Below are positions 1 through 64,000 of a stretch of DNA of 64,000 nt, one piece after another. Positions within the stretch are counted from its first letter, which is position 1. Each line of letters opens with the position of its first letter. Below the pieces are notes generated by a model. That model was not told where the DNA came from, ran no database searches, and saw only the letters and a list, made by a program, of their open reading frames with translations. The stretch lies in the NCBI GenBank assembly GCA_020249045.1, contig JADCGK010000003.1, positions 17,077-81,076 of the forward strand, in the 5' to 3' direction. A program made the translations under genes and the position numbers. Origin of the DNA: Azospirillum sp. Its GTDB lineage: Bacteria; Pseudomonadota; Alphaproteobacteria; CACIAM-22H2.

Positions 1-88
1 GCTGACCCAGAACGTCCGGCGGATTCAGACCCGACTCAGGTCGCCATGCGATCCCTGCGGCCTCGCCGCCACGGATCGCCGCCGCGCC

Positions 89-592
89 ATGACCACATTG
101 ACGAGCGCCGACTACCGCCTCGAGCCGTTCGAAACGGCGACGTGGCACGCCCGCCCGCGCGCGGTCTACGCGCATTGGCGCGGCTTGCCGCGCACCAACG
201 GCCCGTTGCCCGCGCGCGGCAGTTTCGATGCGTTCGCAGTACCGGGCGCGCTGGGGTGGCTGTGGCTGCACGACGTCGAACGCGCGCCCTTCCGGCTGCG
301 CTGCCGCCTGTTCGGCTCGTTGCTCGCCCAATGCGTCGGCACGGACATCACGGGCGAATATCTCGACGCGCGACCGCTCGTCGACGCAGGCCGCCCGCTC
401 GATATCGACCGTCTGCGCGCGAGCGCGATCGACGGAAGACCCACCTGGACGCGCAGGGGCCTGGAACTCGCGCACGGCCAATCCTGGGCCGAGGTCGAAA
501 GCCTGATCCTGCCCTTCGCGGCCGACGGGCATACGCCGGACATGGTGCTCGGCGTTTCGACCTATTATCGCAGCGACGGGTCGGTCGTCTGA
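89..592 (+). CDS. Hypothetical protein, PAS_5-like (DUF1457-type) domain; paralog of the C-terminal domain of the adjacent response regulator
   Basis: ATG at 89 verified, TGA at 590-592. 167 aa. Shares the motif pattern [LV]xVERxPxR[LF]RxRxxGxxLAxxxGxDxTGxxLD ... LxLPF with the C-terminal 160 aa of the 606-1535 product. Family name is recalled from memory, not searched. Confidence 0.55.
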   Translation: MTTLTSADYRLEPFETATWHARPRAVYAHWRGLPRTNGPLPARGSFDAFAVPGALGWLWLHDVERAPFRLRCRLFGSLLAQCVGTDITGEYLDARPLVDAGRPLDIDRLRASAIDGRPTWTRRGLELAHGQSWAEVESLILPFAADGHTPDMVLGVSTYYRSDGSVV

Positions 593-605
593 GCGCGCGC
601 GCCGG

Positions 606-1535
606 TCACTCGAAGCAAGCGAGAACGGCCGTCACGCGATCGTCTTCGCCGAAGGGCAGCAGCAAGCGGCGATAGTCGACCAGGAAAAGCGTCTGGATCG
701 CGCGCACGCGCTTGTAGTGCGGCGCGCGTTCGGCCAGCACCTTCGCGTAGGCCGGTTCGGCGTGCCGCCGGAACAGAAAAGGCTGTTCGTCCAGGCAATG
801 CCCGGTCGGATCGCGGCCGAGCCGTGCGGCGAGCGCCGCGCCGACGTGCCGATAGCGCAAGCGCGGGCCCGGCCGCTCCACCTCGACCAGCGCGAGCATC
901 GCCGCGGCCGCGGCGGCATCGTCCAATCGCCATTCGGCCAGCGCGGCGCGCGACGGCAGACGCGCGCGTCCGCGCGCGCGGTTCCAGGCCTCCAGGAACG
1001 CGCGCATCGGCGCGCTCGCCTCGCGTTTGAAGGCGAGACCTTCCGCGCCGCGCAGCCATTCGTCGTTGCCGCGCACGCGCGCGAAGGTGCGGATCAGCTT
1101 CTCGCGCACTTGCTTGGGCGAGATGGGCTTGACCAGATAGGCCGTGATCTCGTGCGCGCGCGCGGCCGCCACGGCGGCCTCGCGCCCGTCGCCGGTGACC
1201 ATCACGAACGGCAAATCGGGATCGAGTTCGCGCAAGCGCCGGCGCAGTTCGAAGCCGTCCATCCCGGGCATGTGCAGGTCGCACAGCACCACGTCGAACC
1301 GAGCGGCGCCGCTGCGCACCAACCCCAGCGCCTCCTCGCCGGATTCGGCCGTCATCGCCACGCTGACGCCCATGCTTTCGAGCATTTTTCGCGCGAGATT
1401 GCGCGCGAAGGCGTCGTCGTCCACGATCAACGCCGCGAAATCGGACGGGAAAGTTTCCGGCGAATCCTGCGTCACGTCCCGCTTCCGTTGGCTGGCGCCG
1501 ACCGGGCGCCTGATCCCCGCCCCGAAATCGCGCAT
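606..1535 (-). CDS. Response regulator: N-terminal receiver (REC) domain fused to a PAS_5-like output domain
   Basis: Start codon (cat) verified at 1533-1535. The product MRDFGAG...ALIVDDD...DVVLCDLHMPGMDGFEL...AYLVKP is a classic REC domain with the acidic pocket and conserved K. The C-terminal ~160 aa are homologous to the ORF at 89-592. The rest of the 827-aa track ORF is antisense artefact. Confidence 0.7.
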   Translation of the reverse strand: MRDFGAGIRRPVGASQRKRDVTQDSPETFPSDFAALIVDDDAFARNLARKMLESMGVSVAMTAESGEEALGLVRSGAARFDVVLCDLHMPGMDGFELRRRLRELDPDLPFVMVTGDGREAAVAAARAHEITAYLVKPISPKQVREKLIRTFARVRGNDEWLRGAEGLAFKREASAPMRAFLEAWNRARGRARLPSRAALAEWRLDDAAAAAAMLALVEVERPGPRLRYRHVGAALAARLGRDPTGHCLDEQPFLFRRHAEPAYAKVLAERAPHYKRVRAIQTLFLVDYRRLLLPFGEDDRVTAVLACFE

Positions 1536-1610
1536 TTTGGCCGCGCGCGCAAGATCGCCCGCGTGATCCGCCGGCGGGTCGACGGCGTACTGACCGATGG
1601 GGAGCCATCG

Positions 1611-2393
1611 ATGATCAAAACCTTCGCCGCCACGGTCGCAGCTTTGCTGTGTGCCGCGGCACCCGTCGCCGCCTTCGATCTGGTCGCGTTGACCGATCGC
1701 AACGAATTGATCCGCTTCCGGGATTCCGAGCCGGGCCGGACCGCCATGGTCGCGATCCTGGGAACGGAAGGGCGCGTCCTCGCCATCGACGTGCGCCCGG
1801 CGAACCGCACTCTTTACGCGATCGACGACAAAAGCACGCTCTACACCCTCGACCCGCACACCGGCCACGCCGCGAAGATCGCGACGCTCTCGGCGGCGCT
1901 GGAGGACGCGACCCATGCGCTCGCCGACTTCAACCCGCAGGCCGACCGGTTGCGCGTGATCGGCGCCGGCGGCCAGTCGTTGCGCGTGAACGTCGAAACG
2001 GGCCAGACGGTCGTGGACGGGCGACTCAAATTCGCGCCCGGCGACGCCCATGCCGGCAAAACGCCGCGTGTGCTGGCGGGCGCATATTTGAATTCGATCC
2101 CCAACGCGCCGAACACGCAGCTGTTCGAATACGACGCCGAAACCGGCGCCTATCTGATCCAAGATCCGCCCAACGACGGCGTGCTGCAAACGGTGGGCGA
2201 TCCGCCGCTGCCCGCGGGCGTCGCCGTCGACGCGATGGACATCCACACGACGCCCGATATGCGCGACTACACGGGCTTCGCCGTCGCGCGGAACAATCTC
2301 TACCGCTTCGCCATTTCCTCGGGCCGCTTGACGCCCGTGGGGCCGATCGCCGCGGGCGCGCGGCGCGTGGTGGACATCGCGGTCTTGCCGTAA
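1611..2393 (+). CDS. Secreted DUF4394-family protein (predicted beta-propeller)
   Basis: ATG at 1611 verified, GGAG 6 nt upstream. N-terminal signal peptide MIKTFAATVAALLCAAAPVAA. Repeated DxxTGxxY-like motifs. TAA at 2391-2393. Confidence 0.65.
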   Translation: MIKTFAATVAALLCAAAPVAAFDLVALTDRNELIRFRDSEPGRTAMVAILGTEGRVLAIDVRPANRTLYAIDDKSTLYTLDPHTGHAAKIATLSAALEDATHALADFNPQADRLRVIGAGGQSLRVNVETGQTVVDGRLKFAPGDAHAGKTPRVLAGAYLNSIPNAPNTQLFEYDAETGAYLIQDPPNDGVLQTVGDPPLPAGVAVDAMDIHTTPDMRDYTGFAVARNNLYRFAISSGRLTPVGPIAAGARRVVDIAVLP

Positions 2394-2409
2394 GCGCCGC
2401 GCGCGCCGA

Positions 2410-2745
2410 TCAATCGGCGGCCGTGCCCGCCGCCAGGAACGCCGCGAGGATTTCCTCGACATAAGGCTCCGCGGGCTTGCGCAGATCCCACGTGCCGGCG
2501 GCGAATCCCTCGGCCTGGCGCACGAGTTTGCCGCGCCCGCGCACTTCCACCGTACCGGCCGAATCGCGGATGCCGAGCACGAAATCGAAAGGCTGGGTCG
2601 CTGCGGCGAGATCCGTATCCGCGCGCACGCGGAAGCCGTTGCGGCTCCAATCGGCCACGGGGTAGGACACGCCGTCGACCAGCATCGTGCCGGTGGCGAC
2701 GGATTTGCGCGGTTGGGTCCGCCGTTCGGTGGAGTCGTTTTCCAT
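2410..2745 (-). CDS. PilZ domain protein (putative c-di-GMP receptor)
   Basis: 111 aa. RRTQPR (RxxxR) and DWSRNGFRV (DxSxxG) motifs. Start and stop codons verified. Confidence 0.65.
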   Translation of the reverse strand: MENDSTERRTQPRKSVATGTMLVDGVSYPVADWSRNGFRVRADTDLAAATQPFDFVLGIRDSAGTVEVRGRGKLVRQAEGFAAGTWDLRKPAEPYVEEILAAFLAAGTAAD

Positions 2746-2757
2746 GACGGCGGGACG

Positions 2758-3660
2758 TTAGCGGAGTTCGGGCGCCCCGGAAAGGGCCCGCACGAAGCGC
2801 GGTTCGCCCGCGTAGACGAAGCCGCCCAACGGCCGCTCGCGGTTGCCGAGTTCGGGAAAAATCCGCGCGAGTCGGACCGAGACCCCGCCGGGCGCGTCGG
2901 ACAGCGTCGCCGCGTAGCGTCCCGCCCCGGCCGAAAACTCGAACGTCCACAAGGCCGGTCCGCGGTCGCGGTCGCGATGTTCGGGCAGCCCGCGCCACGG
3001 CGCGCCCGTGCGCAGCGCGCGGACCAATTCGGGCAACGCGGGTTCGAGTTCGGCGAGCGCTGGCCGGCGCGCTTGGATGCTGGCCGCATCGTTGGGATCG
3101 GGCGCTTCGATGCGGCCGTCGAGCCGGGTTTCTAGAACCACGCGGCAGACCGGCGCGCGCGCCGCCCCCGTCCGCGCGACGGGATAAAGATCGATCCGCG
3201 CCTCATGCACGCGAACATGAGCAAGATAGCCGCGCCCGGCCACGCCGACCGGGCGCAGCGCGTCGGGCGCGCACAACGCGCCGTCCCCGCCCACCGGCGG
3301 ATCGGCCAGCGCGCGTACGCCGCCCTCCTCGGCGCGATAAAGCGCGAAAACCTGGCAGCGTGCGCTGCCCTCGCGCAGTTCGACGAAGCGCACGCCCGGA
3401 ACATGCGGAACCCCGGCGCGGCGCGCGCCGTCCGCCGCCCGGAACCCGGTGCCGCCCAAGCGGATGTCGGCGCGCGCGAAGGCGGGCATGACGGCGCCGG
3501 GAATTGCGTCTTCGGCGAGCGCGCGGCCCATTGCGGCGGCCGGCGCCCCCGTTTCGAAACGCGCGTCGATCGCCGCCGCCAGCGCGTCGCATGGCGTCCG
3601 GGCGACGGCGGGTGCCGCGATCAGCGCCGCGCTAAGTGCGGCGGAAAGCGTAGGTCGCAT
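2758..3660 (-). CDS. Hypothetical secreted protein (Ala/Arg-rich)
   Basis: Start assigned at MRPTLSAALSAALIAAPAVA (signal-peptide-like); cat verified at 3658-3660. No recognisable domain. A long ORF in 70% GC DNA could be partly spurious. Confidence 0.4.
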   Translation of the reverse strand: MRPTLSAALSAALIAAPAVARTPCDALAAAIDARFETGAPAAAMGRALAEDAIPGAVMPAFARADIRLGGTGFRAADGARRAGVPHVPGVRFVELREGSARCQVFALYRAEEGGVRALADPPVGGDGALCAPDALRPVGVAGRGYLAHVRVHEARIDLYPVARTGAARAPVCRVVLETRLDGRIEAPDPNDAASIQARRPALAELEPALPELVRALRTGAPWRGLPEHRDRDRGPALWTFEFSAGAGRYAATLSDAPGGVSVRLARIFPELGNRERPLGGFVYAGEPRFVRALSGAPELR

Positions 3661-4585
3661 CGAGCCGTTCTTTGAGATACGCCGCCCCCGTCGTCGGCGG
3701 ATAGCGCGGCGGGCCGCCGAGTGCGAGGCATTCGACCGGCGCGTCGGCGTTGGGATCGAGGAAGAAGGCGACCGACCGGCGTTCGCGTCCCGACCGGTTG
3801 ACCACCCGATGCGGCGTCGAAACATAGACGTCGTTCGACCAGCGCATCAGGCAATCGCCGATGTTGCACACGAAACTGCCCGGTATCGGCGGGGCGGCGA
3901 TCCAGTCGCCGTCGCGCGCGCGCACTTCCAGGCCGCCGGCGTCGTCCTGCCAAAGAATCGTGACGTCGCCGTAGTCGGTGTGCGGCGCTGCACCGTATTG
4001 CGCGCCGTCGAAAACGCCGGGATGCGGCGGATAATGCAGCAGCCGCAGCGTGGCGAGCGGCTTGTCGATCTTGTCGGCGAAGAAATCCGGCGCCAGCCCC
4101 AGATCGCGCGCGAAGGCGCGATGCAACGCTTGGCCGAGCGCGAGCATCGCGTCGTAGTAGGCCATCAACGCACCGCGGAACCCGGCGGGTTGCCCGGGCC
4201 ATTGATTGGGTCCGTGGAACGGCTTGCCCGCGAGCAGGTCGGGATCGTCGGGCGCCAATTCGCGCCCCATATTGAAGGCTTCCTTGGCGTCGCCGGGCCG
4301 GCCCGGATCGAGCGCTTCGCCCTCGAACGGCACGTAGCCGCGATTGTGGCGCGACTTCGCGATCGACACGGCGAGTTTTTCCGCCGCCGGCAGGGCGAAA
4401 AACGCCGCCCCCGCCGCCAGCAGATCGGCGAGCGTGCGCTCGGCCACGCCGTGATTGGCGACATAGAAAAAGCCGGTGCCCCGGCACGCGGCCCCGATCG
4501 CGCGCGCGACCGCCACTTCGTCGCGCGCGAGATCGACGACCGGGATTTCGCCGTCCTTCGGCGGCCGCGCGGGACGCTCGTTCAT
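3632..4585 (-). CDS. 2OG-Fe(II) oxygenase, isopenicillin-N-synthase-like family
   Basis: Start MNERPARPPKDGEIPVVDL verified (cat at 4583-4585). HTDYGDVTIL (HxD) and TPHRV (distal His) iron-binding motifs. 317 aa. Confidence 0.75.
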   Translation of the reverse strand: MNERPARPPKDGEIPVVDLARDEVAVARAIGAACRGTGFFYVANHGVAERTLADLLAAGAAFFALPAAEKLAVSIAKSRHNRGYVPFEGEALDPGRPGDAKEAFNMGRELAPDDPDLLAGKPFHGPNQWPGQPAGFRGALMAYYDAMLALGQALHRAFARDLGLAPDFFADKIDKPLATLRLLHYPPHPGVFDGAQYGAAPHTDYGDVTILWQDDAGGLEVRARDGDWIAAPPIPGSFVCNIGDCLMRWSNDVYVSTPHRVVNRSGRERRSVAFFLDPNADAPVECLALGGPPRYPPTTGAAYLKERLDATYAFRRT

Positions 4586-5406
4586 CGCGGCCGAAGTCCG
4601 CCCGACAGCGCGTGCATGAAGATCGCCGCCGTGGCCGCAACGTTCAGCGATTGCACGCGGCCCGAACCGGGCAGTGTTGCGACCTTCTCGCACGCGGCGA
4701 GGGTTTCGGGCGACAATCCGCGTTCCTCGTTGCCCAGAACCAGGCACACGGGCTTGGCCGCCTTGGCGAGTTCGGCGACCGGCAACGGCGCGCCGGTGTC
4801 GAGCGAGGTTCCGACGACGACGTAGAAATCCCGCAAGCGGCGAAGCACGTCGGGCAAGCGGTGGATCCTGTAAAGGTCGGTCCAAACGAGACCGCCTTCG
4901 GAGACGCGATACGCCGCCTCGGAAGGTCCAGCCTGATCGGGGCGGTCGGAAATCGCCAGATGCGGAATGCCGAAGAACGCCGCCGTGCGGGCGATCGCGC
5001 CCAAATTATGCGGGTTGCCGATTCCGTCGAGCACGATCAGCGGGATCCAGCGCCGCGCCCAGGCTTGCGCTTGGCCCAGATCGAAGGGTTTGGCCGGACG
5101 CGGCGGCGTTTCGGCGACGATGCCGCCGTTGAGCGCGGTGCCCGCGATCTTTTCGAGCGCGCCCGCCGGCACGATGCGATGGGCGATGCCGCGCGCGTTG
5201 GCTTCGCGCAGCAAGGGCCCCGCGGCCTCGGCCAGTTCGGGGGTCACGATCAGGCGCTGCACCGCCTCGGGCGCGCGCAAGAACAGCGCTTCGACCGCCG
5301 GCAGCCCCGCCACGCGCAGAACCTCGCGCCGATGGGGGGTGCCGCGGGTCGGGGCCGCCGGCTTGCGGCGCGAAAAGTGAGGTTTTCCGGTCACGGGGAC
5401 CGGCAT
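4582..5406 (-). CDS. rlmB: TrmH/SpoU-family rRNA 2'-O-methyltransferase (RlmB-like, with N-terminal L30e-like substrate-binding domain)
   Basis: 274 aa; cat verified at 5404-5406. C-terminal motifs LVLGNEERGLS ... SLNVAATAAI typical of SpoU methyltransferases. ATGA overlap with the oxygenase start at 4582-4585. Confidence 0.7.
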   Translation of the reverse strand: MPVPVTGKPHFSRRKPAAPTRGTPHRREVLRVAGLPAVEALFLRAPEAVQRLIVTPELAEAAGPLLREANARGIAHRIVPAGALEKIAGTALNGGIVAETPPRPAKPFDLGQAQAWARRWIPLIVLDGIGNPHNLGAIARTAAFFGIPHLAISDRPDQAGPSEAAYRVSEGGLVWTDLYRIHRLPDVLRRLRDFYVVVGTSLDTGAPLPVAELAKAAKPVCLVLGNEERGLSPETLAACEKVATLPGSGRVQSLNVAATAAIFMHALSGGLRPR

Positions 5407-5505
5407 AGCGCAGCCGCGCGGCGGCGGCCAGCCCCCTTGGCGTTGCAAGGGTGCCGAAGGGCGCTTAATTTCGCGGACTTTCGTTTGGCGAAGGGTATTC
5501 CGAGG

Positions 5506-7347
5506 ATGAACGGCGTCGATCTCGAACGGATGCGCCACTCGTGCGCGCATGTGCTGGCCGCAGCGGTGATGAAGCTGCACCCGCAAGCGAAGCTGGGCGT
5601 CGGCCCGGCGATCGCGGACGGCTTCTATTACGACATCCACACGCCGACGCCGTTGACCAGCGAAGACCTGCCCGCGATCGAGGCGGAAATGCGCCGTATC
5701 CGCGAGCGCAAATTGCCGTTCGTGCGCGAGGACGTACCGATCGAGGCCGCGGCGGCGCATATGCAGGCGACGGGGCAGGACTACAAGGTTGAGCTGCTGG
5801 AGATGCTGCGCACGCGCGGTTCGACGGCCGCCAAGGGCCTCGACGATCCCAACCTGTTCGACAACGCCGCGCAAGGCGTCGCGAGCGTGTCGTTCTATGG
5901 CCTGGGGGACTTCAAGGATCTGTGCCGCGGCCCGCATGTCGAGCATTCGGGCCAGGTCGGCGCGTTCAAGCTGATGCGGGTGGCCGGCGCCTATTGGCGC
6001 GGGGACAACCGCAATCCGCAATTGACGCGGGTCTACGGCACCTGCTGGGCGAACGAGGCCGATCTGAAGGCCCATCTGTTCCGCCTGGAGGAGGCCGAGA
6101 AGCGCGACCACCGCAAGCTCGGCACGGCGATGGGCCTGTTCCATATCCAGGAGGAGGCGCCCGGCACGGTCTTTTGGCATCCGAAGGGCTGGTCGCTGTT
6201 CCGCGCGATCGAGCGCTACATGCGCGCGAAGCTGGAGGACGGCGGCTACGTCGAAGTGAAGACGCCGCAATTGGTCGACCGCGTGTTCTGGGAGAAATCC
6301 GGCCACTGGGAGAACTATCGCGACGCGATGTTCGTGGCCAAGCCCGGCAAGGAAGGCGAAGAGGAAGACCGCCTTTACGCGATCAAGCCGATGAACTGCC
6401 CGGGCGCGGTGCAGATTTTCCGCCAAGGCCAACGTTCGTACAAGGATCTGCCCTTGCGGCTGGCCGAGTTCGGCGCGTGCCATCGCTACGAACCGTCCGG
6501 CGCGCTGCACGGCATCATGCGCGTGCGCGCCTTCACCCAGGACGACGCGCACATCTTCTGCACCGAGGATCAGATCCCGGACGAGTCCCGGAAATTCTGC
6601 GACCTGCTGCGCGACATCTACAAGGATTTCGGCTTCGCCGATCTGCTGGTCAAATTCTCCGACCGGCCGGAGAAGCGCGCGGGCGAGGATGCGATCTGGG
6701 ACAAGGCGGAGAACGCGCTCGAGAAGGGCGCGCAAGCCGCGGGCCTGACGACGCTGCGAAATCCGGGCGAAGGCGCCTTCTACGGGCCGAAGCTCGAATT
6801 CGTGCTCCGCGACGCGATCGGCCGCGATTGGCAATGCGGCACGCTGCAGGTCGATTTCGTGCTGCCCGAACGGCTCGACGCGAGCTATATCGGCGAGGAC
6901 GGCGCCAAGCACCGTCCGGTCATGCTCCATCGCGCGATCTTGGGCTCGTTCGAGCGCTTCATCGGCATTCTGATCGAGAATTACGCCGGCCGTTTGCCGA
7001 CATGGCTGTCGCCGATCCAAGCGCGCCTGGTGCCGATCGCCGATCGGCACGTGGAATTCGCCAAGGACGTCGCCAAGCGCCTGGCGCGCGCGCAATTGCC
7101 GCACGGCGAGGGCGGGGTGCGCGTGGACATCGACGATTCGACCGAGCGCATGCAGAAGAAGATCCGCAACGCCCAGCTCGAACAGATCCCCTACATGCTG
7201 GTGATCGGCGACAAGGAGGCCGAAGCGGGCAAGGTCGCCGTGCGCTTGCGTTCGGGCAAGGACCTGGGCGCCATGACGGTCGACGAGGCGATCGCGCGGA
7301 TCGCGCAAGAGGTCGACGCGCGCGCCGATCTGCCCGCCCCGGCGTGA
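5506..7347 (+). CDS. thrS: Threonyl-tRNA synthetase lacking the N-terminal TGS domain
   Basis: ATG at 5506 verified. RHSCAHVLAAAV aligns to E. coli ThrS around residue 70. Full N2, catalytic (class II motifs) and anticodon-binding domains present. 613 aa. No in-frame TGS-like sequence upstream. Confidence 0.9.
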   Translation: MNGVDLERMRHSCAHVLAAAVMKLHPQAKLGVGPAIADGFYYDIHTPTPLTSEDLPAIEAEMRRIRERKLPFVREDVPIEAAAAHMQATGQDYKVELLEMLRTRGSTAAKGLDDPNLFDNAAQGVASVSFYGLGDFKDLCRGPHVEHSGQVGAFKLMRVAGAYWRGDNRNPQLTRVYGTCWANEADLKAHLFRLEEAEKRDHRKLGTAMGLFHIQEEAPGTVFWHPKGWSLFRAIERYMRAKLEDGGYVEVKTPQLVDRVFWEKSGHWENYRDAMFVAKPGKEGEEEDRLYAIKPMNCPGAVQIFRQGQRSYKDLPLRLAEFGACHRYEPSGALHGIMRVRAFTQDDAHIFCTEDQIPDESRKFCDLLRDIYKDFGFADLLVKFSDRPEKRAGEDAIWDKAENALEKGAQAAGLTTLRNPGEGAFYGPKLEFVLRDAIGRDWQCGTLQVDFVLPERLDASYIGEDGAKHRPVMLHRAILGSFERFIGILIENYAGRLPTWLSPIQARLVPIADRHVEFAKDVAKRLARAQLPHGEGGVRVDIDDSTERMQKKIRNAQLEQIPYMLVIGDKEAEAGKVAVRLRSGKDLGAMTVDEAIARIAQEVDARADLPAPA

Positions 7348-7372
7348 GCGGGCGGCCGCCGCCGCGCGGCGC

Positions 7373-7561
7373 CTAGCACATGCCGAACCAGGCGAAGGCG
7401 CCGTAGCACGCGCCGAAGGCGCCGCGCAGGACCGCGAACACGACGACGTCGAGTGCCGCCAGCGCGGCCAAGAACGGCACCGCGTAGCGCCACAGCGGAA
7501 CGGCGAGCGCGCGCCATGTGCGCTTGGCCGCGGGGATCGCATGGCCGTAGACGCGCTTCAT
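7373..7561 (-). CDS. Small hydrophobic membrane protein (62 aa)
   Basis: cat verified at 7559-7561. Forms an ATGA overlap with the stop of the upstream FemAB-family gene. Product MKRVYGHAIPAAKRTWRALAVPLWRYAVPFLAALAALDVVVFAV has two predicted TM helices. Confidence 0.4.
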   Translation of the reverse strand: MKRVYGHAIPAAKRTWRALAVPLWRYAVPFLAALAALDVVVFAVLRGAFGACYGAFAWFGMC

Positions 7562-8454
7562 AGATAGGTGCCCGCGAGTTCGAAGGGGACGGCACCGGTG
7601 CCGAGTTTGAACCGCGCGAGGCCGGCGCTGCGCTCGGTTTCGAGCGTGCCCAGATCGAGCGTGCGAACGCCCGCGGCCTTCAACGCCGTCGCCGCGCGCC
7701 ACAGCACGAGATTGGCGGCATTGCGCGCGCGTCCTTCGGGCGTGGCGGCGGCGACGTAATAGGTCGCATCTGGCCCATGGCGCAGGAAAAGCGCGCCCGC
7801 CACCGGCTCGCGCTTGTCCAGCGCCACCGCCACCAGGCATTCGCGCCCACCTTTGAGTTCGGCGAGCCGCGCCACGAATTCGGGCGGCGGCGCCTCGAAG
7901 CCCTTCGCGCGGCGCACGGCCTCGCCTTGCGCCACGACCCAATCGACCCACTTGCCGCGCGGCGCGAGTTCCACACGCAAGCCAGCGCGCTCGGCCGCCT
8001 TCAGGCGGTTCCGCCATTTCTGGTGCAAGCCCGCGCGAAGCGCCGCTTCGCTCGCGCCCGCCAGCCGCCACAGCGCGAGCGTGGTGCCGGTATGCACGCG
8101 CGCCCGGCCCAGCAGCCGCGCCGCGTTCGCGCGTGCAGCGGCGATTTCGGGCGACGTCAAGGACGCGGCGAACGGCCAGCCGGGCAGCTCGGCGAGCAGT
8201 GCGGGCCAGGCGGCCGGATCGCCCACCGGTCCGCGCAAGGCGGCCCAAATCTCGAAGAAGCCGAGCCAGCGCCGCCCGATCGCCTGCAGACACGCGACCG
8301 GCGCGCCCTTCGCGAACGCGACGTAACGCCGCACGTCGCGGCCCTGCCAGCGCGCGGCGAGGCCGTATTCCCAATCCTGCTGCAGCGGGAAAAACGGCGC
8401 GGCTTCGGCCGCTTGGGCCCAAATTCGACGGTCGGGGTCGGCGAGAATTTCCAT
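7558..8454 (-). CDS. FemAB-family (aminoacyl-tRNA-dependent peptidyltransferase-like, GNAT fold) protein
   Basis: 298 aa; ATG verified at 8452-8454. C-terminal region LVAVALDKREPVAGALFLRHGPDATYYVAAATPEGRARNAANLVLW is typical of the FemAB/BioF2-like acetyltransferase family. Confidence 0.6.
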   Translation of the reverse strand: MEILADPDRRIWAQAAEAAPFFPLQQDWEYGLAARWQGRDVRRYVAFAKGAPVACLQAIGRRWLGFFEIWAALRGPVGDPAAWPALLAELPGWPFAASLTSPEIAAARANAARLLGRARVHTGTTLALWRLAGASEAALRAGLHQKWRNRLKAAERAGLRVELAPRGKWVDWVVAQGEAVRRAKGFEAPPPEFVARLAELKGGRECLVAVALDKREPVAGALFLRHGPDATYYVAAATPEGRARNAANLVLWRAATALKAAGVRTLDLGTLETERSAGLARFKLGTGAVPFELAGTYL

Positions 8455-8555
8455 CGTCGATTCGTCCGGTTGGCGCGCACGCAGTATGCCCCATCCGCGC
8501 GGGCCGGCCGGTTAAGATTTCTTTCATTCTGCTGGCGCAGATTTTCGGGCGACCG

Positions 8556-9564
8556 GATGGATGGCATGTCGCAAACGGGGCAAATCGACGACGCGAAAAG
8601 CACCGCGGAACATGCTTTGGAGCGCACGCCGAAGGCGGCCGACGAAACCAAGCGCTTCGAGTTCGTGCACAAGGTCTTCGCGGTTCCCGGCGCGATCTTC
8701 GAACTCGACGACCACACCAACGAACCGGTCTTGAAGCTCGACCTCGGCGATTTGCGCGCGGCGATGACGTTCGAGACGCTGCGCGCGAATTTCGGCCTGA
8801 CGGCGGGCTCGCCCGACGACCGCGCGCTGACGGACGTCGGCAAGGCGTTGGGATTCGTGCGCTGCGTTCGGCCGGGCGACACGATCCCGGCGGAATTGCT
8901 CGACGGCTCGGCGTCCTGGCGGGTCGAACCGCGCCATCTGGCCACCGCCCAAGGGCGGATCACGGCGGGCCTGCTCGCGTGGCTGGGCGAGGGCACCAAA
9001 GCGGAAAGCGCCGTCGAACTGGCCGCCCTCGCGGCCGACGCGGGCGTCAAAGCCAATGTGCAGACGGCCTTCGGCCGCTTGGCCGTGCGCATGGGCCTGC
9101 CCGATGACCGACGCGGTGAAGTCGTCGATGCGGTCGATCGGCTGGCGAACGAACTGTCCTATATCGAGGCATTGCGCGAGAAGGTCGGCCAGACGCGGCG
9201 CGCGGTCGAATTGTTCAAACGTCTGCGCGCGGCCTACAAACGCGAACGCGGGGCGTCGGAAAGTCTGGAGCGGATCGTCCATCTGCTCGAGCGGCCGGTG
9301 AAACGCTACGAAGCGCGCCTTGCCGAAGTCGACGCGCAGACCGGCGAGATCCAGAACACGATCATCAACCTCGCCCGGCAGATCGCCTTCGTTCGCGAGG
9401 CGCGCGATTGGCTGCATCGGGAGATCATGCGCTGGGACGACGTCCTGGAAACCTGGGCTGGGGAATCGGCCGAACCGTCCCACGCCCAGCAACGCAAGAT
9501 CGGCGCGACCTATCGCTTTGCGGCGCGATATTTTCCGCTCGTCGAAGAATGGGTCCACGGCTGA
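8556..9564 (+). CDS. Hypothetical protein with coiled-coil region
   Basis: ATG at 8556 verified. 336 aa. No recognisable catalytic motifs. Directly upstream of, and co-oriented with, the hybrid histidine kinase. Confidence 0.5.
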
Positions 9565-9604
9565 GTTTGCCGGCCGCGACGGGCCGGTTCATAGTCCTCG
9601 AGTC

Positions 9605-11479
9605 ATGTCCGCCGCCGATTCTCCACCGCCCGTGCCGCCGCCCGGAAACCCGCCGGCCGAAGCCGCGCGCGTGCGCGGCTGGTTCGCGGGCCTTGTGGGA
9701 TGCCTTGCGCTAGCGGCGCTGGCCGGCGTTGCGGCACTCGTCGAGCAACCGGGTGCCGTCGAGGCCGCGATCGCGGCAGTACTCTCGGGATTGGGTTGCG
9801 CCGCGGGCCTTGCGCGCGCGTGGCGTGGCGAAGTCGAGCGGCCTTTGGCGCGGCTGGCGCGCGCGGCCGAGGATTTGGCGGGCATCGCACCCGCCGCCGA
9901 TACGGCGCCCCGCGCGGCGATGGAACGTGCGCTCGCCGCCTTGCGCGAAGCGGGGGCCGCGCGCACGCGCGCGGGCCGCGCGGCCGAAAACGCGCGACGT
10001 GCCAAATCGGCGTTCCTGACGGCGATGAGCCACCGGATCCGCACGCCCATGCACGGCATCCTGGGCTTGGTCGAAACCCATGCGGCGGGCGAGATGTCCG
10101 CCGAACGGCGCGCGACGTTGCGCACGGTGCGCCAGTCGGCCGAGAACCTTCTCGCCGTCGTCGACGATCTGGTCGATTACGCGCGCATCGATTCCGATTC
10201 GATCGCCGTCGACCGCCGGGCGACCGACGCGGGCGATCTTCTGGAGCAGGCGGCGGTCAATCTGGCGGGGCTCGCCGAAGCCAAGGGACTGGCGTTGTCG
10301 TGCTTCGTCGATCCCGAAATCGTCGAACGCTTCAAAATCGATCCGTTGCGCGTGCGCCAAGTGCTGTTCAACCTGATCGGCAACGCGATCGGCCGTACGC
10401 AAGCGGGCTTCGTGCATGCGCGCTTGTCGCTGGCGGGCGGACAGTTGATCTTCGCGATCGAGGACAGCGGCGCGGCGCTGGCGCCGGATACGATCGCGCG
10501 TTTGCTCGATCCTTCGGGCGAGCCGGGCGACGGCCTCGCCGCGTTCCGCGCCGGCGCGACGGGGTTGGGCCTGCCAGTGTGCCGGGCGTTGGCCGAACGC
10601 ATGGGCGGACGCATCCGCGTGCAGTCGCGCGAGTCCGGCGGCGCGGTTTTCGCGCTCGAGCTTCCGGCCGAACCGGCCGGCGGCGGCTTGCAGCCTTTGC
10701 CGGCCGCGGACGTGCTGGAAGGCCGGCGCGTGCGGATCGCGGGTGCGGCGGATCCCGCGCATGCGGCGGTGGCGGCCTATCTGATCGCGGCGGGCGCCGC
10801 GATCGTCGGGCCGCGCGACCCCGCCGATCTCGCCATCGCCCTGCCCGGCGCCGGAGATTTCGGTCCGCCCGGTCCCAAGCGACTGCGGTTGACGACGCTG
10901 CCCCCCGTGGGTCCGCCCGAGGAGGCCGATGCGGGCGCCACGCTGTTGCGCCGTTCGGCGATCGTCGCGGCGGCGGCGCGCGCGCTCGATCTCGCCGACG
11001 AAGGGATCGAGGAATCCGACCCCGCGACCTTGCCGCCGTGCGAACCGCCCGCGCGCGACGCCGCGCGCGCGCAAGGCGCGCTCATCCTCGCCGTCGACGA
11101 CCATCCGGTGAACCGCGAGGTCGTGGCCCTGCAACTCGCGCGGTTGGGTTACCTCGCGGACACCGCGGCGAGCGGCGCCCAAGCCTGGACCATGTGGCGC
11201 GCGGAACGCTACGGCCTGATCGTCACCGATCTGCACATGCCCGATTTCGACGGCTTCGAACTCGCCCGGCGCATCCGCGCGGCCGAAATCCAGGAGGACC
11301 GCCCGCGCGTGCCGATCGTCGCGCTGACGGCCGCCACGGGGGCGGAGAACCTCGCGGCCTGCTACGAGGCCGGGATGGACGGCGTATTGGCCAAGCCGCT
11401 GCCGTTCCGGGGGTTGGCCGAAGCCATCCGCCGCTATCTTCCCGCCCGCGCGGACGTCAAAACCAGCCGCGACGCTTGA
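9605..11479 (+). CDS. Membrane-anchored hybrid sensor histidine kinase/response regulator
   Basis: ATG at 9605 verified. Two N-terminal TM segments. H-box SHRIRTPMHGILG. HATPase N/G boxes. A roughly 130-aa Ala/Pro-rich linker. C-terminal REC (ILAVDDHPVNREV...DLHMPDFDGFEL...LAKPL). Confidence 0.8.
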   Translation: MSAADSPPPVPPPGNPPAEAARVRGWFAGLVGCLALAALAGVAALVEQPGAVEAAIAAVLSGLGCAAGLARAWRGEVERPLARLARAAEDLAGIAPAADTAPRAAMERALAALREAGAARTRAGRAAENARRAKSAFLTAMSHRIRTPMHGILGLVETHAAGEMSAERRATLRTVRQSAENLLAVVDDLVDYARIDSDSIAVDRRATDAGDLLEQAAVNLAGLAEAKGLALSCFVDPEIVERFKIDPLRVRQVLFNLIGNAIGRTQAGFVHARLSLAGGQLIFAIEDSGAALAPDTIARLLDPSGEPGDGLAAFRAGATGLGLPVCRALAERMGGRIRVQSRESGGAVFALELPAEPAGGGLQPLPAADVLEGRRVRIAGAADPAHAAVAAYLIAAGAAIVGPRDPADLAIALPGAGDFGPPGPKRLRLTTLPPVGPPEEADAGATLLRRSAIVAAAARALDLADEGIEESDPATLPPCEPPARDAARAQGALILAVDDHPVNREVVALQLARLGYLADTAASGAQAWTMWRAERYGLIVTDLHMPDFDGFELARRIRAAEIQEDRPRVPIVALTAATGAENLAACYEAGMDGVLAKPLPFRGLAEAIRRYLPARADVKTSRDA

Positions 11480-12446
11480 AATAGAGATAGGGCAGCACCG
11501 CCGACGCGGCCATGGCGACGAGCGCCATCGGATAGCCCCACGCCCAGCCGAGTTCGGGCATGTTCGCGAAGTTCATGCCGTAGATCGTACCGAGCAGCGT
11601 CGGCGGCATCAGCACCACCGAGACGACCGAGAAGAGTTTGATGATCCGGTTTTGCTCGATGTTGATCTGGCCGAGCGTCGCGTCGAGCAGGAAGTTGACC
11701 TTGCGCGCGTCGTAATCGGCGTGCTCCATCAACGAGGCGACGTCGCGCGCGATCGACTTGATGCGCGCCTTGATCTCCTTGGTGTGCTTGCGCCCGTCGC
11801 CGTCCAGAACGCTCGCAAGGAAACTCGCCAAACGCTGCAAGCCGAGCATGCTTTCCCGCGCGGTCGAACATAGATCGTCGAGCCGCCCCAGATCGCGCAG
11901 GACCTGCTGCAGGTCGCGCTCCTGCTCGGTTTGCCGCGCGCCCGCGCCGGGCGTCACGAAGATGGCGCGGCTGGTCGCGTCGAGATCGAGGCCGATCCGC
12001 TCCAGAATGTCGGCGAGGCGATCGACGAAGGCTTCGATGAGACCCAACAACGCCTCCTCGCCGGTCGATCCGGCGGTTTGGCGCTGGATCCGCTGCGCGA
12101 AGGCGCGCACCGGCCGCGGGTCGTTGTGGCGCACCGTGACCAGCGCGCGATTGGCGAGGACGAAGGTGAACGCGTCGGCCGCGGGCACGGGTTCGTCCGC
12201 GCGCGCGAGCACCGTCACGGTCATGTAGATCGCCCCGTTTTCGACGTAGTACCGCGCGGACGGTTCGATCGCGCGCATCTCCTCGTGCGTGGGCAGCGCA
12301 AGGCCGTAAGCCGCGTCGACCTTCGCGCGCTCGTCGTCCGTCGGCGCGAATAGATCGATCCACAACGCGCCCGCGGGCAACGCATCGGCCGCAGCGATTT
12401 CCCGCCGCTCCAAACCCGCCGCCGTCGGTACGAACGCCACGATCAT
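11457..12446 (-). CDS. corA: Magnesium/cobalt transporter CorA
   Basis: Start MIVAFVPT verified (cat at 12444-12446). C-terminal YGMNF motif and two TM helices. 329 aa. Confidence 0.85.
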   Translation of the reverse strand: MIVAFVPTAAGLERREIAAADALPAGALWIDLFAPTDDERAKVDAAYGLALPTHEEMRAIEPSARYYVENGAIYMTVTVLARADEPVPAADAFTFVLANRALVTVRHNDPRPVRAFAQRIQRQTAGSTGEEALLGLIEAFVDRLADILERIGLDLDATSRAIFVTPGAGARQTEQERDLQQVLRDLGRLDDLCSTARESMLGLQRLASFLASVLDGDGRKHTKEIKARIKSIARDVASLMEHADYDARKVNFLLDATLGQINIEQNRIIKLFSVVSVVLMPPTLLGTIYGMNFANMPELGWAWGYPMALVAMAASAVLPYLYFKRRGWF

Positions 12447-12586
12447 GCCCTGGCCGTGCCACAAGCCCGGCACCCGCGCAACAGCAACCGGGCATCGCTG
12501 TAACCGAGTTACCCACAATCGCTTGTGGGGAGGGCCTTGACGGGCCCCTGCCCGTTGCTTCACTATATGTTGTATAAGCTGTGGAG

Positions 12587-12595
12587 TTATCCACA
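12587..12595. promoter_or_regulatory. Perfect DnaA box TTATCCACA in the gcrA promoter region, embedded in a TGTGGA-N4-TCCACA palindrome (12580-12595)
   Basis: Read directly from the sequence: gctgtggagTTATCCACAaaccc, about 50 nt upstream of the gcrA ATG. Confidence 0.45.
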
Positions 12596-12644
12596 AACCC
12601 TAGCCAACCGGGTAAAACCCGCCTGAAATCAAGGGGATGGCGTG

Positions 12645-13118
12645 ATGGATTGGACACCGGAGCAGATCTCGGAGCTGACCCGCCTGTGGGGTGAGGGTTT
12701 GACGACCGCCGAGATCGGCAAGCGCTTGGGAATCTCGAAAAACGCCGTCGTGGGTAAGGCCCATCGCCTGCACTTGCCCGCGCGTCCGTCGCCGATCAAG
12801 CGCACCGGCCCGCGTCCGCAAGTTTTCCGGCAGACCGCGACGGTGCGCACCGCCCCACCCCGCCTAGCCGCGCCGCGGCCGGCGCCCGCCGTACAGCCGA
12901 CCTCGGCACAGGCGCTGCGGGCGCTGGCCAATCAGCCTTCGGCCAAGCGTCTGCCGATGATGGCGCTGAACTCGTCGACCTGCCGTTGGCCGATCGGCGA
13001 TCCCGGCGATGCCGAGTTCCATTTCTGCGGCGAGCGCGCGATCGACGGCAAGCCCTATTGCTCGGCGCACGCGTCGATCGCCTACGTCAAGGTGAAGCCG
13101 AGGACCGAGGCCGCCTGA
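12645..13118 (+). CDS. gcrA: Cell-cycle transcriptional regulator GcrA
   Basis: MDWTPEQISELTRLWGEGLTTAEIGKRLGISKNAVVGKAHRL ... CRWPIGDP...FCG...YCSAH is a hallmark GcrA N- and C-terminal signature. ATG at 12645 with AAGGGGA 8 nt upstream; the track ORF begins at the GTG at 12642. Confidence 0.85.
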   Translation: MDWTPEQISELTRLWGEGLTTAEIGKRLGISKNAVVGKAHRLHLPARPSPIKRTGPRPQVFRQTATVRTAPPRLAAPRPAPAVQPTSAQALRALANQPSAKRLPMMALNSSTCRWPIGDPGDAEFHFCGERAIDGKPYCSAHASIAYVKVKPRTEAA

Positions 13119-13154
13119 CGGCTTGAATTCCGCCGCTTTGTTGGGTTGACTGGG

Positions 13155-13191
13155 ACGGGGTGCGCTTTTCGGGCGTGCCCCGTTCGCTTTC
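13155..13191 (+). terminator. Putative rho-independent terminator after gcrA
   Basis: An 11-bp stem (ACGGGGTGCGC / GCGTGCCCCGT, two G-U pairs) with loop TTTTCGG, followed by TCGCTTTC. Confidence 0.4.
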
Positions 13192-13205
13192 GGGAGTTCG
13201 ACGCG

Positions 13206-14696
13206 ATGACAGATCCGGGCCTGCTGATCGCCAAAGGCGGCGAACCGCACCGTCTGCTGCTGAAATTCGCCAACCGTCACGGCTTGATCGCCGGCGCCAC
13301 GGGCACGGGCAAAACCGTGACGCTGCGCGCGATGGCCGAGGCGTTGTCGCTGGAAGGCGTGCCGGTCTTCGTCGCCGACGTGAAGGGCGATCTGTCGGGC
13401 CTCGCCAAACCGGGCGCCGAGAACGCGAAGTTCCGCACGCGCGCCGACGAACTGGGCATGCCCGATTACGATTTCGCCGCGTGCCCGACCGTGTTCTGGG
13501 ACGTCTTCGGCGAGAACGGCCATCCGCTTCGCGCGACGATTTCCGAGATGGGCCCGCTGCTGCTCGCGCGGTTGCTCGAACTCAACGAAACCCAAGCGGG
13601 GGTTCTGCAACTCGTCTTCAAGGTGGCCGACGACGAAGGCCTGCTGCTGATCGACCTCAAGGATCTGCGTGCGATGCTGACGCACGTCGCCGAGAACGCG
13701 GCCGAGTATCGCGAGCGCTACGGCAACGTTTCCTCGGCGTCGGTGGGCGCCATCCAGCGCGGCCTTCTGGCGCTCGAAGCGCAAGGCGGCGACAAATTCT
13801 TCGGCGAGCCCGAACTCGACATCGCGCATCTGCTGGGCGTGGGCGAGGACGGGCGCGGGATCGTGTCGGTGCTGGCGGCGGAGATTCTGTTCCAGCGGCC
13901 GAAGCTCTACGCGACGTTTTTGCTGTGGCTGCTGTCGGAATTGTTCGAGCATCTGCCGGAAGCCGGCGACGTCGCCAAGCCCAAACTCGTCTTCTTCTTC
14001 GACGAGGCGCATCTGCTGTTTGCCGACGCGCCTAAAGCGTTGGTCGAGAAGGTGGAGCAAGTCGTCCGCCTGATCCGCTCGAAGGGCGTGGGCGTCTATT
14101 TCGTCACCCAAAATCCGCTCGATGTGCCCGAAACCGTGCTGGGCCAGCTCGGCAACCGCGTGCAACACGCGTTGCGCGCCTTCACCCCGCGCGATCAGAA
14201 GGCCGTCAAAGCCGCCGCGCAAACCTTCCGCGCGCGCCCGGGCGTCGACACCCAAACGGCGATCCTCGAATTGGGCGTCGGCGAGGCGTTGGTGTCCTTC
14301 CTGGATGAGAAGGGCGTGCCCGTGCCGGTCGAACGCGCGCGCGTGGTCCCGCCGCGCACGCGGTTGGGGCCGCTCGACGCTTCCGAACGCCTGGGTGCGA
14401 TCAACAATTCGCCGCTTTACGGCGTGTACGAGGAAGCCGTCGAGCGCGAAAGCGCCTACGAAAGACTGAAGGGCGGGGCTGCGGGCAACCCGGCGGCGGC
14501 GGGCGGCATCGCGGGAACGCTCGGCACGATCTTCGGCGGCGGCACCGTCGGCCGGCCGGGCGCGCGCGGCCGCGCGCAGCCCAAATCCTTCGGCGAGCAG
14601 ATCGCCGCGTCGGTCGCCCGGTCGGTCGCCTCGTCGGTCGGTCGGCAGATCGGCGCGCGCATCGTGCGCGGCGTTTTGGGTTCGATCCTCAAATGA
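13206..14696 (+). CDS. DUF853-family (YjgR/HerA-like) P-loop NTPase
   Basis: ATG at 13206 verified. Walker A GATGTGKT, Walker [10 protein letters not shown]. 496 aa. Gly-rich disordered C-terminus. Confidence 0.8.
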
Positions 14697-15223
14697 AACG
14701 TCTGGCGATCGCGGCCGCACTGATCGTCGCCGCCCCCCTTGCCGCGCAAACGCCCGCGCGGTTGACGCCCGGCGAAACGACGGTGGCTTGCGTGGGCCAA
14801 GCGGGCGATCCGGCATGCGCGACCGCGACCTTCTTCGCCTGCGCGTTGCGCCGCACGCCGGAAACCTGCGCGGCCGTCGGGCTGGCCGAACCGCCGCGTC
14901 TGGCCGACGAGCAAAGCGCGATCGAATGGGTGATCGAGCGCGCCTCGACGATCCGCGAGCGGGACGTGACGGACGACCTCAAACACCTGCCCTGGTTCCG
15001 CGCGGGCAACACGTTGATCGAAGCCCAAGTGCGCAAATGCGCCGCCAGCCTGCCCGATTGCGCCGCGGAAACCTGGGACGATTGGCAGATCTATCTCGCA
15101 CCGGAAGGCGGCCAGTTCCGCGTGGTCGGCTGGCGCGGGGACAGCGAGCCCGACGGCCCTCCGGAAATTCCCGAGGCATTCCGCCCGCAAGGGCCCGCCG
15201 AAGCTCCGGTTCCTGCCGAATAA
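14693..15223 (+). CDS. Secreted cysteine-rich hypothetical protein
   Basis: ATGA overlap with the DUF853 stop. Signal peptide [19 protein letters not shown]. Seven Cys in the mature part. Confidence 0.5.
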
Positions 15224-15328
15224 ATATCTGAAAACAATATGGAATTCGCCGGTTGTTGCGCCGGCGCAACAGGGGATGAGAAGCGACGTGACCCACCCGA
15301 ATAAGACTGCGACGCCCGCGTTGTTGGG

Positions 15329-15874
15329 ATGTCCGTCGTGAACGACGACACGCTGCGCCAAGTGCGCGAGGAAATGGTGGCGTTGCTGCCGCGCTTGCGG
15401 CGCTTCGCGCGCGGTCTGACCGGCGTGGCCGATCAGGCGGACGATTTGGTGCAGGCGGCGTGCGAACGCGCGCTGACCCGCATCGACCAGTGGCAACCGG
15501 GCACGCGCCTGGACAGCTGGATGTTCCGCATCGTCCAGACGATCTGGCTGGACGAGCGGCGCGCCGTCAAGGTTCGCACCGGCGAAGGCCGGATCGACGC
15601 CGAGATGGCCGAAGACGAACTCGCCTTCGACGGCGGGCGCGGTCTCGAGGCGCACATGACCTACGAGGCCGTGCGCGCGGCGATGGCGGAATTGCCGGCG
15701 GAACAGCGCGCCGTTCTGGTTCTCGTTTGCGTGGAGGGCCAGAGCTACAAGGAAGCGGCGGCGGCGCTGGACATTCCGATCGGCACGGTGATGAGCCGGC
15801 TGGCGCGCGCGCGCGCGGGCCTTGTGCGGCGGTTGGGCGAAAGCGGGTCGAGCCTCGCCTCGCCGGCCGAATAG
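15329..15874 (+). CDS. ECF-subfamily RNA polymerase sigma-70 factor
   Basis: ATG at 15329 verified. Region 2 (DLVQAACERAL...WMFRIVQTIWLDERR) and region 4 (LPAEQRAVLVLVCVEGQSYKEAAAALDIPIGTVMSRLARAR) motifs. Confidence 0.85.
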   Translation: MSVVNDDTLRQVREEMVALLPRLRRFARGLTGVADQADDLVQAACERALTRIDQWQPGTRLDSWMFRIVQTIWLDERRAVKVRTGEGRIDAEMAEDELAFDGGRGLEAHMTYEAVRAAMAELPAEQRAVLVLVCVEGQSYKEAAAALDIPIGTVMSRLARARAGLVRRLGESGSSLASPAE

Positions 15875-15892
15875 TAAGGAACGGTGCGGATC

Positions 15893-16942
15893 ATGGATCG
15901 CCAATGGGACATCGAACTGGCCATGCGCTACGCCGACGGCGCCGCCGACGCGGCTGAAGCCGCGCGCGTCGAAGCCGAGATGACGCGCGATCCGGACCTC
16001 GCCGCTTGCGTGGAGGCGATGCGCCAGAGTGCGGCGCTCGCGCGCGGCGCGCTCAACGGCGTGCTGCACGAGGAGGTACCCCGGCGCCTGATCGACGCGA
16101 TCCGCGCGGCACCCGCCCCGGCGCCCGCGATCGACGACGAAACGTTGATGGCGTGGTGCGACGGCGAGTTGGCGCCCGCCGCCGCCGCGCGCGTGGGCCA
16201 AGCGGTGGCGCGCGATGCCAAACTCGCCGCGCGCGCAACCGCGTTCCGCCGCACGGCCGAACTCGCGCGCGGCGCGCTCGCCCCGGTCCTCGCCGAGCCG
16301 ATCCCGCAGCGGTTGATCGACGCCGTCCGCGCCGAGCCCGCCAAATCGGCCGAAATCGTGACGCTGCGTCCGCGCGCGGTCCCGCGCCGGACGCTCGCTT
16401 GGGCGCTCGCCGCGTCGGTCGCGTTCGTCGCGGTGTTGGGTGCGGGCGGCGTATTCACGGGCCGCATCGCGGCCCCCGAAGGTCTGCACTTCGCCTCGAC
16501 CTCGGACCGCTGGCTCGACAACGTCGCGGGTTTCTACGAGCTTTACTCAAGCACCCAGGCGCGCGAAGGCCGCCTGCTGGTGGATTTCGGCCCCGAGGAT
16601 GTGCCCCAACTCGCCGAATGGTTCGGCGCCCGCCTGAACCGCACGCTGGCCGTGCCCGATCTCACCGCGCACGGCTTCGCCCTGCAGGGCGGGCGCATGG
16701 TGGTGATCGGCGGGCGCCCGGCGGCACAACTGCTCTACGCCAACGGCGCCGGCGAACTGGTCGGACTCGCCATCGCCTTTTCGACCGCGGGCGAACGCGC
16801 GGCGCGCGCCGCCCGGCGCGGCGAGGTCGACATCGTCCACTGGCACCGCAACGGCTACGGCTACGCGTTCGCCGGGCGGATCGGCGCGGAGCGCTTGCGC
16901 ACCCTCGCCGACCGCGCGTGGTCCGATCTCGAATCGATTTGA
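15893..16942 (+). CDS. Transmembrane anti-sigma factor (cognate to the upstream ECF sigma)
   Basis: Immediately downstream of the sigma gene. ATG at 15893; the track ORF begins at the GTG at 15884. One TM helix (LAWALAASVAFVAVLGAGGVF). N-terminal region contains an internal duplication (LARGAL...RLIDAxRAxP twice). Confidence 0.6.
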   Translation: MDRQWDIELAMRYADGAADAAEAARVEAEMTRDPDLAACVEAMRQSAALARGALNGVLHEEVPRRLIDAIRAAPAPAPAIDDETLMAWCDGELAPAAAARVGQAVARDAKLAARATAFRRTAELARGALAPVLAEPIPQRLIDAVRAEPAKSAEIVTLRPRAVPRRTLAWALAASVAFVAVLGAGGVFTGRIAAPEGLHFASTSDRWLDNVAGFYELYSSTQAREGRLLVDFGPEDVPQLAEWFGARLNRTLAVPDLTAHGFALQGGRMVVIGGRPAAQLLYANGAGELVGLAIAFSTAGERAARAARRGEVDIVHWHRNGYGYAFAGRIGAERLRTLADRAWSDLESI

Positions 16943-16957
16943 GGGCGGCGGCCCGGC

Positions 16958-17500
16958 TCAGCCGTTCTTCGGCGGCCGGCCGCGGCGCGGGCGCGCGTGC
17001 AGCGGGCTCGCATCGTCCGTGCGCGCGAGCGCGCGCATCGTGCCGACCATCTGCTGGCGCAAGCGCCGATCGGTGATGTCGTAATAGGCGCGCACGAGTT
17101 CGATCGTCTCGCGTTTGGCCATCGGATCGAGGTCGTAGATCGGCGCGGGACCCTCGGCCACGCCCTGCATGTGCTTGCGGCCGTAGCTCGACACGTCCGC
17201 CGGCATTTCCTCGAAGAAATAGCCGATCGGCACGTCGAGCACGCGCGCGCACTCGAAGATGCGCGAGGCGGACAACCGGTTGGTGCCGCGCTCGTTCTTC
17301 TGCAACTGCTGGAACGTGACGCCGATGAGGCGTCCCAACTCCTGCTGGCTCATGCCCAGCAGCGTGCGCCGTTCGCGCAACCGCTTGCCGACGTGCACGT
17401 CGATCGGGTTCGGACCCGGCGAGGCGCGGCCGCGCCGGCCGCGGAAACGCAAGGGGCGCTCGGCGGCGCGCGAACTCGTTTGCTTGGTGGCACGGGCCAT
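16958..17500 (-). CDS. XRE-family helix-turn-helix transcriptional regulator
   Basis: Start MARATKQ verified (cat at 17498-17500) with a GAGGAG RBS. HTH motif LLGMSQQELGRLIGVTFQQLQKNERG. 180 aa. Confidence 0.75.
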   Translation of the reverse strand: MARATKQTSSRAAERPLRFRGRRGRASPGPNPIDVHVGKRLRERRTLLGMSQQELGRLIGVTFQQLQKNERGTNRLSASRIFECARVLDVPIGYFFEEMPADVSSYGRKHMQGVAEGPAPIYDLDPMAKRETIELVRAYYDITDRRLRQQMVGTMRALARTDDASPLHARPRRGRPPKNG

Positions 17501-17551
17501 ATTCGATTTCTCCTCGAAATTCGCAGTCAATTTCCCGGACGGCTACATTGT

Positions 17552-17583
17552 ATCGATTGAGCGTTTTGCATTTGCGAATCGAT
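17552..17583. promoter_or_regulatory. Inverted repeat ATCGATT-N18-AATCGAT in the AT-richer divergent XRE/cckA-like intergenic region (includes GANTC site GAATC at 17576-17580)
   Basis: Read directly: tATCGATTgagcgttttgcatttgcgAATCGATg. Local GC is well below the window average. Confidence 0.3.
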
Positions 17584-17700
17584 GCATTCGGGACACACCA
17601 ATGTAGTACTCCGCGCTTCGTCGTTTCAACGGCGAATTCCCACAACCATGCGCGAAGCCCCCTCCCTTCCCCGTCCGCGCCGCGCTAAACTGAGTCCGAA

Positions 17701-19617
17701 ATGAAGCTATTCGGATCATTCGGCGGCGGCGGCGACGGCTGGCGCGACTTCTTCGAAACGGCGCCGGTCGGGCTCTTCGAGATCGATTCCGGCGGCCGAT
17801 TCGTTCGCGCGAACAAGCGATTCGCCGAAATCCTGGGGCGTCCCGCGCCCGAAATCCTCGGCGGCCTGCGATGGGCGGACGTGCTCGCCGAGCCGCTTTC
17901 AATCGCCGATCCCGCCGCAATTTTTGCGGATCCGGCGCAGAGTTCCGGCGATCTGCGGCTTCGCCGCGTGGCCGGCCCCCCGGCGCATGTGACGGTCGAT
18001 ATCGACCGAACCAGCGGCCGCATCCGAGGCCTCGTACGCGACGCCGGACGCGAGCGCGAAATGGCGGAAGCGTTACGCCGCAGCGAACGGACGTTCCGCC
18101 GGTTCTTCGAGAACGCGCCGGTGGGCGTGGCGCTCGTCGATCCGGACGGTCGCCTGACCGAAACCAACGCCGCCTTCCGCAAACTGATCGCGACGGACCG
18201 CGAGACGGCGATCGGCCGGCCGTTGGCCGATTGCGTGGCGCCGGAAGATCGCGAGGATTTGCCGCGGCGCCTGCGGAAACTCGCCGCCGACGCCGTCGCG
18301 CGCGACGCGCCCGACCGTTTGGCCCTGCGCTTGCGCGCCTTCGACGCGGGCGCGGGTCGGGACATCCCCGTGGCGGTCTACGCCCGGCCGCTCGACGACG
18401 TCGCCGGCGCCGAAGGCGCGACGATCCTGCACTTCCTCGACGTGACCGAACAGCGGCGACTCGAGACGCAATTCGCGCAATCCCAGAAGATGCAGGCGGT
18501 CGGCCAACTTGCGGGCGGAGTGGCGCACGATTTCAACAACCTGCTGACGGCGATGATCGGTTTTTGCGATCTGCTGCTGCTGCGCCATCAGCCCGGCGAT
18601 TCGTCGTTCGCCGACATCATGCAGATCCGCCAGAACGCCAACCGCGCGGCGAATCTGGTGCGCCAGTTGCTCGCTTTCTCCCGCCAGCAGACGCTGCAGC
18701 CCAAAGTGCTCGACGCGAGCGAGGCGCTGACCGAGCTTTCCCATCTGCTGCGCCGCCTGATCGGCGCGGCAATCGAGTTGAAGGTCGTGCACGCGCGCGA
18801 CCCTTGGCCGGTGCGCGTCGATCAAGGGCAGCTCGAGCAGGTCATCATCAATCTGGCCGTGAACGCGCGCGACGCGATGCCCCACGGCGGCACGCTGACC
18901 ATCCGCACGTCCAACGCCTCGCGCGCGAAGCCCGAACGCCACGGCGACGAGGAGATTCCGGCCGGCGACTATGTGCGCATCGACGTGGAGGATACGGGCA
19001 CGGGCATTCCGCCCGACATCCTCGGGCGGATCTTCGAGCCGTTCTTCTCGACCAAGGAAGTCGGCTCGGGAACCGGGCTGGGGCTTTCGACCGTCTACGG
19101 CATCGTTCGCCAGACCGGCGGCTTCGTGCTGGTGGAGACCGAGCAAGGCAAGGGATCGACCTTCACGCTGCTTTTGCCGCGTTGGACGGGGCCGGCGGGT
19201 GCGCAAGGCGGCGTGGAGCCCGCGCGCAAACGCGACCTGACCGGTGCCGGCACCATCCTGCTGGTCGAGGACGAGGATGCCGTCCGCCTGTTCGGCGCGC
19301 GCGCGCTGCGCAACAAGGGGTACAAGGTGGTCGAGGCCAAAACGGGGGATGCCGCGCTCGACATCGTGCGCGAGATGGGCGCCGAAATCGATCTTCTGAT
19401 CACCGATGTCGTCATGCCCCAAATGGACGGAACCACGCTGATCCGCGAGGCGCGCAAGCTTTTTCCGGCGCTGAAGATCGTCTGCATTTCCGGGTATGCG
19501 GAGGAGCAGTTCCGCCAGAACCTGGAAGGCTTCGAGAACGTCCATTTCCTGCCCAAGCCCTTCAGCCTGGATCAGCTCGCAGGGAAAGCCAAGGAGGCGA
19601 TGCGCGCCTCGCCCTGA
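17701..19617 (+). CDS. cckA: CckA-like hybrid histidine kinase (PAS-PAS-HisKA-HATPase-REC) without transmembrane region
   Basis: ATG at 17701 is the first codon after an in-frame TAA at 17686. H-box region [34 protein letters not shown], and [15 protein letters not shown], match my recollection of CckA signatures. C-terminal REC ([11 protein letters not shown]...DVVMPQMDG...LPKPF). Confidence 0.7.
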
Positions 19618-19626
19618 CCGCGGCGG

Positions 19627-21447
19627 TCAGAGGGCGCCGGCGCGGATCCAAAAACGGAAGACGCTGCCCGCGCCCGGCGCGCTCTTCGCCTCGATGCCGC
19701 CGTCCATCGCGGCGGCCAAACGCTTGCAGATCGCAAGCCCCAATCCGGTCCCCCCGCGCGTGCGCGTCGTCGAGGTGTCGGCCTGATAGAACGGCACGAA
19801 CAGCCGGGCGAGCGTCGCCTCGTCCATGCCGATGCCGGTATCGGCGACTTCGCCGGTCAAGCGCCAGCGGCCGTCCGGCTCCCGGTCGGCGGTGAAGCGC
19901 ACGTCGATGCGGCCGCGCTCGGTGAACTTGATCGCGTTGCCGACCAGATTGACGACGACCTGGCGCAAGCGGCCGCCGTCGCCCGCGACACGGTGCGGCA
20001 GACCGGGCGCGATCCGGAACACGAGCGCGTTGCCACGCTCCGCCGCACGGGCCTGAAGACCGGCGACCGCCGATTCGATCGTTTCGACCGGGTCGTAGGC
20101 GCCATGGGCGAGTTGGAGTTTGCCCGCCTCGAGCTTGGCGAGATCCAGCAGGTCGTCGACGATCGCGATCAAGGCTTCGGCCGAAGCGCGCGCGATCGCC
20201 GCCCACCGCGCTTGCTGGGGTGCCAGCGGCGAATCCTCGATCAGATCGAGCGTGCCGATCACCCCGTTGAGCGGCGTACGCAACTCGTGACTCACCATCG
20301 CGAGGAATTCCGACTTGGCGCGGTTGGCGGCCTCGGCGGCGAAGCGCGCGCGCTCGGTTTCCGTCTCGTCGCGGATCGTGGCGAACACGCGCCGGGCGAC
20401 GCGCGCGGCGTCGAACTCCACGCGGAAATCCTCGCGCACGTAGCGGATCGCGCCGTCCGGGCGGACCATCCGATAGCGCCGCGTGCCGCGCGCCTGGGGC
20501 GTGCGGAAGACGTCGAGAAGGCCCTCGCGGTCGTCCGGGTGCACGCAAGCGAGCCAGGCTTCGCGCGTCGCGGGCGCGTTCTCCGGGACGCCCCAAATCG
20601 CGCGGGCGCGCGGCGACCAATTCTGCGCGGCGTCGTCGCGGTCGGCCGTCCACCACCCCAGTTCGGCGACGTTCAAGGCCAGCGCCAGATGCGCCTGGGT
20701 TTCGTTGAGCGCGGTCATGTCGCGCACGACCGTCGCGATGCCGCCCGCGCGGGTGCGGCGTTCGATCGTGCGGTAGACGCGCCCCACATGCCCGCCCTCG
20801 ACGATCGGCGGTCCCGGATTGCGGTGCCGTTCGAGCCGCTCGAGACGCCAAATCTCCCGGACGGCGGCGTCGCTGAATTGCGGCAAGACCGACGCCAGAT
20901 GCGCGATCAGCGCCTCGAACTGCACGCCGTGGCGCAGCACCGGCGCGAGTTGGGGGAACATTTCGAGGTAGCGGCGGTTGTAGACGACGACACGGTCGGC
21001 GGCGTCGCACAGGCAGAACCCGTCCGACAGCGATTCGAGTCCGTCGGCGATCAAGGCCTCGGCGTCCTTCAACGCCGTCACGTCGACGACGGTGCCGATC
21101 CGCAAGGAGCCTTCGGCCGCCTGGCCGATTTCGCGGAACCAGCGATACTCGCCCGAGTCCGACCGAGCGCGGTAGACGACATCCATCCGCTCGCCGCCGC
21201 GCAACGCGCGATGGGCGGCCAAGTAGGCGCGTCTGTCGTCCGGATGCAGGTATCTCGCCAGCATCAACAGGTCCGCGCGCGCGAAGGCGACGGGATCAAA
21301 GCGCCAAACGCGCGGCAGATTGGGCGAGTAGCGGAATCGGCCGACGCTTACGTCCCACTGCCACGTCGCGGCACCCGAAATCTCGAGCGCCTGTTCGAGA
21401 TGCGCGGCCAGCATCGTGCGGTCGGGATCGATGTCGCTTGCGTTCAC
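19627..21447 (-). CDS. Soluble multi-PAS sensor histidine kinase (no receiver)
   Basis: GTG start at 21445-21447 per the track; an alternative ATG at 21412-21414 (MLAAHLEQ). Three PAS-like segments. H-box SHELRTPLNGVIG. HATPase N, G1 and G2 boxes. Confidence 0.8.
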   Translation of the reverse strand: MNASDIDPDRTMLAAHLEQALEISGAATWQWDVSVGRFRYSPNLPRVWRFDPVAFARADLLMLARYLHPDDRRAYLAAHRALRGGERMDVVYRARSDSGEYRWFREIGQAAEGSLRIGTVVDVTALKDAEALIADGLESLSDGFCLCDAADRVVVYNRRYLEMFPQLAPVLRHGVQFEALIAHLASVLPQFSDAAVREIWRLERLERHRNPGPPIVEGGHVGRVYRTIERRTRAGGIATVVRDMTALNETQAHLALALNVAELGWWTADRDDAAQNWSPRARAIWGVPENAPATREAWLACVHPDDREGLLDVFRTPQARGTRRYRMVRPDGAIRYVREDFRVEFDAARVARRVFATIRDETETERARFAAEAANRAKSEFLAMVSHELRTPLNGVIGTLDLIEDSPLAPQQARWAAIARASAEALIAIVDDLLDLAKLEAGKLQLAHGAYDPVETIESAVAGLQARAAERGNALVFRIAPGLPHRVAGDGGRLRQVVVNLVGNAIKFTERGRIDVRFTADREPDGRWRLTGEVADTGIGMDEATLARLFVPFYQADTSTTRTRGGTGLGLAICKRLAAAMDGGIEAKSAPGAGSVFRFWIRAGAL

Positions 21448-21499
21448 GCCGTCTTCGCCTTTTGGAGCGCATTATGGCAAACCGACATACGATTGACCG

Positions 21500-22033
21500 T
21501 TATCGTTTGGAACGCAAGCGTGGCGGCCCGAAGGTTGCGGGCGACAGAACCGTCGCTGCGGGCCCGCCCGCACCGACCGGCCGGGGCGCGTGCCGGCCGA
21601 GGCTCAAGACCCGGTCGTACATGACGAGACCGCCGGCCAGCGCCACGTTGACGCAGAATTTCGTCGGGATCTTGACCACGAATTCGCACAGGGCGGTCGC
21701 TTCGGGCGACAGCGACCCGCGTTCGGGACCGAGAATATAGGCCGCCGCGCGCGGATGCCGGAAACTGGGCAGGTCGATGGCGTCGGGCGTGAGTTCGATG
21801 CCGACCAGCGCGCAGCCGACCGGCAGACGCAGATCGGCGAGCGTGGGCCAGTCGTAGATCGGGATGCTTGCCGCCGAATCCGACGTGTCGGCACGGTTGG
21901 CTTCGCGCCGGTCGAAAGCGGCCGCGACCGTGAACGCGAACGAGGCGCCGAAGGCGTGCGCCGTTCGCGCCAGCGCGCCCAGATTCATGGGTTTGGAGAT
22001 GCCCTCGACCCCGATGCCGAAATAACCCTTCAT
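21500..22033 (-). CDS. TrmH/SpoU-family RNA methyltransferase (TrmL-like, single domain)
   Basis: 177 aa; cat verified at 22031-22033. The motifs GISKPMNLGALARTAHAFGA, ILGPERGSLSPEA and KIPTKFCVNVALAGGLVMYD align with E. coli TrmL. Confidence 0.65.
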   Translation of the reverse strand: MKGYFGIGVEGISKPMNLGALARTAHAFGASFAFTVAAAFDRREANRADTSDSAASIPIYDWPTLADLRLPVGCALVGIELTPDAIDLPSFRHPRAAAYILGPERGSLSPEATALCEFVVKIPTKFCVNVALAGGLVMYDRVLSLGRHAPRPVGAGGPAATVLSPATFGPPRLRSKR

Positions 22034-22084
22034 GCCACGGGGAACTTGCCCCGGTGCGGCGCCCAAGGCAAGGTGCGGCCCGTC

Positions 22085-23089
22085 ATGACAGCCCCTCTCG
22101 AAGTCGAAATCGTCCGCGGCGATGCGGTCGAATCCCGCCACCGCGTCGCAGTCGCCGTCGTCGCGGCCGACGGCGCCTTGGTGCGCGCGCACGGCGACGT
22201 TGCCGCGCCGGTTTTTCCGCGCTCCGCGATCAAGCCGATCCAATCGCTCGGCCTTGTCGAAACGGGGGCCGCCGACGCCTTTGCCGTGCCCGAACCGCGC
22301 TTGGCGCTCGCCGCCGCCAGCCATGGCGGCGAACCGATGCACGTCTCGGCCGTGCTCGATTGGCTGCCGAAGCTCGGTCTCGACGAAGGCGCGCTCGCGT
22401 GCGGGCCGCATATGCCCACGCACGCGCCCTCGGCCGAAGCGCTGATCCGCGCGAGCGCGCCGGCCACGCGCGCGCACAACAATTGTTCGGGCAAGCATTC
22501 GGGCATGCTGACCGTGTGCCGGCATCTGGATCTGCCGGTCGCCGGCTACGAGCGCCCGGATCACCCGCTGCAAAAGCGCATCGAGGGCGTCTACGAGGAC
22601 TTTCTGTCGATCAAGATGGCTGGGTTGCCGCGCGGCATCGACGGCTGCTCGCTGCCGCAGATCGCCGTACCGCTCGACCGTATGGCGCTGGGTATCGCCC
22701 GGTTCGGGGCGCCGGACGGCGTCTTCGACGCCACGCGCGCCGCCGCGTGCAAGCGAATGGCGGCAGCGATCGTCGCGCATCCCTACATGCTGGCGGGGAC
22801 CGGGCGCTTTTGCACCCGCGCCCTGATCGCCGCGCGCGGTCATGCGGTGTTGAAGACCGGCGCGGAGGGCGTCTACCTCGCGGCCGTGCCCGGGCGCAAA
22901 ATCGGCATCGCGCTGAAGGTCGCGGATGGCGCCGGCCGGGCGGCGGAAGTGGCGATGGCCAAACTGCTCGACGACTACGGCGCGTTCGCGGACACGCCGC
23001 GCGCCGAAGTGGAGGCGTTGCTCAAGCCCGAACTGCGCAATTACGCGGGGCTCCGGGTCGGCGAGATCCGCCCCGCGCCGAATTGGTGA
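22085..23089 (+). CDS. Asparaginase II family protein (PF06089-like)
   Basis: ATG at 22085 verified. 334 aa. Conserved SAIKPIQ ... GKHSGML motifs. Confidence 0.7.
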   Translation: MTAPLEVEIVRGDAVESRHRVAVAVVAADGALVRAHGDVAAPVFPRSAIKPIQSLGLVETGAADAFAVPEPRLALAAASHGGEPMHVSAVLDWLPKLGLDEGALACGPHMPTHAPSAEALIRASAPATRAHNNCSGKHSGMLTVCRHLDLPVAGYERPDHPLQKRIEGVYEDFLSIKMAGLPRGIDGCSLPQIAVPLDRMALGIARFGAPDGVFDATRAAACKRMAAAIVAHPYMLAGTGRFCTRALIAARGHAVLKTGAEGVYLAAVPGRKIGIALKVADGAGRAAEVAMAKLLDDYGAFADTPRAEVEALLKPELRNYAGLRVGEIRPAPNW

Positions 23090-23108
23090 ACGGCGGCCTC
23101 GTCTAGGC

Positions 23109-23510
23109 TCAGCCGACCGCGGCGAGCTTGGCGGCGGCGATTTCGAGCTTGGCGGCGAGCGGCAGGCGCTCGTCGTCCGAGGTCGCGGCCGCGAGCTTCG
23201 CGCGCAGGGCCTCGATCTCGCCCGACACCGCGCCCTTATCGATCTCCGACAGGCGCGCGGCTTCCTCGGCCAGGACCGTGACGCCGTCGGCGGTCACTTC
23301 GGCGAAGCCGCCGGCGACGAAGATGCGGTCCTTGACCGCACCCGCGTCGTGCACGTCGATCGTGCCGAAGCGCAACGTCGACACCACGGGCGAATGCCCC
23401 TTGAGCACGCCGAAATCGCCTTCGCCGCCGGGGACGACGACCATGTCGACGTCCTCGGACAGCACGAGGCGCTCGGGGCTGACCAGTTCGAACTTGGTCT
23501 TGCCCGTCAT
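23109..23510 (-). CDS. atpC: F0F1 ATP synthase subunit epsilon
   Basis: 133 aa. [36 protein letters not shown] is typical of epsilon. Coordinates taken from the ORF track. Confidence 0.9.
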
Positions 23511-23511
23511 C

Positions 23512-24960
<1,449 letters not shown>

Positions 24961-25842
24961 TCAGACGGCTTCCGCGCCGGAGATGATCTCGATCAATTCC
25001 TTCGTGATCGAGGCCTGGCGCGAGCGGTTGTAGTTGAGGGTGAGTTTCTTGATCATGTCGCCGGCGTTGCGCGTGGCGTTGTCCATCGCGGTCATCCGCG
25101 CGCCCTGCTCGGAAGCGGCGTTCTCGAGCAGCGAGCGGTAGACCTGGACCGACAGATTGCGCGGCAGCAACGCGGCGAGGATTTCGCCTTCTTCGGGTTC
25201 GTATTCGTACACGGCGCCCGTGCCCGCACCCGCGGGTGCGGCGCCGGCTTCGGCCGCGAACGGCACGATCTGCAGGCGCGTCGGGATCTGCGCGATCGCC
25301 GACTTGAAGCGCGCGTAGTAGAGCGCGGCGACGTCGAATTCGCCCGCATCGAACATCGCCAGGATCTTCTGCGCGACGCTTTGCGCGTCGGCGAAGCCCA
25401 GACGCTTCTTCGGCAGATCGACCGAACCGACGATCAGATCGGCGTAGTCGCGGCGCAGCGCGTCGCGGCCCTTGCGGCCGACGCACAGGATCTTGGCCTG
25501 CTTGCCCTCGGCCTGGAGCTTGCGGATCTCCGCGCGCGCCAGGCGCACGATGACCGAGTTGAAGCCGCCGCACAGGCCGCGATCGGACGTGCAGACCACC
25601 AACAGATGGACCTTGTCCGAACCGGTGCCCGCCAGCAGCTTGGGCGCGCCCGCGCCCGCCGTCGCGGCGCCGGCGAGCGAGGCCAGCACCTTGCCCATAC
25701 GCTCGGCGTAGGGGCGCGCGGCTTCCGCCTGCTCCTGCGCACGGCGCAGCTTGGCGGCGGCGACCATCTTCATGGCGGACGTGATCTTCTGCGTCGACTT
25801 GACCGACGCGATCCGCATCCGGAGTGTTTTAAGGCTCGGCAT
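24961..25842 (-). CDS. atpG: F0F1 ATP synthase subunit gamma
   Basis: 293 aa. [36 protein letters not shown]. Confidence 0.9.
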
Positions 25843-25883
25843 GAGCGCCTCGACCCTTCCCTATTTCCGGCTCAGCCGTCCGC

Positions 25884-27413
25884 TCAGGCGAACGTCTTGA
25901 CGAACGCGTCGAGCAGACCGCGCAGCTTCTTGTCGGTCTCGGGCTTGATCTCGCGGTCGGTGCGGATGGCGCCCAGGATGTCCTGGTGCTTGGCGCGCAC
26001 TTCCGACATGAACGCGGCCTCGAAGCGGCCGACGTCCTTGGTCGCGACGCTGTCGAGATAGCCGTTCACGCCGGCGAAGATCGCCACGACCTGCTCTTCG
26101 ACGGGCAGCGGCGAGTATTGCGGCTGCTTGAGCAGTTCGGTCAGGCGCGCGCCGCGCGCGAGCAGCTTCTGGGTCGACGCGTCGAGATCCGAGGCGAACT
26201 GCGCGAAGGCGGCCATTTCGCGGTACTGAGCGAGCTCGAGCTTGATCTTGCCCGCGACCTGTTTCATCGCCTTGATCTGCGCGGCCGAACCCACGCGGCT
26301 GACCGACAGGCCGACGTTGATGGCCGGACGGATACCCTTATAGAACAGGTCCGTTTCGAGGAAGATCTGCCCGTCGGTGATCGAAATCACGTTAGTCGGA
26401 ATGTAGGCCGACACGTCGCCCGCCTGGGTTTCGATGACCGGCAGCGCCGTCAGCGAGCCCGCCTTCATGGCGTCGGACATCTTCGCCGCGCGCTCCAGCA
26501 GGCGCGAGTGCAGATAGAACACGTCGCCCGGGTAGGCTTCGCGGCCCGGCGGACGGCGCAGCAGCAGCGACATCTGGCGGTAGGCGACGGCCTGCTTGGA
26601 AAGATCGTCATAGACGATAACCGCATGCATGCCGTTGTCGCGGAAATACTCGCCCATCGCGCAGCCCGTGTAGGGCGCGAGGAACTGCAGCGGCGCCGGG
26701 TCCGACGCGGTCGCCGCGACGACGATGCAGTACTGCATCGCGCCGTAGTCTTCGAGCGTCTTGACGATGCGCGCGACGGTCGAACGCTTCTGGCCGACGC
26801 AGACATAGATGCAGTAGAGCTTCTTGGACTCGTCGTCGCCCGCGTTGATCGGCTTTTGGTTGATGAACGTGTCGATGGCGACGGCGGTCTTGCCGGTCTG
26901 ACGGTCGCCGATGATCAACTCGCGCTGGCCGCGGCCGACGGGCACGAGCGCGTCGATCGCCTTGAGGCCGGTCTGCATCGGCTCGTGCACCGACTTGCGC
27001 GCGATGATGCCGGGGGCCTTCAGCTCGACGCGGCGCTTTTCGGTCGCCTGGATCGGGCCCTTGCCGTCGATCGGGTTGCCGAGACCGTCGACCACGCGGC
27101 CGAGCAGGCCCTTGCCGATCGGCGTTTCGACGATGGCGCCCGTCCGCTTGACCGTGTCGCCTTCCTTGATGTCCCGGTCGTCGCCGAAGATCACGACGCC
27201 GACGTTGTCGGTCTCGAGGTTCAGCGCCATCCCTTTGATGCCGCCGGGGAATTCGACCATCTCGCCGGCCTGGACCTTGTCGAGGCCGTAGACGCGGGCG
27301 ATGCCGTCGCCGACCGAGATCACCTGACCGACTTCCGCAACGTCCGCGGCGGTGTCGAACTTGGCGATCTGGTCCTTCAGAATGGCGGAGATTTCGGCGG
27401 CGCGAATATCCAT
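25884..27413 (-). CDS. atpA: F0F1 ATP synthase subunit alpha
   Basis: 509 aa. GDRQTGKT P-loop; canonical alpha-subunit sequence. Confidence 0.95.
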
Positions 27414-27435
27414 CTTGGTACCCTCTTCCGGAATA

Positions 27436-27996
27436 TCAGGCCCGACCCGCGAGGGTCAGGTGGAGACGCTTGAGTTGGCCTTGCAGCGAGGCGTCGACGA
27501 GGCGGGAACCCACCTTCACCTTCAGCCCGCCCAGGATGCGGGGGTCGACCTTGAGGTCGAGCGAGATCTTGCGGCCAGCGCGGCCCGCGAGCGCGGCTTC
27601 CAGCGCCGCTTTCTGCGCGTCGGTCAACTCGACCGCCGACACGACTTCGGCGGTCGTTTCGCCGCGCTTGGCGGCCAAAAGATCGCGATACGCGGCGAAA
27701 ATCGTCGAAAAACCGCCCAGACGGCGGTTCCGGGCGAGCGTGCCGAGGAAGCGGCGCACCAAATCGCCGATCCCGAGCGCCTGGGCGACCGCCAAAAGGG
27801 CGGCTTCCTGCGCCTTGCGCGGCAGCAGCGGGCTCGACATCGCGCGGCGCAAATCGGCCGACTGGCTGCGCGCGGCTTCGATCTTCTTGAGGTCGGCCAG
27901 AACGGCGTCCAGGGCCTTGCCTTCATCGGCCAATTCGTAGAGCGCGCCCGCGTAACGCTGAGCGAGGCCGGCGGCGACGGAACTGTCGGATGCCAC
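27436..27996 (-). CDS. atpH: F0F1 ATP synthase subunit delta
   Basis: 186 aa. First gene of the atpHAGDC operon (F1 operon separated from F0, as in alphaproteobacteria). Confidence 0.85.
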
Positions 27997-28237
27997 GGAG
28001 CGGACTTCCTTTTGGACCGGAATTGCGACCCCCTCGAGCGGGCCGCAACCCCATTGAAAAACAACAGAAAACCAGGCGGGATAGATCGCCTTCCCACCGG
28101 CGCGGGCGAGTAGCTACCACAGCCCCCCTCGCGATGCAATAAGCCTCGGCCCGTCGTCGGCGGAAGTCGGTGAATTCAGACTCGATTAAGCGCTTCGCGA
28201 GATAGTCTTGGCGTCTCGCAGGGATTTTCAGCCGACA

Positions 28238-29836
28238 ATGACCGCTTCGCCCGACATGGTGACAAAGCGACGCACCCGCGCCGCGACGCCGTTCCTGGCG
28301 GCGGCGGTGGCGAGCGCTTTGATCTTCTTGGGCGCGTTCATGGCTGCGGAGTTCGACCGGCAGGCGACGCGCACGCACGGCGAAGCGCACTACGCCGACC
28401 TCCTGCACTTGCAAAGCGAGCGCGTGGAAAGCTTCGTCGACCGCATCGCGCAAAGCCTGCGTTTCATCGCCTATTTGCAGGAGCGCGACGGCGCGCCGCC
28501 CGATCTCGCCGCACTCGTCGCCGGCAATCGGCTCGACGCCAGCGACGTGCTGCAATTCGCCTCGATCGACGCCGAGGGCATGGTTCGCGCCTCGAATTTG
28601 CCGCTGGGCCGGGCGTCGGTTTCGATCGCCGATCGGCCGCATTTTCGCGCCGCCGCGCAAGGCGGGGACGGGGTGCAATTCAGCCGCCCCGTGTTGGGCC
28701 GCGTGTCGGGGCAATGGAGCGTGCAGATGGTGCGCGCGGTGCGCTCGGAATCGGGGGCGTTTCTCGGGGTCGTCGGGGCGTCGATCGACACGGGCGTGTT
28801 GGATCGCTTGCTGGACGTGCCGGGCTTCGAGGGCGGCTTCGCGCTGATCGGCGCGGACGGCGCCGTCCGCGCGCGCACGCCGCCGAACTCGGAGCGGCGC
28901 AACGTCGACGATCCGGCGCATCCGTTGGTCGCGCGGATGCGCGAATCGGAAACGGGCGTTTGGGAAGGTCCGCCGCCGTGGGCCGAAACGCCGAAGGTCG
29001 CGCTGTGGCGGAAGGTGGATTCGCATCCGCTTTACGTCGTCGCGGCCGTTCCCGCGGCGACGCTGACCGCCGACGCGACCGCGCGTGCGCGCTACTACTG
29101 GGCCGCCGCGGGCCTCGCCGCGGGCGGCACTTTCGTCTTCGCCGCGTTCGCGGCACGCCGGCGCGCGCGTCTGGAGGCGACGCTGGCACGCGCGCGCGCC
29201 GCCGCGATCGAACAGGCCCGTCTCCTCGATTCCTTGGGCACGGATCTGCGCGGCCCCGTCGACATCCTGCGCTGGTCGATCGATACGCTCGCCGACCCGG
29301 CCGACGAACCCGCACGCCGTCGAGCACTCGCCGATTTGCGCCGGGCGGACGCCGCCTTGGCCCGCGCGGCGGACGACGCGGCCGTTTTGGCCCGACTGAT
29401 GCGCGATTCCTCGGCGGTCGAATCCCGGCCGATCGACGCGCGCGATTGGGCGCGCGGCGCCTTCGAAACGGCGCGCGCGCGCGCGGGCGGCGCGGGCGTC
29501 ACGTGCGATTTGGCGTTGGATTTGCCCGAGGGCTTGCGCATCGTCGCCGACGAGAAGGGATTGCGCCGCGTGGCGGAAACGCTGCTCGGCGCGGCGTTCG
29601 AGCGCGCGGGCCGCAGCGGGCGCGTCGGTTTTTCGGTCGGCGCGCGCGGGCTCGACGCCCGCACCGTGGAAATCGCCATCGCGGTTTCGGCATCCGGCGA
29701 AGCCTTGCGCCCGGACGCGCAAACCGGCGGCATGGCGACGGCGCTGGCCCAGGCGCTGGGCGGGCGCGTCGAACGCCTGGCGGGGCCCAACGGCACGCTC
29801 GACGTTTTCAAAGCCGGCTTCGCGCGCGCGGCCTGA
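28238..29836 (+). CDS. Membrane sensor with periplasmic Cache-like domain and degenerate (pseudo) histidine-kinase module
   Basis: First ATG at 28238; the track ORF starts at the TTG at 28208. Two TM helices flank a roughly 240-aa periplasmic domain with a Cache-like DRPHF...GVQFSRPV core. The HisKA-like helix reads SLGTDLRGPVDIL, with no His at the phospho-acceptor position. In the HATPase-like region the N-box Asn and the G1 Asp are replaced (LLGAAFERAG; AVSASGEAL). Confidence 0.6.
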   Translation: MTASPDMVTKRRTRAATPFLAAAVASALIFLGAFMAAEFDRQATRTHGEAHYADLLHLQSERVESFVDRIAQSLRFIAYLQERDGAPPDLAALVAGNRLDASDVLQFASIDAEGMVRASNLPLGRASVSIADRPHFRAAAQGGDGVQFSRPVLGRVSGQWSVQMVRAVRSESGAFLGVVGASIDTGVLDRLLDVPGFEGGFALIGADGAVRARTPPNSERRNVDDPAHPLVARMRESETGVWEGPPPWAETPKVALWRKVDSHPLYVVAAVPAATLTADATARARYYWAAAGLAAGGTFVFAAFAARRRARLEATLARARAAAIEQARLLDSLGTDLRGPVDILRWSIDTLADPADEPARRRALADLRRADAALARAADDAAVLARLMRDSSAVESRPIDARDWARGAFETARARAGGAGVTCDLALDLPEGLRIVADEKGLRRVAETLLGAAFERAGRSGRVGFSVGARGLDARTVEIAIAVSASGEALRPDAQTGGMATALAQALGGRVERLAGPNGTLDVFKAGFARAA

Positions 29837-29839
29837 GCG

Positions 29840-32035
29840 TCACAGAAAACTGTAGGGATCGATATCCACCGCCAAGCGCACGGCGGACGGGATTTGCGTT
29901 TGCGCGAGCCAATCGCGCAAAACACCCTGCAAATCGACCTCGCGCGTCGCTTTGACCAGCAACCGGCGCCGATGCCGCCCGCGCAGGATCGCCATGGCCG
30001 CGGGCGCAGGGCCCAGCACTTCCACACCGGCACCGCGCGGCGCGGTCGCCCCCAGCCGTTTGGCGATGCGATCCACCAACGCTTCGTCCTCGCCCGACAG
30101 AACCAGCGCGGCCAAGCGCCCGAACGGCGGCCAGTTGCGCTTGCGCCGGTCCTCGCGCTCGGCCGCCAGGAAGCGCGCCCGGTCGCCCGCGACCAGCGCC
30201 TTCATCACCGGATGCTCGGGCATGTGGGTTTGCAGCAGCACGCGGCCGGGCCGTTCGGCGCGGCCCGCGCGGCCCGCGACCTGATGCAGCAACTGCCACG
30301 ACCGCTCGCCCGCGCGCAGATCCCCGCCCGCAAGGCCGATATCCGCGTCCACGATGCCCACCAGCGTCAGCAGCGGAAAATGGTGACCCTTCGCGACGAT
30401 CTGGGTGCCGACCAGGATGTCGATTTCCCGCGCGGCCATCGCGCGCACGAATTCGGCCGCCGCCGCCGGCCCCGCGACGGTGTCCGACGTCATCACCGCG
30501 ATCTTCGCGTCCGGGAACAGGGCTTGCGCCTCCTCCGCCACGCGCTCGACGCCCGGACCGCACGCGACGAACGAATCCTCGGCCGTGCAGGACGGGCATT
30601 GGCGCGGCAACGGTGCGGCATAGCCGCAATGATGGCATTGCAGACGCCCGTGCAGCCGGTGTTCGACCAGCCAAGCCGTGCAGCGCGGGCATTGCAGGCG
30701 ATGCCCGCACGCGCGGCACAAGGTCAACGGCGCGTAGCCGCGGCGGTTCAAGAACAGCATCGCCTGTTCGCCCGCCTCCAGCGCGTCGGCCAACGCCGCG
30801 CGCAAGGGCGGAGACAGGAACCGGCCGCGCGGCGGCGGGGTTTTGCGCAAATCGATCGCGGCGACCCGCGGCAGCGTGGCGCCGCCGTGGCGCGCGGGTA
30901 GTTCGACGCGGCCATAACGACCGCGCTCGACGTTGGCGAGCGTTTCGAGCGACGGGGTGGCCGAAGCGAGCACCACCGGCACGGCTTCGAAGCGCGCGCG
31001 CACCACGGCCATGTCGCGCGCGTGATAGATCGTGCCGTCCTCCTGCTTGAAGGCTTGCTCGTGCTCCTCGTCCACGACCACGAGCCCGAGATCGCGGAAC
31101 GGCAAGAACAGCGCCGAGCGTGCGCCGACGACCGTCCGCGCGCGGCCTTCGGCGATCTGCCGCCACACGCGCGCGCGCAGATGGCCGGGCAGTTCGGAAT
31201 GCCAGGCGACCGGGGGCGCGCCGAAGCGCTCTTCGAACCGCGCGAGCCATTGCGCGCTCATCGCGATTTCCGGCAGCAGCACCAGCGCTTGCTTGCCCGC
31301 CGCGAGCGTCGCGGCGACGGCCTCGAAATAGACCTCCGTTTTGCCCGAGCCGGTCACGCCGTCGAGCAGCGTCGTCGAGAAACCCGCGCCGCATTTCTCG
31401 AGCAGCGCATCGGCCGCCGCGCGCTGGTCGGGATTGAGGTCGGCGAGAACCGGCGCGCGCGACGGCGGCGCGCCGAAATCGGCGGGCAGATCGATCGGTT
31501 CGAGCCAGCCTTTGTCGACGAGCCCTTTGACGACCGCCGCACCCACCCCGGCCGCGCGCGCAAGCTCGCCCGGGGGTCGCGCGCCGGCCATCGCTTCGCG
31601 CAAAACCCTGCGGCGCGCGGGCGTCAATACGCCCGGTTCGTCGAGTTCGGGATCGGGCGCACCGGCCGCCAGCGCCACGGCGCGCTTGGGCTTGGGCGGC
31701 TCCAACGCGGCGGGCACGCTCATGGCCATGCGCAAAACCGTGCCCGGCGGCGACAGCGTGTAGCGCGCGACCCAATCCACGAAGCCGCGCAAGGGCGCGC
31801 GCATCGCGGGCGCGTCGAGCTTGCCGCGCACCGGCTTCAGCCGCGACGGTTCGAAAGCCGGATCGGGCGGTTCGTCCCACACGACGCCGGTTTCGGTCCG
31901 CGGCCCGAGCGGCACGCGCACGAAATCCCCGGCCGCGAGATCGAGCGCCTCGGGCACGGCGTAATCGTAGGGCCCCAGGCGCAAGGGGAGCATCACGCGC
32001 ACGCGCTTGCCCGGGCTGGATCGCGATTCGGCCAT
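29840..32035 (-). CDS. priA: Primosomal protein N' (replication restart helicase PriA)
   Basis: 731 aa. Walker [13 protein letters not shown] box, Cys4 zinc-binding CxxC...CxxC cluster. Confidence 0.9.
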
Positions 32036-32163
32036 CGGCTAGACTCTGCGTCGTCGAGTCGCGCCCGCGCAAGCGTGCGCCGCAAAGTCCGGGTCGGAAC
32101 ATGCGAAAAAGCGTTCTCAGCGCCGCGCGAGGCCGATTCCGAAACGGGGGTCAGTGACGCGCG

Positions 32164-32898
32164 ATGGCCGACGGCGAAACCGCACAACCGCTTTCCGGCG
32201 CGGCCCCCTCGGGGTGGACCGGGCTTTCGGGCGCGAACGTCGCCGAATATCTGCGCCGGCATCCCGATTTCCTGCTGGAACATCCGGACCTGCTGTGGGT
32301 GCTGACGCCGCCGCAGCAGCGCACAGGCGACGGCGTGATCGACATGCAGCGCTACATGCTCGAGCGCATGAAGTCCGACCTCGCCAAGCTGACCGCGGCG
32401 CAGGCCGAATTGATCGCGACCAGCCGGGCCAACCTCGCCACGCAAGGGCGCATCCACGCCGCCGTGCTGGCCGCCCTCGGCGCCAAATCCCTGCCCCATT
32501 GCATCGACACGATCCTCGTCGATCTGCCGATGCATTTGGAGGTCGACGCGATCGGCCTGGGCTTCGAATCGCTCGATGCGCCGCCCGCGGGCGACGGCGC
32601 TTCGGCGTTGAAGATTCTGCCGCGCGGCACGGTCGATCGGGTGATGGGCGAACGGCGCGACATCCTGCTGCTGTCCGACGAACCGGGCGATCCCGCCATC
32701 TATGCCGGGGCTTCCACGCTGGTCCGCAGCCAGGCGCTGATGCGCCTGCGCCTGACGCGCGACATGCCGCCGGGCATCCTGGCTTTCGGCAGCCGCCAGA
32801 CGGGCAAGTTCCACCAGGGCCAGGGCACGGAGTTGCTGAGCTTCCTCGGGCGCGTCGTCGAATGCGCGCTGCACGGATGGCTCGCCCGCACGCGCTGA
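32164..32898 (+). CDS. DUF484-family protein (frequently partnered with xerC)
   Basis: ATG at 32164 verified. 244 aa. Its 3' end overlaps the xerC start by 22 nt. Confidence 0.7.
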   Translation: MADGETAQPLSGAAPSGWTGLSGANVAEYLRRHPDFLLEHPDLLWVLTPPQQRTGDGVIDMQRYMLERMKSDLAKLTAAQAELIATSRANLATQGRIHAAVLAALGAKSLPHCIDTILVDLPMHLEVDAIGLGFESLDAPPAGDGASALKILPRGTVDRVMGERRDILLLSDEPGDPAIYAGASTLVRSQALMRLRLTRDMPPGILAFGSRQTGKFHQGQGTELLSFLGRVVECALHGWLARTR

Positions 32899-33821
32899 CG
32901 CCCGGGTTCGTCGCGCGCGCGGACGCGCAAACGGCCGCCGTCGCCTGGCTCGACCGTCTTCGCCACGAACGCCGCGCGGCGCGCCACACGCTCGACGGCT
33001 ACGCGCGCGATCTGGGCGCGTTCCTCAAGTTCCTGGCCGGCCATCTGGGCGAAGCCGCCGATCTTGCGGCCCTCGCGAAGCTCGAACCCGCCGATTTCCG
33101 TGCCTTTCTCGCCGCCCGCCGCGCGGAAGGTTTGGCCGCGTCGTCCAACGCGCGCGCGTTGTCCGCGTTGCGCGGGTTCTTCGCGCATCTTGCGCGCGAG
33201 GGTTTGGCCGAAAACCCGCATGCGGCGGCCTTGCGCGGTCCCAAATTGCCGAAATCCGTCCCGAAGGCGCTGACGGCGGCGGACGCGGCCGCGGCACTCG
33301 ACATCGACGACGACGTGCCGTGGATCGCCGCACGCGACAAGGCGGTGCTGAGCTTGCTGTACGGCGCGGGGCTTCGCATCGACGAAGCCCTGTCGCTGAA
33401 CGCCGACGCCCTGCCGCTGGGCGAGACTTTGCGCGTGCTCGGCAAGGGCCGAAAGGCCCGCGACGTGCCGTTGCTGCCCGAAGTGCGCGACGCGATCGCC
33501 GCCTATTTGCGCCTGCGCCCGCCGAGCACCGGCAACGCCGCTCCGCTTTTCGTCGGCGTCAAAGGCAAGCGCTTGCGCGCGGAGATCGTGCAGAAGCGCT
33601 TACGCGCGTTGCGCTTGGATTTGGGCCTGCCCGACACGGCCACGCCGCACGCGCTGCGCCATTCCTTCGCCACGCATCTGCTGGGGGCGGGTGCGGATCT
33701 GCGCGCGATCCAGGAATTGCTGGGCCATGCCTCGCTGTCGACCACGCAGCGCTATACGGCCGTGGACGCCGAGCGCCTGCTCGACATCCACGCCGCGGCC
33801 CATCCCCGGGCGAAGGCGTAA
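32877..33821 (+). CDS. xerC: Tyrosine site-specific recombinase XerC
   Basis: ATG at 32877 verified in frame. R...HxxR...Y catalytic residues (HALRHSFATHLL ... LGHASLSTTQRYTAV). 314 aa. Confidence 0.85.
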   Translation: MARPHALTPGFVARADAQTAAVAWLDRLRHERRAARHTLDGYARDLGAFLKFLAGHLGEAADLAALAKLEPADFRAFLAARRAEGLAASSNARALSALRGFFAHLAREGLAENPHAAALRGPKLPKSVPKALTAADAAAALDIDDDVPWIAARDKAVLSLLYGAGLRIDEALSLNADALPLGETLRVLGKGRKARDVPLLPEVRDAIAAYLRLRPPSTGNAAPLFVGVKGKRLRAEIVQKRLRALRLDLGLPDTATPHALRHSFATHLLGAGADLRAIQELLGHASLSTTQRYTAVDAERLLDIHAAAHPRAKA

Positions 33822-33824
33822 CGC

Positions 33825-35234
<1,410 letters not shown>

Positions 35235-35276
35235 GGGAGTTTCCGTTCGATCTGATGGTGTCGCGAAAGAAGAAAA

Positions 35277-35297
35277 GGCCCCGGTCCGCGGGGCCTT
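35277..35297 (-). terminator. GC-rich hairpin plus T-run between sucB and lpdA (putative partial terminator/attenuator on the minus strand)
   Basis: The minus strand reads GGCCCCG-cggac-CGGGGCC followed by TTTTCTTCTTTCG. Confidence 0.4.
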
Positions 35298-35304
35298 TTC
35301 CGGA

Positions 35305-36501
35305 TCACATATCGAGGATCAGGCGGCCCGGATCTTCGACGCATTCCTTGACGCGCACGAGGAAGGTCACGGCCTCGCGCCCGTCGATGATGCGATGGTC
35401 GTAGCTGAGCGCCACATACATCATCGGGCGGATTTCAATCTTGTCGCCGATCGCCATGGGGCGCGGCTGGATCTTGTGCATCCCCAGAATGCCCGATTGC
35501 GGCGGGTTGAGGATGGGCGTGGACATCAGCGAACCGTAGATGCCGCCGTTCGTGATCGTGAACGTGCCGCCGGTCATTTCGTCCATCGTCAGCTTGCCGT
35601 CGCGCGCGCGGCGGCCGAAATCGCCGATCTTCTTTTCGATGTCGGCGAAGCCGAGCGCGTCGCAATCGCGCACCACCGGCACGACGAGGCCCTGGGGCGT
35701 GCCCACGGCGATGCCGATGTCGTAGTGGTTCTTGTAGACGATGTCCTGGCCGTCGATCTCGGCGTTGACGGCGGGCAGTTCCTTGAGCGCCACCACGCAC
35801 GCCTTGGCGAAGATCGACATGAAGCCGAGCTTGACGCCGTGGCGCTTCTCGAAGGTCTCGTTGTACTTCGTGCGCAGCGCCATCGCCGCGGTCATGTCGA
35901 TTTCGTTGAAGGTCGTCAGCATCGCCGCCGTGTTCTGCGCCTGCTTCAGGCGTTCGGCGATGCGCAGGCGAAGGCGCGTCATCTTCACGCGTTCCTCGCG
36001 GGGGCCGAGTTCGCGCGGGGCGGCCGGGGCGGCCGGCGCGGGCGCGGCGGCCTTGGGCGCAGCGGCGGCGGCCGCGACGTCGGCCTTGGTCACGCGGCCG
36101 TCTTTGCCGGAGCCCGCGACGGCGGCGGCGTCCATCCCGGCTTCGGACAACGCTTTGCGCGCGGCCGGACCGGGCTGGGCGGCGGCGGCTGGGGCCGGGG
36201 CGGGTGCCGCGGCCTTGGGCGCGGCGGCGGCCGCGGGGGCCGGGGCGGCGGCTTTGCCTGCGGCCCCTTCCAGGATTTCACCGAGCTTGGCGCCGACGCC
36301 GACAGTACCGCCGGCTTCCACCGAGATCGAGACGAGCTGGCCCGCGACCGGGGCCGGCACTTCGACCGTCACCTTGTCGGTTTCGAGTTCGCACAAGGCT
36401 TCGTCGGCCTTCACCGCGTCGCCGACCTTCTTGAACCATTTGGCGATCGTCGCTTCGGAGACCGACTCCCCCATCGGGGGCACTTTGATGTCGACGGGCA
36501 T
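35305..36501 (-). CDS. sucB: Dihydrolipoamide succinyltransferase (E2 of 2-oxoglutarate dehydrogenase)
   Basis: 398 aa; cat verified at 36499-36501. Lipoyl domain ETDKVTVEV. Ala/Pro-rich linkers. Catalytic DHRIIDG. Confidence 0.9.
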
Positions 36502-36533
36502 GGCGTTTCTTTCTTCTCGCGTTTCGGGCGATC

Positions 36534-39413
36534 TCAGATTTTCAGGGCTTCGTCGAGGAGCTTGGCTTGCTCGGCGTTGTGCCGCTTGTAGGAGCCTGTC
36601 GCCGTCGCGGCCGATTCGGCCCGGCCGGCGTAGCGCGGCCGCTTGCCGGCGATCGGCAGGTTGGCGAGCATCGCTTCCAAGCGCGGCTGGACGAAGGTCC
36701 AAGCACCCATGTTCTGCGGCTCTTCCTGGCACCAGACGATCTCGGCGTTCTTGTAGCGGCCGAGTTCCTTTTCCATCGTGGCGAGCGGGAACGGATACAG
36801 CTGCTCCACGCGCACGAGGGCGACGTCCTTGATCTCGCGCTTCGCGCGCTCCTCGTAAAGGTCGTAGTAGACCTTGCCCGAACACATCACCACGCGCTTG
36901 ACCTTGTCGTCGGCGGCGATCTTGTCGGTTTCGCCGAAGAAGCGGTGGAAGGTCGTGCCCGTGGCCATATCGGCCAGCTTCGACGTGGCGAGCTTGTGCC
37001 GCAGCAGCGACTTGGGCGTCATGATCAGCAAGGGCTTGCGGATCGTGCGGCGCACCTGGCGGCGCAGGGCGTGGAAGTAATTGGCCGGCGTCGTGATGTT
37101 GCAGACCTGCCAATTGTCCTCGGCGCACATCTGCAGGAAGCGCTCCATGCGGGCGGAGGAATGCTCCGGCCCCTGGCCTTCGTAGCCGTGCGGCAGCAGC
37201 ACGACGAGACCCGACATGCGCAGCCATTTGTGTTCGCCCGAGGAGATGAACTGGTCGAACATCGTCTGCGCGCCGTTGGCGAAATCGCCGAACTGCGCCT
37301 CCCACAGCACGAGCGCCTTGGGCTCGGCCAGCGAATAGCCGTATTCGAAGCCCAGCACGCCGAATTCCGAGAGCGGGGAATCGTGCACTTCGAACGTGGC
37401 TTGGTTCGGCGCCACGTTCTGCAGCGGCAGGTAACGCTTTTCGGTTTCCTGGTCGACCAGCACCGAATGGCGCTGGGAGAAGGTGCCGCGGCCGCAATCC
37501 TGGCCGGACAGACGCACGGGCGTGCCTTCGGCCACCAACGTGCCGAACGCCAGCGCCTCGGCCGTCGCCCAATCGATGCCTTCGCCCGCGTCGATCATCT
37601 TGCGCTTGGCGTCGAGATTGCGGCGCACGGTGCGGTGGACGTTGTGGCCGTCGGGCACGCGCGTCAGCGCCTCGCCGACCTTCTTGAGCAGGTCGGGCGA
37701 CACGGACGTGTTGCCGCGCCGGTCGTCGTTCTTGGCGGTTTCGATGCCCGCCCATTTGCCTTCGAGCCAGTCGGCCTTGTTCGGCTTGTAGCTTTTCGAG
37801 GCTTCGAGCTGGCTGTCCAGATGCGCGATGAAATCGTCGTAGATCTTCTGCGACTCCTCGGCCGGGATCGAGCCTTCGCGCGCGAGCTGCTCGGCGTAGA
37901 GCGTACGCGTGGTCTTGTGCGCCGCGATCTTCCGGTACATCAGCGGCTGGGTGAAAGACGGCTCGTCGGTCTCGTTGTGGCCGTGCCGGCGGTAGCACAC
38001 CATGTCGATGACGACGTCGCGGTGGAAGCGCTGGCGGAACTCGGTCGCGATGCGCGCGACGTGCACGACGGCTTCGGGATCGTCGGCGTTGACGTGGAAC
38101 ACCGGCACGCCCAGGCCCTTGGCGATGTCCGTGCAATAGACGCCCGAGCGCGAATAGTTCGGCGCGGTCGTGAAGCCGATCTGGTTGTTGACGACGAAGT
38201 GGATCGTCCCGCCGGTGCGGTAGCCGACGATATCCACGAACGACATCGTCTCGGGCACGATGCCCTGACCGGCGAAGGCCGCGTCGCCGTGCAGCAGCAG
38301 CGGCAGGACGGCCGTGCGCTCGACGTCGCCCAGCTGCGCCAATTTCGCGCGCGCCTTGCCGAGCACGACCGGGTTCACCGCCTCGAGATGCGACGGGTTG
38401 GCGGTCAGCGACAGATGGACCTTGTTGCCGTCGAACTCGCGGTCCGACGACGTGCCGAGATGGTATTTGACGTCGCCCGACCCTTGCACGTCGTCCGGAT
38501 GCGCGGCCACGCCCTGGAATTCGGAGAAGATCGCCACGTAGGGCTTGCCCATCACGTTGGCGAGCACGTTCAGGCGCCCGCGATGGGGCATGCCGATCAC
38601 GATCTCGCGCACGCCCAGCTGGCCGCCGCGCTTGATGATCTGTTCGAGGGCGGGCACGGCCGCCTCGCCGCCGTCCAGGCCGAAGCGCTTGGTGCCGACG
38701 AATTTGCGGTCGAGGAACCGCTCGAAGCCCTCGGCCGCCGTCAGACGCTCCAGGATCGCGCGCTTGCCGCGCAAGGTGAAGTCGGTCTGGTTGCGCGGGC
38801 CTTCGATGCGCTGCTGGATCCAGCTTTTCTGCTCGGGATCGGTGATGTGCAGGAATTCGACGCCGATCGAACCGCAATAGGTCGCCTTCAGCGCGGCGAC
38901 GATGTTGCGCAACGTGGCGGATTGCATGCCCAGCACGTTGTCGATGAAGATCGGCCGGTCCATGTCGGCTTCGGTGAAGCCGTAATGCGCGGGATCGAGT
39001 TCGGGGTGCGGCTCGCGCTTGGTCAGGCCCAGCGGATCGAGATTGGCCTCGAGATGTCCGCGCATCCGGTAGGCGCGGATCAGCATGATCGCGCGGATGG
39101 AATCGAGCGTGCGGGCCTTGGCTTGCTCCTCGGTCAAACCCTGGACCACGGGGGCCGCGGCGGCGTTCGCGTTCGCGGCCTTGCCCTTGGCGGGCATGGC
39201 GGCGGACGGATCGGCCGCCCCGATGACCTTGGTCTTCTCGCGGCCCCAGCGCGGCACGTAGTAGCCCGGACCGTCGGCCAGCATTTCGCGCAAGGTGCCG
39301 TGCCAGCTCGGATCGACGCTGGCCGGATCGGCGCGATAGCGCTCCAGCAATTCGGCGACGAAGACGGCGTTGCCGCCGTTGAACAGCGTGTCCAGATCCG
39401 GATGCGTCGCCAT
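36534..39413 (-). CDS. sucA: 2-oxoglutarate dehydrogenase E1 component
   Basis: 959 aa; start [10 protein letters not shown] verified (cat at 39411-39413). The rest of the 1246-aa track ORF is a read-through into the sucD frame. Confidence 0.9.
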
Positions 39414-39433
39414 CTTGCCCTCGCTCTTTCGGT

Positions 39434-40309
39434 TCAGCCTTGCATCGCCTTCAACATGGTCGAGCCCAACGCGGCCGGGCTGTCGGCGACCAGATAGCCC
39501 GCCGATTTCATCGCTTCGAACTTGTCGCCGGCCGTGCCCTTGCCGCCCGAGATGATGGCGCCCGCATGACCCATGCGCCGGCCCGGGGGCGCGGTCACGC
39601 CCGCGATGAAACCCGCGATCGGCTTCTTGACCTTCGAGGCCTTGTAGAACGCGGCCGCCTCTTCCTCGGCCGAACCGCCGATTTCGCCGATCATGATGAT
39701 GCCGGCGGTTTCGGGATCGGCGAGGAAAAGCTCGAGCGCGTCGATGAAATTCGTGCCGTTGACCGGGTCGCCGCCGATGCCGATGCAGGTCGTCTGGCCG
39801 AGGCCCGCGGCCGTCGTCTGGGCGACCGCTTCGTAGGTCAGCGTGCCCGACCGGCTGACGATGCCGATCTTGCCGCGCGTGTGGATGTGGCCGGGCATGA
39901 TGCCGATCTTGCATTCGCCGGGCGTGATGACGCCGGGGCAGTTGGGCCCGATCAGACGCGTCTTGCTGCCCGCCATCGCGCGCTTGACGCGCACCATGTC
40001 GAGCACCGGGATGCCTTCGGTGATGCACACGACCAAGCGCAGCTTGGCGTCCACCGCTTCGAGGATCGCGTCGGCCGCGAAGGGCGGGGGCACGTAGATG
40101 ACCGAGGCGTCGGCGCCCGTCGTGCGGACCGCTTCGTCGACCGTGTCGAAAACCGGCAGGTCGAGATGCTTGGTCCCGCCTTTGCCCGGCGTCACGCCAC
40201 CGACCATCTTGGTGCCGTAGGCGATCGCCTGTTCGGAATGGAAGGTGCCTTGCGCGCCGGTGAAGCCCTGGCAAATCACCTTGGTGTTCTTGTCGACCAG
40301 TACGGCCAT
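39434..40309 (-). CDS. sucD: Succinyl-CoA ligase subunit alpha
   Basis: 291 aa. Canonical CoA-ligase alpha motifs including the phosphohistidine region GHAGAI. Confidence 0.9.
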
Positions 40310-40310
40310 G

Positions 40311-41507
<1,197 letters not shown>

Positions 41508-41606
41508 GGACGATCCGCGAAAAGGGTTGGAATTCGGAAGGTTAGACCCGGGCGGGGGGACGGAGCAACCCGCCCCCGCCCGGGATCGCGCCGAAGCGCG
41601 GGCACC

Positions 41607-42752
<1,146 letters not shown>

Positions 42753-42801
42753 TTAGCGACCGAGGCTGAATCGAGGGTTAATCGGTCCGGCGCGGGCGCT
42801 T

Positions 42802-43878
42802 TCAGCGCCGGGGAGCGGCTTCGACGAAGACGTCGACCTGTTGGCCGACGAACGCCGGGAAAGCCGGGTCGGCGACGGCGTAAATCGCCTGGAGTACGCG
42901 GGTATCCACGCGTTCGGAGGTACCGCCCGTCAGCGAGCGTTTCGGCACCACGTAAGGCTCGACGCGCACGAACGACAGCGCGCTGGCGATGCGCGAATCC
43001 CCGCGCAGTCGGGCGATCGCAGGGGCGCCCGGGCGCAAACGCTGCGCGTCGACCTCGTCGATGTCCACGCGCACATGCAGCGGCGCGACGTTGCCCATCA
43101 GCGCCAGCGCCGTGGCCGGCGCGCCGGCTTGCGCGAATTCGCCCAAGCGCACGTTGATCTGCAGCACGCGGCCGGCGATGGGCGCGCGCACGACGGTCCG
43201 CTCGACGTCGACTTGCGCGCGGGCGAGTTGGGCGGCGGCCTCCAAACGCACCGCGTCGAACTCGACGCGCTGGGCTTCGAGCACGTCGACTTGGCGGCGC
43301 GCGGCCTCCGCCCCGGCGCGCGCGCCCTGTAGCGACGCGTCCGCCCGGCGCGAATCGGCGACGGCGCTGTCCAAACGCTGCCGGCTGGCGAATTCGTTGC
43401 GCGACAATTCCTGGAACCGCGCGCGGTCCGCCTCGGCGCGTTCGCGCTCGGCCGCCGCGCCCGCGACGGACGTCCCCGCCTGGGCGGCGAGCGCGCGCTG
43501 CTGGGCGATCTGCCGGTCGATGCGCTGGACTGCCGCGGCCGCGTTGGCCGCGCGCGCTTCGGCCTGCATGAGGTTTGCGCGATATACGCGGCCGTCGATT
43601 TCGAACAACGGCGCGCCTTGGGGCAAATCCTCGCCCTCCTTGGCGTGGATCCTAACGACCACGCCGCCCAATTCCGTCGCCACCGCGACGATTTCGCTGC
43701 TCGGCTCGACCAAGCCCGACCCCGCGATGGCCGCCGGAAAGGGATTGCTCGGCGGCGGCAGCACGGGATCGGTCAACGGCCGCGCGCGGTCGGCCGCCGC
43801 GATCGACCAGACCGCGAAGATCAAAGCGCCGCCCGCCGCGACGGGCAGGATATGGCGCACGAAGCTGGGGCGTTTCAT
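42802..43878 (-). CDS. HlyD-family membrane fusion (periplasmic adaptor) protein
   Basis: Start MKRPSFVRHILPVAAGGALIFAVW verified (cat at 43876-43878); ATGA overlap with the ABC ATPase stop. Long coiled-coil region. Confidence 0.75.
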   Translation of the reverse strand: MKRPSFVRHILPVAAGGALIFAVWSIAAADRARPLTDPVLPPPSNPFPAAIAGSGLVEPSSEIVAVATELGGVVVRIHAKEGEDLPQGAPLFEIDGRVYRANLMQAEARAANAAAAVQRIDRQIAQQRALAAQAGTSVAGAAAERERAEADRARFQELSRNEFASRQRLDSAVADSRRADASLQGARAGAEAARRQVDVLEAQRVEFDAVRLEAAAQLARAQVDVERTVVRAPIAGRVLQINVRLGEFAQAGAPATALALMGNVAPLHVRVDIDEVDAQRLRPGAPAIARLRGDSRIASALSFVRVEPYVVPKRSLTGGTSERVDTRVLQAIYAVADPAFPAFVGQQVDVFVEAAPRR

Positions 43879-44579
43879 GGGACGATCTCCGGGGCTTTGT
43901 CCTCGACGGCCGCGATCCGCCCGTCTTCCATCCGCACGATGCGGTCGGCGAAGTCGAAAATCCGATGGTCGTGGGTGACCACGATCGTGGCGCGGTCCGC
44001 ACGGACGGACGCCGCGCGCAACAACTCCATCGCGTTGCGCCCGCCGGTCGCGTCGAGCGCGGCGGTCGGCTCGTCGCACACCACGAGCTTGGGCTCGTGC
44101 ACCAGCGCGCGCGCGATCGCCACGCGCTGCTGCTGGCCGCCGGACAATTGGCGCGGCAATTTGCGCGCGTGCTCGCCCATGCCCAGCCGTTCGAGCAGCG
44201 GCATCGCCTTCTTCGCCGCCGTTTCGAGATCGATCCCCGCCGCGACCAGGGGCACGGCGGCGTTCTCGGCGGCGGTCAACGCGGGCAGCAGATTGTATTG
44301 CTGGAAGATGAAGCCCAGATTGGCCCGGCGGAACGCGACGCGCGCGGAATCCGACATGCGCGCGACGTCGTGCCCGTCGACTTCGACCGCGCCCGAATCG
44401 AACGACAGAATGCCGCTGACGATCGACAGCAGCGTCGTCTTCCCGCAGCCCGACGGGCCCACCAGCATGGTCATCTCGCCCCACGGCACGTCGATGTCCA
44501 CGCCGTGCAGCACGCGCAGCGGCCCCGCCTCCGAATCGAAGGATTTGACGACGTTCCGGCAGCGCACGGCCAGGGTCAT
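43875..44579 (-). CDS. ABC transporter ATP-binding protein (MacB/DevA-type)
   Basis: 234 aa; cat verified at 44577-44579. Walker A GPSGCGKTT, signature LSGGQQQRVAIARAL, Walker B LVVCDEPT. Confidence 0.85.
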   Translation of the reverse strand: MTLAVRCRNVVKSFDSEAGPLRVLHGVDIDVPWGEMTMLVGPSGCGKTTLLSIVSGILSFDSGAVEVDGHDVARMSDSARVAFRRANLGFIFQQYNLLPALTAAENAAVPLVAAGIDLETAAKKAMPLLERLGMGEHARKLPRQLSGGQQQRVAIARALVHEPKLVVCDEPTAALDATGGRNAMELLRAASVRADRATIVVTHDHRIFDFADRIVRMEDGRIAAVEDKAPEIVP

Positions 44580-44581
44580 GC

Positions 44582-45724
44582 TCAACCCCGGAACACGATC
44601 GCCGGATCGACGACCAGCACGCGCCGGACGGAAGCGAAGCTCGCGACCGCGATGATCGCCAGCACGGCGGCCGCGACGCCGGCGGCCACCTCCCACGGCA
44701 GCACCAGACCGCGCAGCGCGTCGTTGGCGCGCGGCACGAAATGGAAGAACGCCGCCGCCATGCCGATGCCCAGCGAATAGCCGGTGACCGCCGCCACGCC
44801 CGCCTGCAGCAGCACCATGCGCAGAATGGCGAGGTTGCCGACGCCGATCGCCTTCAGCGCGCCGAACTGCTTCAGGTTTTCGACCACGAACAGGAAGAAT
44901 GTCTGCCCGACGATGGCCGCCCCCACGATGAAGCCGAGCGCGATCGTGATGCCGAAATTGATGGGAATGCCCGTATTGCGGAGGAAGTAGAGTACCGTCA
45001 TGCGCGCGAAGCCCGCGCTTGTCGTGGCCTGCAGGCCGGTTTCCGCGGCGATGCGCGCCGCGACCTCGGCCGCGTCGTGGCCCGCGGCCGCGCGCGCGAT
45101 CACGTAGCTCAATTGGCTGCGCCGCTGCGCCGCCAGATTCAGCGCCAGGGAGTAGCGCGCGAAGATCACGGGCGACGTCGCGAAGGGGGCCGAGGCGTCG
45201 ACGATCGCCGCCACCCGCACGCGCCGGTCGTTGATCTCCACCTCGCGCCCCAGATCGAGCGGCGCGTCCGGCCACAGCCGCATGAAACCCGATTTGTCGA
45301 TCGCGATCGCGTCCGGCGCCCGCAAGGCGTCGAGATCGCCGAGCACGAATTTCGGCGGCACGCCCGCAAGCGTGGCGTCGTCCACGCCGATCAGCAGGAT
45401 CTGTTCGAGGATGCCGTCGGGCGAACGCACCGTGCCCATGTTGCGCAAAAACGGCAGCGCCCAGGCCACGCCCTCCACCGAGCGCACGCGATAAAGCTGG
45501 GTGTCGGTCATCGGCTCGTTGACGTCCGAGTACTTCACGCGCGGGTCCATGACCCACATATCCGCCTCGCGCACGTCCACGATCTGGCTGACCGTGCGGC
45601 CGATGATGCCGATGAACAGACCCGCCTGCTGGGCCATCAGCAGCGTGGCGAACGCGATGCCGAACACGAGGCCCAGATACTTGCCCGGATCGCCGAACAG
45701 CATGCGCAACGCGACGGTACCCAC
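44582..45724 (-). CDS. ABC transporter permease (DevC/FtsX-like)
   Basis: 380 aa. N-terminal TM, large periplasmic domain, C-terminal three-TM FtsX fold. Confidence 0.8.
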   Translation of the reverse strand: MGTVALRMLFGDPGKYLGLVFGIAFATLLMAQQAGLFIGIIGRTVSQIVDVREADMWVMDPRVKYSDVNEPMTDTQLYRVRSVEGVAWALPFLRNMGTVRSPDGILEQILLIGVDDATLAGVPPKFVLGDLDALRAPDAIAIDKSGFMRLWPDAPLDLGREVEINDRRVRVAAIVDASAPFATSPVIFARYSLALNLAAQRRSQLSYVIARAAAGHDAAEVAARIAAETGLQATTSAGFARMTVLYFLRNTGIPINFGITIALGFIVGAAIVGQTFFLFVVENLKQFGALKAIGVGNLAILRMVLLQAGVAAVTGYSLGIGMAAAFFHFVPRANDALRGLVLPWEVAAGVAAAVLAIIAVASFASVRRVLVVDPAIVFRG

Positions 45725-45744
45725 GAACCCCTGCCCTCAAAATG

Positions 45745-45763
45745 AAACGAAACGGTTTCGTTT
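45745..45763. promoter_or_regulatory. Perfect 9-bp-arm palindrome AAACGAAAC-g-GTTTCGTTT (probable TetR operator) centred between the divergent efflux operon and the TetR gene
   Basis: Read directly; lies in the 55-nt intergenic region 45725-45779. Confidence 0.5.
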
Positions 45764-45779
45764 AACATAGACCCGCGCT

Positions 45780-46418
45780 ATGCTGGCGGCAAGTGCGATG
45801 CGCGAACGATCCAAAACAGGCCGCCCGCCCAAGGGCAGCGAAGCCGTCCGCCGCGAGGCGATCCTCGCCGCGGCGCGGCGCGTCTTCGCGCGCGTGGGCT
45901 TCGGGGCCGCGACGATGGACGCGATCGCGCGCGAGGCGAACGCGGCCAAGCGCACGCTGTACGCGCATTTCGGCGACAAGGCCGCGCTGTTCCGCGCCGT
46001 CGTCGCGGCCGAAGCCGGCGCGATCCTCGCGGCGCCGGGGGCGGCGCCGGGTTTGCGCGGCCGGCTGGTCGGCTTCGCGCGCGGCGTGTTCGAGCGCATC
46101 CACACCGAGGAGAAGGCCGCGATCTTCCGCATGGTGGTGGCCGAGGCGCGGGCTTTCCCCGCGCTCGCGCGCGATTTCCACCGCAACGGGCCGGGCCGGG
46201 GCGTCGGCGTGGTCGCAGGCCTGCTGCGCGAGGCCGCGAGCCGGGGCGAGATCGTCTGCGCCGATCCGCGCGCCGAAGCGCGGCGGTTCTCCAGCCTGCT
46301 GATCGGCGATTCGCATCTGCGTTTGGTGCTGGGCCTGGCGAAGCCGCCCACGCGGGCGGCCGCGCGCGCCGAGGCCGAGGCGACGGTCGATTTCTTCCTA
46401 CGGGCGCTCGCCCGCTAG
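45780..46418 (+). CDS. TetR/AcrR-family transcriptional repressor
   Basis: 212 aa. N-terminal HTH ILAAARRVFARVGFGAATMDAIAREANAAKRTLYAHFGDKAALF. Confidence 0.85.
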   Translation: MLAASAMRERSKTGRPPKGSEAVRREAILAAARRVFARVGFGAATMDAIAREANAAKRTLYAHFGDKAALFRAVVAAEAGAILAAPGAAPGLRGRLVGFARGVFERIHTEEKAAIFRMVVAEARAFPALARDFHRNGPGRGVGVVAGLLREAASRGEIVCADPRAEARRFSSLLIGDSHLRLVLGLAKPPTRAAARAEAEATVDFFLRALAR

Positions 46419-46856
46419 ACGCGGCCAGTTCGCGTCGGCTTTGGCGATATTGGCCGTGCGGGACATGTCCCAGCGCGCGCGGATCGCGCGCGAATAATTG
46501 AGGTAGAGGCGCCCGTCGACGATGCGCCATGCGAGGGGGTCGATCCCGGCGCGGTAGCCTTGGGCGACCGCCCAGGCGCAGAACCCGCCGTATCGCGGCG
46601 CATAGCGTTCGGGGTCGGCGGCGAAAGCCGCGCGATTGGCTTCGGAGGAAAACCGCCACACCGCACCGTTCCATTCGACCGTGTGGCCGGGCGTACCGGC
46701 CACCGGCTTGCCCGCGCGGAAATAGGCGACGACGTCGGTGCCCGCGGCGGCCACGCCGTCGGGCGCGTTGACGCCTTGCGCGAACGCGGGTGCGGCGAAC
46801 AGCGCGAAAGCCAGAACGAGGGGACGCAGGACAGCGATCATGGCGATGTTTCGCAT
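46398..46856 (-). CDS. Secreted YHS-domain-like protein
   Basis: 152 aa. Signal peptide. VAYFRAGKPV...RYGGFCAWAV pattern is reminiscent of YHS-domain (seleno)protein families; recalled, not searched. Confidence 0.55.
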   Translation of the reverse strand: MRNIAMIAVLRPLVLAFALFAAPAFAQGVNAPDGVAAAGTDVVAYFRAGKPVAGTPGHTVEWNGAVWRFSSEANRAAFAADPERYAPRYGGFCAWAVAQGYRAGIDPLAWRIVDGRLYLNYSRAIRARWDMSRTANIAKADANWPRLAGERP

Positions 46857-46871
46857 CGGCGCGGACCCGGG

Positions 46872-48014
46872 TTACGTCCCGCCCAGATGCGGGGCAGCGA
46901 GATAATCCTCGGACTGCATCTCGTGCAGGCGGCTGGCCGTGCGCTGGAATTCGAAGGCGTGGTCGCCTTTCGGGTGCAGCCGGTCGGGCGCGTCGTCCGC
47001 GGCCATCACGAGCTTGCAGCGATGCTCGTAAAGCGCGTCGATCAGCGTGACGAAACGGCGCGCTTCGTTGCGGTTGTCGGGCGTCAGGATGGGGACGCCG
47101 TCGAGCACGAGCGTGTGATAGGCGCGCGCCAGCGCCAGATAATCGGCCGCCCCGCGCGCGCCCGCGCACAGGCTTTCGAAATCGCAGAACGCCACCCCGC
47201 CGCCCGCGCGCGGAAGATCCAGATCGCGCCCGCCCACGTCGAGCGTGGCGGGGCCCACCGTCGCGCCCTCGGTCAACGCGGCGAAGGCCTTTTCGAGCTG
47301 CGCGGTCGAACGCGCGCCCACCGGCCAGTGATAGACCGGCATGCCGCGAATGCGGATGCGCCGGTAATCGACCCCGCCGTCGAGTTCGAGCACGTCGAGC
47401 TTGGCCTTGAGCGTGTCGATCGCCGGCAGGAAACGTTCGCGCTGCAGCCCGCCCGCGTAGAGATCGTCGGGCGCGATGTTGGACGTCGCCACGACCACCA
47501 CGCCCTTGTCGAGCATCGCGCCGAACAACCGGCCCAGGATCATCGCGTCGGCGATGTTGGTCACCTGGAATTCGTCGAAGCAGAGCAGCCAGGCCTCCTC
47601 GGCGAGTGCCGCGGCCAAAGGCGGGATCGGGTCGCCGTCGCCCTTCTTGGCCTCGCCCGATTGGCGCCAGGCGTGGATGCGCGCGTGCGTCTCCAGCATG
47701 AACGCGTGGAAATGGACGCGGCGCTTCTTGGCCACCGGCGCGTGGGCGAAGAACAGATCCATCAGCATGGACTTGCCGCGCCCCACCCCGCCGAACATGT
47801 ACAGCCCCGCGGGCGGCGCGCCGGCCTGTTCGAGGCCGAATTTCCGCGCGAAGCCGAGCGAGGCGCGCCAGAAGCCGGGCCGCGGGTCGGGTTTGTAGGC
47901 GGCCAACGCACGCGCCAGCGTGCCGAGTTTTTCCACCGCGAAGGCTTGGGCGGGATCGGGTTTGATCGATCCGTCGGCGAGCTTGGCGCGATAGGCGTCG
48001 AGGATGGTGCTCAT
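46872..48014 (-). CDS. zapE: Cell division protein ZapE (AFG1-like ATPase)
   Basis: 380 aa; cat verified at 48012-48014. Walker A GGVGRGKS, Walker B LLCFDEF. Confidence 0.85.
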   Translation of the reverse strand: MSTILDAYRAKLADGSIKPDPAQAFAVEKLGTLARALAAYKPDPRPGFWRASLGFARKFGLEQAGAPPAGLYMFGGVGRGKSMLMDLFFAHAPVAKKRRVHFHAFMLETHARIHAWRQSGEAKKGDGDPIPPLAAALAEEAWLLCFDEFQVTNIADAMILGRLFGAMLDKGVVVVATSNIAPDDLYAGGLQRERFLPAIDTLKAKLDVLELDGGVDYRRIRIRGMPVYHWPVGARSTAQLEKAFAALTEGATVGPATLDVGGRDLDLPRAGGGVAFCDFESLCAGARGAADYLALARAYHTLVLDGVPILTPDNRNEARRFVTLIDALYEHRCKLVMAADDAPDRLHPKGDHAFEFQRTASRLHEMQSEDYLAAPHLGGT

Positions 48015-48715
48015 CGGCCCAGCAACTCCGCCACGAAAGCGGGTACGAGGACGCCGGCCGGGCCGTAGCGCTTCTCGGCGAAGGCGCTCGCGACCTCGGA
48101 GGGTTCGAGATTTATCTCGACCGTGCGCGCACCCGCCGCGCGCGCGTGTTCGACCAGACCGGCGGCCGGATAGACCGCGCCGGAGGTTCCGATCGACGCG
48201 AAGATCGCGCACGCGCGCACCGCGGCGATCGCCTCGTCCATGAAGAAGGGCATTTCGGTGAACCAAACCACATGCGGGCGCAACGTGCCGTCGTTCCCGC
48301 ACTTCGCGCATACGCTCTCCGCACCCAGATCGACGCGGGCCTCGCGCACGTCCCCGCAGGCGAAGCAGCGCGACTTCAACAATTCGCCGTGGATGTGGAG
48401 CAGGTTTTTCGAGCCCGCGCGTTCGTGCAGATCGTCGACGTTCTGCGTGACGATCGCGACCGGGCCGGGCCATTCGGCCTCCAACCGGGCGAGGGCCGCG
48501 TGTGCGGCGTTCGGGGCGATTTTGGGATCGAGCAGGCCCCGCCGGCGCGCGTTGTAGAAGCCTTGCACCTTGACTGGATCCCGGACGAAGGCGGACGGCG
48601 TCGCCACGTCCTCGATGCGGACCCGCGACCACACGCCGTCCGCGTCGCGGAACGTGTCGATTCCCGACTCCTTGGAAATTCCGGCCCCGGTGAGGACGAC
48701 GATCGAGCCCGCCAT
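48011..48715 (-). CDS. cobB: NAD-dependent protein deacylase (Sir2 family, CobB-type)
   Basis: Start MAGSIVVLTGAGIS verified (cat at 48713-48715). QNVDxLH, catalytic HG, and CxxC...CxxC zinc ribbon. ATGA overlap with zapE. Confidence 0.8.
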   Translation of the reverse strand: MAGSIVVLTGAGISKESGIDTFRDADGVWSRVRIEDVATPSAFVRDPVKVQGFYNARRRGLLDPKIAPNAAHAALARLEAEWPGPVAIVTQNVDDLHERAGSKNLLHIHGELLKSRCFACGDVREARVDLGAESVCAKCGNDGTLRPHVVWFTEMPFFMDEAIAAVRACAIFASIGTSGAVYPAAGLVEHARAAGARTVEINLEPSEVASAFAEKRYGPAGVLVPAFVAELLGR

Positions 48716-48785
48716 GCCCCGGGAAATTACCAGCCCGCCGGTCGCATGCACGGGAAATATCGGGCGAACCGCCCCCCGCGGCGCG

Positions 48786-49325
48786 TCAATCGCGCAGGAA
48801 GAATTCGGCCTCCTGGGTATAGACCGGCCCGCCCGCGCGGCGCAGGCTCGAATAGATCGCGAAGCGATCCACATGGATCGGCCCCGCCTTGAACAGCGCG
48901 TGGCGCGTCAGGAATTCGCGGATTTTTTCGAGCGGGGCGTCCTGCAGCCGGGCGAGGGTGACGTGCGGCGCGAATTTGCGCGGCGCGGGATCGAAGCCTT
49001 CGCGCCGGCAAGCTTCGTCGATCCGCCGGTGCAGCGCATCCAAGGCCGGCGATTTGCGCACGCCCGCCCACAGAACGCGGACGTCCTCGCCGGTCGAAAA
49101 ATGCCCCACGCCGTCGAGCTCGATGTCGAACGGCGCGGCGCGCACGCCCATCATCGCGTAGCCCAAATCCTCCGCCCGGTCCTCGGGCACGTCGCCGACG
49201 AAGCGCAAGGTCAGGTGGAACGCGTCGCTCTCGACCCAATCCGCTCCCGGCACCCCGCCGGTCAGCGCATCGAGCCGCGCGCGGATATCCTCCGGAAAGC
49301 CGAGTGCCACGAACAGGCGCAGCAT
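48786..49325 (-). CDS. thpR: RNA 2',3'-cyclic phosphodiesterase (2H family ThpR/LigT)
   Basis: 179 aa. Two HxT/S motifs (FHLTLRF and PHVTLARL). Confidence 0.8.
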   Translation of the reverse strand: MLRLFVALGFPEDIRARLDALTGGVPGADWVESDAFHLTLRFVGDVPEDRAEDLGYAMMGVRAAPFDIELDGVGHFSTGEDVRVLWAGVRKSPALDALHRRIDEACRREGFDPAPRKFAPHVTLARLQDAPLEKIREFLTRHALFKAGPIHVDRFAIYSSLRRAGGPVYTQEAEFFLRD

Positions 49326-49329
49326 GCGC

Positions 49330-50373
49330 TCACGGGCAGGGGTTGGGGTTGGCGACGTGGACGGCGTCGAGGGCCGCCAGCACGTCGGCGGGCAAAGTCA
49401 CGTCGATCGCGGCGATGTTGGTCTCGAGCTGCTCGAGCGTCGTCGCCCCGATGATGACCGCGGTGACGAACGGCCGGGCGAGCGCGAAGGCGATCGCCAT
49501 TTGGGCGGGATCGAGGCCCGCCGCGCGCGCCACGCGCACGTATTCCTTGGCCGCGGGCTCGGCGCGCGGCGTCGAGTAGCGTTTGAAGCGTTCGTAGAGC
49601 GTGAGGCGGCCGCGCGGCGGCCGCGCGCCGTCGAAATACTTGCCCACCAGCACGCCCATGCCGAGCGCGGAATAGGCCAGCAGACCGACGTTCTCCTTCA
49701 ACGCCATTTCCGCGAGACCGACCTCGAAACTGCGGTTCAGCAGCGAATACGCGTTTTGGATCGAGACGATGCGTTGGGCGCCGCTCGCCTCGGCCGCACG
49801 CAGATGGCGCGCGACGCCCCAGGGCGTTTCGTTGGAGACGCCGAAATGGCGGATCTTGCCTTCCCGGCGGAGCTTCTCCATCGCCGCGACGGTTTCCTCG
49901 ATGGGTGCGCCTTGATCGGCATCGGGCTTGTGCACGTAGTCGAGTTGGCCGAAGCGGTTGGCCGGCCGGTCGGGGGTATGGGTCTGGTAAAGATCGATGT
50001 AGTCGGTCCGCAGGCGGCGCAGCGAAGCTTCGACCGCCGCGCGCAGATTGGCCTCGTCCAACGGCGGGGCGTTGCGCGCGTAGGCGAGGCCCTGGCCCTT
50101 GCCCGAAACCTTGGTCGCGACGACGAGCTTGTCGCGCTTGGCCTTGTTCTTGGCGAGCCAAGTGCCGAGGATTTCCTCGGTGCGGCCGTAGGTCTCGGCC
50201 TTCGGCGGGACCGGATACATTTCCGCCGCGTCGATGAAGTCCACGCCGCGCGCGACGGCCGCATCGAGCTGGGCGTGGCCCTCGGCTTCGGTGTTCTGTT
50301 CGCCCCAGGTCATCGTGCCCAGGCAGATGCGCGAGACGCGGCGGCCGGTGTTTCCGAGTTCGGCGTGTTTCAT
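49330..50373 (-). CDS. NADP(H)-dependent aldo/keto reductase (Tas-like)
   Basis: 347 aa. MKHAELGNTGRRVSRICLGTMTWG ... IDAAEMY ... AKR signature. Confidence 0.85.
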   Translation of the reverse strand: MKHAELGNTGRRVSRICLGTMTWGEQNTEAEGHAQLDAAVARGVDFIDAAEMYPVPPKAETYGRTEEILGTWLAKNKAKRDKLVVATKVSGKGQGLAYARNAPPLDEANLRAAVEASLRRLRTDYIDLYQTHTPDRPANRFGQLDYVHKPDADQGAPIEETVAAMEKLRREGKIRHFGVSNETPWGVARHLRAAEASGAQRIVSIQNAYSLLNRSFEVGLAEMALKENVGLLAYSALGMGVLVGKYFDGARPPRGRLTLYERFKRYSTPRAEPAAKEYVRVARAAGLDPAQMAIAFALARPFVTAVIIGATTLEQLETNIAAIDVTLPADVLAALDAVHVANPNPCP

Positions 50374-51266
50374 GACGCGATGCGATGTCCGTAATCGAGA
50401 GGATGGACCGAAACGAGTTCGGCGGCGGCGTAGCAGACGAGAATCACAACCGCGAGTTCGCGGCCGATCGACCGGGCGAGCGCCGCGCCGGCACCCGGCT
50501 CGCCTCGCGCCAGCGCGGGCGTGGCGGCGAGCTTATGGCGGATGGCGAGGCCCAGCGCCGCCGCGACGAAGGCGAGCTTGGCGATCAACGCCCAGCCGTG
50601 CCACGCCGCGATCAGCAGATCCAAGCGCCCAACCAGATAGAAGATCAAGCCGCCGCCCGTCGCGATCATGACGCCGACGGCGACCGCGGCACCGCGCGCC
50701 CAGGCGCGGATCAACCCGGCATCGTTGCGCCGTGCCGCGTCGATCATCGGCAGCAGACCGCCGATCCAATAGGCCACCGCGAGCAGATGCAGCGCCACCA
50801 GGACCGAGAGCTCCTGGCGCGGGCGGTAGAGCGTCGAATGGCCCATGCCCGCATAGCTCGCGGCGATCAGCAGCGCCCCGATGGGGGCGAGGACCGCCGC
50901 GACGCGCGCGGGCGCAAGCCAGCTCAACACCAACGCCAATCCGAGCGCGCGCAACCCGAACGCATCGCCCACCCGGCCGCGCGCGATCGCTTGCCAAATC
51001 ACCGCGTCGAACGGATCCCCGCCGCCCGCCAATTGGCCCGCGCGCACGAACAGCGAGAGCACCGACAGCGCGAGCCCGGCGATGGCGAAGCCTGCGGCCA
51101 TGCGGATGGTCGCGGCGCGCGCGTCGGGCGCGAGCCGGTCGGCGAACGCGGCGAGATAAAGCGCAAGACCCGCCGCGCTGAGGCCGGCGAAGTTGTAGCC
51201 CGCGCGCACGACCACCGCGATCGCGTCCCACGGATCGGGATTTGGCTGGAGATGTTCGAGGATCAT
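50370..51266 (-). CDS. copD: Copper resistance protein CopD-like membrane protein
   Basis: 298 aa; cat verified at 51264-51266. About 8 TM helices with conserved His residues. ATGA overlap with the downstream AKR start. Confidence 0.7.
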   Translation of the reverse strand: MILEHLQPNPDPWDAIAVVVRAGYNFAGLSAAGLALYLAAFADRLAPDARAATIRMAAGFAIAGLALSVLSLFVRAGQLAGGGDPFDAVIWQAIARGRVGDAFGLRALGLALVLSWLAPARVAAVLAPIGALLIAASYAGMGHSTLYRPRQELSVLVALHLLAVAYWIGGLLPMIDAARRNDAGLIRAWARGAAVAVGVMIATGGGLIFYLVGRLDLLIAAWHGWALIAKLAFVAAALGLAIRHKLAATPALARGEPGAGAALARSIGRELAVVILVCYAAAELVSVHPLDYGHRIAS

Positions 51267-51619
51267 TCGACGACCGAAAACGAAATCGTCCCGCCGATGG
51301 GATGGCCATCCGCCGACAGCGCGCGCCACTCCAGACGATGGCGGCCGGGCGTCAGCGCCGGATGGCGCGCGCGCCACGTCGCGGCGGGTGTCGCGTCGCG
51401 GGCGCGCGAAAGCGGCACTTCGATGCCCGAAGGCGCGAACAGACGCAAGGCCGTCAGCACGGCCAGTTCGTCGAAGCGCAACGTTATTTCGCCGGCGCCG
51501 GACGCGATCGCGGCATCCGGTGACGGGTGCGAATGGGCGAGGCGCGAATGCGCGGCGGCCGCGCGCGCGCCCAGAAACGCCGCGCCGGCGGCCAGAAAAA
51601 GACGGCGTCGCACGTTCAT
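51263..51619 (-). CDS. copC: Periplasmic copper chaperone CopC-like protein
   Basis: 118 aa; cat verified at 51617-51619. Signal peptide, then HSRLAHSHPSPD (N-terminal His of mature CopC). ATGA overlap with copD. Confidence 0.7.
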   Translation of the reverse strand: MNVRRRLFLAAGAAFLGARAAAAHSRLAHSHPSPDAAIASGAGEITLRFDELAVLTALRLFAPSGIEVPLSRARDATPAATWRARHPALTPGRHRLEWRALSADGHPIGGTISFSVVE

Positions 51620-52743
51620 CCGAACAGCGCCAAAACGCCCGTATAGCCGTAAAGCCGCGCGTTGGAGATCTCGCCGTTGCAGAACATCCCCGCGATGGGA
51701 ATGTTTCCCAGCGAGTCGCGCAAGATCGCGCGCTCGGCCGAGCCGGGGCCGAACATGTTCGGTCCGCGCGCCAGGCACGAAAAATAGAGGCCCGCCTTGG
51801 GCCGCCCGACCGCCGCCTTGGCGCGCGCGAGCATGGTTTCGAGATCGCGCCGCGCCGCGGCCGCGTCGCGGCGCACGAAGAACAGCCTGTCGCCCGGTTC
51901 GACCGCATGGCCCACCGCGATCAGCCCGCGCTCGGGGTCGATGCCGGTCAGATGCCGAACGAGATAGTCGCGCTCGTCCCGGCCGGGCGTCGGGAATGCG
52001 ACGAGCGTGACGGCGGCGGCCGCACGAAGCTCGTGGTCGCGGACGATGCCCGCGGCCTCCTTGAAGACCTCCAGCGCCGGGCGCCCGTCGATGGTCATCA
52101 GCACGTTGTCTTCGGCCGCCGTGGCGCGATGCACGGGACCGAGCGGCACGCAGCCTTGGCTCAAGCCCATCGCCACGCGCACGTCCCGGCCGATCAGCAC
52201 GCCCGACGCGCCCTCGTCGACCACCTTGCCCGCGATTTGCGCGAGGCCGCGCTCGCCCGACGACAGACCGCCCGCAAGAAAGGCGCCACTGGTTTCCGCG
52301 AGGTCGCCGAGGATCTCCGAAAGCCCGCCGCAGCGCGGATCGGCGTGCACGACGCCGAGTGCCGGCTTCGCGCCGGCGATCCAGGCTTCGAGATCGGCCG
52401 GCGTTTCGCCCGGTTCGGTCAGGTTGGGGACCAGACGGTAGGCCTCGCGCGGCAGATCGAGCGCGAGTGCGACCAAAGCGGGCGCGTCGAACACCTCGTC
52501 CTCGCCGAGCACGCCCGAACCGACCGAGCCGACCCAGTCGCCGATTCCCGACACGCGCTTGACGACGGCGAGGATGTCCTCCAGCCGGTCGGCGAGGGCG
52601 TCGGTCGCGTAAAGGAAGCCTAGCCGACCGCCCGGCAGATCGCGCGCGAGCTTCTCGCCGAGTTCGACGGCGAGCGCGCCCCAATTCGCCGGATCGGATC
52701 CGGCGGTTTGCGCGAAGGCGACGGCGGGTGCGATTTGCGCCAT
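51616..52743 (-). CDS. FIST (N+C) sensory domain protein
   Basis: 375 aa; cat verified at 52741-52743. C-terminal ...GMFCNGEISN typical of FIST_C. ATGA overlap with copC. Confidence 0.7.
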   Translation of the reverse strand: MAQIAPAVAFAQTAGSDPANWGALAVELGEKLARDLPGGRLGFLYATDALADRLEDILAVVKRVSGIGDWVGSVGSGVLGEDEVFDAPALVALALDLPREAYRLVPNLTEPGETPADLEAWIAGAKPALGVVHADPRCGGLSEILGDLAETSGAFLAGGLSSGERGLAQIAGKVVDEGASGVLIGRDVRVAMGLSQGCVPLGPVHRATAAEDNVLMTIDGRPALEVFKEAAGIVRDHELRAAAAVTLVAFPTPGRDERDYLVRHLTGIDPERGLIAVGHAVEPGDRLFFVRRDAAAARRDLETMLARAKAAVGRPKAGLYFSCLARGPNMFGPGSAERAILRDSLGNIPIAGMFCNGEISNARLYGYTGVLALFG

Positions 52744-52797
52744 GCCGCATCCTCGCGCATATAGCGCCGCGAGGATACGAAAAAGGGAATCGCCGTC

Positions 52798-53172
52798 GTG
52801 ACGCCGTTGATCGCTTTGCATACCGCATGCGCAATCGGCGCGGTGTCGTTGGGTATCGCCGTGTTGATGCGGCCCAAAGGCACCGCCGCGCACAAAGCCG
52901 TCGGCCGCGTGTGGGTCGGGCTGATGGCGGCGACCGCCCTTTCCTCGTTTTGGATCCTGCAAATCCGCGACGGGGCCGGCTTCAGCCCCATCCACGCGCT
53001 GTCGGCGATCACGCTGGCGGCGCTCGCGCGCGGCGTTTGGGCGGCACGCAAAGGTTACGTGCGCCAGCACCGGATCAACATGCTGTCGGCCTATGCGGGC
53101 GCTGCGATCGCCGGGGCGTTCACGTTGCTGCCCAACCGGATCATCGGCGGCTGGTTGTTCGGCGGCGGGTGA
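52798..53172 (+). CDS. Small integral membrane protein (DUF2306-like)
   Basis: 124 aa, four predicted TM helices. Divergent from the FIST-cop operon. Confidence 0.5.
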   Translation: MTPLIALHTACAIGAVSLGIAVLMRPKGTAAHKAVGRVWVGLMAATALSSFWILQIRDGAGFSPIHALSAITLAALARGVWAARKGYVRQHRINMLSAYAGAAIAGAFTLLPNRIIGGWLFGGG

Positions 53173-53174
53173 AC

Positions 53175-53852
53175 TCAACCGCCCGCGAGGAATCGCCGGA
53201 CATGCGGCAGGATATTGGCGACCATCGTATCCACGCCCTGCCCGTTCGGATGGATGCCGTCGGAAAGATTGAGTTCGGGGCGCGCCGCAACGCCTTCGAG
53301 CAGGAACGGATAAAGCGGCACGCCGTGCTTGGCGGCGAGGCGCGGGAAAACGGCGGCGAAACGGTCGCGATATTCGGTGCCCATATTCGGCGGGGCGAGC
53401 ATGCCCGCGAGCATCGGCTTGACGCCGCGCGCCTTCATCCGCTCGAGGATGCGGTCGAGATTGCGTTCCATCGCGTCGACGTCGAGGCCGCGCAAGCCGT
53501 CGTTCGCCCCCAAGGCCACCAGCGCGAACTCCGGCGGGCGCTGGCCCAGCGCCCAATCGACGCGCGCCAAGCCGCCCGCGGACGTATCGCCCGAAACGCC
53601 GGCGTTCACGACCTGGACGTCCACGCCCGCGGCACGCAACGCGGCTTCCAAGCGCACCGGAAAAGCTTCGCGCGCTTGAATGTTGTAGCCCGCCGACAGC
53701 GAATCCCCGAGCACGAGCAAGCGCGGCGGCGTTTGCGCCGCGGCCGGAATCGCCCATAAAGCCCAAAGACTTGCCGCAAACGCGTTGAATCCGCGCCGCG
53801 ACGGCCCATATCCGGAGGAACCGCGTCGCGATTCAAGGTGGTTTTCGTCCAT
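53175..53852 (-). CDS. tesA: SGNH/GDSL arylesterase, thioesterase I (TesA)-like, secreted
   Basis: GDSLSAG block I with catalytic Ser; DGIHPN block V. Start codon (cat at 53850-53852) overlaps the divergent ybbA-like ATG. The resulting 40-aa pre-signal extension suggests the true start could be an internal non-ATG codon. Confidence 0.65.
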   Translation of the reverse strand: MDENHLESRRGSSGYGPSRRGFNAFAASLWALWAIPAAAQTPPRLLVLGDSLSAGYNIQAREAFPVRLEAALRAAGVDVQVVNAGVSGDTSAGGLARVDWALGQRPPEFALVALGANDGLRGLDVDAMERNLDRILERMKARGVKPMLAGMLAPPNMGTEYRDRFAAVFPRLAAKHGVPLYPFLLEGVAARPELNLSDGIHPNGQGVDTMVANILPHVRRFLAGG

Positions 53853-54558
53853 GTCCCAATCCGCCGATCCGATTTTGCGCCTCTCCGGCGTCCACCTGAA
53901 GCTGGCGAGCCAAGCGGGCGAGGTCAATATCCTACGCGGCGTCGATTTGTCGGTCGCACCGGGTGAAAGCGTCGCGGTGGTCGGCCCGTCGGGCTCGGGC
54001 AAATCGACGATGATGATGATCGTCGCGGGTCTCGAACGGCCGACGCAAGGAACGGTCCACGTCGCGGGCCAGGATCTGACGGCCCTCGACGAGGACGGTT
54101 TGGCGCTCTATCGCCGCCGCTCGATCGGCATCGTGTTCCAGGCGTTCCATCTGATCCCGACGATGACGGCACTCGAGAACGTCGCGATCCCGCTGGAATT
54201 CGCGGGCGACCGCGATGCATGGGGCAAGGCCAAGAAGGCGCTCGAATCGGTCGGCCTGGGCCACCGGCTGACGCATTATCCGGGCCAGATGTCGGGCGGC
54301 GAACAGCAACGCACCGCCCTTGCCCGCGCGGTCGTCGCGGAACCCAAGCTGCTGCTGGCCGACGAGCCCACCGGCAATCTCGACGTCGCCACCGGCACGG
54401 GCATCGTCGATCTGATGTTCGATTTGCGCGCGCGCCTGGGCACCGCACTCGTGCTCATCACGCACGATCCGGGGCTCGCGCGCCGGTGCGACCGGGCGGT
54501 GCGCATGGAGGACGGGCGCCTGTCCGCCCATCCCGCGATCCTCGCCGCGGCGCAGTAA
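53851..54558 (+). CDS. ABC transporter ATP-binding protein (YbbA/LolD family)
   Basis: ATG at 53851 verified. Walker A GPSGSGKST, signature MSGGEQQRTALARAV, Walker B LLLADEPT. Confidence 0.85.
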   Translation: MSQSADPILRLSGVHLKLASQAGEVNILRGVDLSVAPGESVAVVGPSGSGKSTMMMIVAGLERPTQGTVHVAGQDLTALDEDGLALYRRRSIGIVFQAFHLIPTMTALENVAIPLEFAGDRDAWGKAKKALESVGLGHRLTHYPGQMSGGEQQRTALARAVVAEPKLLLADEPTGNLDVATGTGIVDLMFDLRARLGTALVLITHDPGLARRCDRAVRMEDGRLSAHPAILAAAQ

Positions 54559-54559
54559 C

Positions 54560-57100
54560 ATGCACAATTCGGCCGATGCGGCGCGCTGGTCGCTCGCTTT
54601 CGCCCTCGCCAAGCGCGAACTGCGCGGCGGCGTGAAGGGCTTCCGCGTCTTCATGGCGTGTTTGATGCTGGGCGTGGCCGCGATCGCGGGCGTGGGCTCG
54701 CTGGCCGAAGGCGTGCGCGAAGCCTTGCGCCAGGACGCGCGGACGATCCTGGGCGGGGATTTCGAACTCGCCTTCACGCATCGCGAAGCCAACGATGCCC
54801 AGCGCCGCTTCCTCGACGCCTCGGGCCGCGTGACTCTGGTGCAGGAAATGCGCGCGATGGCGCGCACGCCCGACGAGCGCTTGCTCGTCGAACTGAAGTC
54901 GATCGAACCCGACGCCTATCCGCTGCTGGGAACGGTGCGCTTGTCCGACGGCCTGGGACTGCAAGCCGCCTTGGGCCAGGGCCGCGACGGCGTGTGGGGG
55001 GCGGCGGTCGAACGCGCGGTGCTCAACCGTCTGGGCGCCGCCGTCGGCGGGCGCATCCAGGTCGGCGACGGCGTTTACGTCGTGCGCGCGGTGGTGGAAA
55101 GCGAGCCCGACCGGTCGGCGAACGTCTTCACGCTGGGTCCGCGCGTGATGGTCGCGCGCGAATCGCTGGCGCAGACCAACCTGGTCCAGCCCGGCGCGTT
55201 GATCCGCTATCAGTACCGCGTGCTGCTGAACCCCGGCGTCGAGCCCGCCGCATGGTCGGAGGAATTGAAGCGCCGTTTCCCCGATGCGGGCTGGCGCATC
55301 CGCGGCACGACCGAGGCCGCACCCGGCCTGCAGCGCTGGGTCGATCGCATCGCGATGTTCCTGACGCTGGTCGGTTTGACCGCGTTGTTGGTCGGCGGCG
55401 TGGGCGTGGCCAACGCGGTGCGCGCCTATCTCGACGGGCGCACGACCACCATCGCAACGCTCAAATGCCTCGGCGCGCCGGGTGCGTTGATCATGCGCGT
55501 CTATCTGCTGCAGATCCTGGCGCTCGCCTCGATCGGCATCCTTGCGGGCCTCGCGGTGGGCGCGATCGTGCCCGCGGCCGTCGCCCCATTGGTCGCCGAA
55601 CGGCTGACGGTGGAAGCGCGCGCGGGCATTTATCCCGTGCCGCTCGGCATGGGCCTCGCGTTCGGATTGCTGACCGCGCTGGCCTTTTCGCTGTGGCCGC
55701 TCGCGCGCGCGCGCGAAGTGCCGCCCGCCGCCCTGTTCCGCGATCTGATCGCGCCCGCGCGGCGGTGGCCGCGCGCGCACTACGTCGCCTTCGTCGTCGC
55801 CGCGATCCTGGGCCTCGCGGGGCTGGCGGTCGCCGCGTCGATCGACAAGCGCCTCGGCGTCGCGTTCTGCGTCGCCGCGGCGGGGACATTCGTGCTGTTC
55901 CGCATCGCCGCGTTGGGCATCCAGCGTCTGGCGCGCGCCGCCGGGCGCGTGCGCAATCCGGGCTTGCGTTTGGCGCTGGCCAACATGCACCGGCCCGGCA
56001 GCCCGACGCCCGGCATCGTGCTGTCGCTGGGTCTGGGGCTGACGGTGCTGACGCTGATCGCCCAGGTTCAGGGCAATTTCGGCCGGCAGCTCGCCGAGCA
56101 ATTGCCGCAGATGGCGCCGTCGTTCTTCTTCATCGACATCCAGCCCGATCAGATCGACGCGTTCAACGCGCTGGTCCGCGCGCATCCCGGCGTCGGCCAG
56201 ATCCGCGAAGTGCCCGCCTTGCGCGGACGCATCGCCAGATTGAACGGCGTGCCGGTCGACCAAGCGCCCATCGCACCCGACGCGCAATGGGCGGTGGGCA
56301 ACGACCGGGGCCTCACCTATACCGGGCCGATGCCCGCGGGCACGCGATTGGTCGCGGGCGAATGGTGGCCGGCCGACTACGCGGGGCCGCCGCTGGTTTC
56401 CTTCGACGCCCAGATCGCGCGCGGCTTCGGCCTGGGCGTGGGCGACACGATCACGATCAACGTGCTGGGCGTCGAGGTCGACGCGAAGATCGCCAATCTG
56501 CGCGCCGTCGATTGGACGAGCCTGGGGATCAACTTCACGTTGACCTTCGCCCCCGGCACGCTGGAGGGCGCGCCGCAGACCTGGATCGCGACGGCCCAGG
56601 TCGCCGAGGCGCACGAAGACGCGCTCGAACGCGCGGTCACGTCCGCGTTCCCGAACGTGTCGTCGATCCGGGTCAAGCGCGCGTTGGCGACCGCGCAGGA
56701 GACCGTGCAAGGCATCGCCGCCGCGGCGCGCGTGACGGCGGCGATCACGCTGATCGCGGGTGTGCTGGTGCTGGCGGGCGCCATCGTCGCCACGCATCGC
56801 CGGCGTGTTTACGACGCCGTGGTCCTGAAGGCGCTGGGCGCCACGCGACGGGACGTGATGCGCGCCTTCCTGGCCGAATTCGCGCTGCTGGGCGGGGCGG
56901 CCGCGTCGGTGGCGGCGATCGTGGGCACCGTCGGGGCGTGGGCGATCGTCGGCGAATACATGCGCGTGGAATTCGTTCCGCTGCCCGGCACCATCGTCGG
57001 GACGGTTCTGGGTGCCGCGGCCGTGGTGATGCTGCTGGGCCTTGCCGGAACCTGGCGCGCCCTGGGTCAAAAAGCGGCGCCGCTGCTGCGCAATGCCTGA
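54560..57100 (+). CDS. ABC transporter permease with two FtsX domains (YbbP-like)
   Basis: ATG at 54560 verified, 2 nt after the ybbA-like stop. 846 aa, 10 predicted TM helices, two large periplasmic loops. Confidence 0.8.
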   Translation: MHNSADAARWSLAFALAKRELRGGVKGFRVFMACLMLGVAAIAGVGSLAEGVREALRQDARTILGGDFELAFTHREANDAQRRFLDASGRVTLVQEMRAMARTPDERLLVELKSIEPDAYPLLGTVRLSDGLGLQAALGQGRDGVWGAAVERAVLNRLGAAVGGRIQVGDGVYVVRAVVESEPDRSANVFTLGPRVMVARESLAQTNLVQPGALIRYQYRVLLNPGVEPAAWSEELKRRFPDAGWRIRGTTEAAPGLQRWVDRIAMFLTLVGLTALLVGGVGVANAVRAYLDGRTTTIATLKCLGAPGALIMRVYLLQILALASIGILAGLAVGAIVPAAVAPLVAERLTVEARAGIYPVPLGMGLAFGLLTALAFSLWPLARAREVPPAALFRDLIAPARRWPRAHYVAFVVAAILGLAGLAVAASIDKRLGVAFCVAAAGTFVLFRIAALGIQRLARAAGRVRNPGLRLALANMHRPGSPTPGIVLSLGLGLTVLTLIAQVQGNFGRQLAEQLPQMAPSFFFIDIQPDQIDAFNALVRAHPGVGQIREVPALRGRIARLNGVPVDQAPIAPDAQWAVGNDRGLTYTGPMPAGTRLVAGEWWPADYAGPPLVSFDAQIARGFGLGVGDTITINVLGVEVDAKIANLRAVDWTSLGINFTLTFAPGTLEGAPQTWIATAQVAEAHEDALERAVTSAFPNVSSIRVKRALATAQETVQGIAAAARVTAAITLIAGVLVLAGAIVATHRRRVYDAVVLKALGATRRDVMRAFLAEFALLGGAAASVAAIVGTVGAWAIVGEYMRVEFVPLPGTIVGTVLGAAAVVMLLGLAGTWRALGQKAAPLLRNA

Positions 57101-57182
57101 TTCCGCCCCGGTCACCGTGCCGTAACGCAAGCGGACTAAGACTCCCCTTGTTGTCGCGTGACAGCGGAGGGGTGTGCGTGAG

Positions 57183-58355
57183 ATGTTAGTTTCGAACGCA
57201 ACCGTCAGGAGATTCGAGGCAGTGGACGACGGGCCGCAAGATCGGCGCGATGCGCTCGACGTCGGCGCCCTGCGCGCGATCGTCGATGCCTTGCCGCTGT
57301 TCGTGAACGTGAAGACGCGCGACAGCCGCTACGTCTACATGAACGCCTTCCAAGCCGCGACCTACGGCACGACGCCCGCACTGGCGGTCGGCCGCACCGC
57401 GGCGGAATTGCTCGGCGCGGATTACGGGGCCTACACCGGCGGCATCGACCGCATGGTGCTGGAGACGGGCAAGGCGGTCGCGAACCTCGACGAGCGTTAC
57501 GCGGGCATCGACGGCCGCGAGCGCGACTGGCTGACGACCAAATTGCCCTGGCGCGGCGCCGACGGCGCAACGCAAGGCGTGGTCACGATCGCGCTCGACG
57601 TGACCGACAAGAAGGCGTCCGAACGCGCCCTCGCCGACGCGCTGGTGCGCTCGGAGGCGGCGAACCGCGCCAAGACCGCCTTCATACGCACGGTCAGCCA
57701 CGAATTGCGCACGCCGCTGAACGCCGTGATGGGCTTCGGCGAACTGATCGCGGGCGGGGACCTGCCGCCCGCGCGCGCGGCCGAATACGCGCGCCTGATG
57801 CTCGAAAGCGCGCATGGTTTGCTCGCGCTGATCGACGGGGTCATCGAATTGTCGAGTTTGAGCGGCGGAGGGGCGCCCTATCCGGCCGCCCCCTCGGCGA
57901 TCGACGAGGCCGTCGCGGGCGCACTGGCCGGCGCCGAGGAAGCCGCGAAGGCGCGCAACATCGCCCTGGTCGCGGCGGTGGAACCGGATCTGCCATCTTT
58001 ACGGTGCGAGCGGGCGGCTTTGCGCCGCATGCTCGATCCCCTGATCGCCAACGCGATCAAATTCGGCCGCGAAGGCGGCACGGCGTCGGTGACGGCCACG
58101 CGCGCCGAAGGCGGCGGGATACGGGTGATCGTCGCCGACGACGGCATTGGGATCGCGCCCGAAGACATCGCCGCCTGCCTGGAACCGTTCGGGCAGGTGG
58201 AAAGCGGGCTCACGCGACGGCATGGCGGCATCGGCTTGGGCTTGCCTTTGGTGAAGGCGCAAATCGAGGCGCATGGCGGGACTTTGGCTTTGGAAAGCCG
58301 CAAAGGCGCCTTCACCCGTGTGACGATTGTTTTTCCGCTGGGGCGGGTTGCCTAA
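57183..58355 (+). CDS. Soluble PAS sensor histidine kinase
   Basis: ATG at 57183 (GGAGGGG upstream); the track ORF starts at the GTG at 57174. H-box SHELRTPLNAVMG. HATPase N/G boxes. Confidence 0.8.
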   Translation: MLVSNATVRRFEAVDDGPQDRRDALDVGALRAIVDALPLFVNVKTRDSRYVYMNAFQAATYGTTPALAVGRTAAELLGADYGAYTGGIDRMVLETGKAVANLDERYAGIDGRERDWLTTKLPWRGADGATQGVVTIALDVTDKKASERALADALVRSEAANRAKTAFIRTVSHELRTPLNAVMGFGELIAGGDLPPARAAEYARLMLESAHGLLALIDGVIELSSLSGGGAPYPAAPSAIDEAVAGALAGAEEAAKARNIALVAAVEPDLPSLRCERAALRRMLDPLIANAIKFGREGGTASVTATRAEGGGIRVIVADDGIGIAPEDIAACLEPFGQVESGLTRRHGGIGLGLPLVKAQIEAHGGTLALESRKGAFTRVTIVFPLGRVA

Positions 58356-58507
58356 GTCACTGATTTGGCTGAGGCGCGCCCGTAACAACAGAATCGTTCC
58401 GTATTGAAATCGTCCGCGAATACCCCCAACTATAGACGTAATCACGCGATGCCGACTTCCTTTGAAGCGGCCGCGCGGATCGGCTTTGAAGGGGAGAAGT
58501 GAGACCC

Positions 58508-59224
58508 ATGTTCGAGACCCAGAATCGTGTGCTGACGCGCGAGCATCTCGACGCCGCCACCCTGGATCAGGGGCTGCGCGCGCATATGCTGCGCGTCTAC
58601 AACTACATGGCGTCGGCGGTCGCGCTGAGCGGCATCGTCGCGGCGTTGATCGCATCCTCGCCGGCGATGACCGCATTGATCTTCGGCACGCCGCTGAAGT
58701 GGGCGTTCATGCTGGCACCGCTCGCTTTCGTGCTGGTGCTGAGCTGGAAGTTCGAAGCGATGTCCAAGACCGCCGTGCAGGCCCTGTTCTGGGCGTATGC
58801 GGCGTGCGTGGGCGTTTCGTTCGCGGCCATCCTGCTGGTCTTCACCGGCGCTTCGGTCGCGCGCGCGTTCTTCATCTCCGCGGCGATGTTCGCGGGCATG
58901 AGCCTCTACGGCTACACGACCAAGGCCGACCTCACGAAGTTCTCGACCTTCCTGATCATGGGCGTGTTCGGCCTGATGATCGCGTCGATCGTGAACATCT
59001 TCGTCGGTTCGACGGCGCTGCAGTTCGCGATCTCGGCGATCGGCGTGCTGGTGTTCTGCGGCCTCACCGCGTGGGACACCCAGCGCATCAAGGACACCTA
59101 CGTCGAATACGCGGGCACGGAGATCGAGGACAAGCTGACCGTCATGAACGCGCTCGGCCTCTACATCAACTTCGTGGCCATCTTCCAGTTCCTGGTCCAG
59201 TTGACCGGTCAGCGGGAAGAGTAA
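58508..59224 (+). CDS. Bax inhibitor-1/YccA-family membrane protein
   Basis: ATG at 58508 (GAAGGGGAGA upstream); the track ORF starts at the GTG at 58499. Seven TM helices. C-terminal charged tail. Confidence 0.8.
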   Translation: MFETQNRVLTREHLDAATLDQGLRAHMLRVYNYMASAVALSGIVAALIASSPAMTALIFGTPLKWAFMLAPLAFVLVLSWKFEAMSKTAVQALFWAYAACVGVSFAAILLVFTGASVARAFFISAAMFAGMSLYGYTTKADLTKFSTFLIMGVFGLMIASIVNIFVGSTALQFAISAIGVLVFCGLTAWDTQRIKDTYVEYAGTEIEDKLTVMNALGLYINFVAIFQFLVQLTGQREE

Positions 59225-59255
59225 CCGCTTCCGCCCTCTCGCGGGCGGCCTTCGA

Positions 59256-59292
59256 ACCCCCGGACGGGCGACCGTCCGGGGGTTTTCGTTTG
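59256..59292 (+). terminator. Rho-independent terminator downstream of the BI-1 gene
   Basis: CCCCCGGACGG-gcgac-CCGTCCGGGGG, followed by TTTTCGTTTG. Confidence 0.6.
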
Positions 59293-59375
59293 TCCGGCCG
59301 TCCGATCCCGCCAGGCGCCGACCGCAACGCCACATGCGCCGATCCCGGCCAACACGGCGACGACGACGGCGCCCG

Positions 59376-59861
59376 TCAATTGATCCACCGCGCCACGGCC
59401 GCCGCCGGCTGCGCCCAAGCGCCCGCCGGCACCGCGAGCCGGATTCCCCCCGCCTCGATCGTGACGGCGAACACCGTCAACGCGTCCGCCGCGGCGCCGT
59501 CCTCGACCACGCCCAACGCCGCGCATGCGGCGGCGAAACGCGCGGGCGCGTTGGCGTGGACGGCGGCGAGCGCATCGAGGATCGCCTCCTCGCCCGCACT
59601 CGTGCGGCGCGCGGCCAAGGGCGCGGGAACCATGCCCGGGCGCGCACCGAGTGCCGCGACAACGGACTCGCCCGCGGCAGCCGCAGCCGCCGCGAACCCG
59701 CGCACCGCGATCGCCCATTCGCCGCGCCGCGCGCCGTGCGCAGCGGGTTGGGCGCGCGCATGGCGCAACGTCCACACGATCAGTTGCTCGACCCGGGTCA
59801 GAGCCGTCAGGGGGCGGCCGTCGGACCGACCCTGCGGGGCGAATTCGAAAAGCGATGTCAC
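59376..59861 (-). CDS. Hypothetical protein (Ala-rich, no recognised domain)
   Basis: 161-aa ORF with a Fur-box-like palindrome about 40 nt upstream of its start. Coding status is uncertain in high-GC DNA. Confidence 0.4.
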   Translation of the reverse strand: MTSLFEFAPQGRSDGRPLTALTRVEQLIVWTLRHARAQPAAHGARRGEWAIAVRGFAAAAAAAGESVVAALGARPGMVPAPLAARRTSAGEEAILDALAAVHANAPARFAAACAALGVVEDGAAADALTVFAVTIEAGGIRLAVPAGAWAQPAAAVARWIN

Positions 59862-59898
59862 GGCGCCTCCTTCGGGGTGATTGCCGACGCATCGTATC

Positions 59899-59917
59899 GC
59901 AAATGATAATCATTCGC
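59899..59917. promoter_or_regulatory. Fur/Mur-box-like palindrome GCAAATGATAATCATTCGC (core AATGATAATCATT identical to the Fur consensus core)
   Basis: Read directly, in a locally AT-richer intergenic stretch between the hypothetical gene (59376-59861) and dctM. Confidence 0.4.
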
Positions 59918-59963
59918 AATACAGATGAAAACGCACGGACGGGAACCGCCGTGCGGCCGGATG

Positions 59964-61289
59964 TCACCAACCGATCGCCTGGGGCAGCCACAGCGCCAAA
60001 GCGGGAAACTGGAACACGAGATAGAGCGCGATCAACTGCAGCCCGATGAAGGTCCAGACGCCGCGATAGATGTCGCCGGTGGCGATTTCCGGCGGTGCCA
60101 CGCCGCGCAGGAAGAACAACGCCCAGCCGAACGGCGGCGTAAGGAAGCTGGTCTGCAGGTTCACGCAGATCAGCGTGGCGAGCCAAACCAGGTTGACGCC
60201 CTGCTCGATGAAGACCGGCAAGAACAACGGGACGGCGATGTAGCTGATCTCGATCCACTCGATGAAGAAGCCGAGCACGAAGACGATCGCCATCATGAAC
60301 CAAATGTCCCAGGCGACGCCGCCGGGCAGCAGCGCGAACAGGTCGTGCACCAGCTTCTCGCCCTGGAGACCGCGAAAGGCGAGCGCGAAGACCTGGGCGC
60401 ACATCAGGATGTACATCATCATCGCCGTGATCTTGGCGGTGGACGTCACCGTGTCGCGCAAGACCGCGAAGGAAAAGCGCCGGCCCAGCGCCGTCACGAG
60501 GATGGCGCCGAGCGCCCCCATCGACGCGGCTTCGGTCGGCGCCGCAACCCCGCCGATGATCGATCCCAGGACCGCGATCACGAGGCCGACCGGCGGCGCC
60601 ACGACCTTGAACAGCTTCGTCCACAATTCCGCGCGCGGCATGGCGTCGCGCTCGGCCTGGGGAACCGGCGGGACCGCGGACGGCTTCAGCACGCCCAACA
60701 GCAGGATATAGACGCAGTAGATCGCCGCGAGCATCAACCCCGGGATCATCGCCGCGGCGAACAACGTGCCGACCGATTCGTTCATGATGTCGGCGAGCAG
60801 GATCAAAATCAGCGACGGCGGAATGATCTGCCCGAGCGTGCCCGACGCGCAGATGACCCCGCACGCCAAGCCCTTGTCGTAGCCGTAGCGCAACAACGTG
60901 GGCAGCGTCAGCAGACCGAGCGTCACGACCGTCGCCCCGACGATGCCAGTCGTGGCGCCCATCAGCACGCCCACCAGCACGATGCCAATGCCCAAACCGC
61001 CGCGCAGATTTCCCGCCAGATGCCCGACGACGCGCATCAGATCCTCGGCGAGCTTGGATTTCTCCAGCATCACGCCCATGAAGACGAACAGCGGAATGGC
61101 GAGCAGCGAGTAATTCGTCAGAACGCCGAACAACCGGTGCGGCAGCAGGTTGAAAAGCATCGGCCCGAAGCCGAGCCAGCCGAACACGAAGCCCGATACG
61201 GCCAAAGTCAGCCCGACCGGAATCCCGATCATCAGCAGGACGAAGAACGCGACCAGCATCAGGATCGCGTAGATTTCGGTGAGCGGCAT
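59964..61289 (-). CDS. dctM: TRAP transporter large permease subunit
   Basis: 441 aa, about 12 TM helices; typical DctM. Confidence 0.9.
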   Translation of the reverse strand: MPLTEIYAILMLVAFFVLLMIGIPVGLTLAVSGFVFGWLGFGPMLFNLLPHRLFGVLTNYSLLAIPLFVFMGVMLEKSKLAEDLMRVVGHLAGNLRGGLGIGIVLVGVLMGATTGIVGATVVTLGLLTLPTLLRYGYDKGLACGVICASGTLGQIIPPSLILILLADIMNESVGTLFAAAMIPGLMLAAIYCVYILLLGVLKPSAVPPVPQAERDAMPRAELWTKLFKVVAPPVGLVIAVLGSIIGGVAAPTEAASMGALGAILVTALGRRFSFAVLRDTVTSTAKITAMMMYILMCAQVFALAFRGLQGEKLVHDLFALLPGGVAWDIWFMMAIVFVLGFFIEWIEISYIAVPLFLPVFIEQGVNLVWLATLICVNLQTSFLTPPFGWALFFLRGVAPPEIATGDIYRGVWTFIGLQLIALYLVFQFPALALWLPQAIGW

Positions 61290-61307
61290 GGGAACCCGGC
61301 GGAGTTT

Positions 61308-61802
61308 CTAGACGGCGCGGAAACGGATCCAGTATCGCGCGATCAGCGCGGCGTATTGCGCGCCGAGCACGGCGAAGCCGATCGGAATGAGACCCTTGAG
61401 CGCCCAACGCCAAGGGATGCCGCCGGGATTGGCGGAGGCTTCGTTCTGGCCGAAGGATTGGGCGACGTAGTTGCGCGACAGCCAGACGACCGCCACGCAC
61501 ACGAGCAGACCCAGCGTCGCCGAAACGATCTCGACCGCGAGTTTGGTCTTGGGCGCGTACTTGGCGAACAGCACGTCCACGCGGACGTGCTCGCCATGGG
61601 CCAACGCGTAGGACATGCCGAACAGGCAGATCGGCGACATCAGGTGCCATTCGAGCTCCTGCGCCCAGACCGATCCGGTGTTGAAGGCGTAGCGCAGCAG
61701 GACGTTACCCGCCATCACGCAAACCAGCGCGAACGCGGCCCACGCCGACCACCGCCCGATGTCCTCGACCGTGCGGTCGATCCATCGGACGGCGGCGGGC
61801 AT
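61308..61802 (-). CDS. dctQ: TRAP transporter small permease subunit
   Basis: 164 aa; start MPAAVRWIDR verified (cat at 61800-61802). Four TM helices. Confidence 0.8.
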   Translation of the reverse strand: MPAAVRWIDRTVEDIGRWSAWAAFALVCVMAGNVLLRYAFNTGSVWAQELEWHLMSPICLFGMSYALAHGEHVRVDVLFAKYAPKTKLAVEIVSATLGLLVCVAVVWLSRNYVAQSFGQNEASANPGGIPWRWALKGLIPIGFAVLGAQYAALIARYWIRFRAV

Positions 61803-61825
61803 GCCGGCCTTGTCCTCGACGAGGA

Positions 61826-62917
61826 TCACGTCTTGACCCGGATTTTCGCGTGATAGACGCTTTCGCTGTAACCTGACCAATCGTCGAACTTGGCCTTGTA
61901 GGCCATGAAGGAATCGTGCACCCGCTTGACCAGCGGATCGCGCGCGACGGCTTCCTCGAGGATGCGGTCGTTGGCGCTGCGCAACGCGGCGACGACCGGA
62001 TCGGGCAACGGTGCCGCCGTGACGCCGTGGTTCTTGATCAGGTCCTCCATCGCGTCGGAGTTGTTCTTCTGGCACCACGCTTCGGAGATGACGTTGCACG
62101 CGGCCGTCGCGTTTTCGACGATCGCCTTGAGATCGTTGGGCAGACGATTCCACGCGGCCTTGTTGATGATGAGTTCCGAGGCGGTCGCCGTCTCGTGCCA
62201 GCCGGTCGTATGATAGAACTTCGCCGCGCGCTGCAAGCCGAGTTGGCGGTCGAGGAACGGACCGACGAATTCGGCCGCGTCGATCACGCCGCGCTCCAGG
62301 GCCGGGAAGATTTCCCCGGCGGGCAACAGGCGCACGTCCACGCCGAGCGATTGGTAGACGCGTCCCGCAAGACCGGGAATGCGCATCTTCAGGCCGCGGA
62401 AATCCTCGACCTTCTCGATCGGCTTTTTGAACCAGCCGGTCATCTGCACGCCGGTGTTGCCGCACAGGAACGGGACGAGGTTGAATCGATCGTAGACCTC
62501 GCGCCACAGGGTCAGTCCGCCACCGTCGTACATCCAACCGTTCAGCCCCTGGAAATTCAGGCCGAAGGGCACGGCGGTGAAATATTGGGCGGCAAAGCTT
62601 TTGCCGGTCCAAAAATAGGCGTTGGCGTAGTTCATCTCGACGATGCCCTGGGACACCGCATCGAAGCCTTCGGCCGCCGGCACGAGTTCGCCCGCGCCGA
62701 AAAACTGTATGCGGATGCGCCCGTTGGACATCGCCTGGATGCGCTCGATCAGATCCCGCGCCGAACCCGGGCCGGTCGAATAGAACGCGGCGTTGGGACC
62801 GTAGAAGCTGGTCATGCGCCAATTGAACGTCGTCTGCGCCGTGACCACGGCGGGGGCGGCGAGCGTGGCACCGGCGGCACCGGCGATGGTGCCGGTTAGG
62901 AATCGGCGGCGTTGCAT
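61826..62917 (-). CDS. dctP: TRAP transporter substrate-binding protein
   Basis: Start MQRRRFLTG (Tat-like signal) verified (cat at 62915-62917). 363 aa. Confidence 0.85.
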   Translation of the reverse strand: MQRRRFLTGTIAGAAGATLAAPAVVTAQTTFNWRMTSFYGPNAAFYSTGPGSARDLIERIQAMSNGRIRIQFFGAGELVPAAEGFDAVSQGIVEMNYANAYFWTGKSFAAQYFTAVPFGLNFQGLNGWMYDGGGLTLWREVYDRFNLVPFLCGNTGVQMTGWFKKPIEKVEDFRGLKMRIPGLAGRVYQSLGVDVRLLPAGEIFPALERGVIDAAEFVGPFLDRQLGLQRAAKFYHTTGWHETATASELIINKAAWNRLPNDLKAIVENATAACNVISEAWCQKNNSDAMEDLIKNHGVTAAPLPDPVVAALRSANDRILEEAVARDPLVKRVHDSFMAYKAKFDDWSGYSESVYHAKIRVKT

Positions 62918-62998
62918 GGGGGCACTCCGGGGGGTTCGTTGCGCGAACCACCCGGTCAGCAAGCGCCGTGCCAGCGCGCGTATTCTATCGGTGTGCGG

Positions 62999-63757
62999 TC
63001 AGATGCACCGACCGCCGTCGACCTCGAACGCCACACCGGTGATGAACTCGGCCTCGTCCGAGCAGAGATACAGGGCTGCGTTGGCGATATCCTGCGGCGT
63101 GGACAATCGGCCCATCGGGATCGAGGCTTTGAACTGCGCGCGTTTTTCGGGCGTGTCCTCGCCCATGAACGTGGCGAGCAGCGGGGTTTCGCCGGCGACC
63201 GGACACAGGCAGTTCACGCGGATTTTCTCGGGCGCCAACTCGACCGCCATCGCCTTGGTCAGCGTGATCGCGGCGCCCTTCGAGCCGTTGTACCAGACCA
63301 GGCCCGGTCGCGGACGCAGGCCGGCGGTCGATGCGGTGGTGAGGATCACCCCGCCCCCGCCCTGGCGGCGAAAGACCGGGATCGCGGCATGCGCGGCCAG
63401 GAAGATCGATTTGACGTTGACCGCGAAGACGCGATCGAACGTCGCTTCGTCGACGCCGAGCATCGGCCCGTTGCGATGCGAAACACCGGCGTTGTTCACG
63501 AGGATGTCGAGCCGCCCGTAGCCTTCGACGGCCGCGGCGATCATCGCGTCCGTGTCGGCCGCTTTGGCGACGTCCGCGCGCAGCGCCTTGGCGGTTCCGC
63601 CCGCGGCGGCGATCGCCGCCGCGACGCGCGCCGCCGCCGCCTCGTCGATATCCGCGACGATCGTTTTGGCGCCTTCGCGCGCGAACGTCGCCGCGATGCC
63701 TTCGCCGAAGCCCGAACCGCCGCCGGTCACGATGGCGACTTTGTCTTTTAGGCGCAT
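62999..63757 (-). CDS. SDR-family oxidoreductase (3-oxoacyl-ACP reductase-like)
   Basis: TGGGSGFG cofactor motif, NNAG, catalytic YNGSK. 252 aa. Confidence 0.85.
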   Translation of the reverse strand: MRLKDKVAIVTGGGSGFGEGIAATFAREGAKTIVADIDEAAAARVAAAIAAAGGTAKALRADVAKAADTDAMIAAAVEGYGRLDILVNNAGVSHRNGPMLGVDEATFDRVFAVNVKSIFLAAHAAIPVFRRQGGGGVILTTASTAGLRPRPGLVWYNGSKGAAITLTKAMAVELAPEKIRVNCLCPVAGETPLLATFMGEDTPEKRAQFKASIPMGRLSTPQDIANAALYLCSDEAEFITGVAFEVDGGRCI

Positions 63758-63821
63758 GCCGTCCCTCCCCTTTGACCCGCGACTCTAGCGGGCCGCCGCG
63801 ATCCGGGCTAGCGTTCCGGGC

Positions 63822-63990
63822 ATGATGTCGGCTCCGCTCCAATACTGGATTTATCTCGGCGCGATCGTCTTGGCGATCCTGTGGGTCGTCGCGGCGGGCC
63901 TGCGGTCCGACGACCGCACGCGGCGGCGGCTTTCCGCACTCGGCCTCGTGCTGATCGGCACGACCATCGTCTGGGTCGGCGGCCCCTACG
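63822..63990 (+). CDS. 5' fragment of a membrane protein gene (runs off window end)
   Basis: ATG ATG at 63822. The translation MMSAPLQYWIYLGAIVLAILWVVAAGL...LGLVLIGTTIVWVGG is hydrophobic. Confidence 0.3.
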
Positions 63991-64000
63991 CGGCCAAGGC

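Follow-up and report, generated by a model that had tools for sequence, protein, structure and literature searches.

Gene layout around the convergent pair

The window is the whole stretch of DNA that was analysed, 64 kb in length. The locus and the kinase genes considered with it comprise the following features.

89..592, plus strand: stand-alone PAS_5 protein of 167 aa (Pfam PAS_5, PF07310)
593..605: spacer of 13 nt that separates the convergent stop codons, as the sequence itself shows
606..1535, minus strand: REC-PAS_5 response regulator, 309 aa from the ATG at 1535 or 289 aa from the GTG at 1475
609..1013, minus strand: divergent PAS_5 domain, residues 175-309 of the regulator (Pfam, hhalign and AF2)
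1029..1058, minus strand: conserved, regulator-specific linker motif W160-L-R-x-x-E-G-x-x-F169
1095..1430, minus strand: receiver (REC) domain, residues 36-147 of the regulator
1536..1610: intergenic region that separates the divergent regulator and DUF4394 genes (135 nt long with a regulator start at 1475)
1611..2393, plus strand: DUF4394 protein of 260 aa (Pfam DUF4394, PF14339) with a signal-peptide-like N-terminus
2410..2745, minus strand: 111-aa protein of unconfirmed family that bears the PilZ-type motifs RxxxR and DxSxxG (motifs only)
2758..3660, minus strand: 300-aa protein, family unknown, N-terminus signal-peptide-like; its gene lies upstream of the 111-aa gene and runs in the same direction
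9320-11479: hybrid kinase
17701-19617: hybrid kinase
19627-21447: further kinase

An earlier note on this DNA had described the first two genes as a convergent pair, and its coordinates, orientation, product lengths (167 and 309 aa) and 13-nt distance were all right, with the stops ending at 592 and 606. Since the genes converge, they are not co-transcribed. When positions 1-3000 were scanned for promoters and terminators, nothing rose above shuffled sequences; two terminator-like sites were detected, a number at or below that in shuffled sequence, and both lay outside the 593..605 spacer, in which there was none. The true start of the regulator is likely the GTG at 1475, because this is where the homologues, 289-296 aa long, have their first residue, and residues 1-26 lack conservation and have low pLDDT.

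The DUF4394 neighbour was also identified correctly in that note, as its product matched the full-length Pfam profile with 204.1 bits (threshold 29.6 bits); no relative in the PDB was found by sequence. This gene adjoins the regulator gene in every clade-A locus, and the divergent arrangement of the two is kept in the clade of 63-76% identity. The genes for the 111-aa and the 300-aa proteins are likewise syntenic in clade A, the latter in all clade-A loci; the 300-aa protein had no Pfam or NCBIfam match. PilZ domains bind c-di-GMP through the motifs RxxxR and (D/N)xSxxG, which lie about 20 residues apart. The 111-aa protein, previously called a PilZ receptor, carries both motifs as R9-x-Q-x-R13 and D32-W-S-R-N-G37, and neither varies among 17 orthologues with identities as low as 54%. 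It had no match in Pfam (PilZ, PF07238, included) or NCBIfam even at E 10 and none among PDB profiles, and none of its 18 homologue clusters carries any Pfam domain. The PilZ label is therefore motif-based only, with two invariant motifs of the c-di-GMP type in its favour and no HMM or profile behind it. No kinase gene adjoins the regulator, as had been noted before, and the three listed lie 8-21 kb off.

A receiver fused to a divergent PAS_5 domain, and its free neighbour

The product of 606-1535 on the minus strand is an orphan CheY-like response regulator whose sole further module is a C-terminal divergent PAS_5 domain. It matched Pfam Response_reg (PF00072) with 90.9 bits. The acidic pocket, the phospho-acceptor Asp, the conserved Thr and the aromatic and Lys residues are all present and invariant, and by these residues the receiver is canonical, with a complete phospho-acceptor site (D86); its nearest receivers are CheY, DivK and those of hybrid kinases. 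The C-terminal domain scored 17.3 bits (E 0.0045) against Pfam PAS_5, below the gathering score of 22 bits. Two homologues of the regulator exceed that score, P0135 with 23.6 bits and P0139 with 35.2 bits (the latter another REC-PAS_5 cluster, known from contigs shorter than 2 kb only). When the families were compared by hhalign, the regulator PAS_5 domain aligned with the free PAS_5 proteins over 132 columns with a probability of 98.7% (E 3.3e-16). The receiver fused to a PAS_5-like domain proposed earlier was thus confirmed by the Response_reg and hhalign matches, although the single protein stays under the Pfam gathering score for PAS_5. The MopJ model (NF051868) was not among the 25 best of the 104 NCBIfam matches of the regulator.

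In the AF2 model, the regulator PAS_5 domain is formed by an N-cap helix and five strands. The two-domain model reached a pLDDT of 81 and a pTM of only 0.54, so the interface between receiver and PAS_5 is undefined. In the linker motif, W160, R162 and E165 are invariant and G166 and F169 nearly invariant among 18 homologues, and the motif falls outside the region that aligns with free PAS_5 proteins. Within the PAS_5 domain of the regulator family, the invariant polar residues are R225, D249/E250/Q251 and R256; in the free family, the residues without variation in the corresponding motif are R73, T88/G89 and R102.

The free protein matched Pfam PAS_5 with 26.6 bits (E 6e-6, profile positions 5-135 of 137), above the gathering score. 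Its AF2 model (pLDDT 86, pTM 0.84) has the five-stranded PAS topology, with strands at residues 58-65, 68-75, 119-126, 132-143 and 152-160. Of the two checks proposed in the earlier note, the Pfam search places this protein in the PAS_5 family and the structure prediction gives it a PAS fold. In the PDB, the best fold matches obtained by Foldseek (E about 4e-4, TM about 0.5) were to LOV and PAS domains. A LOV-type photoreceptor, which these matches had prompted us to consider, was ruled out, as identity to them was 13-18% and the LOV flavin-cysteine motif is absent: the sole cysteine that resembles it, C72 (RLRCRLFG), is part of strand B-beta in the model, and other subfamilies have Y, W or I in its place. 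Orthology with MopJ was ruled out by a score of 34.2 bits against the MopJ equivalog, whose cut-off is 200 bits.

When the 396 ORFs from all six frames of the window were searched, the two proteins were each other's only significant match (E about 1e-5 in either direction). BLASTP aligned the stretch that had been singled out as a shared motif, with 46% identity over 37 aa (E 2e-5); this motif, ERxPxRLRxRxxG...GxDxTGxxLD...LxLPF, is real, but it is the signature of the PAS_5 family and no mark of special resemblance. Over the whole domain, the pairwise identity is 27-29%, and a neighbour-joining tree places the regulator domains in a single clade, separate from the neighbouring free proteins, which fall into four subfamilies. 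A recent duplication is excluded by this identity and placement. Because the domains are homologous over their whole length yet so divergent, they are ancient paralogues; the paralogy claimed earlier stands, whereas a duplicated pair does not. One further window ORF (27328-28110) weakly matched the free protein in phmmer (E 0.009), and the family HMM did not recover it at E 1e-3.

PAS_5 is a large, mainly alphaproteobacterial family. The profile of the regulator PAS_5 domain matched 1,988 representatives (clusters at 50% identity). Among the best-scoring 150 of these, most are proteins of about 110-260 aa with a single match; six are REC-PAS_5 fusions, and almost all the others are free. The REC-PAS_5 fusion is genuine, has a single origin in the tree and is retained in 11 or more species-level genomes. 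Fusion proteins with tandem PAS_5-PAS_5 domains and tandem PAS_5 gene pairs also exist. A sequence-profile search found no solved PAS_5 structure. In the literature on PF07310/DUF1457/PAS_5 and DUF4394, nothing relevant was found beyond the work on MopJ (PMC4432633, PMC4620464), which is the only studied PAS_5 member in the literature searched.

Free PAS_5 genes beside regulators in related genomes

Across 17 non-redundant loci, 15 free PAS_5 genes were found within 5 kb of the regulator gene, every one on its 3' side, and none in 142 kb of sequence further away, as much as was covered near the gene, a 15-to-0 count over loci that are not phylogenetically independent. At least four subfamilies are represented among the neighbouring genes, implying that the association arose repeatedly. 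In the sister clade of 45-53% identity, a 149-aa PAS_5 gene overlaps the regulator stop codon (TGATG), and co-translation is thereby indicated. In a relative of 35% identity, a gene encoding a MHYT-PAS-HisKA-HATPase-REC-Hpt hybrid kinase ends in an ATGA overlap with the regulator gene, an arrangement by which a phosphorelay would be expected to supply the regulator family with phosphoryl groups. In the sister clade, the neighbours also include a type I secretion system and a giant adhesin. Taken as comparative evidence, the 15-to-0 count, the overlapping PAS_5 gene and the tandem PAS_5 proteins and gene pairs support a functional link of REC-PAS_5 regulators with free PAS_5 proteins, and the pairing in related genomes suggests that the two proteins work together.

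The conservation of neighbourhood that the earlier note proposed to check was found in part: free copies recur close to the regulator gene, but the tight adjacency is not general. In the nearest relatives, a dienelactone-hydrolase (DLH) gene sits between the regulator and free PAS_5 genes, so the tight convergent adjacency in the window is specific to its lineage, in which the intervening gene was lost. The left flank in the window lineage is pdxJ in place of FYDLN-aroA-cmk-rpsA, and this difference from the relatives marks a rearrangement point. In a sister subclade of 63-67% identity, the available flank (10 kb on each side in two loci) is devoid of a free copy.

These facts would fit an explanation in which the two window genes, as members of a large family of free PAS_5 signalling proteins, are independent neighbours, each with its own partner, and their juxtaposition is a by-product of local loss or rearrangement. 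Beyond the window lineage, the free protein has its nearest orthologues after a chemoreceptor gene, and orthologues of 59-64% identity follow an MCP gene or lie beside an ArsR-type gene, in each case without a regulator; this is consistent with it too, as is the low identity between the two domains. Such independence would leave unexplained the enrichment of near over far copies, always on the 3' side of the regulator, the recruitment of adjacent copies from several subfamilies and the translationally coupled pair in the sister clade. It is regarded as possible but rather unlikely.

A candidate phosphorylation-gated adaptor

MopJ (CCNA_00999) of Caulobacter crescentus is a single-domain PAS_5 protein (pfam07310) which co-purifies with DivJ; for its localisation, residues 329-392 of DivJ, which make up the HisKA region, are required, and both DivK and DivL are affected by MopJ (PMC4432633, PMC4620464). 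It acts in His-Asp signalling through protein contacts, in a HisKA-dependent complex with DivJ (PMC4432633). The free window protein shares with MopJ the Pfam family, a similar size, the single domain and an alphaproteobacterial host. It is nevertheless no orthologue; MopJ has no receiver fusion, the window organism belongs to a Rhodospirillales MAG lineage, and no DivJ-type context is present.

It has been recognised that REC-PAS regulators without another output form a class of their own, for which action by dimerisation and protein-protein contacts was proposed (PMC5847659). The window regulator resembles this class (Galperin et al. 2018) in combining a receiver with a PAS fold and in lacking a DNA-binding or enzymatic output. 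However, the members described for the class are mainly archaeal and have domains of the PAS/PAS_9 type (PMC5847659), whereas the window regulator is of the PAS_5 type, otherwise mostly free-standing, and has a family-specific conserved linker. Single-domain response regulators such as CheY, DivK and CpdR are, with hybrid-kinase receivers, the nearest to the window receiver by structure and sequence, and the window gene resembles theirs as an orphan without an adjacent kinase; unlike them, the regulator has the linker and a further conserved domain, about 135 aa long.

The reading that we tentatively prefer, although it falls a little short of probable, is that the regulator is a phosphorylation-gated protein-interaction adaptor which works with free PAS_5 partners. 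By analogy with MopJ, its PAS_5 domain would be a protein-interaction domain, and phosphorylation of D86 would then probably gate partner binding. A non-adjacent kinase or phosphorelay would phosphorylate D86, which, probably by way of the WLRxxEGxxF linker, would change the oligomeric state or the exposure of the PAS_5 domain and so control binding of the regulator to its partner. The free PAS_5 protein most likely belongs to the same pathway, where it would pair with the regulator PAS_5 domain or use the same target. In this mechanism, the regulator would be a phosphorylation-controlled form of a normally free, trans-acting PAS_5 module. That PAS_5 domains function as pairs is supported by the tandem proteins and the tandem genes. 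Against the adaptor reading stand the convergence of the window genes, the loss of the hydrolase gene that created their adjacency, the subclade without a free copy and the free orthologues after a chemoreceptor gene, and the analogy with MopJ bridges a low similarity.

Alternatively, the regulator PAS_5 domain could be a ligand-sensing input which modulates phosphorylation or dephosphorylation of the receiver, with the receiver acting on targets as CheY or DivK does. Ligand binding is common among PAS domains, and it was suggested that the PAS domain of REC-PAS regulators may serve as an input (PMC5847659); the similarity of the receiver to CheY, DivK and hybrid-kinase receivers and the invariant polar residues of both PAS_5 families would agree with such a role. 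This alternative is considered improbable, as neither PAS_5 domain carries an identified cofactor or ligand motif, the flavin-cysteine motif of LOV domains is missing, and MopJ, the sole characterised member, acts by protein contacts and has no known ligand (PMC4432633). Least probable of all is strict competition of the two PAS_5 domains for one partner or ligand, an idea suggested in the earlier note, with phosphorylation deciding the winner: the common signature residues and the neighbourhood association are compatible with it, but the two domains are as distant as any two PAS_5 subfamilies and would hardly be expected to share one specificity, the tandem PAS_5 fusions speak for pairing rather than competition, and no partner-switching component (STAS, HATPase-type anti-sigma kinase or PP2C) was found among 8 products of the first 5 kb and 9 ORFs at 7.5-21.5 kb.

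Returning to the gated adaptor, a role in cell-surface or motile-sessile behaviour is weakly suggested, because the neighbours are secreted or surface proteins (DUF4394 here, type I secretion and the giant adhesin in the sister clade). A more specific and frankly speculative version, which we consider unlikely, is that REC-PAS_5 and neighbouring free PAS_5 proteins form phosphorylation-controlled heteromeric pairs that dock on the DHp/HisKA region of histidine kinases, as MopJ does on DivJ.

This Tagaea-like alphaproteobacterium encodes a rare fusion of a receiver with a MopJ-type PAS_5 domain beside a distantly related free PAS_5 protein. The practical weight of the finding is limited, since the hosts are uncultured Tagaea-like MAG lineages without a phenotype. 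For the PAS_5 family, a receiver fusion that is repeatedly accompanied by free PAS_5 genes is a concrete handle, from which it is predicted that PAS_5 domains act in pairs and that phosphorylation can switch their partner binding. If the kinase-docking pairs were true, a response regulator would feed back on kinases or cross-connect them through a detachable, trans-acting sensory module, which would be a previously undescribed layer of two-component wiring.

Gene calls and domain content of the convergent pair

Because the G+C content of the window is about 70%, mechanical ORF lists were crowded with long spurious frames, and real genes were set by domain and homologue evidence instead. A stop-free ORF of 827 aa (606-3089, minus strand) encloses the regulator gene and continues antisense across the DUF4394 gene. 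Since such frames overrun real genes at 70% G+C, gene boundaries in the window require homologue support. The genes around the pair are as follows.

89-592, plus strand: free protein, 167 aa, Pfam PAS_5 26.6 bits (gathering score 22)
606-1535, minus strand: regulator, 309 aa, Pfam Response_reg 90.9 bits
Regulator residues 175-299, minus strand: PAS_5 domain, Pfam PAS_5 17.3 bits (E 0.0045, sub-threshold)
1611-2393, plus strand: DUF4394 protein, Pfam DUF4394 204 bits
2410-3660, minus strand: co-directional genes of a 111-aa and a 300-aa protein, downstream of the SpoU and 2OG-oxygenase genes

The earlier note had described convergent PAS_5-like genes with stops 13 nt apart beside a DUF4394 gene, and both points were borne out (the stop codons end at 592 and 606). 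Regulator homologues have 289-296 aa and their start aligns to GTG 1475 of the window, and residues 1-26 are unconserved and of low pLDDT in the AF2 model; translation therefore probably begins at 1475.

Relatedness of the PAS_5 domains and rarity of the fusion

In BLASTP, the regulator and the free protein matched with 46% identity across 37 aa (E 2e-5), over the motif stretch that the earlier note had pointed out. When all 396 six-frame ORFs from the 64-kb window were compared, neither protein had a significant match other than its counterpart. Aligning a profile built from 14 C-terminal domains of regulators to one from 21 free PAS_5 proteins gave a probability of 98.7% (E 3.3e-16, 132 columns). 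Modelled with AF2, the free protein (pLDDT 86, pTM 0.84) and the regulator (pLDDT 81) have a PAS topology in common, and in the PDB the free-protein model best matched LOV and PAS domains (13-18% identity); a sequence-profile search for solved structures of PAS_5 relatives detected none. The proposed PAS_5 similarity of both products was thus upheld, although in Pfam only the free protein passed the gathering score. The two had also been called paralogous. Their homology is solid, but the regulator domain and the free protein are only 27-29% identical, the common motif is the PAS_5 family signature, and the NJ tree groups the regulator domains in a single clade, while the neighbouring free proteins fall in at least four other subfamilies, so the term holds only in an ancient sense. 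This monophyly implies one REC-PAS_5 fusion event, covering the 35%-identical P0025 type.

A search of the regulator PAS_5 profile against 1.84 billion cluster representatives gave 1,988 proteins at E <=1e-3. Among the best 150 of these, most had about 110-260 aa and a single match, eight were tandem two-domain PAS_5 proteins of about 300-400 aa, and a receiver was present only in P0018, P0135, P0138, P0139, P0143 and, weakly, P0270. In the 215-aa representative P0140, part of a class I tRNA synthetase (Pfam tRNA-synt_1c, residues 4-111) precedes a strongly matching regulator-type PAS_5 domain (residues 110-211); a chimeric contig or a gene-calling error is the probable cause. In GTDB species genomes the fusion was present at 11 loci, all of them in Tagaea or Rhodospirillales MAGs. 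The REC-PAS_5 fusion is real and conserved, yet rare and phylogenetically narrow. No publication on it came up in literature searches. As a class, REC-PAS regulators have been described (PMC5847659), and the one studied PAS_5 protein found was MopJ of Caulobacter (PMC4432633, PMC4620464); the fusion is an undescribed, rare combination of these two known kinds.

Gene neighbourhoods in relatives

In clade A (regulators 63-76% identical to that of the window), the conserved gene order is GNAT, thrS, SpoU, 2OG-oxygenase, the 300-aa unknown, the 111-aa unknown, a variable cassette (globin/YHYH), DUF4394 and the divergent regulator. L001/L002 and L033, the nearest relatives, have a dienelactone-hydrolase gene after the regulator gene, and it is with this hydrolase gene that the free PAS_5 gene is convergent; the available flank at L004/L005 and L014-L016 (10 kb each side in L014 and L015) yielded no free PAS_5 gene. 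In the strain of the window itself (L034, 100% identical) the hydrolase gene is missing, and at the left edge pdxJ precedes the free PAS_5 gene (L034:5523-6835), in place of the FYDLN_acid-aroA-cmk-rpsA of relatives (L001:7821-9045). It follows from these arrangements that the 13-nt juxtaposition is lineage-specific and the locus a point of rearrangement and deletion. Between the 111-aa and DUF4394 genes, relatives encode a bacterial globin or YHYH-domain protein (L001:4686-5231; L004:4147-5118; L033:6179-7138); this slot is empty in the window (~2394-2409), with stops 16 nt apart.

The 111-aa/300-aa gene pair is syntenic in all clade A relatives. Neither protein matched a Pfam or NCBIfam family, and the 300-aa protein has a signal-peptide-like N-terminus. 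The 111-aa protein had been labelled a PilZ c-di-GMP receptor. Across 17 orthologues there is no change in its RxxxR and DxSxxG motifs, which lie 18 residues apart, but it had no Pfam, NCBIfam or PDB-profile match at E 10, and all 18 of its homologue clusters are unannotated. It is PilZ-like by motif, with putative family membership; apart from this label, the original observation as a whole was confirmed.

In clade B (regulators 45-53% identical), a type I secretion cluster (ABC transporter, AprE/HlyD-type protein, SapC and a giant cadherin/RTX protein) lies next to the regulator gene in divergent orientation, which hints that the regulator family is tied to surface/adhesin functions. At L006, L007, L009 and L020-L023 the cadherin/RTX-repeat protein, encoded upstream of the REC-PAS_5 gene, exceeds 4,000 aa. 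At six species-level loci a 149-aa PAS_5 gene comes next, its ATG overlapping the regulator TGA (TGATG), and 3-4.5 kb downstream another free PAS_5 gene adjoins a glycosyltransferase gene (5/5 loci with flank long enough). In the P0025 type, the regulator ATG and the stop codon of an MHYT-PAS-HisKA-HATPase-REC-Hpt hybrid kinase gene overlap (ATGA), and a free PAS_5 gene follows 3.7 kb downstream.

At 17 non-redundant loci, the 142 kb of sequence closer than 5 kb to the regulator gene contained 15 free PAS_5 genes, each of them 3' of the regulator gene, whereas the other 142 kb (including 57 kb of the window) contained none. This count is phylogenetically non-independent and represents four different PAS_5 subfamilies.

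Possible roles of the regulator and the free protein

The absence of an adjacent kinase was confirmed; three kinase genes are 8-21 kb distant:

9320-11479: hybrid kinase gene, no recognised sensor domains
17701-19617, plus strand: PAS-PAS hybrid histidine kinase gene
19627-21447, minus strand: PAS_7-PAS_3 histidine kinase gene, convergent with the preceding gene (stops about 10 nt apart)

No response regulator gene adjoined any of these three in the ORFs scanned.

The comparisons show a PAS_5 fold joined to a predicted phosphorylatable receiver, with a free PAS_5 neighbour and an association at the family level. A functional link is partly supported for the family by the 15-to-0 count, but weakly for the window's own pair, whose genes may instead be independent neighbours: besides the clade A loci that have no free PAS_5 gene, the nearest free-protein orthologues outside the window lineage (59-64% identity) are located elsewhere, with no regulator beside them. 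One adjoins an ArsR-type gene. In a phototroph-like relative (L029:3449-6498), two tandem free PAS_5 genes, 59-62% identical to that of the window, directly follow a HAMP-MCP chemoreceptor gene beside pucC and light-harvesting (puc/LHC) genes, which suggests that this subfamily can be linked to chemotaxis signalling.

The regulator PAS_5 domain might alternatively be a ligand-sensing input. Strict competition between the two proteins, close to the competition or partner-switching first proposed, is a further alternative, but the tandem PAS_5 fusions and gene pairs favour PAS_5 pairing, and the window ORFs that were scanned showed no partner-switching components. MopJ has been reported to form a DivJ complex that requires the HisKA region, and to change how DivK and DivL behave (PMC4432633). 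REC-PAS regulators have been viewed as dimerisation and interaction devices (PMC5847659). By analogy with MopJ and the REC-PAS class, the regulator would most likely be a phosphorylation-gated PAS_5 adaptor, and the free PAS_5 proteins may either partner it or share its target.

Follow-up and report, generated by a model that had tools for sequence, protein, structure and literature searches.

The interval from position 12447 to 12641 (195 nt) of the window, the whole 64-kb stretch of DNA analysed here, is the intergenic region between a minus-strand corA gene and a plus-strand gcrA gene (Table 1). The encoded GcrA protein shares 96% identity with its counterpart in Tagaea sp. CACIAM 22H2 and 82-89% with the GcrA proteins of other Tagaea MAGs, so the window comes from a Tagaea-like member of the Rhodospirillales. 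A gene for a HerA-like ATPase (identified with Pfam) follows gcrA. We interpret the interval as the gcrA promoter and leader. The corA-gcrA-herA order is apparently kept in two Tagaea sequences, L022 and L001, in which a similar-sized minus-strand ORF lies 5' and an ORF of ~500 aa lies 3', a correspondence judged by ORF size and strand only.

The intergenic region has a GC content of 59.5%, against 68.6% for the whole window, and so is AT-richer, as the initial annotation had described it. CCACA/TGTGG cores cluster here more densely than anywhere else in the window, with five in the region compared with a background of 1 per kb. Four of these cores belong to the two palindromes listed in Table 1. 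The fifth, close to corA, probably has no function.

Table 1. Features of the corA-gcrA intergenic region and its flanking genes (window coordinates)
Feature	Position	Strand	Remarks
corA (Mg2+ transporter)	11457-12446	-	Pfam CorA, 7.5e-54; divergent from gcrA; left border of the intergenic region
Fifth CCACA core (GTGCCACAAG)	12459-12463	+	13 nt from the corA start; 4 mismatches to the DnaA box; found only in the window and L022
Box 1, DnaA-type box TTACCCACA	12509-12517 (12507-12518 with AG...A flanks)	+	1 mismatch, at position 4
Palindrome 1, CCCACAA-tcgc-TTGTGGG	12512-12529		left arm formed by the box 1 core; right arm TTGTGG at 12523-12528
-35 element CTTGACG	12536-12542 (CTTGAC 12536-12541)	+	TTGAC retained in 5/5 Tagaea sequences
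16-nt core-promoter element TCACTATATGTTGTAT	12560-12575	+	family consensus CTACyGTATnTTGTRG; holds the likely -10
Palindrome 2, TGTGGA-gtta-TCCACA	12580-12595		right arm formed by the box 2 core; left arm unconserved
Box 2, perfect DnaA box TTATCCACA	12587-12595 (12585-12596 with AG...A flanks)	+	inside palindrome 2
Shine-Dalgarno AAGGGGA	12631-12637	+	7 nt 5' of the gcrA ATG; invariant block in the Tagaea alignment
gcrA CDS, 157 aa	12645-13118	+	Pfam GcrA PF07750, 3.9e-38, full length

DnaA boxes were sought as the 9-mer TTATCCACA, with TT[A/T]TNCACA as a relaxed form and [TC][TCG][AG]TCCACA as the Caulobacter form (PMC2877005). Only two boxes with at most one mismatch occur in the 64 kb, box 1 and box 2, and box 2 is the sole perfect one. 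The perfect box and both palindromes lie exactly where the initial annotation had placed them; box 1, which sits inside palindrome 1, had escaped it. The two boxes are on the same strand, both oriented to gcrA, 78 bp apart and one on each side of the core promoter, and they share the extended form AGTTA(C/T)CCACAA. Box 2 also fits the Caulobacter consensus, from which box 1 deviates at the T before CCACA (PMC2877005). Simulations that used the region's own first-order composition gave a probability of ~0.0008 for a perfect box and of ~0.0006 for two boxes with at most one mismatch. A tblastn search of the window and of 160 gcrA loci for dnaA, with an approximate E. coli DnaA query, returned no match.

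The initial annotation had also described a sigma70-like -35 element. The CTTGAC hexamer is present and its TTGAC is conserved, but a scan of positions 12300-12800 for E. coli-type -35/-10 promoters and terminators found no canonical promoter and no terminator, and there is no TATAAT-like hexamer 16-18 nt from CTTGAC. The core promoter was therefore delineated from conservation. The lack of a canonical sigma-70 promoter fits a requirement for an activator.

Conservation singles out a 16-nt element downstream of CTTGAC. A position weight matrix (PWM) for this element scored above 7 in 124 of 151 non-identical gcrA upstream regions, compared with a 95th percentile of 3.9 and a maximum of 11.5 in shuffled controls. 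Positions A3, C4, T7, A8, T9, T11 and G13 of the element are near-invariant. Its occurrence at 12560-12575 has the top PWM score in the 64-kb window, where all other scores on both strands are at most 5.2, the element's own reverse strand aside. A PWM scan found no further copies in the window or in 693 kb of locus flanks, so no regulon can be defined for it. A symmetric operator or hairpin was considered as the nature of the element and rejected, since we found no palindromic covariation at positions 2/15, 1/16 or 5/12.

The element likely holds the -10 sequence, either as CACTAT at 12561-12566 (spacer of 18) or as TATGTT at 12566-12571, 5 nt apart. TTG[AC] begins 21-23 nt 5' of the element in 59 of 124 loci. 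This spacing places the -10 at element positions 2-7, which read TACyGT in the family and CACTAT here. A separate clade has TTGCAT 16 nt before element positions 7-12 (TATATT). With either -10, the transcription start site (TSS) is predicted to lie at ~12572-12579. A published RNAseq study of Gluconobacter oxydans (PMC5756330) has no gcrA entry, and its supplements hold no matching promoter sequence.

Relative to these elements, box 1 starts 51 nt 5' of the core element. The box is separated from the -35 by 19 nt and would lie at about -57 to -65 from the predicted TSS (-61 to -69 with the alternative -10). Box 2 begins at +27 relative to the core element. It is located 3' of the -10, at a predicted +9 to +24, in DNA that would be transcribed early. 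The initial annotation had assigned this perfect box simply to the promoter.

We compared the region with 160 gcrA loci from genomes and metagenomes, which comprise Tagaea, other Rhodospirillales and alphaproteobacterial MAGs, and many Acetobacteraceae, including Acidocella, Acidiphilium, Roseomonas, Belnapia and Asaia. Among the first 80 loci, with 200 nt taken upstream of each gene, we counted 51 copies of the motif TTNTCCACA in 15.6 kb of gcrA-upstream DNA and 10 in 461 kb elsewhere, a ~150-fold enrichment, and 46 of the 51 upstream copies are on the gcrA strand. The comparison with related gcrA promoters that the initial annotation had suggested found the box to be conserved: at least one is present in 96 of the 124 non-identical loci that have the core element, a count to be read as one of non-independent events because the loci are phylogenetically related. 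The enrichment, the orientation bias and the fixed positions described below lend strong comparative support to the proposal, also made in the initial annotation, that the promoter is under DnaA control as in Caulobacter.

Plus-strand boxes fall into three positional classes relative to the start of the core element. The largest, at -61 +/-2, comprises about 60 loci, mainly in Acetobacteraceae. Boxes at -51/-50, the class of box 1, occur in Tagaea and a few others. The two upstream classes are 10-11 bp apart, or one helical turn, with box 1 closer than the Acetobacteraceae box. Boxes at +27, the class of box 2, were identified in about 14 loci (Tagaea, L003-L007, L082-L084 and L116); L061, L114 and L141 were left out of this class as mis-anchored, because the score had picked an upstream palindrome unit in place of the core element.

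Box 1 and box 2 are both invariant in the five Tagaea sequences (the window, L022, L081, L001 and L002), while their flanks diverge. The conserved blocks in these sequences are box 1 with TTGTGG, the -35, the 16-nt element, TGGAG-box 2-A.C.CTAG and the Shine-Dalgarno sequence, and the DNA between the blocks has diverged. Sister lineages of Tagaea have two or three complete boxes in the stretch from the -10 to the Shine-Dalgarno sequence, including inverted TGTTGATAA boxes with ATCAACA, the same variant as at Caulobacter gcrA. Judged by their sequences, these clusters of full boxes are hard to read other than as DnaA sites. An inverted repeat in the window itself, GTAAC-cga-GTTAC at 12500-12512, was dropped as a candidate because it is unconserved in L022, L081, L001 and L002.

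The shared intergenic region, and the distance of only 63 nt between box 1 and the corA start codon, raise the question of whether the boxes serve the divergent corA gene; they could also be non-regulatory sites that titrate DnaA, or chance matches. We consider these explanations very improbable. In Acetobacteraceae, the upstream neighbour of gcrA is another gene, which is co-directional and ends just before the box, and the boxes remain with gcrA. The fixed distance to the gcrA core element and the gcrA-ward orientation thus persist in lineages without a corA neighbour. Chance is opposed by the simulated probability (~6e-4) and by the presence of the box in 96 of 124 orthologous promoters. 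A datA-like titration locus would need more than two boxes.

The palindromes in which the two boxes are embedded are rare in the window. TGTGG-N6-CCACA, the form of palindrome 2, occurs once (0.03 expected), as does CCACA-N6-TGTGG, the form of palindrome 1 (0.01 expected). Both fold better as single-stranded hairpins than shuffled sequences do (-6.9 kcal/mol, z -3.2 for palindrome 1; -5.0 kcal/mol, z -3.6 for palindrome 2). Palindrome 2 also lies within the predicted transcribed leader and could form a 5'-UTR stem-loop that acts on RNA stability or translation, and palindrome 1 could be a DNA cruciform or a corA-leader hairpin. Several observations make a role as hairpins very unlikely. First, the left arm of palindrome 2 reads TATGG in L022 and L081, CGTGG in L001 and AGTGG in L002. 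These changes weaken the stem, and the arm formed by the DnaA box is fixed, with no compensation. Second, Rfam covariance models gave no match at E <= 1 in positions 12300-12800. The lack of compensatory change and of an Rfam match makes an RNA stem unlikely. Third, a corA-leader element is excluded for palindrome 1 by its position 5' of the -35 and by its recurrence in loci with a co-directional upstream gene. Finally, the stems are short (6-7 bp).

The two palindromes differ in their conservation beyond the window. We found no TGTGG-N6-CCACA in the 160 other gcrA upstream regions. CCACAA-N4-TTGTGG, in contrast, is present in 19 of these 160 regions and absent from 654 kb elsewhere. The palindrome-binding factor postulated in the initial annotation is only partly supported: palindrome 2 as such is limited to the window and its left arm drifts, whereas the right arm of palindrome 1 is constrained and is found again at distant gcrA genes. 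Within Tagaea, neither arm of palindrome 1 varies among the five sequences, and its 4-nt spacer does.

Conservation around the box extends beyond the DnaA 9-mer. Among 60 dereplicated sites, the extended form AGTT.TCCACAA has A at -2 in 66% and G at -1 in 81%, and CAA-N4-TTG follows the box in 28 of the 60. The module can be written for searches as AGTTNTCCACAA-N4-TTG. By comparison, 14 background TTNTCCACA sites in the flanks have neither the AG prefix nor the CAA-N4-TTG suffix. To the extent that sequence conservation can tell, DnaA alone does not obviously explain the AG prefix and the CAA-N4-TTG of this larger module.

One explanation for the additional conservation is a dimeric factor other than DnaA that binds the 16-bp CCACAA-N4-TTGTGG sequence, instead of or alongside DnaA. 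The DnaA box would then be the left half of a composite operator that joins replication with nutrient or redox signals. The best named candidate is NtrX. In S. meliloti, phosphorylated NtrX binds the gcrA, dnaA, ctrA and ftsZ1 promoters via CAAN2-5TTG and represses gcrA (PMC9223101). The centre of palindrome 1, CAATCGCTTG at 12516-12525, fits this motif as CAA-TCGC-TTG and is its only match in 12447-12641. The invariant arms and variable spacer in Tagaea, the restriction of CCACAA-N4-TTGTGG to gcrA upstream regions and the presence of CAA-N4-TTG after 28 of 60 boxes are all consistent with such a factor. In addition, the right arm does not continue into a full inverted DnaA box, as TGTGG is mostly followed by T, G or C rather than by A.AA, and some Acetobacteraceae palindrome units lack the TTNT prefix (for example, ACCACAAGATTTTGTGG in L061).

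Other observations count against a dimeric factor, and we regard it as a rather unlikely alternative. Conservation of the sites is asymmetric, with a near-invariant left side (AGTTNTCCACA) and a right arm in about half of the sites. A large Acidocella-type group (TCCACAGAAAAGGACTCGG) keeps the box and has GAAAAGGACTCGG in place of the right arm. Complete inverted DnaA boxes pair with the box in the Tagaea sister lineages, so inverted DnaA sites do occur at the gcrA promoter. The NtrX motif is short, low in information and variable in spacer, with ~1 chance match per kb, which makes its presence weak evidence alone; it is too degenerate for membership to be assigned by sequence. Compared with the published NtrX operators (at gcrA, dnaA, ctrA and ftsZ1 in S. 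meliloti and at ntrY in B. abortus), the arms here are longer (CCACAA/TTGTGG), overlap a DnaA box and have a spacer fixed at 4 nt. The R. sphaeroides-type NtrX motif GCA-N9-TGC is absent from 12447-12641.

The loss of the right arm in the Acidocella-type group and the degeneracy of the NtrX motif leave DnaA as the common denominator of these promoters. From its sequence, the right arm of palindrome 1 may be either a weak inverted CCACA core that aids DnaA oligomerisation or a half-site for a second factor. Palindrome 1 is in effect the second DnaA-type box of the promoter with a constrained right arm, TTGTGG, and a partner factor may act there but is not required.

We also looked for sites of other cell cycle regulators. 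The CtrA motifs TTAA, TTAAC and TTAA-N7-TTAA are absent from both strands of 12447-12641. Many Rhodospirillales and Acetobacteraceae lack parts of the CtrA phosphorelay. As the initial annotation had reported, 12447-12641 contains no GANTC site (the window average is 1.7 per kb). Such sites occur in relatives: GACTC overlaps the -35 in L001, L002 and L003-L009, and in 27 of 60 dereplicated sites the box is followed by GANTC within 25 nt.

The closest known system is the gcrA promoter of Caulobacter, which is activated by DnaA and repressed by CtrA. Transcription from it needs DnaA, and it was bound by purified His6-DnaA in vitro (Hottes 2005 and Collier 2006, as cited in PMC8203912 and PMC3193534); DnaA-ADP is the proposed activator (PMC8203912). 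Relative to the mapped Caulobacter TSS, the DnaA motifs are GTCCACA at -53, on the minus strand, and ATCAACA at -75, and a CtrA half-site is found at -12 (Zhou et al. 2015, PMC4287350 supplements). The two promoters share the gene and the presence of DnaA-type motifs 5' of the core promoter. The Caulobacter positions, -53 and -75, refer to a mapped TSS, and that of box 1, about -57 to -69, to a predicted one. With this predicted TSS, box 1 would fall in a Caulobacter-like activator zone. The promoters differ in several respects. The window's boxes, one perfect and one with a single mismatch, are much nearer to the E. coli consensus than the Caulobacter motifs. Both face the gene, whereas the -53 motif of Caulobacter has the reverse orientation. 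The best box of the window is 3' of the -10, a position without a counterpart in Caulobacter. Finally, the Caulobacter CtrA half-site lies over the -10, where the window has no TTAA and instead has the gcrA-specific 16-nt element.

An earlier survey of 2010-era genomes with a Caulobacter-derived matrix gave no significant score for a DnaA site at the gcrA genes of three Acetobacteraceae, Gluconobacter, Acidiphilium and Granulibacter (z 0.45-1.05; Brilli et al. 2010). The survey described DnaA sites at gcrA as lacking conservation at a taxonomic level, and its authors rated the matrix low in specificity (Brilli et al. 2010). We found no later report on this gcrA-promoter footprint and nothing specific in the literature on oriC boxes in Rhodospirillales or Acetobacteraceae.

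Outside the alphaproteobacteria, DnaA-regulated promoters in E. coli and B. subtilis likewise have high-affinity TTATCCACA boxes in or adjoining the promoter and combine strong with weak sites, and the position of the boxes decides the outcome (PMC8203912). The target here, in contrast, is an alphaproteobacterial cell cycle regulator. We matched the arrangement of boxes at ~-60 and ~+15, in the same orientation and 78 bp apart, to no described promoter. The E. coli and B. subtilis cases include dnaA autoregulation, nrdAB, lambda pR and sda/ywlC. In other bacteria, a DnaA box 3' of the transcription start usually represses. The simple activation logic of Caulobacter may thus not transfer to a promoter with a downstream box.

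Taken on the sequence evidence, box 1 and box 2 are candidate sites that probably function as DnaA sites controlling gcrA. The sequence features themselves, how rare and how conserved they are, and their constant position and orientation are observed; we infer DnaA binding, the position of the TSS and, most of all, the regulatory sign of each box. Binding of the boxes by DnaA domain IV would make gcrA transcription depend on how much initiator is present and in which state. We tentatively propose, as a reading that may well prove wrong, that box 1 activates and box 2 dampens transcription. When occupied, the upstream box 1 would help RNA polymerase at a promoter with a poor -10, as in Caulobacter. 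This part of the proposal draws on the Caulobacter analogy, on position and on helical phasing. The high-affinity box 2, together with the weak inverted CCACA cores, would limit or time transcription at high DnaA occupancy, as suggested by its position and by general experience with DnaA boxes 3' of promoters.

A broader and more speculative model, which we consider doubtful, is that the gcrA promoter of Rhodospirillales and Acetobacteraceae is a composite switch. In this model, a DnaA box is fused to a CCACAA-N4-TTGTGG operator for a dimeric NtrX-like or other factor, often adjoining a CcrM GANTC site, and the gcrA-only 16-nt element acts as a repressor site that replaces the Caulobacter CtrA operator. 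The perfect box at +27 in Tagaea would then add a second DnaA input, making DnaA both a positive and a negative regulator.

The alphaproteobacterial cell cycle is ordered by a set of master regulators that includes GcrA and DnaA, and a direct link from DnaA to gcrA has been demonstrated in Caulobacter only. The occurrence of a near-consensus box, at a fixed position and in a fixed orientation, in most Rhodospirillales and Acetobacteraceae gcrA promoters argues at the sequence level that this link is old and widespread. The arrangement appears to be an instance of the DnaA-to-GcrA link known from Caulobacter and not a novel type of system; it refines a known circuit and leaves the general picture unchanged. 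Precise candidate sites can now be named in lineages with a reduced CtrA branch. The downstream box of Tagaea, the recurrent CCACAA-N4-TTGTGG and the gcrA-only 16-nt element suggest extra, previously undescribed inputs to gcrA.

We identified a 16-nt element that is conserved at the gcrA core promoter in Rhodospirillales and Acetobacteraceae; 124 of the 151 non-identical loci compared carry it (e.g. L016, L046 and L008, loci of our comparison set). Neither the rest of the 64-kb window nor 693 kb of locus flanks contained a further copy. The C at the third position of the -10 hexamer and the following TAT.T.G are invariant. These invariant bases are more than a sigma-70 -10 element would require. 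The Caulobacter gcrA promoter has a CtrA half-site at the place occupied here by the 16-nt element, which may be a candidate site for a gcrA-specific regulator.

A clade of alphaproteobacterial MAGs retains the 16-nt element together with a well-spaced TTGCAT -35 element, 16 nt before TATATT. The gcrA promoters of this clade contain no DnaA box and possibly represent a natural DnaA-independent version.

Several Acetobacteraceae carry a second CCACAA-N4-TTGTGG-like unit approximately three helical turns 5' of the main box (the DnaA-type box upstream of the core promoter). Some of these second units lack the TTNT prefix and therefore are not DnaA boxes. The spacing of the second units from the main box equals the distance in Tagaea between the core element and box 2, the perfect DnaA box. 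The window also contains an inverted repeat overlapping box 1 (a DnaA-type box with one mismatch), and this repeat is not conserved in any of the other Tagaea sequences compared.

In sister lineages, the stretch from the -10 element to the ribosome-binding site contains two or three full DnaA boxes (TTATCCACA, TTGTCCACA and inverted TGTTGATAA). These clusters leave no space for an additional promoter, and the whole leader DNA is predicted to be occupied by DnaA.

Two neighboring genes were also noted. A putative hybrid histidine kinase gene lies directly upstream of corA; when its translation is read by eye, an H-box of the HisKA type and an ATPase domain can be made out, with a receiver domain at the C-terminus. 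The HerA-like ATPase gene is immediately 3' of gcrA, and in the Tagaea loci L022 and L001 gcrA is followed by an ORF that resembles the HerA-like gene in size.

Features of the window and of compared gcrA loci (L numbers)
Feature	Where	Position	Detail
16-nt element	window	12560-12575	family consensus CTACyGTATnTTGTRG; spans -10 and predicted start site
Inverted repeat	window	12500-12512	GTAAC-cga-GTTAC; overlap at 5' end of box 1
Large hybrid histidine kinase	window	9320-11479 (+)	
HerA-like ATPase	window	13206-14696 (+)	Pfam HerA_C, 1.9e-218
Second unit	L061, L114, L141, L126, L020, L080	about 27-28 nt upstream of main box	
TTGCAT -35 clade	L021, L023, L026, L030, L034, L038, L056, L058, L066, L069, L078		
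Leader DnaA box cluster	L004, L005, L083, L084	about -52 to -19 from ATG	
Leader DnaA box cluster	L003, L082		
GANTC	L001/L002	at -35	CTTGACTC
GANTC	L003-L009	gcrA promoter	

The gcrA upstream region of the window contains no GANTC. In many relatives this CcrM methylation site is found at gcrA, either over the -35 element or 5-20 nt past the DnaA box. Among 60 dereplicated box sites, 27 have a GANTC nearby (e.g. L043, TCCACAGAAAAGGACTCGG), approximately five times the frequency expected by chance as roughly estimated by hand from base composition. These sites hint at methylation of, or GcrA feedback on, gcrA in the lineages that carry them.

Follow-up and report, generated by a model that had tools for sequence, protein, structure and literature searches.

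Organization of the locus

The window, a 64-kb stretch of DNA, carries on its forward strand a cckA-type gene (17701–19617) encoding a hybrid histidine kinase of 638 amino acids without a transmembrane (TM) segment, as judged by ORF, Pfam, NCBIfam, Kyte-Doolittle and AlphaFold2 (AF2) analyses. Its third-position GC content of 0.84, domain E-values down to 1e-25 and full-length homologs at 45% to 99% identity identify it as a real gene and not a chance ORF in high-GC DNA. The polypeptide opens with a peptide of 14 residues (17701–17742), defined by N-terminal alignment and made up of a φ-F-G motif (φ, hydrophobic residue) and then a Gly-rich linker. Five domains, all on the forward strand, were delimited by Pfam and AF2: PAS-A, residues 12–114 (17734–18042; PAS_8 at 14–63; a PAS fold with pLDDT of about 90); PAS-B, residues 138–247 (18112–18441; PAS_4 at 136–253); DHp/HisKA, residues 249–329 (18445–18687; HisKA at 268–330); CA/HATPase, residues 335–494 (18703–19182; HATPase_c at 374–494); and a receiver domain (REC), residues 518–635 (19252–19605; Response_reg at 519–628). 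The AF2 model of the 638-aa protein (mean pLDDT 82) has the same domain order as Pfam, confirming the PAS-PAS-HisKA-HATPase-REC arrangement proposed in the sequence-only reading. From the sequence, the predicted phospho-acceptors are His276 in the DHp domain (18526–18528) and Asp569 in the receiver domain (19405–19407), which also holds Lys619; these three residues and those of the G-box are conserved.

The gene starts at an ATG at 17701. It had been described as opening at the first codon after an in-frame stop; that stop is a TAA at 17686–17688 with four sense codons following it, and the ATG is the first start codon after it rather than the first codon. The ATG borders a divergent intergenic region of 170 bp (17531–17700), containing two GANTC sites (17576 and 17692), a number not clearly above expectation, and no CtrA box; TTAA-N7-TTAA had zero matches in the whole 64-kb window. 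On the other side of this region lies a divergent gene for an XRE-family HTH regulator of 180–190 aa (16958–17530, reverse strand; Pfam HTH_3). Downstream, a 606-aa triple-PAS histidine kinase is encoded on the reverse strand (19627–21447; Pfam PAS_3 in two stretches, PAS_7, HisKA and HATPase_c), with neither a receiver domain nor an adjacent response regulator. It is indeed convergent with cckA as the earlier reading had it, but the two stop codons (TGA at 19615–19617 and, read on the forward strand, TCA at 19627–19629) are 9 nt apart and not 10. The cell-cycle regulator gene gcrA (12642–13118, forward strand; Pfam GcrA, 131.7 bits) lies 4.6 kb upstream of cckA in the same syntenic block. A scan of approximately 25 of the some 45 window ORFs identified no chpT, ctrA, divL or cpdR.

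Assignment to the CckA family

The best NCBIfam matches of the window protein were the Brucella-type CckA model NF046020 (671.5 bits) and the Caulobacter-type model NF046026 (486.8 bits), the next family scoring 345. The equivalog cut-off is 1000 bits for each model, and since the protein scores under both, a curated pipeline does not call it CckA. The low scores are explained by the absence of about 312 N-terminal model positions (1–312 of NF046020 are unmatched). The match to NF046026 begins at residue 123, PAS-A being too divergent to align. The top PDB match was the DHp-CA structure of Caulobacter CckA, 5IDJ (234 bits), to which the H-box region aligns (24 residues of the window protein against 21), in agreement with the CckA-like H-box noted from the sequence. 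Among the matches listed, full-length similarity of 44–57% was found to one CckA homolog per genome in many named Alphaproteobacteria, Azospirillum, Thalassospira, Dongia, Devosia and Bradyrhizobium among them. Close homologs are named CckA by JGI and 'PAS domain-containing protein' or 'ATP-binding protein' by NCBI.

The c-di-GMP positions of Caulobacter CckA are G318, R374, Y514, G515, K518 and W523 (Dubey et al., 2016; PMC5026420). By alignment, the candidate equivalents in the window protein are Gly272 and Arg328 for the secondary site in the DHp domain and Tyr466, Gly467, Arg470 and Phe475 for the primary site in the CA domain. All are conserved or conservatively replaced, the two replacements (K518 to R and W523 to F in Caulobacter numbering) being common in the family, and TM-bearing CckAs of Azospirillum and Dongia have the same G, R, Y, G, R, F pattern. 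An HDFNN-type kinase has R, G, L and A at the four CA positions, with only the Gly in agreement. On this alignment, the CckA-specific c-di-GMP site appears to be conserved in the window protein.

A neighbour-joining tree was calculated from 68 sequences and 513 columns with 200 bootstraps, using the HDFNN-type kinase as outgroup. The loci listed from genome contigs, all at 57% identity or less and none from Tagaea, contributed to this tree and to the detection of other TM-less lineages. The outgroup fell outside the CckA set and the window protein within it, in a monophyletic clade of TM-less proteins (97% bootstrap) nested among TM-bearing Rhodospirillales CckAs (80%). The branching order approximated the species tree; deeper nodes were weakly supported (24–66%). 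Together with the two CckA models as best family matches, 5IDJ as best PDB match and the c-di-GMP site residues, this placement bears out the CckA identity suggested earlier. The window protein is probably the CckA ortholog of a Tagaea-related Rhodospirillales bacterium, its TM hairpin and linker having been deleted in the ancestor of the clade.

Distribution and genomic context of TM-less CckA

Among the best 120 database matches, 23 homologs were TM-less. These proteins (73–99% identity, 634–654 aa, none with a hydrophobic segment) came from Tagaea sp. and from metagenome-assembled genomes (MAGs) of Rhodospirillales. The full-length homologs at 62% identity or less in the same set all had one or two N-terminal TM segments, except P0101, whose hydropathy lies just under the TM cut-off. 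The TM-bearing Rhodospirillales CckAs comprise the group of the 713-aa P0027 and a type of about 800–860 aa from Azospirillum, Stellaceae and Dongia; at 56–62% identity over residues 16–634, they share the order from PAS-A to REC and the H-box (21 residues) with the window protein. The PAS-A domains of the window protein and P0027 are 39% identical. P0027 has a TM hairpin (approximately residues 15–33 and 45–63) and a linker helix that are absent from the window protein, and the longer type has about 200 further N-terminal residues.

Two genomic contexts, unrelated to each other, were found for the TM-less genes. The window-type context (gcrA, ECF sigma factor, HTH regulator, cckA) is present in L083 and L085, which share the gcrA block. 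Synteny of the HTH gene with cckA is confined to the closest sub-clade (L083, L085 and L086), and the 606-aa kinase gene follows cckA in L085 and L086, whereas L081 does not have it at this place. At L081, on a contig of 4.45 Mb, cckA instead follows trpFBA-accD-folC after a gap of 49 bp. In the TM-bearing sister, cckA is placed after flhB; several TM-bearing Rhodospirillales cckA genes lie directly 3' of flhB, whereas the window gene does not. Because the two TM-less sub-clades and the TM-bearing sister thus occupy different contexts, synteny argues neither for nor against CckA orthology; cckA has been described as being without conserved synteny (Dubey et al., PMC5026420).

Of the top 150 CckA-like cluster representatives, 13 (~9%) likewise have no TM segment, and at least three further lineages, at other positions in the tree, lost it independently. 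Like the window protein, P0121–P0134, L021 and the Rickettsiales-like MAG proteins L043, L051, L052 and L055 are kinases that belong to the CckA clade and have no hydrophobic segment, but their N-terminal sensors differ, having a single PAS domain (519–535 aa) or other extra domains. The sister of P0121–P0134, P0135, has two TM segments. All relatives of L014, which is labelled as an Asaia MAG, are environmental MAG proteins, and TM-less CckA is not claimed here as a trait of Acetobacteraceae.

Absence of the membrane segment and nature of the N-terminus

No hydrophobic segment was found in the whole 638-aa protein with Kyte-Doolittle windows of 19 residues, the maximal mean being 1.18 compared with 1.8–3.3 in TM-bearing homologs. 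A TM-coding remnant was found neither in any frame of 17400–17760 nor elsewhere in the 64-kb window, and tblastn with eight TM-bearing N-termini as queries gave no match upstream of the gene. The position of the TM hairpin and juxtamembrane linker of the sister group is taken by the N-terminal peptide. Its φ-F-G motif occurs within the first eight residues in the query and in 23/23 full-length clade members, while the linker that follows varies. AF2 modelled a short helix at residues 2–6, with pLDDT below 50 for residues 1–11.

Two explanations other than a natural deletion in an orthologous CckA were considered. A mis-called start, a frameshift or an assembly error might have cut away an upstream TM-coding segment; start-site miscalls are common in high-GC genomes, and 17501–17700 had been flagged in the sequence-only reading as a place where such a segment could have been lost. 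Three-frame translation and the tblastn search yielded nothing, however. The in-frame TAA stands four codons 5' of the ATG; beyond it the cckA frame is open back to 17401, but over that stretch it is antisense to the HTH gene, which already reaches 17530, and is non-hydrophobic, and the two other frames are stopped within the intergenic region. The same start is found in the 99.5%-identical independent assembly L083 and in loci at 76–79% identity. The ATG aligns across three loci with the sequence 5' of it diverging, and at L081 the preceding gene stops 49 bp before the ATG. Such an error is therefore extremely improbable, the explanation being effectively refuted, and the absence of the two TM helices claimed earlier stands, 23 homologs and both genomic contexts having the same start. 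The protein might otherwise be a CckA-derived paralog, a soluble branch kinase feeding ChpT beside a canonical TM-bearing CckA encoded elsewhere in the genome. There is a precedent in CcsA of Sphingomonas melonis, cited in PMC7232146 as a second hybrid kinase that phosphorylates ChpT; CckA and DivL architectures in Rhodospirillales are reported to be difficult to recognise and may be rearranged (PMC8116508), and the NCBIfam score is below the equivalog cut-off. We nevertheless consider a paralog distinctly unlikely. The clade sits where the species tree predicts, inside the Rhodospirillales CckAs and without a long branch, and keeps the CckA-specific c-di-GMP positions. Among the best 120 matches, no second match of at least 56% identity came from the three large contigs with the TM-less gene (ERZ25074234:ctg13298 of 4.45 Mb, the JGI contig Ga0494060_00002 of 2.14 Mb, and one of 0.60 Mb), and the proteins labelled 'Tagaea sp.' were all TM-less. 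The window kinases at 9320–11479, 19627–21447 and 57174–58355 were rejected as CckA paralogs at only about 25% identity. CcsA and the cytosolic, c-di-GMP-controlled ShkA of Caulobacter (PMC8534201) are hybrid kinases like the window protein, but they are separate paralogs outside the CckA orthogroup, whereas the window protein groups with CckA. The sequence comparisons thus indicate that the TM loss is real and inherited across the Tagaea-like group as a natural variant.

For an orthologous CckA that has lost its hairpin, the φ-F-G peptide and flexible Gly-rich linker could have replaced the hairpin as a peripheral membrane-targeting sequence, with oligomer-dependent, reversible binding acting as a regulated anchor. 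The constancy of φ-F-G throughout the clade beside a variable linker would fit such a role, as would the N-termini of other TM-less proteins: the independent clade P0121–P0134 opens with a strongly amphipathic, Arg-rich helix (G-L-F-x-R-L-x-x-R-L-G-R-L-L, hydrophobic moment 0.68), and other representatives open with hydrophobic-basic sequences (MFFRKFQRARS, MIKHLFSRKQ and MIRQLLSLCR). There is also a resemblance to the membrane-targeting tail of E. coli MinD, KGFLKRLFGG (PMC5471200), and surface density sets the kinase activity of Caulobacter CckA (PMC4853435). On the other hand, this Gly-rich peptide is very short, its hydrophobic moment is modest (0.2–0.4), the AF2 confidence for residues 1–11 is as low as given above, and φ-F-G might just as well act as a degron, bind a partner or be left over. 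Enrichment of hydrophobic-basic N-termini was weak, with 5/16 TM-less lineages against 7/72 in the background (p ~0.04, by a criterion picked post hoc). A peripheral anchor is a doubtful reading of the peptide. If it were correct, membrane association would itself be regulated as part of the kinase/phosphatase switch, and the like N-termini in independent TM-less CckA lineages would represent a recurrent evolutionary solution.

Discussion

Caulobacter crescentus CckA (CC_1078; 5IDJ, 5IDM) has the same PAS-A, PAS-B, DHp, CA and REC domains as the window protein and a near-identical H-box, but it also has two N-terminal TM helices (PMC5026420), whereas the window protein begins 11–13 residues before PAS-A. 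CckA orthologs have been described as having a 'variable number' of TM helices with a PAS, DHp, CA and REC organisation (PMC5026420), and the helices are a feature of canonical CckA, not of the catalytic family definition. The window protein has its equivalent in a laboratory construct, the cytosolic fragment CckA(70-691) or CckAΔTM of Caulobacter, with exactly the same domain content; in solution this fragment shows kinase activity, which c-di-GMP inhibits (PMC4853435). The construct is, however, engineered, serves for in vitro work or as a dominant allele, and lacks φ-F-G, whereas the window protein is natural and fixed in its clade with φ-F-G conserved. A literature search found no paper on a natural TM-less CckA.

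The protein's anatomy, its conservation and that of its functional residues, and its place in the tree are shown by the analyses above; its partners in the phosphorelay, its bifunctionality, its control by c-di-GMP and its location in the cell are inferred. The likeliest function is that of a cytoplasmic bifunctional kinase/phosphatase feeding ChpT-CtrA. A two-helix TM hairpin and a juxtamembrane linker of about 25 residues would have been deleted in the clade ancestor and replaced by a peptide of 12–27 residues, consisting of φ-F-G and a Gly/Ser-rich linker joined straight to PAS-A. The resulting cytoplasmic dimer would autophosphorylate on His276, and the phosphoryl group would travel first to Asp569 in the receiver domain of the same protein, then via a ChpT-type phosphotransferase to CtrA. 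Binding of c-di-GMP, bridging the CA site (Tyr466, Gly467, Arg470 and Phe475) and the DHp site (Gly272 and Arg328), would switch the protein to the reverse, phosphatase mode. In Caulobacter, CckA is an integral membrane protein whose kinase activity depends on polar clustering, membrane tethering and clustering being central to its activation (PMC4853435), so that a freely soluble CckA would need another activation logic. Given that there is no integral membrane anchor, soluble inputs (c-di-GMP, ADP, and PAS-mediated oligomerisation or partner binding) may replace membrane-embedded clustering.

Histidine kinases are known to have modular N-terminal sensor regions. For this reason, and because the TM segment is also missing in about 9% of the related cluster representatives, the significance of the finding is limited: the window CckA is a modest natural variant common to the Tagaea-like group, neither an error nor a new kind of system. 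It has a bearing on surveys of the order, in which cckA was reported in only 27–36% of Rhodospirillales genomes (PMC8116508); since TM-less forms score under the equivalog cut-off and are generically named by NCBI, the gene may be under-counted there. Sensing of membrane stress has been suggested to run through the TM region of CckA (PMC5189948). A free-living Rhodospirillales clade with an otherwise intact but TM-less CckA would imply that in nature the pathway can do without an integral anchor, and the clade offers a natural test of which CckA inputs, among density sensing, DivL contact, c-di-GMP and stress, need the membrane.

Domain organisation of the cckA product

The cckA gene (17701–19617, + strand) encodes a polypeptide of 638 amino acids. 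Pfam searches identified PAS_8 (residues 14–63), PAS_4 (136–253), HisKA (268–330) and HATPase_c (374–494) domains and a receiver domain (519–628). An AlphaFold2 model based on a 48-sequence alignment (mean pLDDT 82) gave the same order, with PAS-A at residues 12–114, PAS-B at 138–247, DHp at 249–329, CA at 335–494 and REC at 518–635, confirming the PAS-PAS-HisKA-HATPase-REC arrangement proposed in a sequence-only reading; confidence was low only at residues 1–11 and in loops and inter-domain segments (260–272, 329–331 and 500–514). The H-box string quoted in that reading was present, with His276 encoded at 18526–18528. The reading had also placed the start immediately after an in-frame stop; the stop exists (TAA, 17686–17688), but four sense codons separate it from the ATG, and no further start codon occurs before residue 121. 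Third-position GC was 0.84, a codon bias typical of genuine genes in this genome (69% GC).

Absence of the transmembrane domain

The reported lack of transmembrane (TM) helices was borne out by hydropathy analysis: the highest 19-residue Kyte-Doolittle mean was 1.18, within the CA domain, compared with 1.8–3.3 in TM-bearing homologs. The possibility that an upstream TM-encoding segment had been lost by frameshift was not supported. The divergent HTH gene reaches to 17530, so that 170 bp of intergenic sequence remain, and three-frame translation of 17400–17760 revealed no hydrophobic stretch. When the N-terminal 230 residues of eight TM-bearing homologs served as tblastn queries, the only matches were to PAS regions within the cckA ORF; for example, residue 95 of the TM-bearing relative P0027 paired with query residue 16. 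The start was identical at locus L083 from an independent assembly (99.5% identity over 12.2 kb) and was kept in loci L085 and L081 (76–79% DNA identity), with a folC-like gene in L081 ending 49 bp 5' of the cckA ATG. The missing TM segment is not an error loss. The L083 product has 640 residues versus 638 in the window, owing to an Ala-Gly insertion after residue 215, a small length polymorphism in a PAS-B loop (18346 region), and also carries S105G and V476A.

Assignment to the CckA family

The polypeptide scored 671.5 bits against the NCBIfam Brucella-type CckA equivalog (model positions 313–867 of 868) and 486.8 bits against the Caulobacter-type model, the next, unrelated family reaching 345 bits. 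The top PDB matches were the Caulobacter CckA DHp-CA structure 5IDJ and then 5IDM, the CA domain of the same protein. Scoring of 8000 database homologs showed that JGI names most of those listed 'cell cycle sensor histidine kinase and response regulator CckA'. In a separate comparison with named genomes, among the matches listed, a homolog of 44–57% identity was present in each of Azospirillum, Dongia, Thalassospira, Devosia, Bradyrhizobium, Sphingomonas and others, most aligning over query residues 16–634. In a neighbour-joining tree (68 sequences, 513 columns from PAS-B to REC, 200 bootstraps), ten TM-less representatives formed one clade (97% support) inside the TM-bearing Rhodospirillales CckAs (80%). 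Rickettsiales-like, Sphingomonas and Rhizobiales sequences were more distant, in an order roughly that of the species, and a Dongia HDFNN-type non-CckA kinase fell outside the CckA set. The c-di-GMP contacts that distinguish CckA orthologs (Y514, G515, K518 and W523 in CA; G318 and R374 in DHp; Dubey et al., PMC5026420) correspond to Y466, G467, R470, F475, G272 and R328. TM-bearing CckAs commonly have R and F at the two variable positions as well, and the outgroup kinase deviates at these sites. These results place the protein within the CckA clade, with no sign of orthology outside it, supporting both the sequence-only observation and its interpretation as a TM-less CckA-clade kinase.

The cytoplasmic module is intact, with catalytic and c-di-GMP site residues conserved; it is fixed in the clade and has no integral membrane anchor. 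Based on homology and on the activity in solution of the equivalent Caulobacter CckA fragment (PMC4853435), the enzyme would autophosphorylate on His276 and relay phosphate via Asp569 to ChpT and CtrA, and c-di-GMP binding would switch it to phosphatase mode.

N-terminal variation and recurrence of TM loss

Among the matches listed, all 23 full-length homologs of 73–99% identity lacked a hydrophobic segment and had 634–654 residues; NCBI assigns two to Tagaea sp. and one to a Rhodospirillales bacterium. TM-less homologs fall short of the 1000-bit CckA equivalog cut-off and for this reason carry generic NCBI names ('PAS domain-containing protein', 'ATP-binding protein'); KO-based naming at JGI calls them CckA. 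N-terminal TM segments, one or two per protein, were present in nearly all listed full-length homologs of 62% identity or less; only P0101 fell narrowly short of the cut-off. In the closest TM-bearing group (~713 residues), helices at ~15–33 and ~45–63 and a linker helix of ~25 residues precede PAS-A; 12–27 residues stand in for this hairpin and linker in the TM-less clade (for example, [27 protein letters not shown]... and MAWSKFFGKQTG...). In the query (17701–17724) and in each of the 23 members, the first eight residues include φ-F-G, φ being a hydrophobic residue (MKLFG, MVFGKLFG, MAWSKFFGK); the Gly/Ser-rich linker that comes next varies. The motif resembles the membrane-targeting tail of E. 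coli MinD, KGFLKRLFGG (PMC5471200), making the peptide a candidate for peripheral membrane binding; a post hoc enrichment test of N-termini across TM-less lineages was weak. Other layouts in the same radiation place a TM hairpin directly before PAS-B (~613 residues) or add ~200 residues to it (~800–860 residues), and the sensor end of CckA is therefore plastic in evolution here. Modular change at the sensor end is frequent among histidine kinases.

Complete TM-less CckA-clade genes also occurred at six further loci in named genomes and MAGs (L014, L021, L043, L051, L052 and L055), scattered over the tree. Relatives of L014:9587–11587 formed a second, independent TM-less clade (P0121–P0134), whose sister P0135 has two TM helices. 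Members of this second clade start with an Arg-rich helix that is conserved and strongly amphipathic (G-L-F-x-R-L-x-x-R-L-G-R-L-L-x-P), and some gene calls begin 3' of it. An exhaustive HMMER search covered 1.84 billion cluster representatives, and 13 of the best 150 (~9%) lacked any hydrophobic segment on the N-terminal side of the H-box. TM-less CckA is therefore uncommon, not unique. CckA is regarded as a membrane protein in reviews and primary papers (PMC8116508, PMC9430884, PMC5189948), and a literature search found no published account of a natural TM-less form.

Genomic context

The window consists of ordinary core chromosomal sequence; among the genes identified are thrS, a hybrid kinase, corA, gcrA, a HerA-like ATPase, an ECF sigma/anti-sigma pair, an XRE HTH regulator, cckA, a PAS kinase, SpoU methylase, asparaginase II, the ATP synthase F1 operon, priA, lpdA, sucA, sucC and mdh. 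The convergent triple-PAS kinase noted earlier is there (19627–21447, − strand; 606 residues, without a receiver domain), its stop lying 9 nt from that of cckA and not 10. The divergent XRE-family HTH protein (16958–17530, − strand) has an Arg-rich N-terminus, and its adjacency to cckA is confined to the closest sub-clade. The top NCBIfam match of this protein, the Wolbachia Wmk family, was weak (33.9 bits, well under cut-off). GANTC sites lie at 17576 and 17692 in the intergenic region. The block running from corA and gcrA to the PAS kinase has conserved synteny in the closest sub-clade (L083, L085). Within it, gcrA (12642–13118; Pfam GcrA, 131.7 bits) precedes cckA by 4.6 kb, and the two cell-cycle regulators thus share a neighbourhood. 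Between gcrA and the sigma gene, the 13146–15223 segment holds the HerA-like ATPase gene (HerA_C, 726 bits), followed by an overlapping small gene (~175 residues, no Pfam match) kept in L083 and L085. The ECF pair (15329–16942), also syntenic there, comprises a sigma factor that matches PhyR_sigma2 (55.9 bits) and an anti-sigma-like protein of 352 residues with a marginal zf-HC2 match. A hybrid histidine kinase with hydrophobic segments (9320/9605–11479, + strand) and a PAS histidine kinase (57174–58355, + strand) share ~25% identity with the CckA kinase core; a dCache-domain protein is encoded at 28208–29836. Neither chpT nor ctrA was found among the window ORFs scanned, nor a CtrA box in the window.

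In the second sub-clade (L081), cckA is flanked by folC and a histidine phosphatase gene, near infB-nusA. Several Rhodospirillales lineages, both TM-bearing and TM-less, have cckA directly downstream of the flagellar export gene flhB (L084:8885–12142; L014, ~8900–11590; L021, ~8850–11920), an adjacency absent from the window. This position in relatives is consistent with the proposal that CtrA signalling was ancestrally linked to flagellar motility (PMC8116508).

Significance of a TM-less CckA

In TM-less CckA a well-known kinase has a genuine natural variant that a Tagaea-related clade conserves, and the genes of this clade, in the 64-kb window and among the homologs, indicate that the integral membrane anchor is dispensable. 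Together with generic NCBI naming, the variant may contribute to the low detection of cckA reported in Rhodospirillales (PMC8116508).

Follow-up and report, generated by a model that had tools for sequence, protein, structure and literature searches.

An open reading frame lying between the F1 ATP synthase operon and priA, within a 64,000-nucleotide stretch of alphaproteobacterial DNA (the window), resembles a membrane-bound sensor histidine kinase and carries no histidine in its H-box, which raises the question of whether its product is an enzyme, the relic of one, or a receptor that signals by other means. Histidine-kinase-derived pseudokinases are increasingly seen as the links by which linear two-component pathways are joined into networks and, to our knowledge, few families of them have been defined. 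A preliminary description of the window had proposed a catalytically dead sensor, and its motif assignments were re-examined here by HMMER, hhalign and structure modelling.

The gene was delimited as a complete open reading frame of 532 amino acids at 28238..29836 on the forward strand, stop codon included; the features below lie on this strand unless marked otherwise. A TTG at 28208, which would add 10 residues, was ruled out as the start, as the ATG at 28238 matches the N-termini of all homologues. The GC3 of this frame is 0.857, compared with 0.857 for priA and 0.834 for atpH, and is lower in the overlapping frames (antisense frame, 0.71; alternative forward frame, 0.58). The family comprises 13 clusters at 90% identity, and the 12 other than that of the window align over the full length, except for P0011, which is 5'-truncated, and P0012, which has an internal gap. 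Intact frames of similar length were found in these 12 clusters and at four further loci from metagenome-assembled genomes (MAGs), whereas the lost motifs were assessed on the 13 sequences aligned in A1/A2 and on P0014. Since the same changes recur in independent assemblies, a frameshift or sequencing error, which the preliminary description had named as a possible cause of the substitutions, was excluded. An Rfam scan of the whole window gave no match at gathering thresholds.

The proposed order of transmembrane segment, periplasmic Cache-like domain, transmembrane segment, HisKA-like region and HATPase-like region was upheld by hydropathy, Pfam, AF2 and Foldseek. TM1 (residues 17–37; 28286..28348) was assigned from a Kyte–Doolittle maximum of 2.29 and is helical in the AF2 model, and TM2 (residues ~286–307; 29093..29158) from hydropathy and a single AF2 helix spanning residues 273–336, which runs straight into the DHp helix without a HAMP or PAS linker. 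Between them lies a dCache_1-like periplasmic double-Cache sensor (residues ~40–272; 28355..29053), identified by Pfam, the 3lif profile and Foldseek, so that a double PAS-like periplasmic fold is flanked by two transmembrane helices, as is characteristic of dCache proteins. The Pfam dCache_1 profile (PF02743) matched residues 53–229 with an E-value of 3.6e-11 and 43.5 bits, just below the 45-bit cut-off, and is recorded for 7 of the 13 family clusters in the source databases. The closest solved sensor domain is that of rpHK1S-Z16 from Rhodopseudomonas palustris (PDB 3lif; profile E-value 1.1e-14, Foldseek TM-score 0.77), an entry covering the sensor domain alone, with which a DRxYF/DRxHF motif is held in common. 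Within the family, residues S129, D132, R133, H135 and F136 of this S-x-x-D-R-x-H-F motif are invariant. The sensor fold also resembles those of PctA, Tlp3 and Mlp37 (Foldseek TM-scores 0.6–0.75). The ligand is not predictable, and at the sequence level the domain matched only 3lif and KinD. The 3lif entry itself labels its protein both a putative histidine kinase and a diguanylate cyclase.

The cytoplasmic half descends from a HisKA/HATPase_c kinase. In hhalign, the family matched 140 canonical kinase cores with a probability of 99.6% and an E-value of 1.1e-24; PDB profile searches returned ShkA (2e-8), RetS (2e-5), DivL (2e-5) and HK853 (5e-5), and Foldseek retrieved the kinase cores of WalK, YF1, DivL, CpxA, RetS and GacS. 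At Pfam cut-offs, neither HisKA (PF00512) nor HATPase_c (PF02518) matched the window protein, and sub-threshold matches were seen for HisKA in 5 and for HATPase_c in 7 of 12 family members, with a best E-value of ~0.003. Four canonical kinases of the same window pass both profiles with E-values from 1e-9 to 1e-28. The nine next-best matches that were read from an exhaustive search carry SHELR(T/N)P(L/V) in the H-box, NLL(S/T)NA, GxGLGL and a G1 box of D(T/S/N)G.G.

In the AF2 model (mean pLDDT 82), a helix at residues 273–351 (TM2/DHp) is followed by a second helix at 354–393 and an alpha/beta domain at 397–530. The DHp-like helical hairpin (residues ~318–393; 29189..29416) was delimited from the two helices together with hhalign and the HMMER alignments to ShkA, DivL, RetS and HK853. 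Its degenerate H-box, SLGTDLRGPV (residues 332–341; 29231..29260), aligns in HMMER and hhalign to (L/I/V)SHE(F/I/L)RTP(L/M) of ShkA and RetS and to VSYELRTPL of DivL, which has Tyr at the His site. In agreement with the reported lack of a His in this box, the phospho-acceptor position is taken by Thr335 (29240–29242) in the alignments to ShkA, RetS and DivL; across the family it is T, A, D, G or Q, while the neighbouring (D/E)LR.P is conserved. No alternative alignment supplies an acceptor, because the His residues of the window protein (47, 51, 57, 135, 228 and 263) are all periplasmic and the cytoplasmic half has none. The E/D-x-x-T/N phosphatase motif that follows the His (PMC12963549) is also broken, with Gly339 at the T/N position (H+4), where the family has G, R, H or E; the D/E at H+1 is kept.

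The CA-like, HATPase_c-derived alpha/beta domain (residues 397–530; 29426..29827) was recognised by AF2, Foldseek, hhalign and the sub-threshold HATPase_c matches. Its N-box remnant, LLGAAFERAG (29582..29611), was placed by alignment to ShkA, DivL and RetS and by hhalign, and has Ala452 (29591–29593) in place of the Mg-ATP-binding Asn; the family shows A, H, Q or T here, and the invariant Ala453 that follows corresponds to the canonical Ala after the N-box Asn. The G1-box remnant AIAVSASGE (29675..29701), supported by hhalign, the RetS alignment and an AF2 strand at residues 476–486, carries the invariant Ala485 (29690–29692) where the hhalign and RetS alignments place the adenine-binding Asp. 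Another register, which places the G1 box at GARGLD, was obtained with MAFFT and in the ShkA HMMER alignment and was set aside for AVSASGE, which is favoured by profile–profile comparison, by alignment to RetS and by a predicted strand–hairpin–strand topology. In that other register Ala469 occupies the Asp position, so that both registers give Ala in place of the Asp and a domain lacking more than 20 residues. Downstream, a 21-column hhalign gap marks a deletion of ~21 residues that takes out the F-box and the greater part of the ATP lid and leaves only a short loop (residues 487–496; 29696..29725), with pLDDT below 50 at residues 491–496. The G2-box remnant and the helix that follows, GGMATALAQALGG (29726..29764), were located by hhalign and the invariant G498: GxGLGL aligns with AQTGG-, such that Gly498 is kept and two of the three G2 glycines are lost.

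The described substitutions of the N-box Asn and the G1 Asp and the degeneracy of the G2 box were thus each reproduced, and the losses exceed those first described, extending to a deleted lid and F-box, an absent phosphatase T/N and a cytoplasmic half free of His. Of the elements of a HisKA-type kinase, the acceptor His, phosphatase T/N, N-box Asn, G1 Asp and lid/F-box/G2 are all missing, whereas the DHp hairpin, the Bergerat-type sandwich and common descent are evident from AF2, Foldseek and hhalign. Based on sequence and model, the protein is predicted to be unable to bind ATP, to autophosphorylate or to dephosphorylate a regulator, which supports the view of a probably dead catalyst. That it is still an enzyme, working with a non-canonical acceptor or nucleotide site, might be argued from the (D/E)LR.P kept beside the former His and from the preserved overall fold, but we regard this as extremely improbable given a variable acceptor position (T/A/D/G/Q), the lack of any invariant His in the cytoplasmic part and the loss of Asn, Asp and lid alike.

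The gene lies between the atp operon and priA, as the preliminary description had placed it, with atpH at 27436–27996 and priA at 29840–32035, both on the reverse strand. Among 1.84 billion representatives, the family is represented by two full-length sequences and one fragment, and an alignment-driven scan of GTDB genomes gave no match. A hand-made pattern, P.GTLDVF(K/R)(A/V/G)G, located the gene in four MAGs, of which three belong to Tagaea and one ('ALPHA1') to unclassified Proteobacteria, along with four chance matches. The carriers constitute one Tagaea-like clade, in which PriA is 83–89% and AtpH 86–92% identical, and the position between atpH and priA is constant in all 11 placeable loci. 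In outgroups, whose PriA is 68–76% identical, priA directly adjoins atpH or an unrelated TetR gene lies between them. The juxtaposition of priA and atpH in outgroups indicates a clade-specific insertion, and the origin of the gene is datable to one such event, within a single clade at genus level.

This constancy of position, together with a 241-bp divergent intergenic region shared with atpH and a stop codon only 3 nt from that of priA, might suggest that the gene, via the divergent promoter region that it shares, regulates PriA or the expression or activity of ATP synthase. We consider such coupling very improbable, for shared synteny is expected by descent among carriers this closely related, the gene is absent from the outgroups, and the promoter-like element and the leader of atp are conserved whether or not a genome carries it; synteny was hence rejected as functional evidence, since flanking proteins 83–92% identical in one close clade make the position uninformative on function. 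An upstream region at 28141..28237, in which the promoter is presumed to lie, is present only in gene-carrying genomes (alignment A3), and the outgroups share the atpH-proximal part only. Between 27900 and 30000, a sigma-70 consensus scan gave no match, and there was a single terminator-like match, below the number expected from shuffles. Neither a kinase nor a regulator was found within ~8 kb, nor is a gene of this sort conserved in the vicinity (syntenic locus L001, Pfam annotation), which is in line with the original remark that the gene has no partner regulator.

Whether selection maintains the gene was assessed from its rate of change. In the same genome pairs, dN of the pseudokinase is 10–17 times that of priA; in pairs with unsaturated dS, dN/dS is 0.13–0.43 with a bootstrap upper bound of at most 0.53, which indicates purifying selection. 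Between the two subgroups, that is, across the deepest split, dN/dS amounts to 0.57–0.76 for the whole protein and up to 0.87 for the C-terminal half alone, and these values were kept out of the inference as dS is near saturation there. The fast nonsynonymous change and the high values at the deepest split also fit weak constraint. They would also suit a relic in decay, namely a sensor kinase that was acquired, has been left without its partner and is on its way to becoming a pseudogene, its frame open mainly because stops are rare at 70% G+C; long spurious open reading frames are indeed common in the window, the family occurs in a single clade only, and a partner gene was not found within ~8 kb. 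Decay is nevertheless rather improbable in our judgement. It is at odds with the dN/dS of the unsaturated pairs and with a high GC3 held in the pseudokinase frame and not in the overlapping ones. Moreover, close orthologues differ by indels whose lengths are divisible by three, keeping the frame; 70–80 columns are invariant across sequences only 39% identical, in long runs that include GRVGFSVGARGLD and GTLDVF; the supposedly dead C-terminal half is more conserved than the sensor (column identity 80% versus ~60%); and all eight loci examined at the DNA level are intact. In the sensor half, synonymous divergence is two to four times that of the flanking genes. The kinase-derived core has thus lost its catalytic residues yet is maintained by selection, as is typical of pseudokinases, and the gene represents a new, narrowly distributed family within the already known class of histidine pseudokinases.

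The explanation that we favour, and hold to be reasonably likely, is that the gene encodes a histidine pseudokinase functioning as an inner-membrane dCache receptor, which signals by binding a partner in the manner of RetS, RocA, DivL and PsmA. By analogy with these proteins, for which binding-only action has precedents in the RetS–GacS DHp complex (PMC8498467), RocA–CovS (PMC7028121), DivL–DivK (PMC4211667) and PsmA–DivIVA (PMC12963549), action would proceed through protein–protein interaction. The DHp-like bundle most likely still dimerises, ligand binding at the dCache domain would be passed via TM2 into this bundle, and the output would be altered binding to a partner. The latter would most likely be a genuine histidine kinase modulated via DHp or transmembrane contacts, as in RetS–GacS and RocA–CovS; alternatively, a response regulator might dock on the DHp, as DivK does on DivL. 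In either case, the partner gene would be expected elsewhere in the genome. A literature search on Cache and pseudokinase together retrieved no paper.

Each of the four known systems shares part of this arrangement. RetS of Pseudomonas aeruginosa (PDB 6dk7, 6dk8 and 7n0e), among the best sequence and fold matches of the pseudokinase (E-value 2e-5; Foldseek), is likewise a sensor of the membrane in which a ligand-binding domain in the periplasm is combined with a kinase-like core, and acts by binding GacS via its DHp without phosphorylating a regulator (PMC8498467). It differs in that both the G1 Asp and the His of its H-box (ISHEIRTPM) are kept, and in having two receiver domains and another sensor. 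DivL of Caulobacter crescentus (PDB 4q20), which Foldseek aligned at 24% identity and which gave a profile E-value of 2e-5, is also an alphaproteobacterial pseudo-histidine kinase without the acceptor His, and its kinase core is a binding surface for DivK~P (PMC4211667). However, DivL has Tyr at the His position, retains the N-box Asn (LVENALRQT) and possesses cytoplasmic PAS domains instead of a periplasmic Cache; it is essential and widely conserved, in contrast to the window family with its single clade. PsmA of Streptomyces has no specific sequence relationship to the window pseudokinase and is similar in its losses, as its H-box, XSLRGP, lacks the His at a position that also varies from species to species (D/Q/V/Y, here T/A/D/G/Q), the E/DxxT/N phosphatase motif is absent and the ATP-binding motifs are degenerate, with a lid incompatible with ATP (PMC12963549). 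It, too, is limited to one lineage. Unlike the window protein, PsmA resides in the cytoplasm and combines PAS domains and a receiver domain with a long disordered linker; its partner is DivIVA. Finally, RocA of group A Streptococcus, a pseudokinase embedded in the membrane, has no cognate regulator and modulates a genuine kinase, CovS, with which it interacts within the membrane (PMC7028121), but it has six transmembrane segments, lacks a Cache domain and retains a dispensable His.

The best-conserved stretch of the family is the near-invariant beta-hairpin GRVGFSVGARGLD (residues 461–473; 29618..29656), defined by invariant columns from G461 to D473. That the top conserved motifs are this hairpin and the C-terminal GTLDVFKAGF, rather than the classical kinase boxes, would fit a protein repurposed outside two-component signalling, whose CA-like domain binds a small molecule or a protein of another kind, as a scaffold or receptor comparable to PsmA–DivIVA; PsmA shows that pseudokinases can serve such partners (PMC12963549). 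We consider this unlikely, though worth keeping in mind, as conservation is also strong at those residues of DHp alpha-1 and alpha-2 through which regulators and partner kinases are normally contacted, no ligand-binding family was matched, and the R-x-x-D in the hairpin is too short to count as evidence by itself. More speculative, and in our estimate improbable, is the notion that this hairpin and GTLDVFKAGF form a site for a second messenger or a non-two-component effector, while the sensor halves are exchanged between strains as alternative alleles. If both held, the protein would be a fast-diversifying, non-phosphorylating transmembrane receptor of an undescribed type.

As a histidine pseudokinase, the protein is an unusually clean case, with all catalytic elements gone, the ATP lid deleted, the Cache sensor intact and purifying selection acting. 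Owing to these clean losses, the intact sensor and a datable origin, it could serve as a model for the transmission of periplasmic signals without phosphotransfer; the practical impact is modest because the host organisms are uncultured and represented by Tagaea-like MAGs. Some homologues carry labels such as "sensor histidine kinase BarA", which are wrong annotations.

The pseudokinase is encoded by an open reading frame (ORF) of 532 codons at window positions 28238-29836 on the forward strand. This was taken as the true coding frame because its GC3 of 0.857 equalled that of priA, with the overlapping ORFs on both strands reaching only 0.58-0.71. Two membrane segments, spanning residues 17-37 and 286-307, were indicated by hydropathy analysis, and Pfam located a dCache_1 domain between them (E 3.6e-11; score 43.5 bits, cut-off 45). 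The family profile also matched the solved dCache sensor 3lif (E 1.1e-14). For the remainder of the protein, no HisKA or HATPase_c domain was reported by Pfam, and weak NCBIfam matches to PhoR, RstB, CreC and RcsD were obtained across residues 326-490. As controls, all four canonical histidine kinases in the window, encoded at 9320-11479 (+), 17701-19617 (+), 19627-21447 (-) and 57174-58355 (+), passed both Pfam models with E-values of 1e-9 to 1e-28.

The H-box stretch SLGTDLRGPV (residues 332-341) was aligned to SHELRTPL, with Thr335 at the acceptor position. In the relatives, this position is A, D, G or Q within a conserved (D/E)LR.P flank, and no histidine occurs anywhere after residue 263 of the window protein. 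HisKA phosphatase activity requires T or N at position H+4 (motif as cited in PMC12963549), which is G, R, H or E in the family. The N-box Asn is replaced by Ala452 and the G1 Asp by an invariant Ala485. Profile-profile alignment showed the F-box and ATP lid to be gone, in a 21-column gap, and Gly498 to be the sole survivor of the G2 motif GxGLGL. MAFFT and one HMMER alignment moved the G1 register to GARGLD, still with Ala at the Asp position; this register was at odds with the predicted hairpin and the RetS alignment. All catalytic motifs have therefore been lost, as the preliminary description had noted for the H-box, N-box, G1 and G2. Its main interpretation also holds: we infer a catalytically dead sensor with binding-only output, incapable of ATP binding, autophosphorylation or phosphatase activity, and the motif losses weigh against any remaining enzymatic function.

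The pseudokinase descends from histidine kinases and has kept their fold. The cytoplasmic-half family profile matched ShkA (2e-8), RetS (2e-5), DivL (2e-5) and HK853 (5e-5) in the PDB, and local profile-profile comparison of the family with 140 canonical kinase cores gave a probability of 99.6% (E 1.1e-24; 206 columns). An AlphaFold2 model computed from the 13-sequence alignment (mean pLDDT 82) predicted the second membrane segment to be continuous with a long helix (273-351), without a linker domain, followed by a helix (354-393) and an alpha/beta domain (397-530) in which strands and helices are ordered as in the kinase ATP-binding domain. By Foldseek, the core matched WalK, YF1, bacteriophytochrome kinases, GacS, DivL (24% identity), CpxA and RetS, and the sensor matched 3lif, PctA, Tlp3 and Mlp37.

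A word-indexed search of 5.8 billion proteins yielded 13 homologue clusters at 39-100% identity, and HMMER, run exhaustively against 1.84 billion representatives, retrieved two full-length sequences and one fragment (402, 294 and 100 bits). Below the family, scores fell to 82 bits, and the nine next-best matches read all had intact motifs. Named sources were metagenome-assembled genomes (MAGs) carrying two labels, Tagaea sp., a genus of the Rhodospirillaceae, and Magnetospirillum sp. (identical to the window). When GTDB genomes were scanned with a sequence pattern, the pseudokinase turned up in three MAGs of Tagaea and in one unclassified Proteobacteria MAG ('ALPHA1'). Histidine pseudokinases are already a known class; this family within it is undescribed and narrowly distributed, and combines a cleanly degenerate core with an intact periplasmic Cache sensor. 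Some members of homologue clusters P0003, P0004 and P0005 are publicly labelled 'signal transduction histidine kinase' or 'sensor histidine kinase BarA', which is misleading because the motifs are lost.

The gene was flanked by atpH and priA in 11 of 11 loci, with identities to the window of 86-92% for AtpH, 83-89% for PriA and only 39-59% for the pseudokinase. Given the high AtpH and PriA identity, the carriers were regarded as one close clade with inherited synteny. Among outgroups with 68-76% identical PriA, some have atpH immediately after priA, at a distance of 85-187 bp, and the other arrangement has a TetR gene and a small ORF between the two (spacers in related Rhodospirillales: L015 8183-9256, L016 8254-8338, L017 8191-8377). 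Accessory genes seem to land repeatedly in this spacer. Upstream of atpH, a promoter-like TTGCAT-N17-TAGCTA, then a hairpin and T-run (tool match 28091-28074), lies at window ~28040-28140 on the reverse strand. The element is conserved in pseudokinase-carrying genomes as well as in outgroups that lack the gene (L015 9257-9520; L017 8191-8377). It probably represents the promoter of the atp operon together with a structured leader or attenuator; Rfam gave no match. The promoter-like element and leader are common to the outgroups, and only ~100 bp adjoining the pseudokinase gene are new. Since outgroup loci lack it, the gene was interpreted as an antisense insertion specific to the clade, with the priA stop on one side and the atp promoter on the other; the same loci disfavour a functional link with ATP synthase or PriA. 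A gap of 3 nt separates the convergent stops of priA and the pseudokinase gene in the window (29834-29842), and the ORFs overlap by 4 nt in L001 (9596-9599), L004 (2623-2626) and L002, L003 and L005, leaving no room for terminators.

Selection was assessed by Nei-Gojobori dN/dS, restricted to pairs with a flanking dS of 0.1-0.4. Values were 0.13-0.43 for the pseudokinase (bootstrap 97.5% bounds ≤ 0.53), 0.16-0.48 for the sensor half and 0.10-0.34 for the kinase-like half, compared with 0.05-0.07 for priA. Conservation is higher in the catalytically dead half, where column identity averages 80%. As dN was 10-17 times that of priA and indels between close orthologues measured 3 or 12 nt, the gene is fast-evolving yet constrained, under purifying selection. 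A decaying relic is disfavoured by dN/dS, the invariant motifs and the intact frames. Three allele classes of the sensor half were seen inside one subgroup, and within the genome pairs compared, sensor-half dS (window 28238-29137, against L004 and L011-L014) was 2-4 times as high as the dS of the flanking genes priA and atpH. This pattern may stem from recombination, allelic exchange or estimator bias.

Ligand binding by the Cache domain would alter partner binding by the helical-hairpin (DHp)-like bundle or membrane helices and so generate the signal. Precedents for such output are RetS, which blocks GacS via DHp contacts (PMC8498467), RocA, which modulates CovS (PMC7028121), DivL, which reads DivK~P (PMC4211667), and PsmA, which binds DivIVA and in which, as in the present family, the residue at the His position varies (PMC12963549). 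Alternatively, the binding function was possibly repurposed outside two-component signalling. Judged from the Pfam annotation of syntenic locus L001, no partner gene is encoded within ~8 kb. The canonical kinases at 17.7-21.4 kb form a convergent pair 7-10 kb from the pseudokinase gene, missing from L001. Two of the four in-window kinases are hybrids with receiver domains and three carry PAS domains. The window further encodes a HerA-like helicase (13146-14696, +; Pfam HerA_C, E 2e-218), a DUF4394 protein (717-2393, +) and a Sir2-family protein (48011-48874, -).

What the first reader, a model, noticed from the sequence alone, without database searches (positions are those of the whole stretch)
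49330..52743. FIST sensory-domain protein translationally coupled to CopC-CopD and an aldo-keto reductase
Four consecutive minus-strand genes (FIST, copC, copD, AKR) are linked by ATGA overlaps at 51616-51619, 51263-51266 and 50370-50373. thpR follows 4 nt later, and a secreted YHS-like protein (46398-46856) ends the same strand run. FIST is a putative small-ligand sensor domain and is rarely associated with copper-handling genes. The coupling suggests stoichiometric co-expression of a cytoplasmic sensor module with a periplasmic copper chaperone and inner-membrane CopD.
Basis: partly seen in the sequence, partly recalled or inferred. Interest (0 to 1): 0.55.

Follow-up and report, generated by a model that had tools for sequence, protein, structure and literature searches.

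The report
copCD cassette inserted in FIST operon
A copper-uptake gene pair (copC-copD) was slotted into an older, widely conserved FIST–aldo-keto reductase–ThpR operon in one small group of Tagaea-like bacteria, so the FIST–copper linkage is real in the sequence but looks like a local evolutionary accident, not a sensor–transporter system.

Summary
The sequence observation is correct. The genes are FIST (51616-52743), copC (51263-51619), copD (50370-51266), an aldo-keto reductase (AKR, 49330-50373) and thpR (48786-49325), all on the minus strand. There are three ATGA stop/start overlaps and a 4-nt gap before thpR. All five identities pass Pfam.

The functional reading is not supported. In 80 species-representative genomes carrying the same FIST ortholog (41-73% identity), none has copC or copD nearby. 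Instead, 63 of 77 informative loci have FIST followed within tens of bases by thpR, directly (32) or via the AKR (31).

copCD sits between FIST and AKR only in a shallow Tagaea-like clade (FIST 83-85% identical). Inside that clade it is already being lost. One relative has a clean FIST-AKR junction. Another has a defence-like ATPase in its place and keeps only the last ~34 codons of copD.

Of 63 metagenomic loci with relatives of this CopD, the 62 outside the clade have no FIST.

CopC/CopD keep the residues needed for Cu(II) binding and uptake and are under purifying selection. They are probably a working copper importer expressed from a housekeeping operon. This is ordinary operon accretion and of low interest. 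The unexplained conserved FIST-ThpR pairing is the more intriguing by-product.

The parts
51616..52743 (-). FIST_N + FIST_C protein, 375 aa, cytoplasmic (no signal peptide or TM segment); first gene of the operon
   Evidence: Pfam PF08495 81.8 bits and PF10442 84 bits. AF2 model pLDDT 92.4. Best PDB fold match is the FBXO22 FIST domain, E 1e-12. More than 2,000 homologs, mostly stand-alone 365-395 aa alphaproteobacterial proteins.
51263..51619 (-). copC, 118 aa: periplasmic Cu(II)-binding protein with a signal peptide (RR motif, cleavage AAA|H), of the Cu(II)-only type
   Evidence: Pfam CopC 65.1 bits. Best PDB match is CopC 6NFQ; the N-terminal His after the cleavage site and the D104-G-H106 motif align to the CopC/PcoC/YobA Cu(II) ligands. 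There is no Met in the mature protein. dN/dS 0.22-0.37.
50370..51266 (-). copD, 298 aa: inner-membrane CopD/YebZ-type putative copper importer
   Evidence: Pfam CopD 40.2 bits, NCBIfam copper_CopD 81 bits (below the equivalog cutoff of 195). About 8 hydrophobic segments. Invariant H143 and H160 align to YebZ His135 and His154, which are needed for uptake (PMC11923076). dN/dS 0.21-0.33.
49330..50373 (-). NADP(H)-dependent aldo-keto reductase (Tas/PRK10625-like), 347 aa
   Evidence: Pfam 235.5 bits. NCBIfam PRK10625 406.8 bits against a cutoff of 415. It follows FIST directly in 32 of 80 related loci, in 31 of them with thpR next.
48786..49325 (-). thpR, RNA 2',3'-cyclic phosphodiesterase (2H family), 179 aa; the conserved partner of FIST
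   Evidence: TIGR02258 154.8 bits against a cutoff of 65.7. Both H-x-T motifs are visible (FHLTLRF, PHVTLAR). It lies downstream of FIST in 63 of 77 informative loci.
51616..51619 (-). ATGA overlap, FIST stop / copC start
   Evidence: In four clade relatives the stop is immediately followed by ATG (TAGATG, TGAATG, TAAATG).
51263..51266 (-). ATGA overlap, copC stop / copD start
   Evidence: A 4-nt overlap is also present in L081, L083 and L086.
50370..50373 (-). ATGA overlap, copD stop / AKR start
   Evidence: It is conserved in all copCD+ relatives and survives in L082 behind the copD stub.
52744..52797 (.). 54-nt divergent intergenic region between DUF2306 (+) and FIST (-); presumed operon promoter and 5' UTR
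   Evidence: Conserved sequence (CCTTTTT..TGTCCTCGG..TTATGCGCAAGGATG) is shared by copCD+ and copCD- relatives, so no copper-specific operator was gained. No sigma-70 consensus hit.
48011..48724 (-). Sir2/CobB-type deacetylase; part of the older conserved synteny
   Evidence: Pfam SIR2 145 bits. Present downstream in many related loci.
46872..48014 (-). AFG1/ZapE-like ATPase; overlaps the Sir2 stop by ATGA (48011-48014)
   Evidence: Pfam AFG1_ATPase 399 bits. Overlap read.
46398..46856 (-). Secreted YHS-domain (seleno)protein-family member; older synteny, not linked to the arrival of copCD
   Evidence: NCBIfam NF041384 151.5 bits. Present in copCD- relatives L001 and L084.

Best explanation
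FIST-AKR-thpR is an old operon that is co-linear across many alphaproteobacterial families. It is transcribed divergently from a DUF2306 / tesA-like / ybbA-ybbP cluster.

In the ancestor of one shallow Tagaea-like clade, a two-gene copC-copD cassette replaced the ~20-40 nt FIST-AKR spacer. The cassette became welded into the operon by abutting or overlapping stop and start codons. copC, copD and AKR are therefore probably translated by reinitiation after the preceding cistron (inferred).

The cassette encodes a Cu(II)-only CopC and an 8-helix CopD with both uptake-essential histidines. By analogy with E. coli YobA-YebZ and B. subtilis YcnJ, it most likely brings low levels of copper across the inner membrane for cuproenzyme supply (inferred by homology).

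Its expression rides on the pre-existing FIST promoter, which did not change. FIST and CopCD are therefore co-expressed by history, not because they work together. FIST's real conserved partner is ThpR, and the function of that pair is unknown.
For: Distribution among FIST orthologs:
- 0 of 80 GTDB species-representative loci with the FIST ortholog contain CopC or CopD, by tblastn, a CopD HMM and a CopC HMM.
- In 63 of 77 informative loci FIST is followed by thpR, with median spacers of 28 nt (direct) and 41 nt (via AKR), leaving no room for copCD.

Distribution within the clade:
- copCD lies between FIST and AKR in the window and in L081, L083, L086/87, L088/89, L094 and L157-159.
- It is absent in L085 (83% FIST identity), L084 (74%) and L001 (73%).
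- L082 (83%) carries an AAA_21 ATPase there but retains the last ~34 codons of copD plus the ATGA junction with AKR.
- An NJ tree of FIST+AKR+ThpR puts all copCD+ loci, L082 and L085 in one clade, with L084/L001 outside it.

Distribution among CopD relatives:
- The 62 metagenomic loci with CopD relatives outside the clade (39-69% identity) have no FIST. CopC precedes CopD wherever the upstream part of copD is on the contig.
- The nearest outgroup contexts are copC-copD-DUF411 in Roseomonas, copC-copD-hypothetical and Crp-like/PF03601-copC-copD.
- A published survey of 5,804 proteobacterial copD neighbourhoods does not mention FIST (PMC11923076).

State of the cassette:
- dN/dS for copC and copD is 0.21-0.37, and their dS is similar to that of the flanking genes. 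This indicates functional genes that co-diverged with the locus.
- GC3 is 0.78-0.86, like the neighbours.
- The upstream regulatory region is the same in copCD+ and copCD- relatives.
- The Cu(II) ligands and the YebZ-type histidines are conserved.
Against: - The FIST/copC junction has stayed at 0 or -4 nt in every copCD+ lineage across dS of about 0.4-1.0. That could reflect selection for coupled expression with FIST rather than inertia.
- No expression data exist.
- L085's clean junction could be ancestral polymorphism or recombination rather than loss, so the number of losses is uncertain.
- Only this CopD subfamily and this FIST orthogroup were surveyed, not all FIST or all CopD families.
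- The direction of transport by CopD is inferred from homologs that are about 30% identical.
Confidence: 0.75

Rival explanations
1. FIST and CopCD form a functional module in this clade. The cytoplasmic FIST protein would sense or receive copper (or a copper-dependent signal) imported by CopCD, or would regulate CopD. The tight translational coupling would set their stoichiometry.
For: Three consecutive 4-nt overlaps. The FIST-copC junction is kept at 0 or -4 nt in all copCD+ relatives. The cassette is under purifying selection. This FIST orthogroup has invariant His and Cys residues (H133, C198, C323) that could in principle bind a metal or cofactor.
Against: The invariant His and Cys residues are equally invariant in the orthologs that have no copCD. 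The FIST_C motif containing C323 is shared even with human FBXO22. The linkage is absent in 80 of 80 orthologous loci and in all 62 CopD loci outside the clade. copCD was lost or replaced in L082 and is absent in L085 while FIST stayed intact. No regulatory change is seen upstream.
Confidence: 0.1
2. copCD was ancestral to the FIST-AKR-thpR operon and has been lost repeatedly. On this view the window shows the original state, not an insertion.
For: Losses do occur: the copD stub in L082 and the clean junction in L085. The window branches at the base of its clade.
Against: This would need loss in every one of 80 other species-level lineages spanning several families, including the immediate outgroups L084 and L001. 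The closest CopD relatives outside the clade (no more than 57% identity) sit in unrelated contexts. Half of the loci have FIST directly followed by thpR.
Confidence: 0.05
3. The cassette functions in copper resistance or periplasmic sequestration (the classical 'copper resistance protein C/D' annotation), not in uptake.
For: Database names say so. CopC/CopD were first described in resistance operons (my own knowledge).
Against: There is no copA, copB, multicopper oxidase or copRS nearby. CopC lacks the Met-rich Cu(I) site typical of resistance-type CopC/PcoC. The stand-alone copCD pairs YobA-YebZ and YcnJ mediate uptake (PMC11923076, PMC13344008). NCBIfam equivalog scores for resistance-type CopC and CopD are far below their cutoffs.
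Confidence: 0.1

Closest known systems
[quoted passage not shown]
   Same: A periplasmic CopC with an N-terminal His and D-x-H Cu(II) site is followed by a CopD with about eight hydrophobic segments (crude hydropathy scan) that carries both histidines required for uptake (window H143/H160 = YebZ H135/H154; PMC11923076). The copC and copD genes overlap or abut.
   Different: Identity to YobA and YebZ is only about 30%. There is no YebY/DUF2511, YcnI or YcnK partner and no copper-responsive regulator. The pair is embedded between unrelated cytoplasmic genes (FIST, AKR), and all three junctions are 4-nt overlaps.
Acetobacteraceae (Roseomonas/Roseococcus) copC-copD-DUF411 loci
   Same: These are the closest CopD and CopC relatives outside the clade (about 50-55% and 44-48% identity). 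They have the same copC-then-copD order with a 4-nt overlap.
   Different: They are followed by a DUF411 (CopG-like) gene and have no FIST, AKR or thpR.
NosP (stand-alone FIST-domain haem/NO sensors, e.g. P. aeruginosa PA1975, B. pseudomallei BPSS1647)
   Same: A single-domain FIST_N+FIST_C protein of similar size that is the first gene of an operon (PMC12570481).
   Different: NosP genes sit next to a histidine kinase and a c-di-GMP response regulator. Here, and in the close relatives examined, the neighbours are DUF2306 and AKR, thpR or copC. Haem binding was not tested and no direct sequence comparison with a NosP could be made.
FBXO22 FIST domain (human)
   Same: Best structural match (Foldseek E 1e-12, TM 0.53-0.60). 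The FIST_C motif around C323 (F-x-C-x-x-R-G) is shared.
   Different: It is a eukaryotic F-box ubiquitin-ligase substrate receptor with 13-14% identity.

Membership tests
FIST domain proteins (Pfam PF08495 + PF10442) | Significant match to both FIST_N and FIST_C profiles over their full length | tested here: met
   81.8 and 84 bits against cutoffs of 23.2 and 28.5; profile coverage 2-189/189 and 1-131/131.
FIST domain proteins (Pfam PF08495 + PF10442) | FIST fold | tested here: met
   AF2 model pLDDT 92.4. The top PDB hits are all FBXO22 FIST, E 1e-12 to 8e-10.
NosP (FIST-type NO/haem sensors) | Encoded next to a histidine kinase and/or a c-di-GMP-metabolising response regulator | tested here: not met
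   The window neighbours are DUF2306 and copC. In L081-L087 no HisKA/HATPase or GGDEF/EAL/HD-GYP gene is adjacent to FIST; the nearest kinase lies beyond ybbP on the other strand. This was not systematically tested in L001-L080.
NosP (FIST-type NO/haem sensors) | Binds haem and responds to NO | not testable with these tools
   No NosP sequence or structure was available for comparison; the primary NosP papers are not held.
CopC family, Cu(II)-only class | N-terminal His of the mature protein plus a C-terminal D-x-H motif as Cu(II) ligands | tested here: met
   The AAA|H24 cleavage context and D104-G-H106 align with CopC 6NFQ, PcoC and YobA and are conserved in all six CopC sequences aligned. 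In 6NFR, a variant chain of 6NFQ, the residue aligned to H106 is Phe.
CopC family, Cu(II)-only class | Absence of the Met-rich Cu(I) site | tested here: met
   No Met in the mature sequence (residues 24-118).
CopD family (Pfam PF05425), YebZ-type importers | Pfam CopD match above the gathering score | tested here: met
   40.2 bits against 32.1. The NCBIfam equivalog copper_CopD score of 81 is below its 195 cutoff, so this is not the Pseudomonas-type equivalog.
CopD family (Pfam PF05425), YebZ-type importers | Eight TM helices and the two conserved histidines (YebZ H135, H154) required for uptake | tested here: met
   BLASTP alignment to E. coli YebZ places window H143 and H160 on H135 and H154. 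Both are invariant in 27 homologs. A crude hydropathy scan gives 8 segments. The role of the histidines is from PMC11923076.
CopD family (Pfam PF05425), YebZ-type importers | Actual copper import activity | not testable with these tools
   Needs copper-uptake assays.
ThpR / 2H phosphoesterase | TIGR02258 equivalog score and two H-x-T/S motifs | tested here: met
   154.8 bits against 65.7. HLT and HVT motifs are in the translation.
Tas-type NADP(H) aldo-keto reductase (PRK10625) | Equivalog-level score | tested here: inconclusive
   406.8 bits against a cutoff of 415. Pfam Aldo_ket_red is clearly met.

The most novel reading that the evidence does not exclude
Two readings are not excluded.

(a) In this Tagaea-like clade the FIST protein has been co-opted as a cytoplasmic partner of CopCD, as a sensor or acceptor, making it the first FIST linked to metal trafficking.

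(b) More plausibly novel: the stand-alone FIST protein and the RNA 2',3'-cyclic phosphodiesterase ThpR form a conserved, so far undescribed two-gene unit. They are adjacent in 63 of 77 alphaproteobacterial loci spanning several families, often with a Tas-like AKR between them. This hints that this FIST subfamily senses or acts on a nucleotide or RNA-end-related small molecule, not NO.
Probability: 0.15. Interest if true: 0.6.

Novelty: new member of a known kind. Interest (0 to 1): 0.22.

Why it matters
It matters mainly as a caution. Tight translational coupling (three ATGA overlaps in a row) does not by itself indicate a functional partnership. Here comparative genomics shows that a copper-uptake cassette was grafted into a pre-existing operon and is already being lost in sister lineages.

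It also gives a datable example of operon accretion in which an inserted gene pair loses independent ribosome-binding sites and becomes reinitiation-dependent.

The by-product is the strong conservation of FIST next to ThpR. This is a lead on the still poorly understood bacterial FIST domain and on the unknown physiological role of ThpR.

Tried and rejected
- Foldseek against afdb50 was not available, so no comparison with AlphaFold models of named NosP proteins was possible.
- The primary NosP papers (PMC5468770, PMC10478957) are not held, so the haem ligand position could not be checked.
- The sigma-70 promoter and terminator scan gave counts at shuffle level (1 vs 0.6; 6 vs 5.9) and was uninformative for this high-GC alphaproteobacterium.
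- Rfam found no match in the whole window.
- The repeat search found no direct or inverted repeats bracketing copCD; only GC-rich chance matches appeared. No transposon or integron signature explains the insertion.
- GC and GC3 of copCD do not differ from the flanks, so there is no compositional evidence of recent transfer.
- A first dN/dS script hung in MAFFT. I redid it with pairwise alignment.
- My crude GC3-based gene caller for counting ATGA overlaps window-wide missed copC and Sir2/AFG1. It only shows that such overlaps occur elsewhere.
- A literature search for FIST with CopC/CopD returned only two genome-survey papers containing the words (not read); a search for FIST with ThpR/LigT returned nothing relevant.
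- I considered whether the extra 460-1,000 nt between FIST and the next gene in L011, L013 and L071 hid a copC. The CopC and CopD HMMs found nothing there.
Full report
**1. What is in the sequence**

The region is about 70% GC. On the minus strand I read an uninterrupted run of genes.

| Gene | Coordinates | Size |
|---|---|---|
| FIST | 51616-52743 | 375 aa |
| copC | 51263-51619 | 118 aa |
| copD | 50370-51266 | 298 aa |
| aldo-keto reductase (AKR) | 49330-50373 | 347 aa |
| thpR | 48786-49325 | 179 aa |
| Sir2 | 48011-48724 | |
| AFG1/ZapE-like ATPase | 46872-48014 | |
| YHS-family secreted protein | 46398-46856 | |

- Pfam and NCBIfam confirm every identity.
- FIST is divergent from a DUF2306 membrane-protein gene (52798-53172, + strand), with only 54 nt between them.
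- FIST has a GAGGA motif before its ATG. copC, copD and AKR have no recognisable Shine-Dalgarno sequence, so reinitiation coupling is a fair inference.
- The same ATGA arrangement joins Sir2 and AFG1 and at least three other pairs elsewhere in the window. It is the house style of this genome, not a peculiarity of FIST-copCD.

**2. Neighbourhood of the FIST orthogroup**

The FIST protein has thousands of homologs, mostly stand-alone alphaproteobacterial proteins of 365-395 aa. The identical protein is deposited from a MAG labelled Azospirillum sp., and the identical CopD from one labelled Tagaea sp..

I used an alignment of 28 homologs to scan the GTDB species-representative genomes. That gave 594 confirmed loci, of which the best 80 were kept (41-73% identity; labelled Tagaea, Azospirillum, Stellaceae, Kiloniellales, Thalassospiraceae, Defluviicoccus, Acetobacterales, Pelagibius and others).

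- None of the 80 contains copC or copD, by tblastn, by an HMM built from 120 CopD homologs or by a CopC HMM.
- The conserved order is ybbP/ybbA-like ABC transporter (divergent), sometimes a tesA-like SGNH hydrolase and DUF2306, then FIST, then either AKR-thpR (31 loci) or thpR directly (32 loci).
- That is 63 of the 77 loci where the contig continues. Estimated spacers have medians of 41 and 28 nt.
- Sir2 and AFG1 often follow further downstream.
- The ancient, conserved unit is therefore FIST-(AKR)-thpR.

**3. Where copCD occurs**

Among the closest relatives (FIST 83-85% identical):

| Locus | State between FIST and AKR |
|---|---|
| L081, L083 (= L157-159), L086/L087, L088/89, L094 | copC-copD present |
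| L085 (83% identity) | absent; 21-nt spacer with its own GAAGGAAG ribosome-binding site |
| L084 (74%), L001 (73%) | absent |
| L082 (83%, Tagaea MAG) | ~2 kb with an AAA_21 ATPase (weak AriA/GajA/AbiL-type matches); the last ~34 codons of copD, 85% identical, remain fused by ATGA to AKR |

The L082 stub shows that copCD was there and was later overwritten.

An NJ tree of concatenated FIST+AKR+ThpR places the window, L081, L083, L086, L082 and L085 in one clade. The window is the earliest branch, and L084/L001 form the sister group. The simplest history is one gain at the base of this clade followed by at least one and probably two losses.

**4. Reverse test**

- CopD's closest relatives outside the clade are at most 57% identical and come mainly from Roseomonas, Roseococcus and Falsiroseomonas.
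- Their contexts are copC-copD-DUF411, copC-copD-hypothetical or Crp-like/PF03601-copC-copD.
- A scan of the metagenome collection with a CopD alignment returned 63 loci. CopC precedes CopD wherever the upstream part of copD is on the contig. FIST is found in none, and AKR appears only in the single clade member, L094.
- A published neighbourhood survey of 5,804 proteobacterial copD genes does not mention FIST (PMC11923076).

**5. State of the cassette**

- copC and copD are intact in all carriers. dN/dS is 0.21-0.37, against 0.10-0.27 for FIST, AKR and thpR. Their dS is like that of the flanks, so they have co-diverged with the locus and are under purifying selection.
- Base composition and GC3 match the neighbours.
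- No repeats bracket the cassette and no Rfam element is present.
- The region upstream of FIST is conserved between copCD+ and copCD- relatives, so no copper operator arrived with the cassette.
- In four relatives the FIST stop is immediately followed by the copC ATG (TAGATG, TGAATG, TAAATG). In the window it overlaps.

**6. What the proteins probably do**

*CopC.*
- It has a signal peptide with an RR motif that ends in AAA|H.
- The N-terminal His and the D104-G-H106 motif align with the Cu(II) ligands of CopC 6NFQ, PcoC and E. coli YobA.
- There is no Met in the mature protein, so no Cu(I) site.

*CopD.*
- It has about eight hydrophobic segments.
- Its invariant H143 and H160 align with YebZ His135 and His154.
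- Mutating those residues reduces or abolishes copper uptake in E. coli (PMC11923076).
- YcnJ has likewise been proposed as a copper importer (PMC13344008).
- With no copA, copB or copRS nearby, uptake is the most likely function (inference by homology).

*FIST.*
- The model is high-confidence (pLDDT 92.4). Its only strong PDB neighbour is the FBXO22 FIST domain, with weak secondary matches to Toblerone-fold hydrolases.
- Bacterial stand-alone FIST proteins characterised so far are the NosP haem/NO sensors, which sit beside histidine kinases (PMC12570481). That genomic signature is absent here.
- What this FIST senses is unknown.

**7. Verdict**

The interpretation that the coupling reflects a sensor-transporter partnership is not supported. 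The linkage is restricted to one shallow clade, is being eroded within it, and is absent from every other FIST or CopD neighbourhood examined.

The best explanation is insertion of a functional copper-uptake cassette into a constitutive operon (confidence about 0.75). A true FIST-copper link remains possible but unlikely (about 0.1). The finding is ordinary. The most interesting residue is the unexplained, widely conserved FIST-thpR adjacency.

Noticed in passing
window 48786-52743; loci L001-L080: The stand-alone FIST gene is followed by thpR (RNA 2',3'-cyclic phosphodiesterase) in 63 of 77 informative alphaproteobacterial loci, directly in 32 and via a Tas-like AKR in 31. Spacers are tens of nt. 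I found no literature linking FIST and ThpR.
   Followed up: partly
L082 7129-9153: In one Tagaea MAG copCD has been replaced by about 2 kb encoding an AAA_21 ATPase, possibly split into two ORFs. It has weak PADLOC matches to AriA, AbiLi, GajA and PtuA (E 2e-11 at best), so it may be a defence gene. A 34-codon copD stub is left fused to AKR.
   Followed up: partly
L085 6860-10522: Between thpR and Sir2 there is a tandem duplication of a three-gene set (about 162, 263 and 132 aa, twice). None of the products has a Pfam hit.
   Followed up: no
L083, L085, L086, L157 (between the SGNH hydrolase and DUF2306); L082, L085, L086: A HigB-like toxin / HTH antitoxin pair and a mandelate racemase/muconate-lactonizing-enzyme-family gene are variably inserted upstream of FIST in close relatives. 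The neighbourhood is a hot spot for small insertions.
   Followed up: no
L090 4552-7252; L111: In Roseomonas alkaliterrae and one metagenome contig the related copC-copD(-DUF411) is followed by a Sir2 gene (32-33% identical to the window's Sir2). Sir2 also lies downstream of copCD in the window. This may be coincidence or a trace of the donor context.
   Followed up: no
window 48011-48014: The Sir2 stop and the AFG1/ZapE start share an ATGA overlap, a fourth one in the same strand run. The pair also overlaps by 4 nt in L081, L083 and L084.
   Followed up: yes
L155 4001-4568: Another isolated copD 3' fragment (29 codons, 66% identical) lies next to an ORF with a C-G-C-C-G-G-W motif that looks CopG/DUF411-like, downstream of an ORF with an H-H-Q-G-A-I-D-M motif that looks DUF305-like (both from motif recall, not HMM-tested). 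This would be a second example of copD decay.
   Followed up: no
window 51550-51619 (CopC N-terminus) and L081, L083, L086: All four clade CopC signal peptides carry twin arginines (RRRLFL, GRRTLL, SRRKLA, SRRNFL). This suggests Tat rather than Sec export, which I did not expect for a CopC (own impression, not checked against the literature).
   Followed up: no
FIST model md02009ac9421 (window 51616-52743): After FBXO22, the next PDB fold matches are Toblerone-fold cyclic amide hydrolases (cyanuric acid hydrolase, barbiturase) and chorismatase. E-values are 1e-6 to 3.5e-3 but TM-scores are only about 0.3. This is a weak hint that the FIST fold is related to small-molecule-binding enzyme folds.
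   Followed up: no
window 53175-57100: The divergent neighbours are a tesA-like SGNH hydrolase and a ybbA/ybbP-like ABC ATPase and FtsX permease. Gene content resembles what I recall of the E. coli tesA-ybbA-ybbP cluster (not checked), and the ABC genes are conserved next to FIST in most of the 80 loci.
   Followed up: partly
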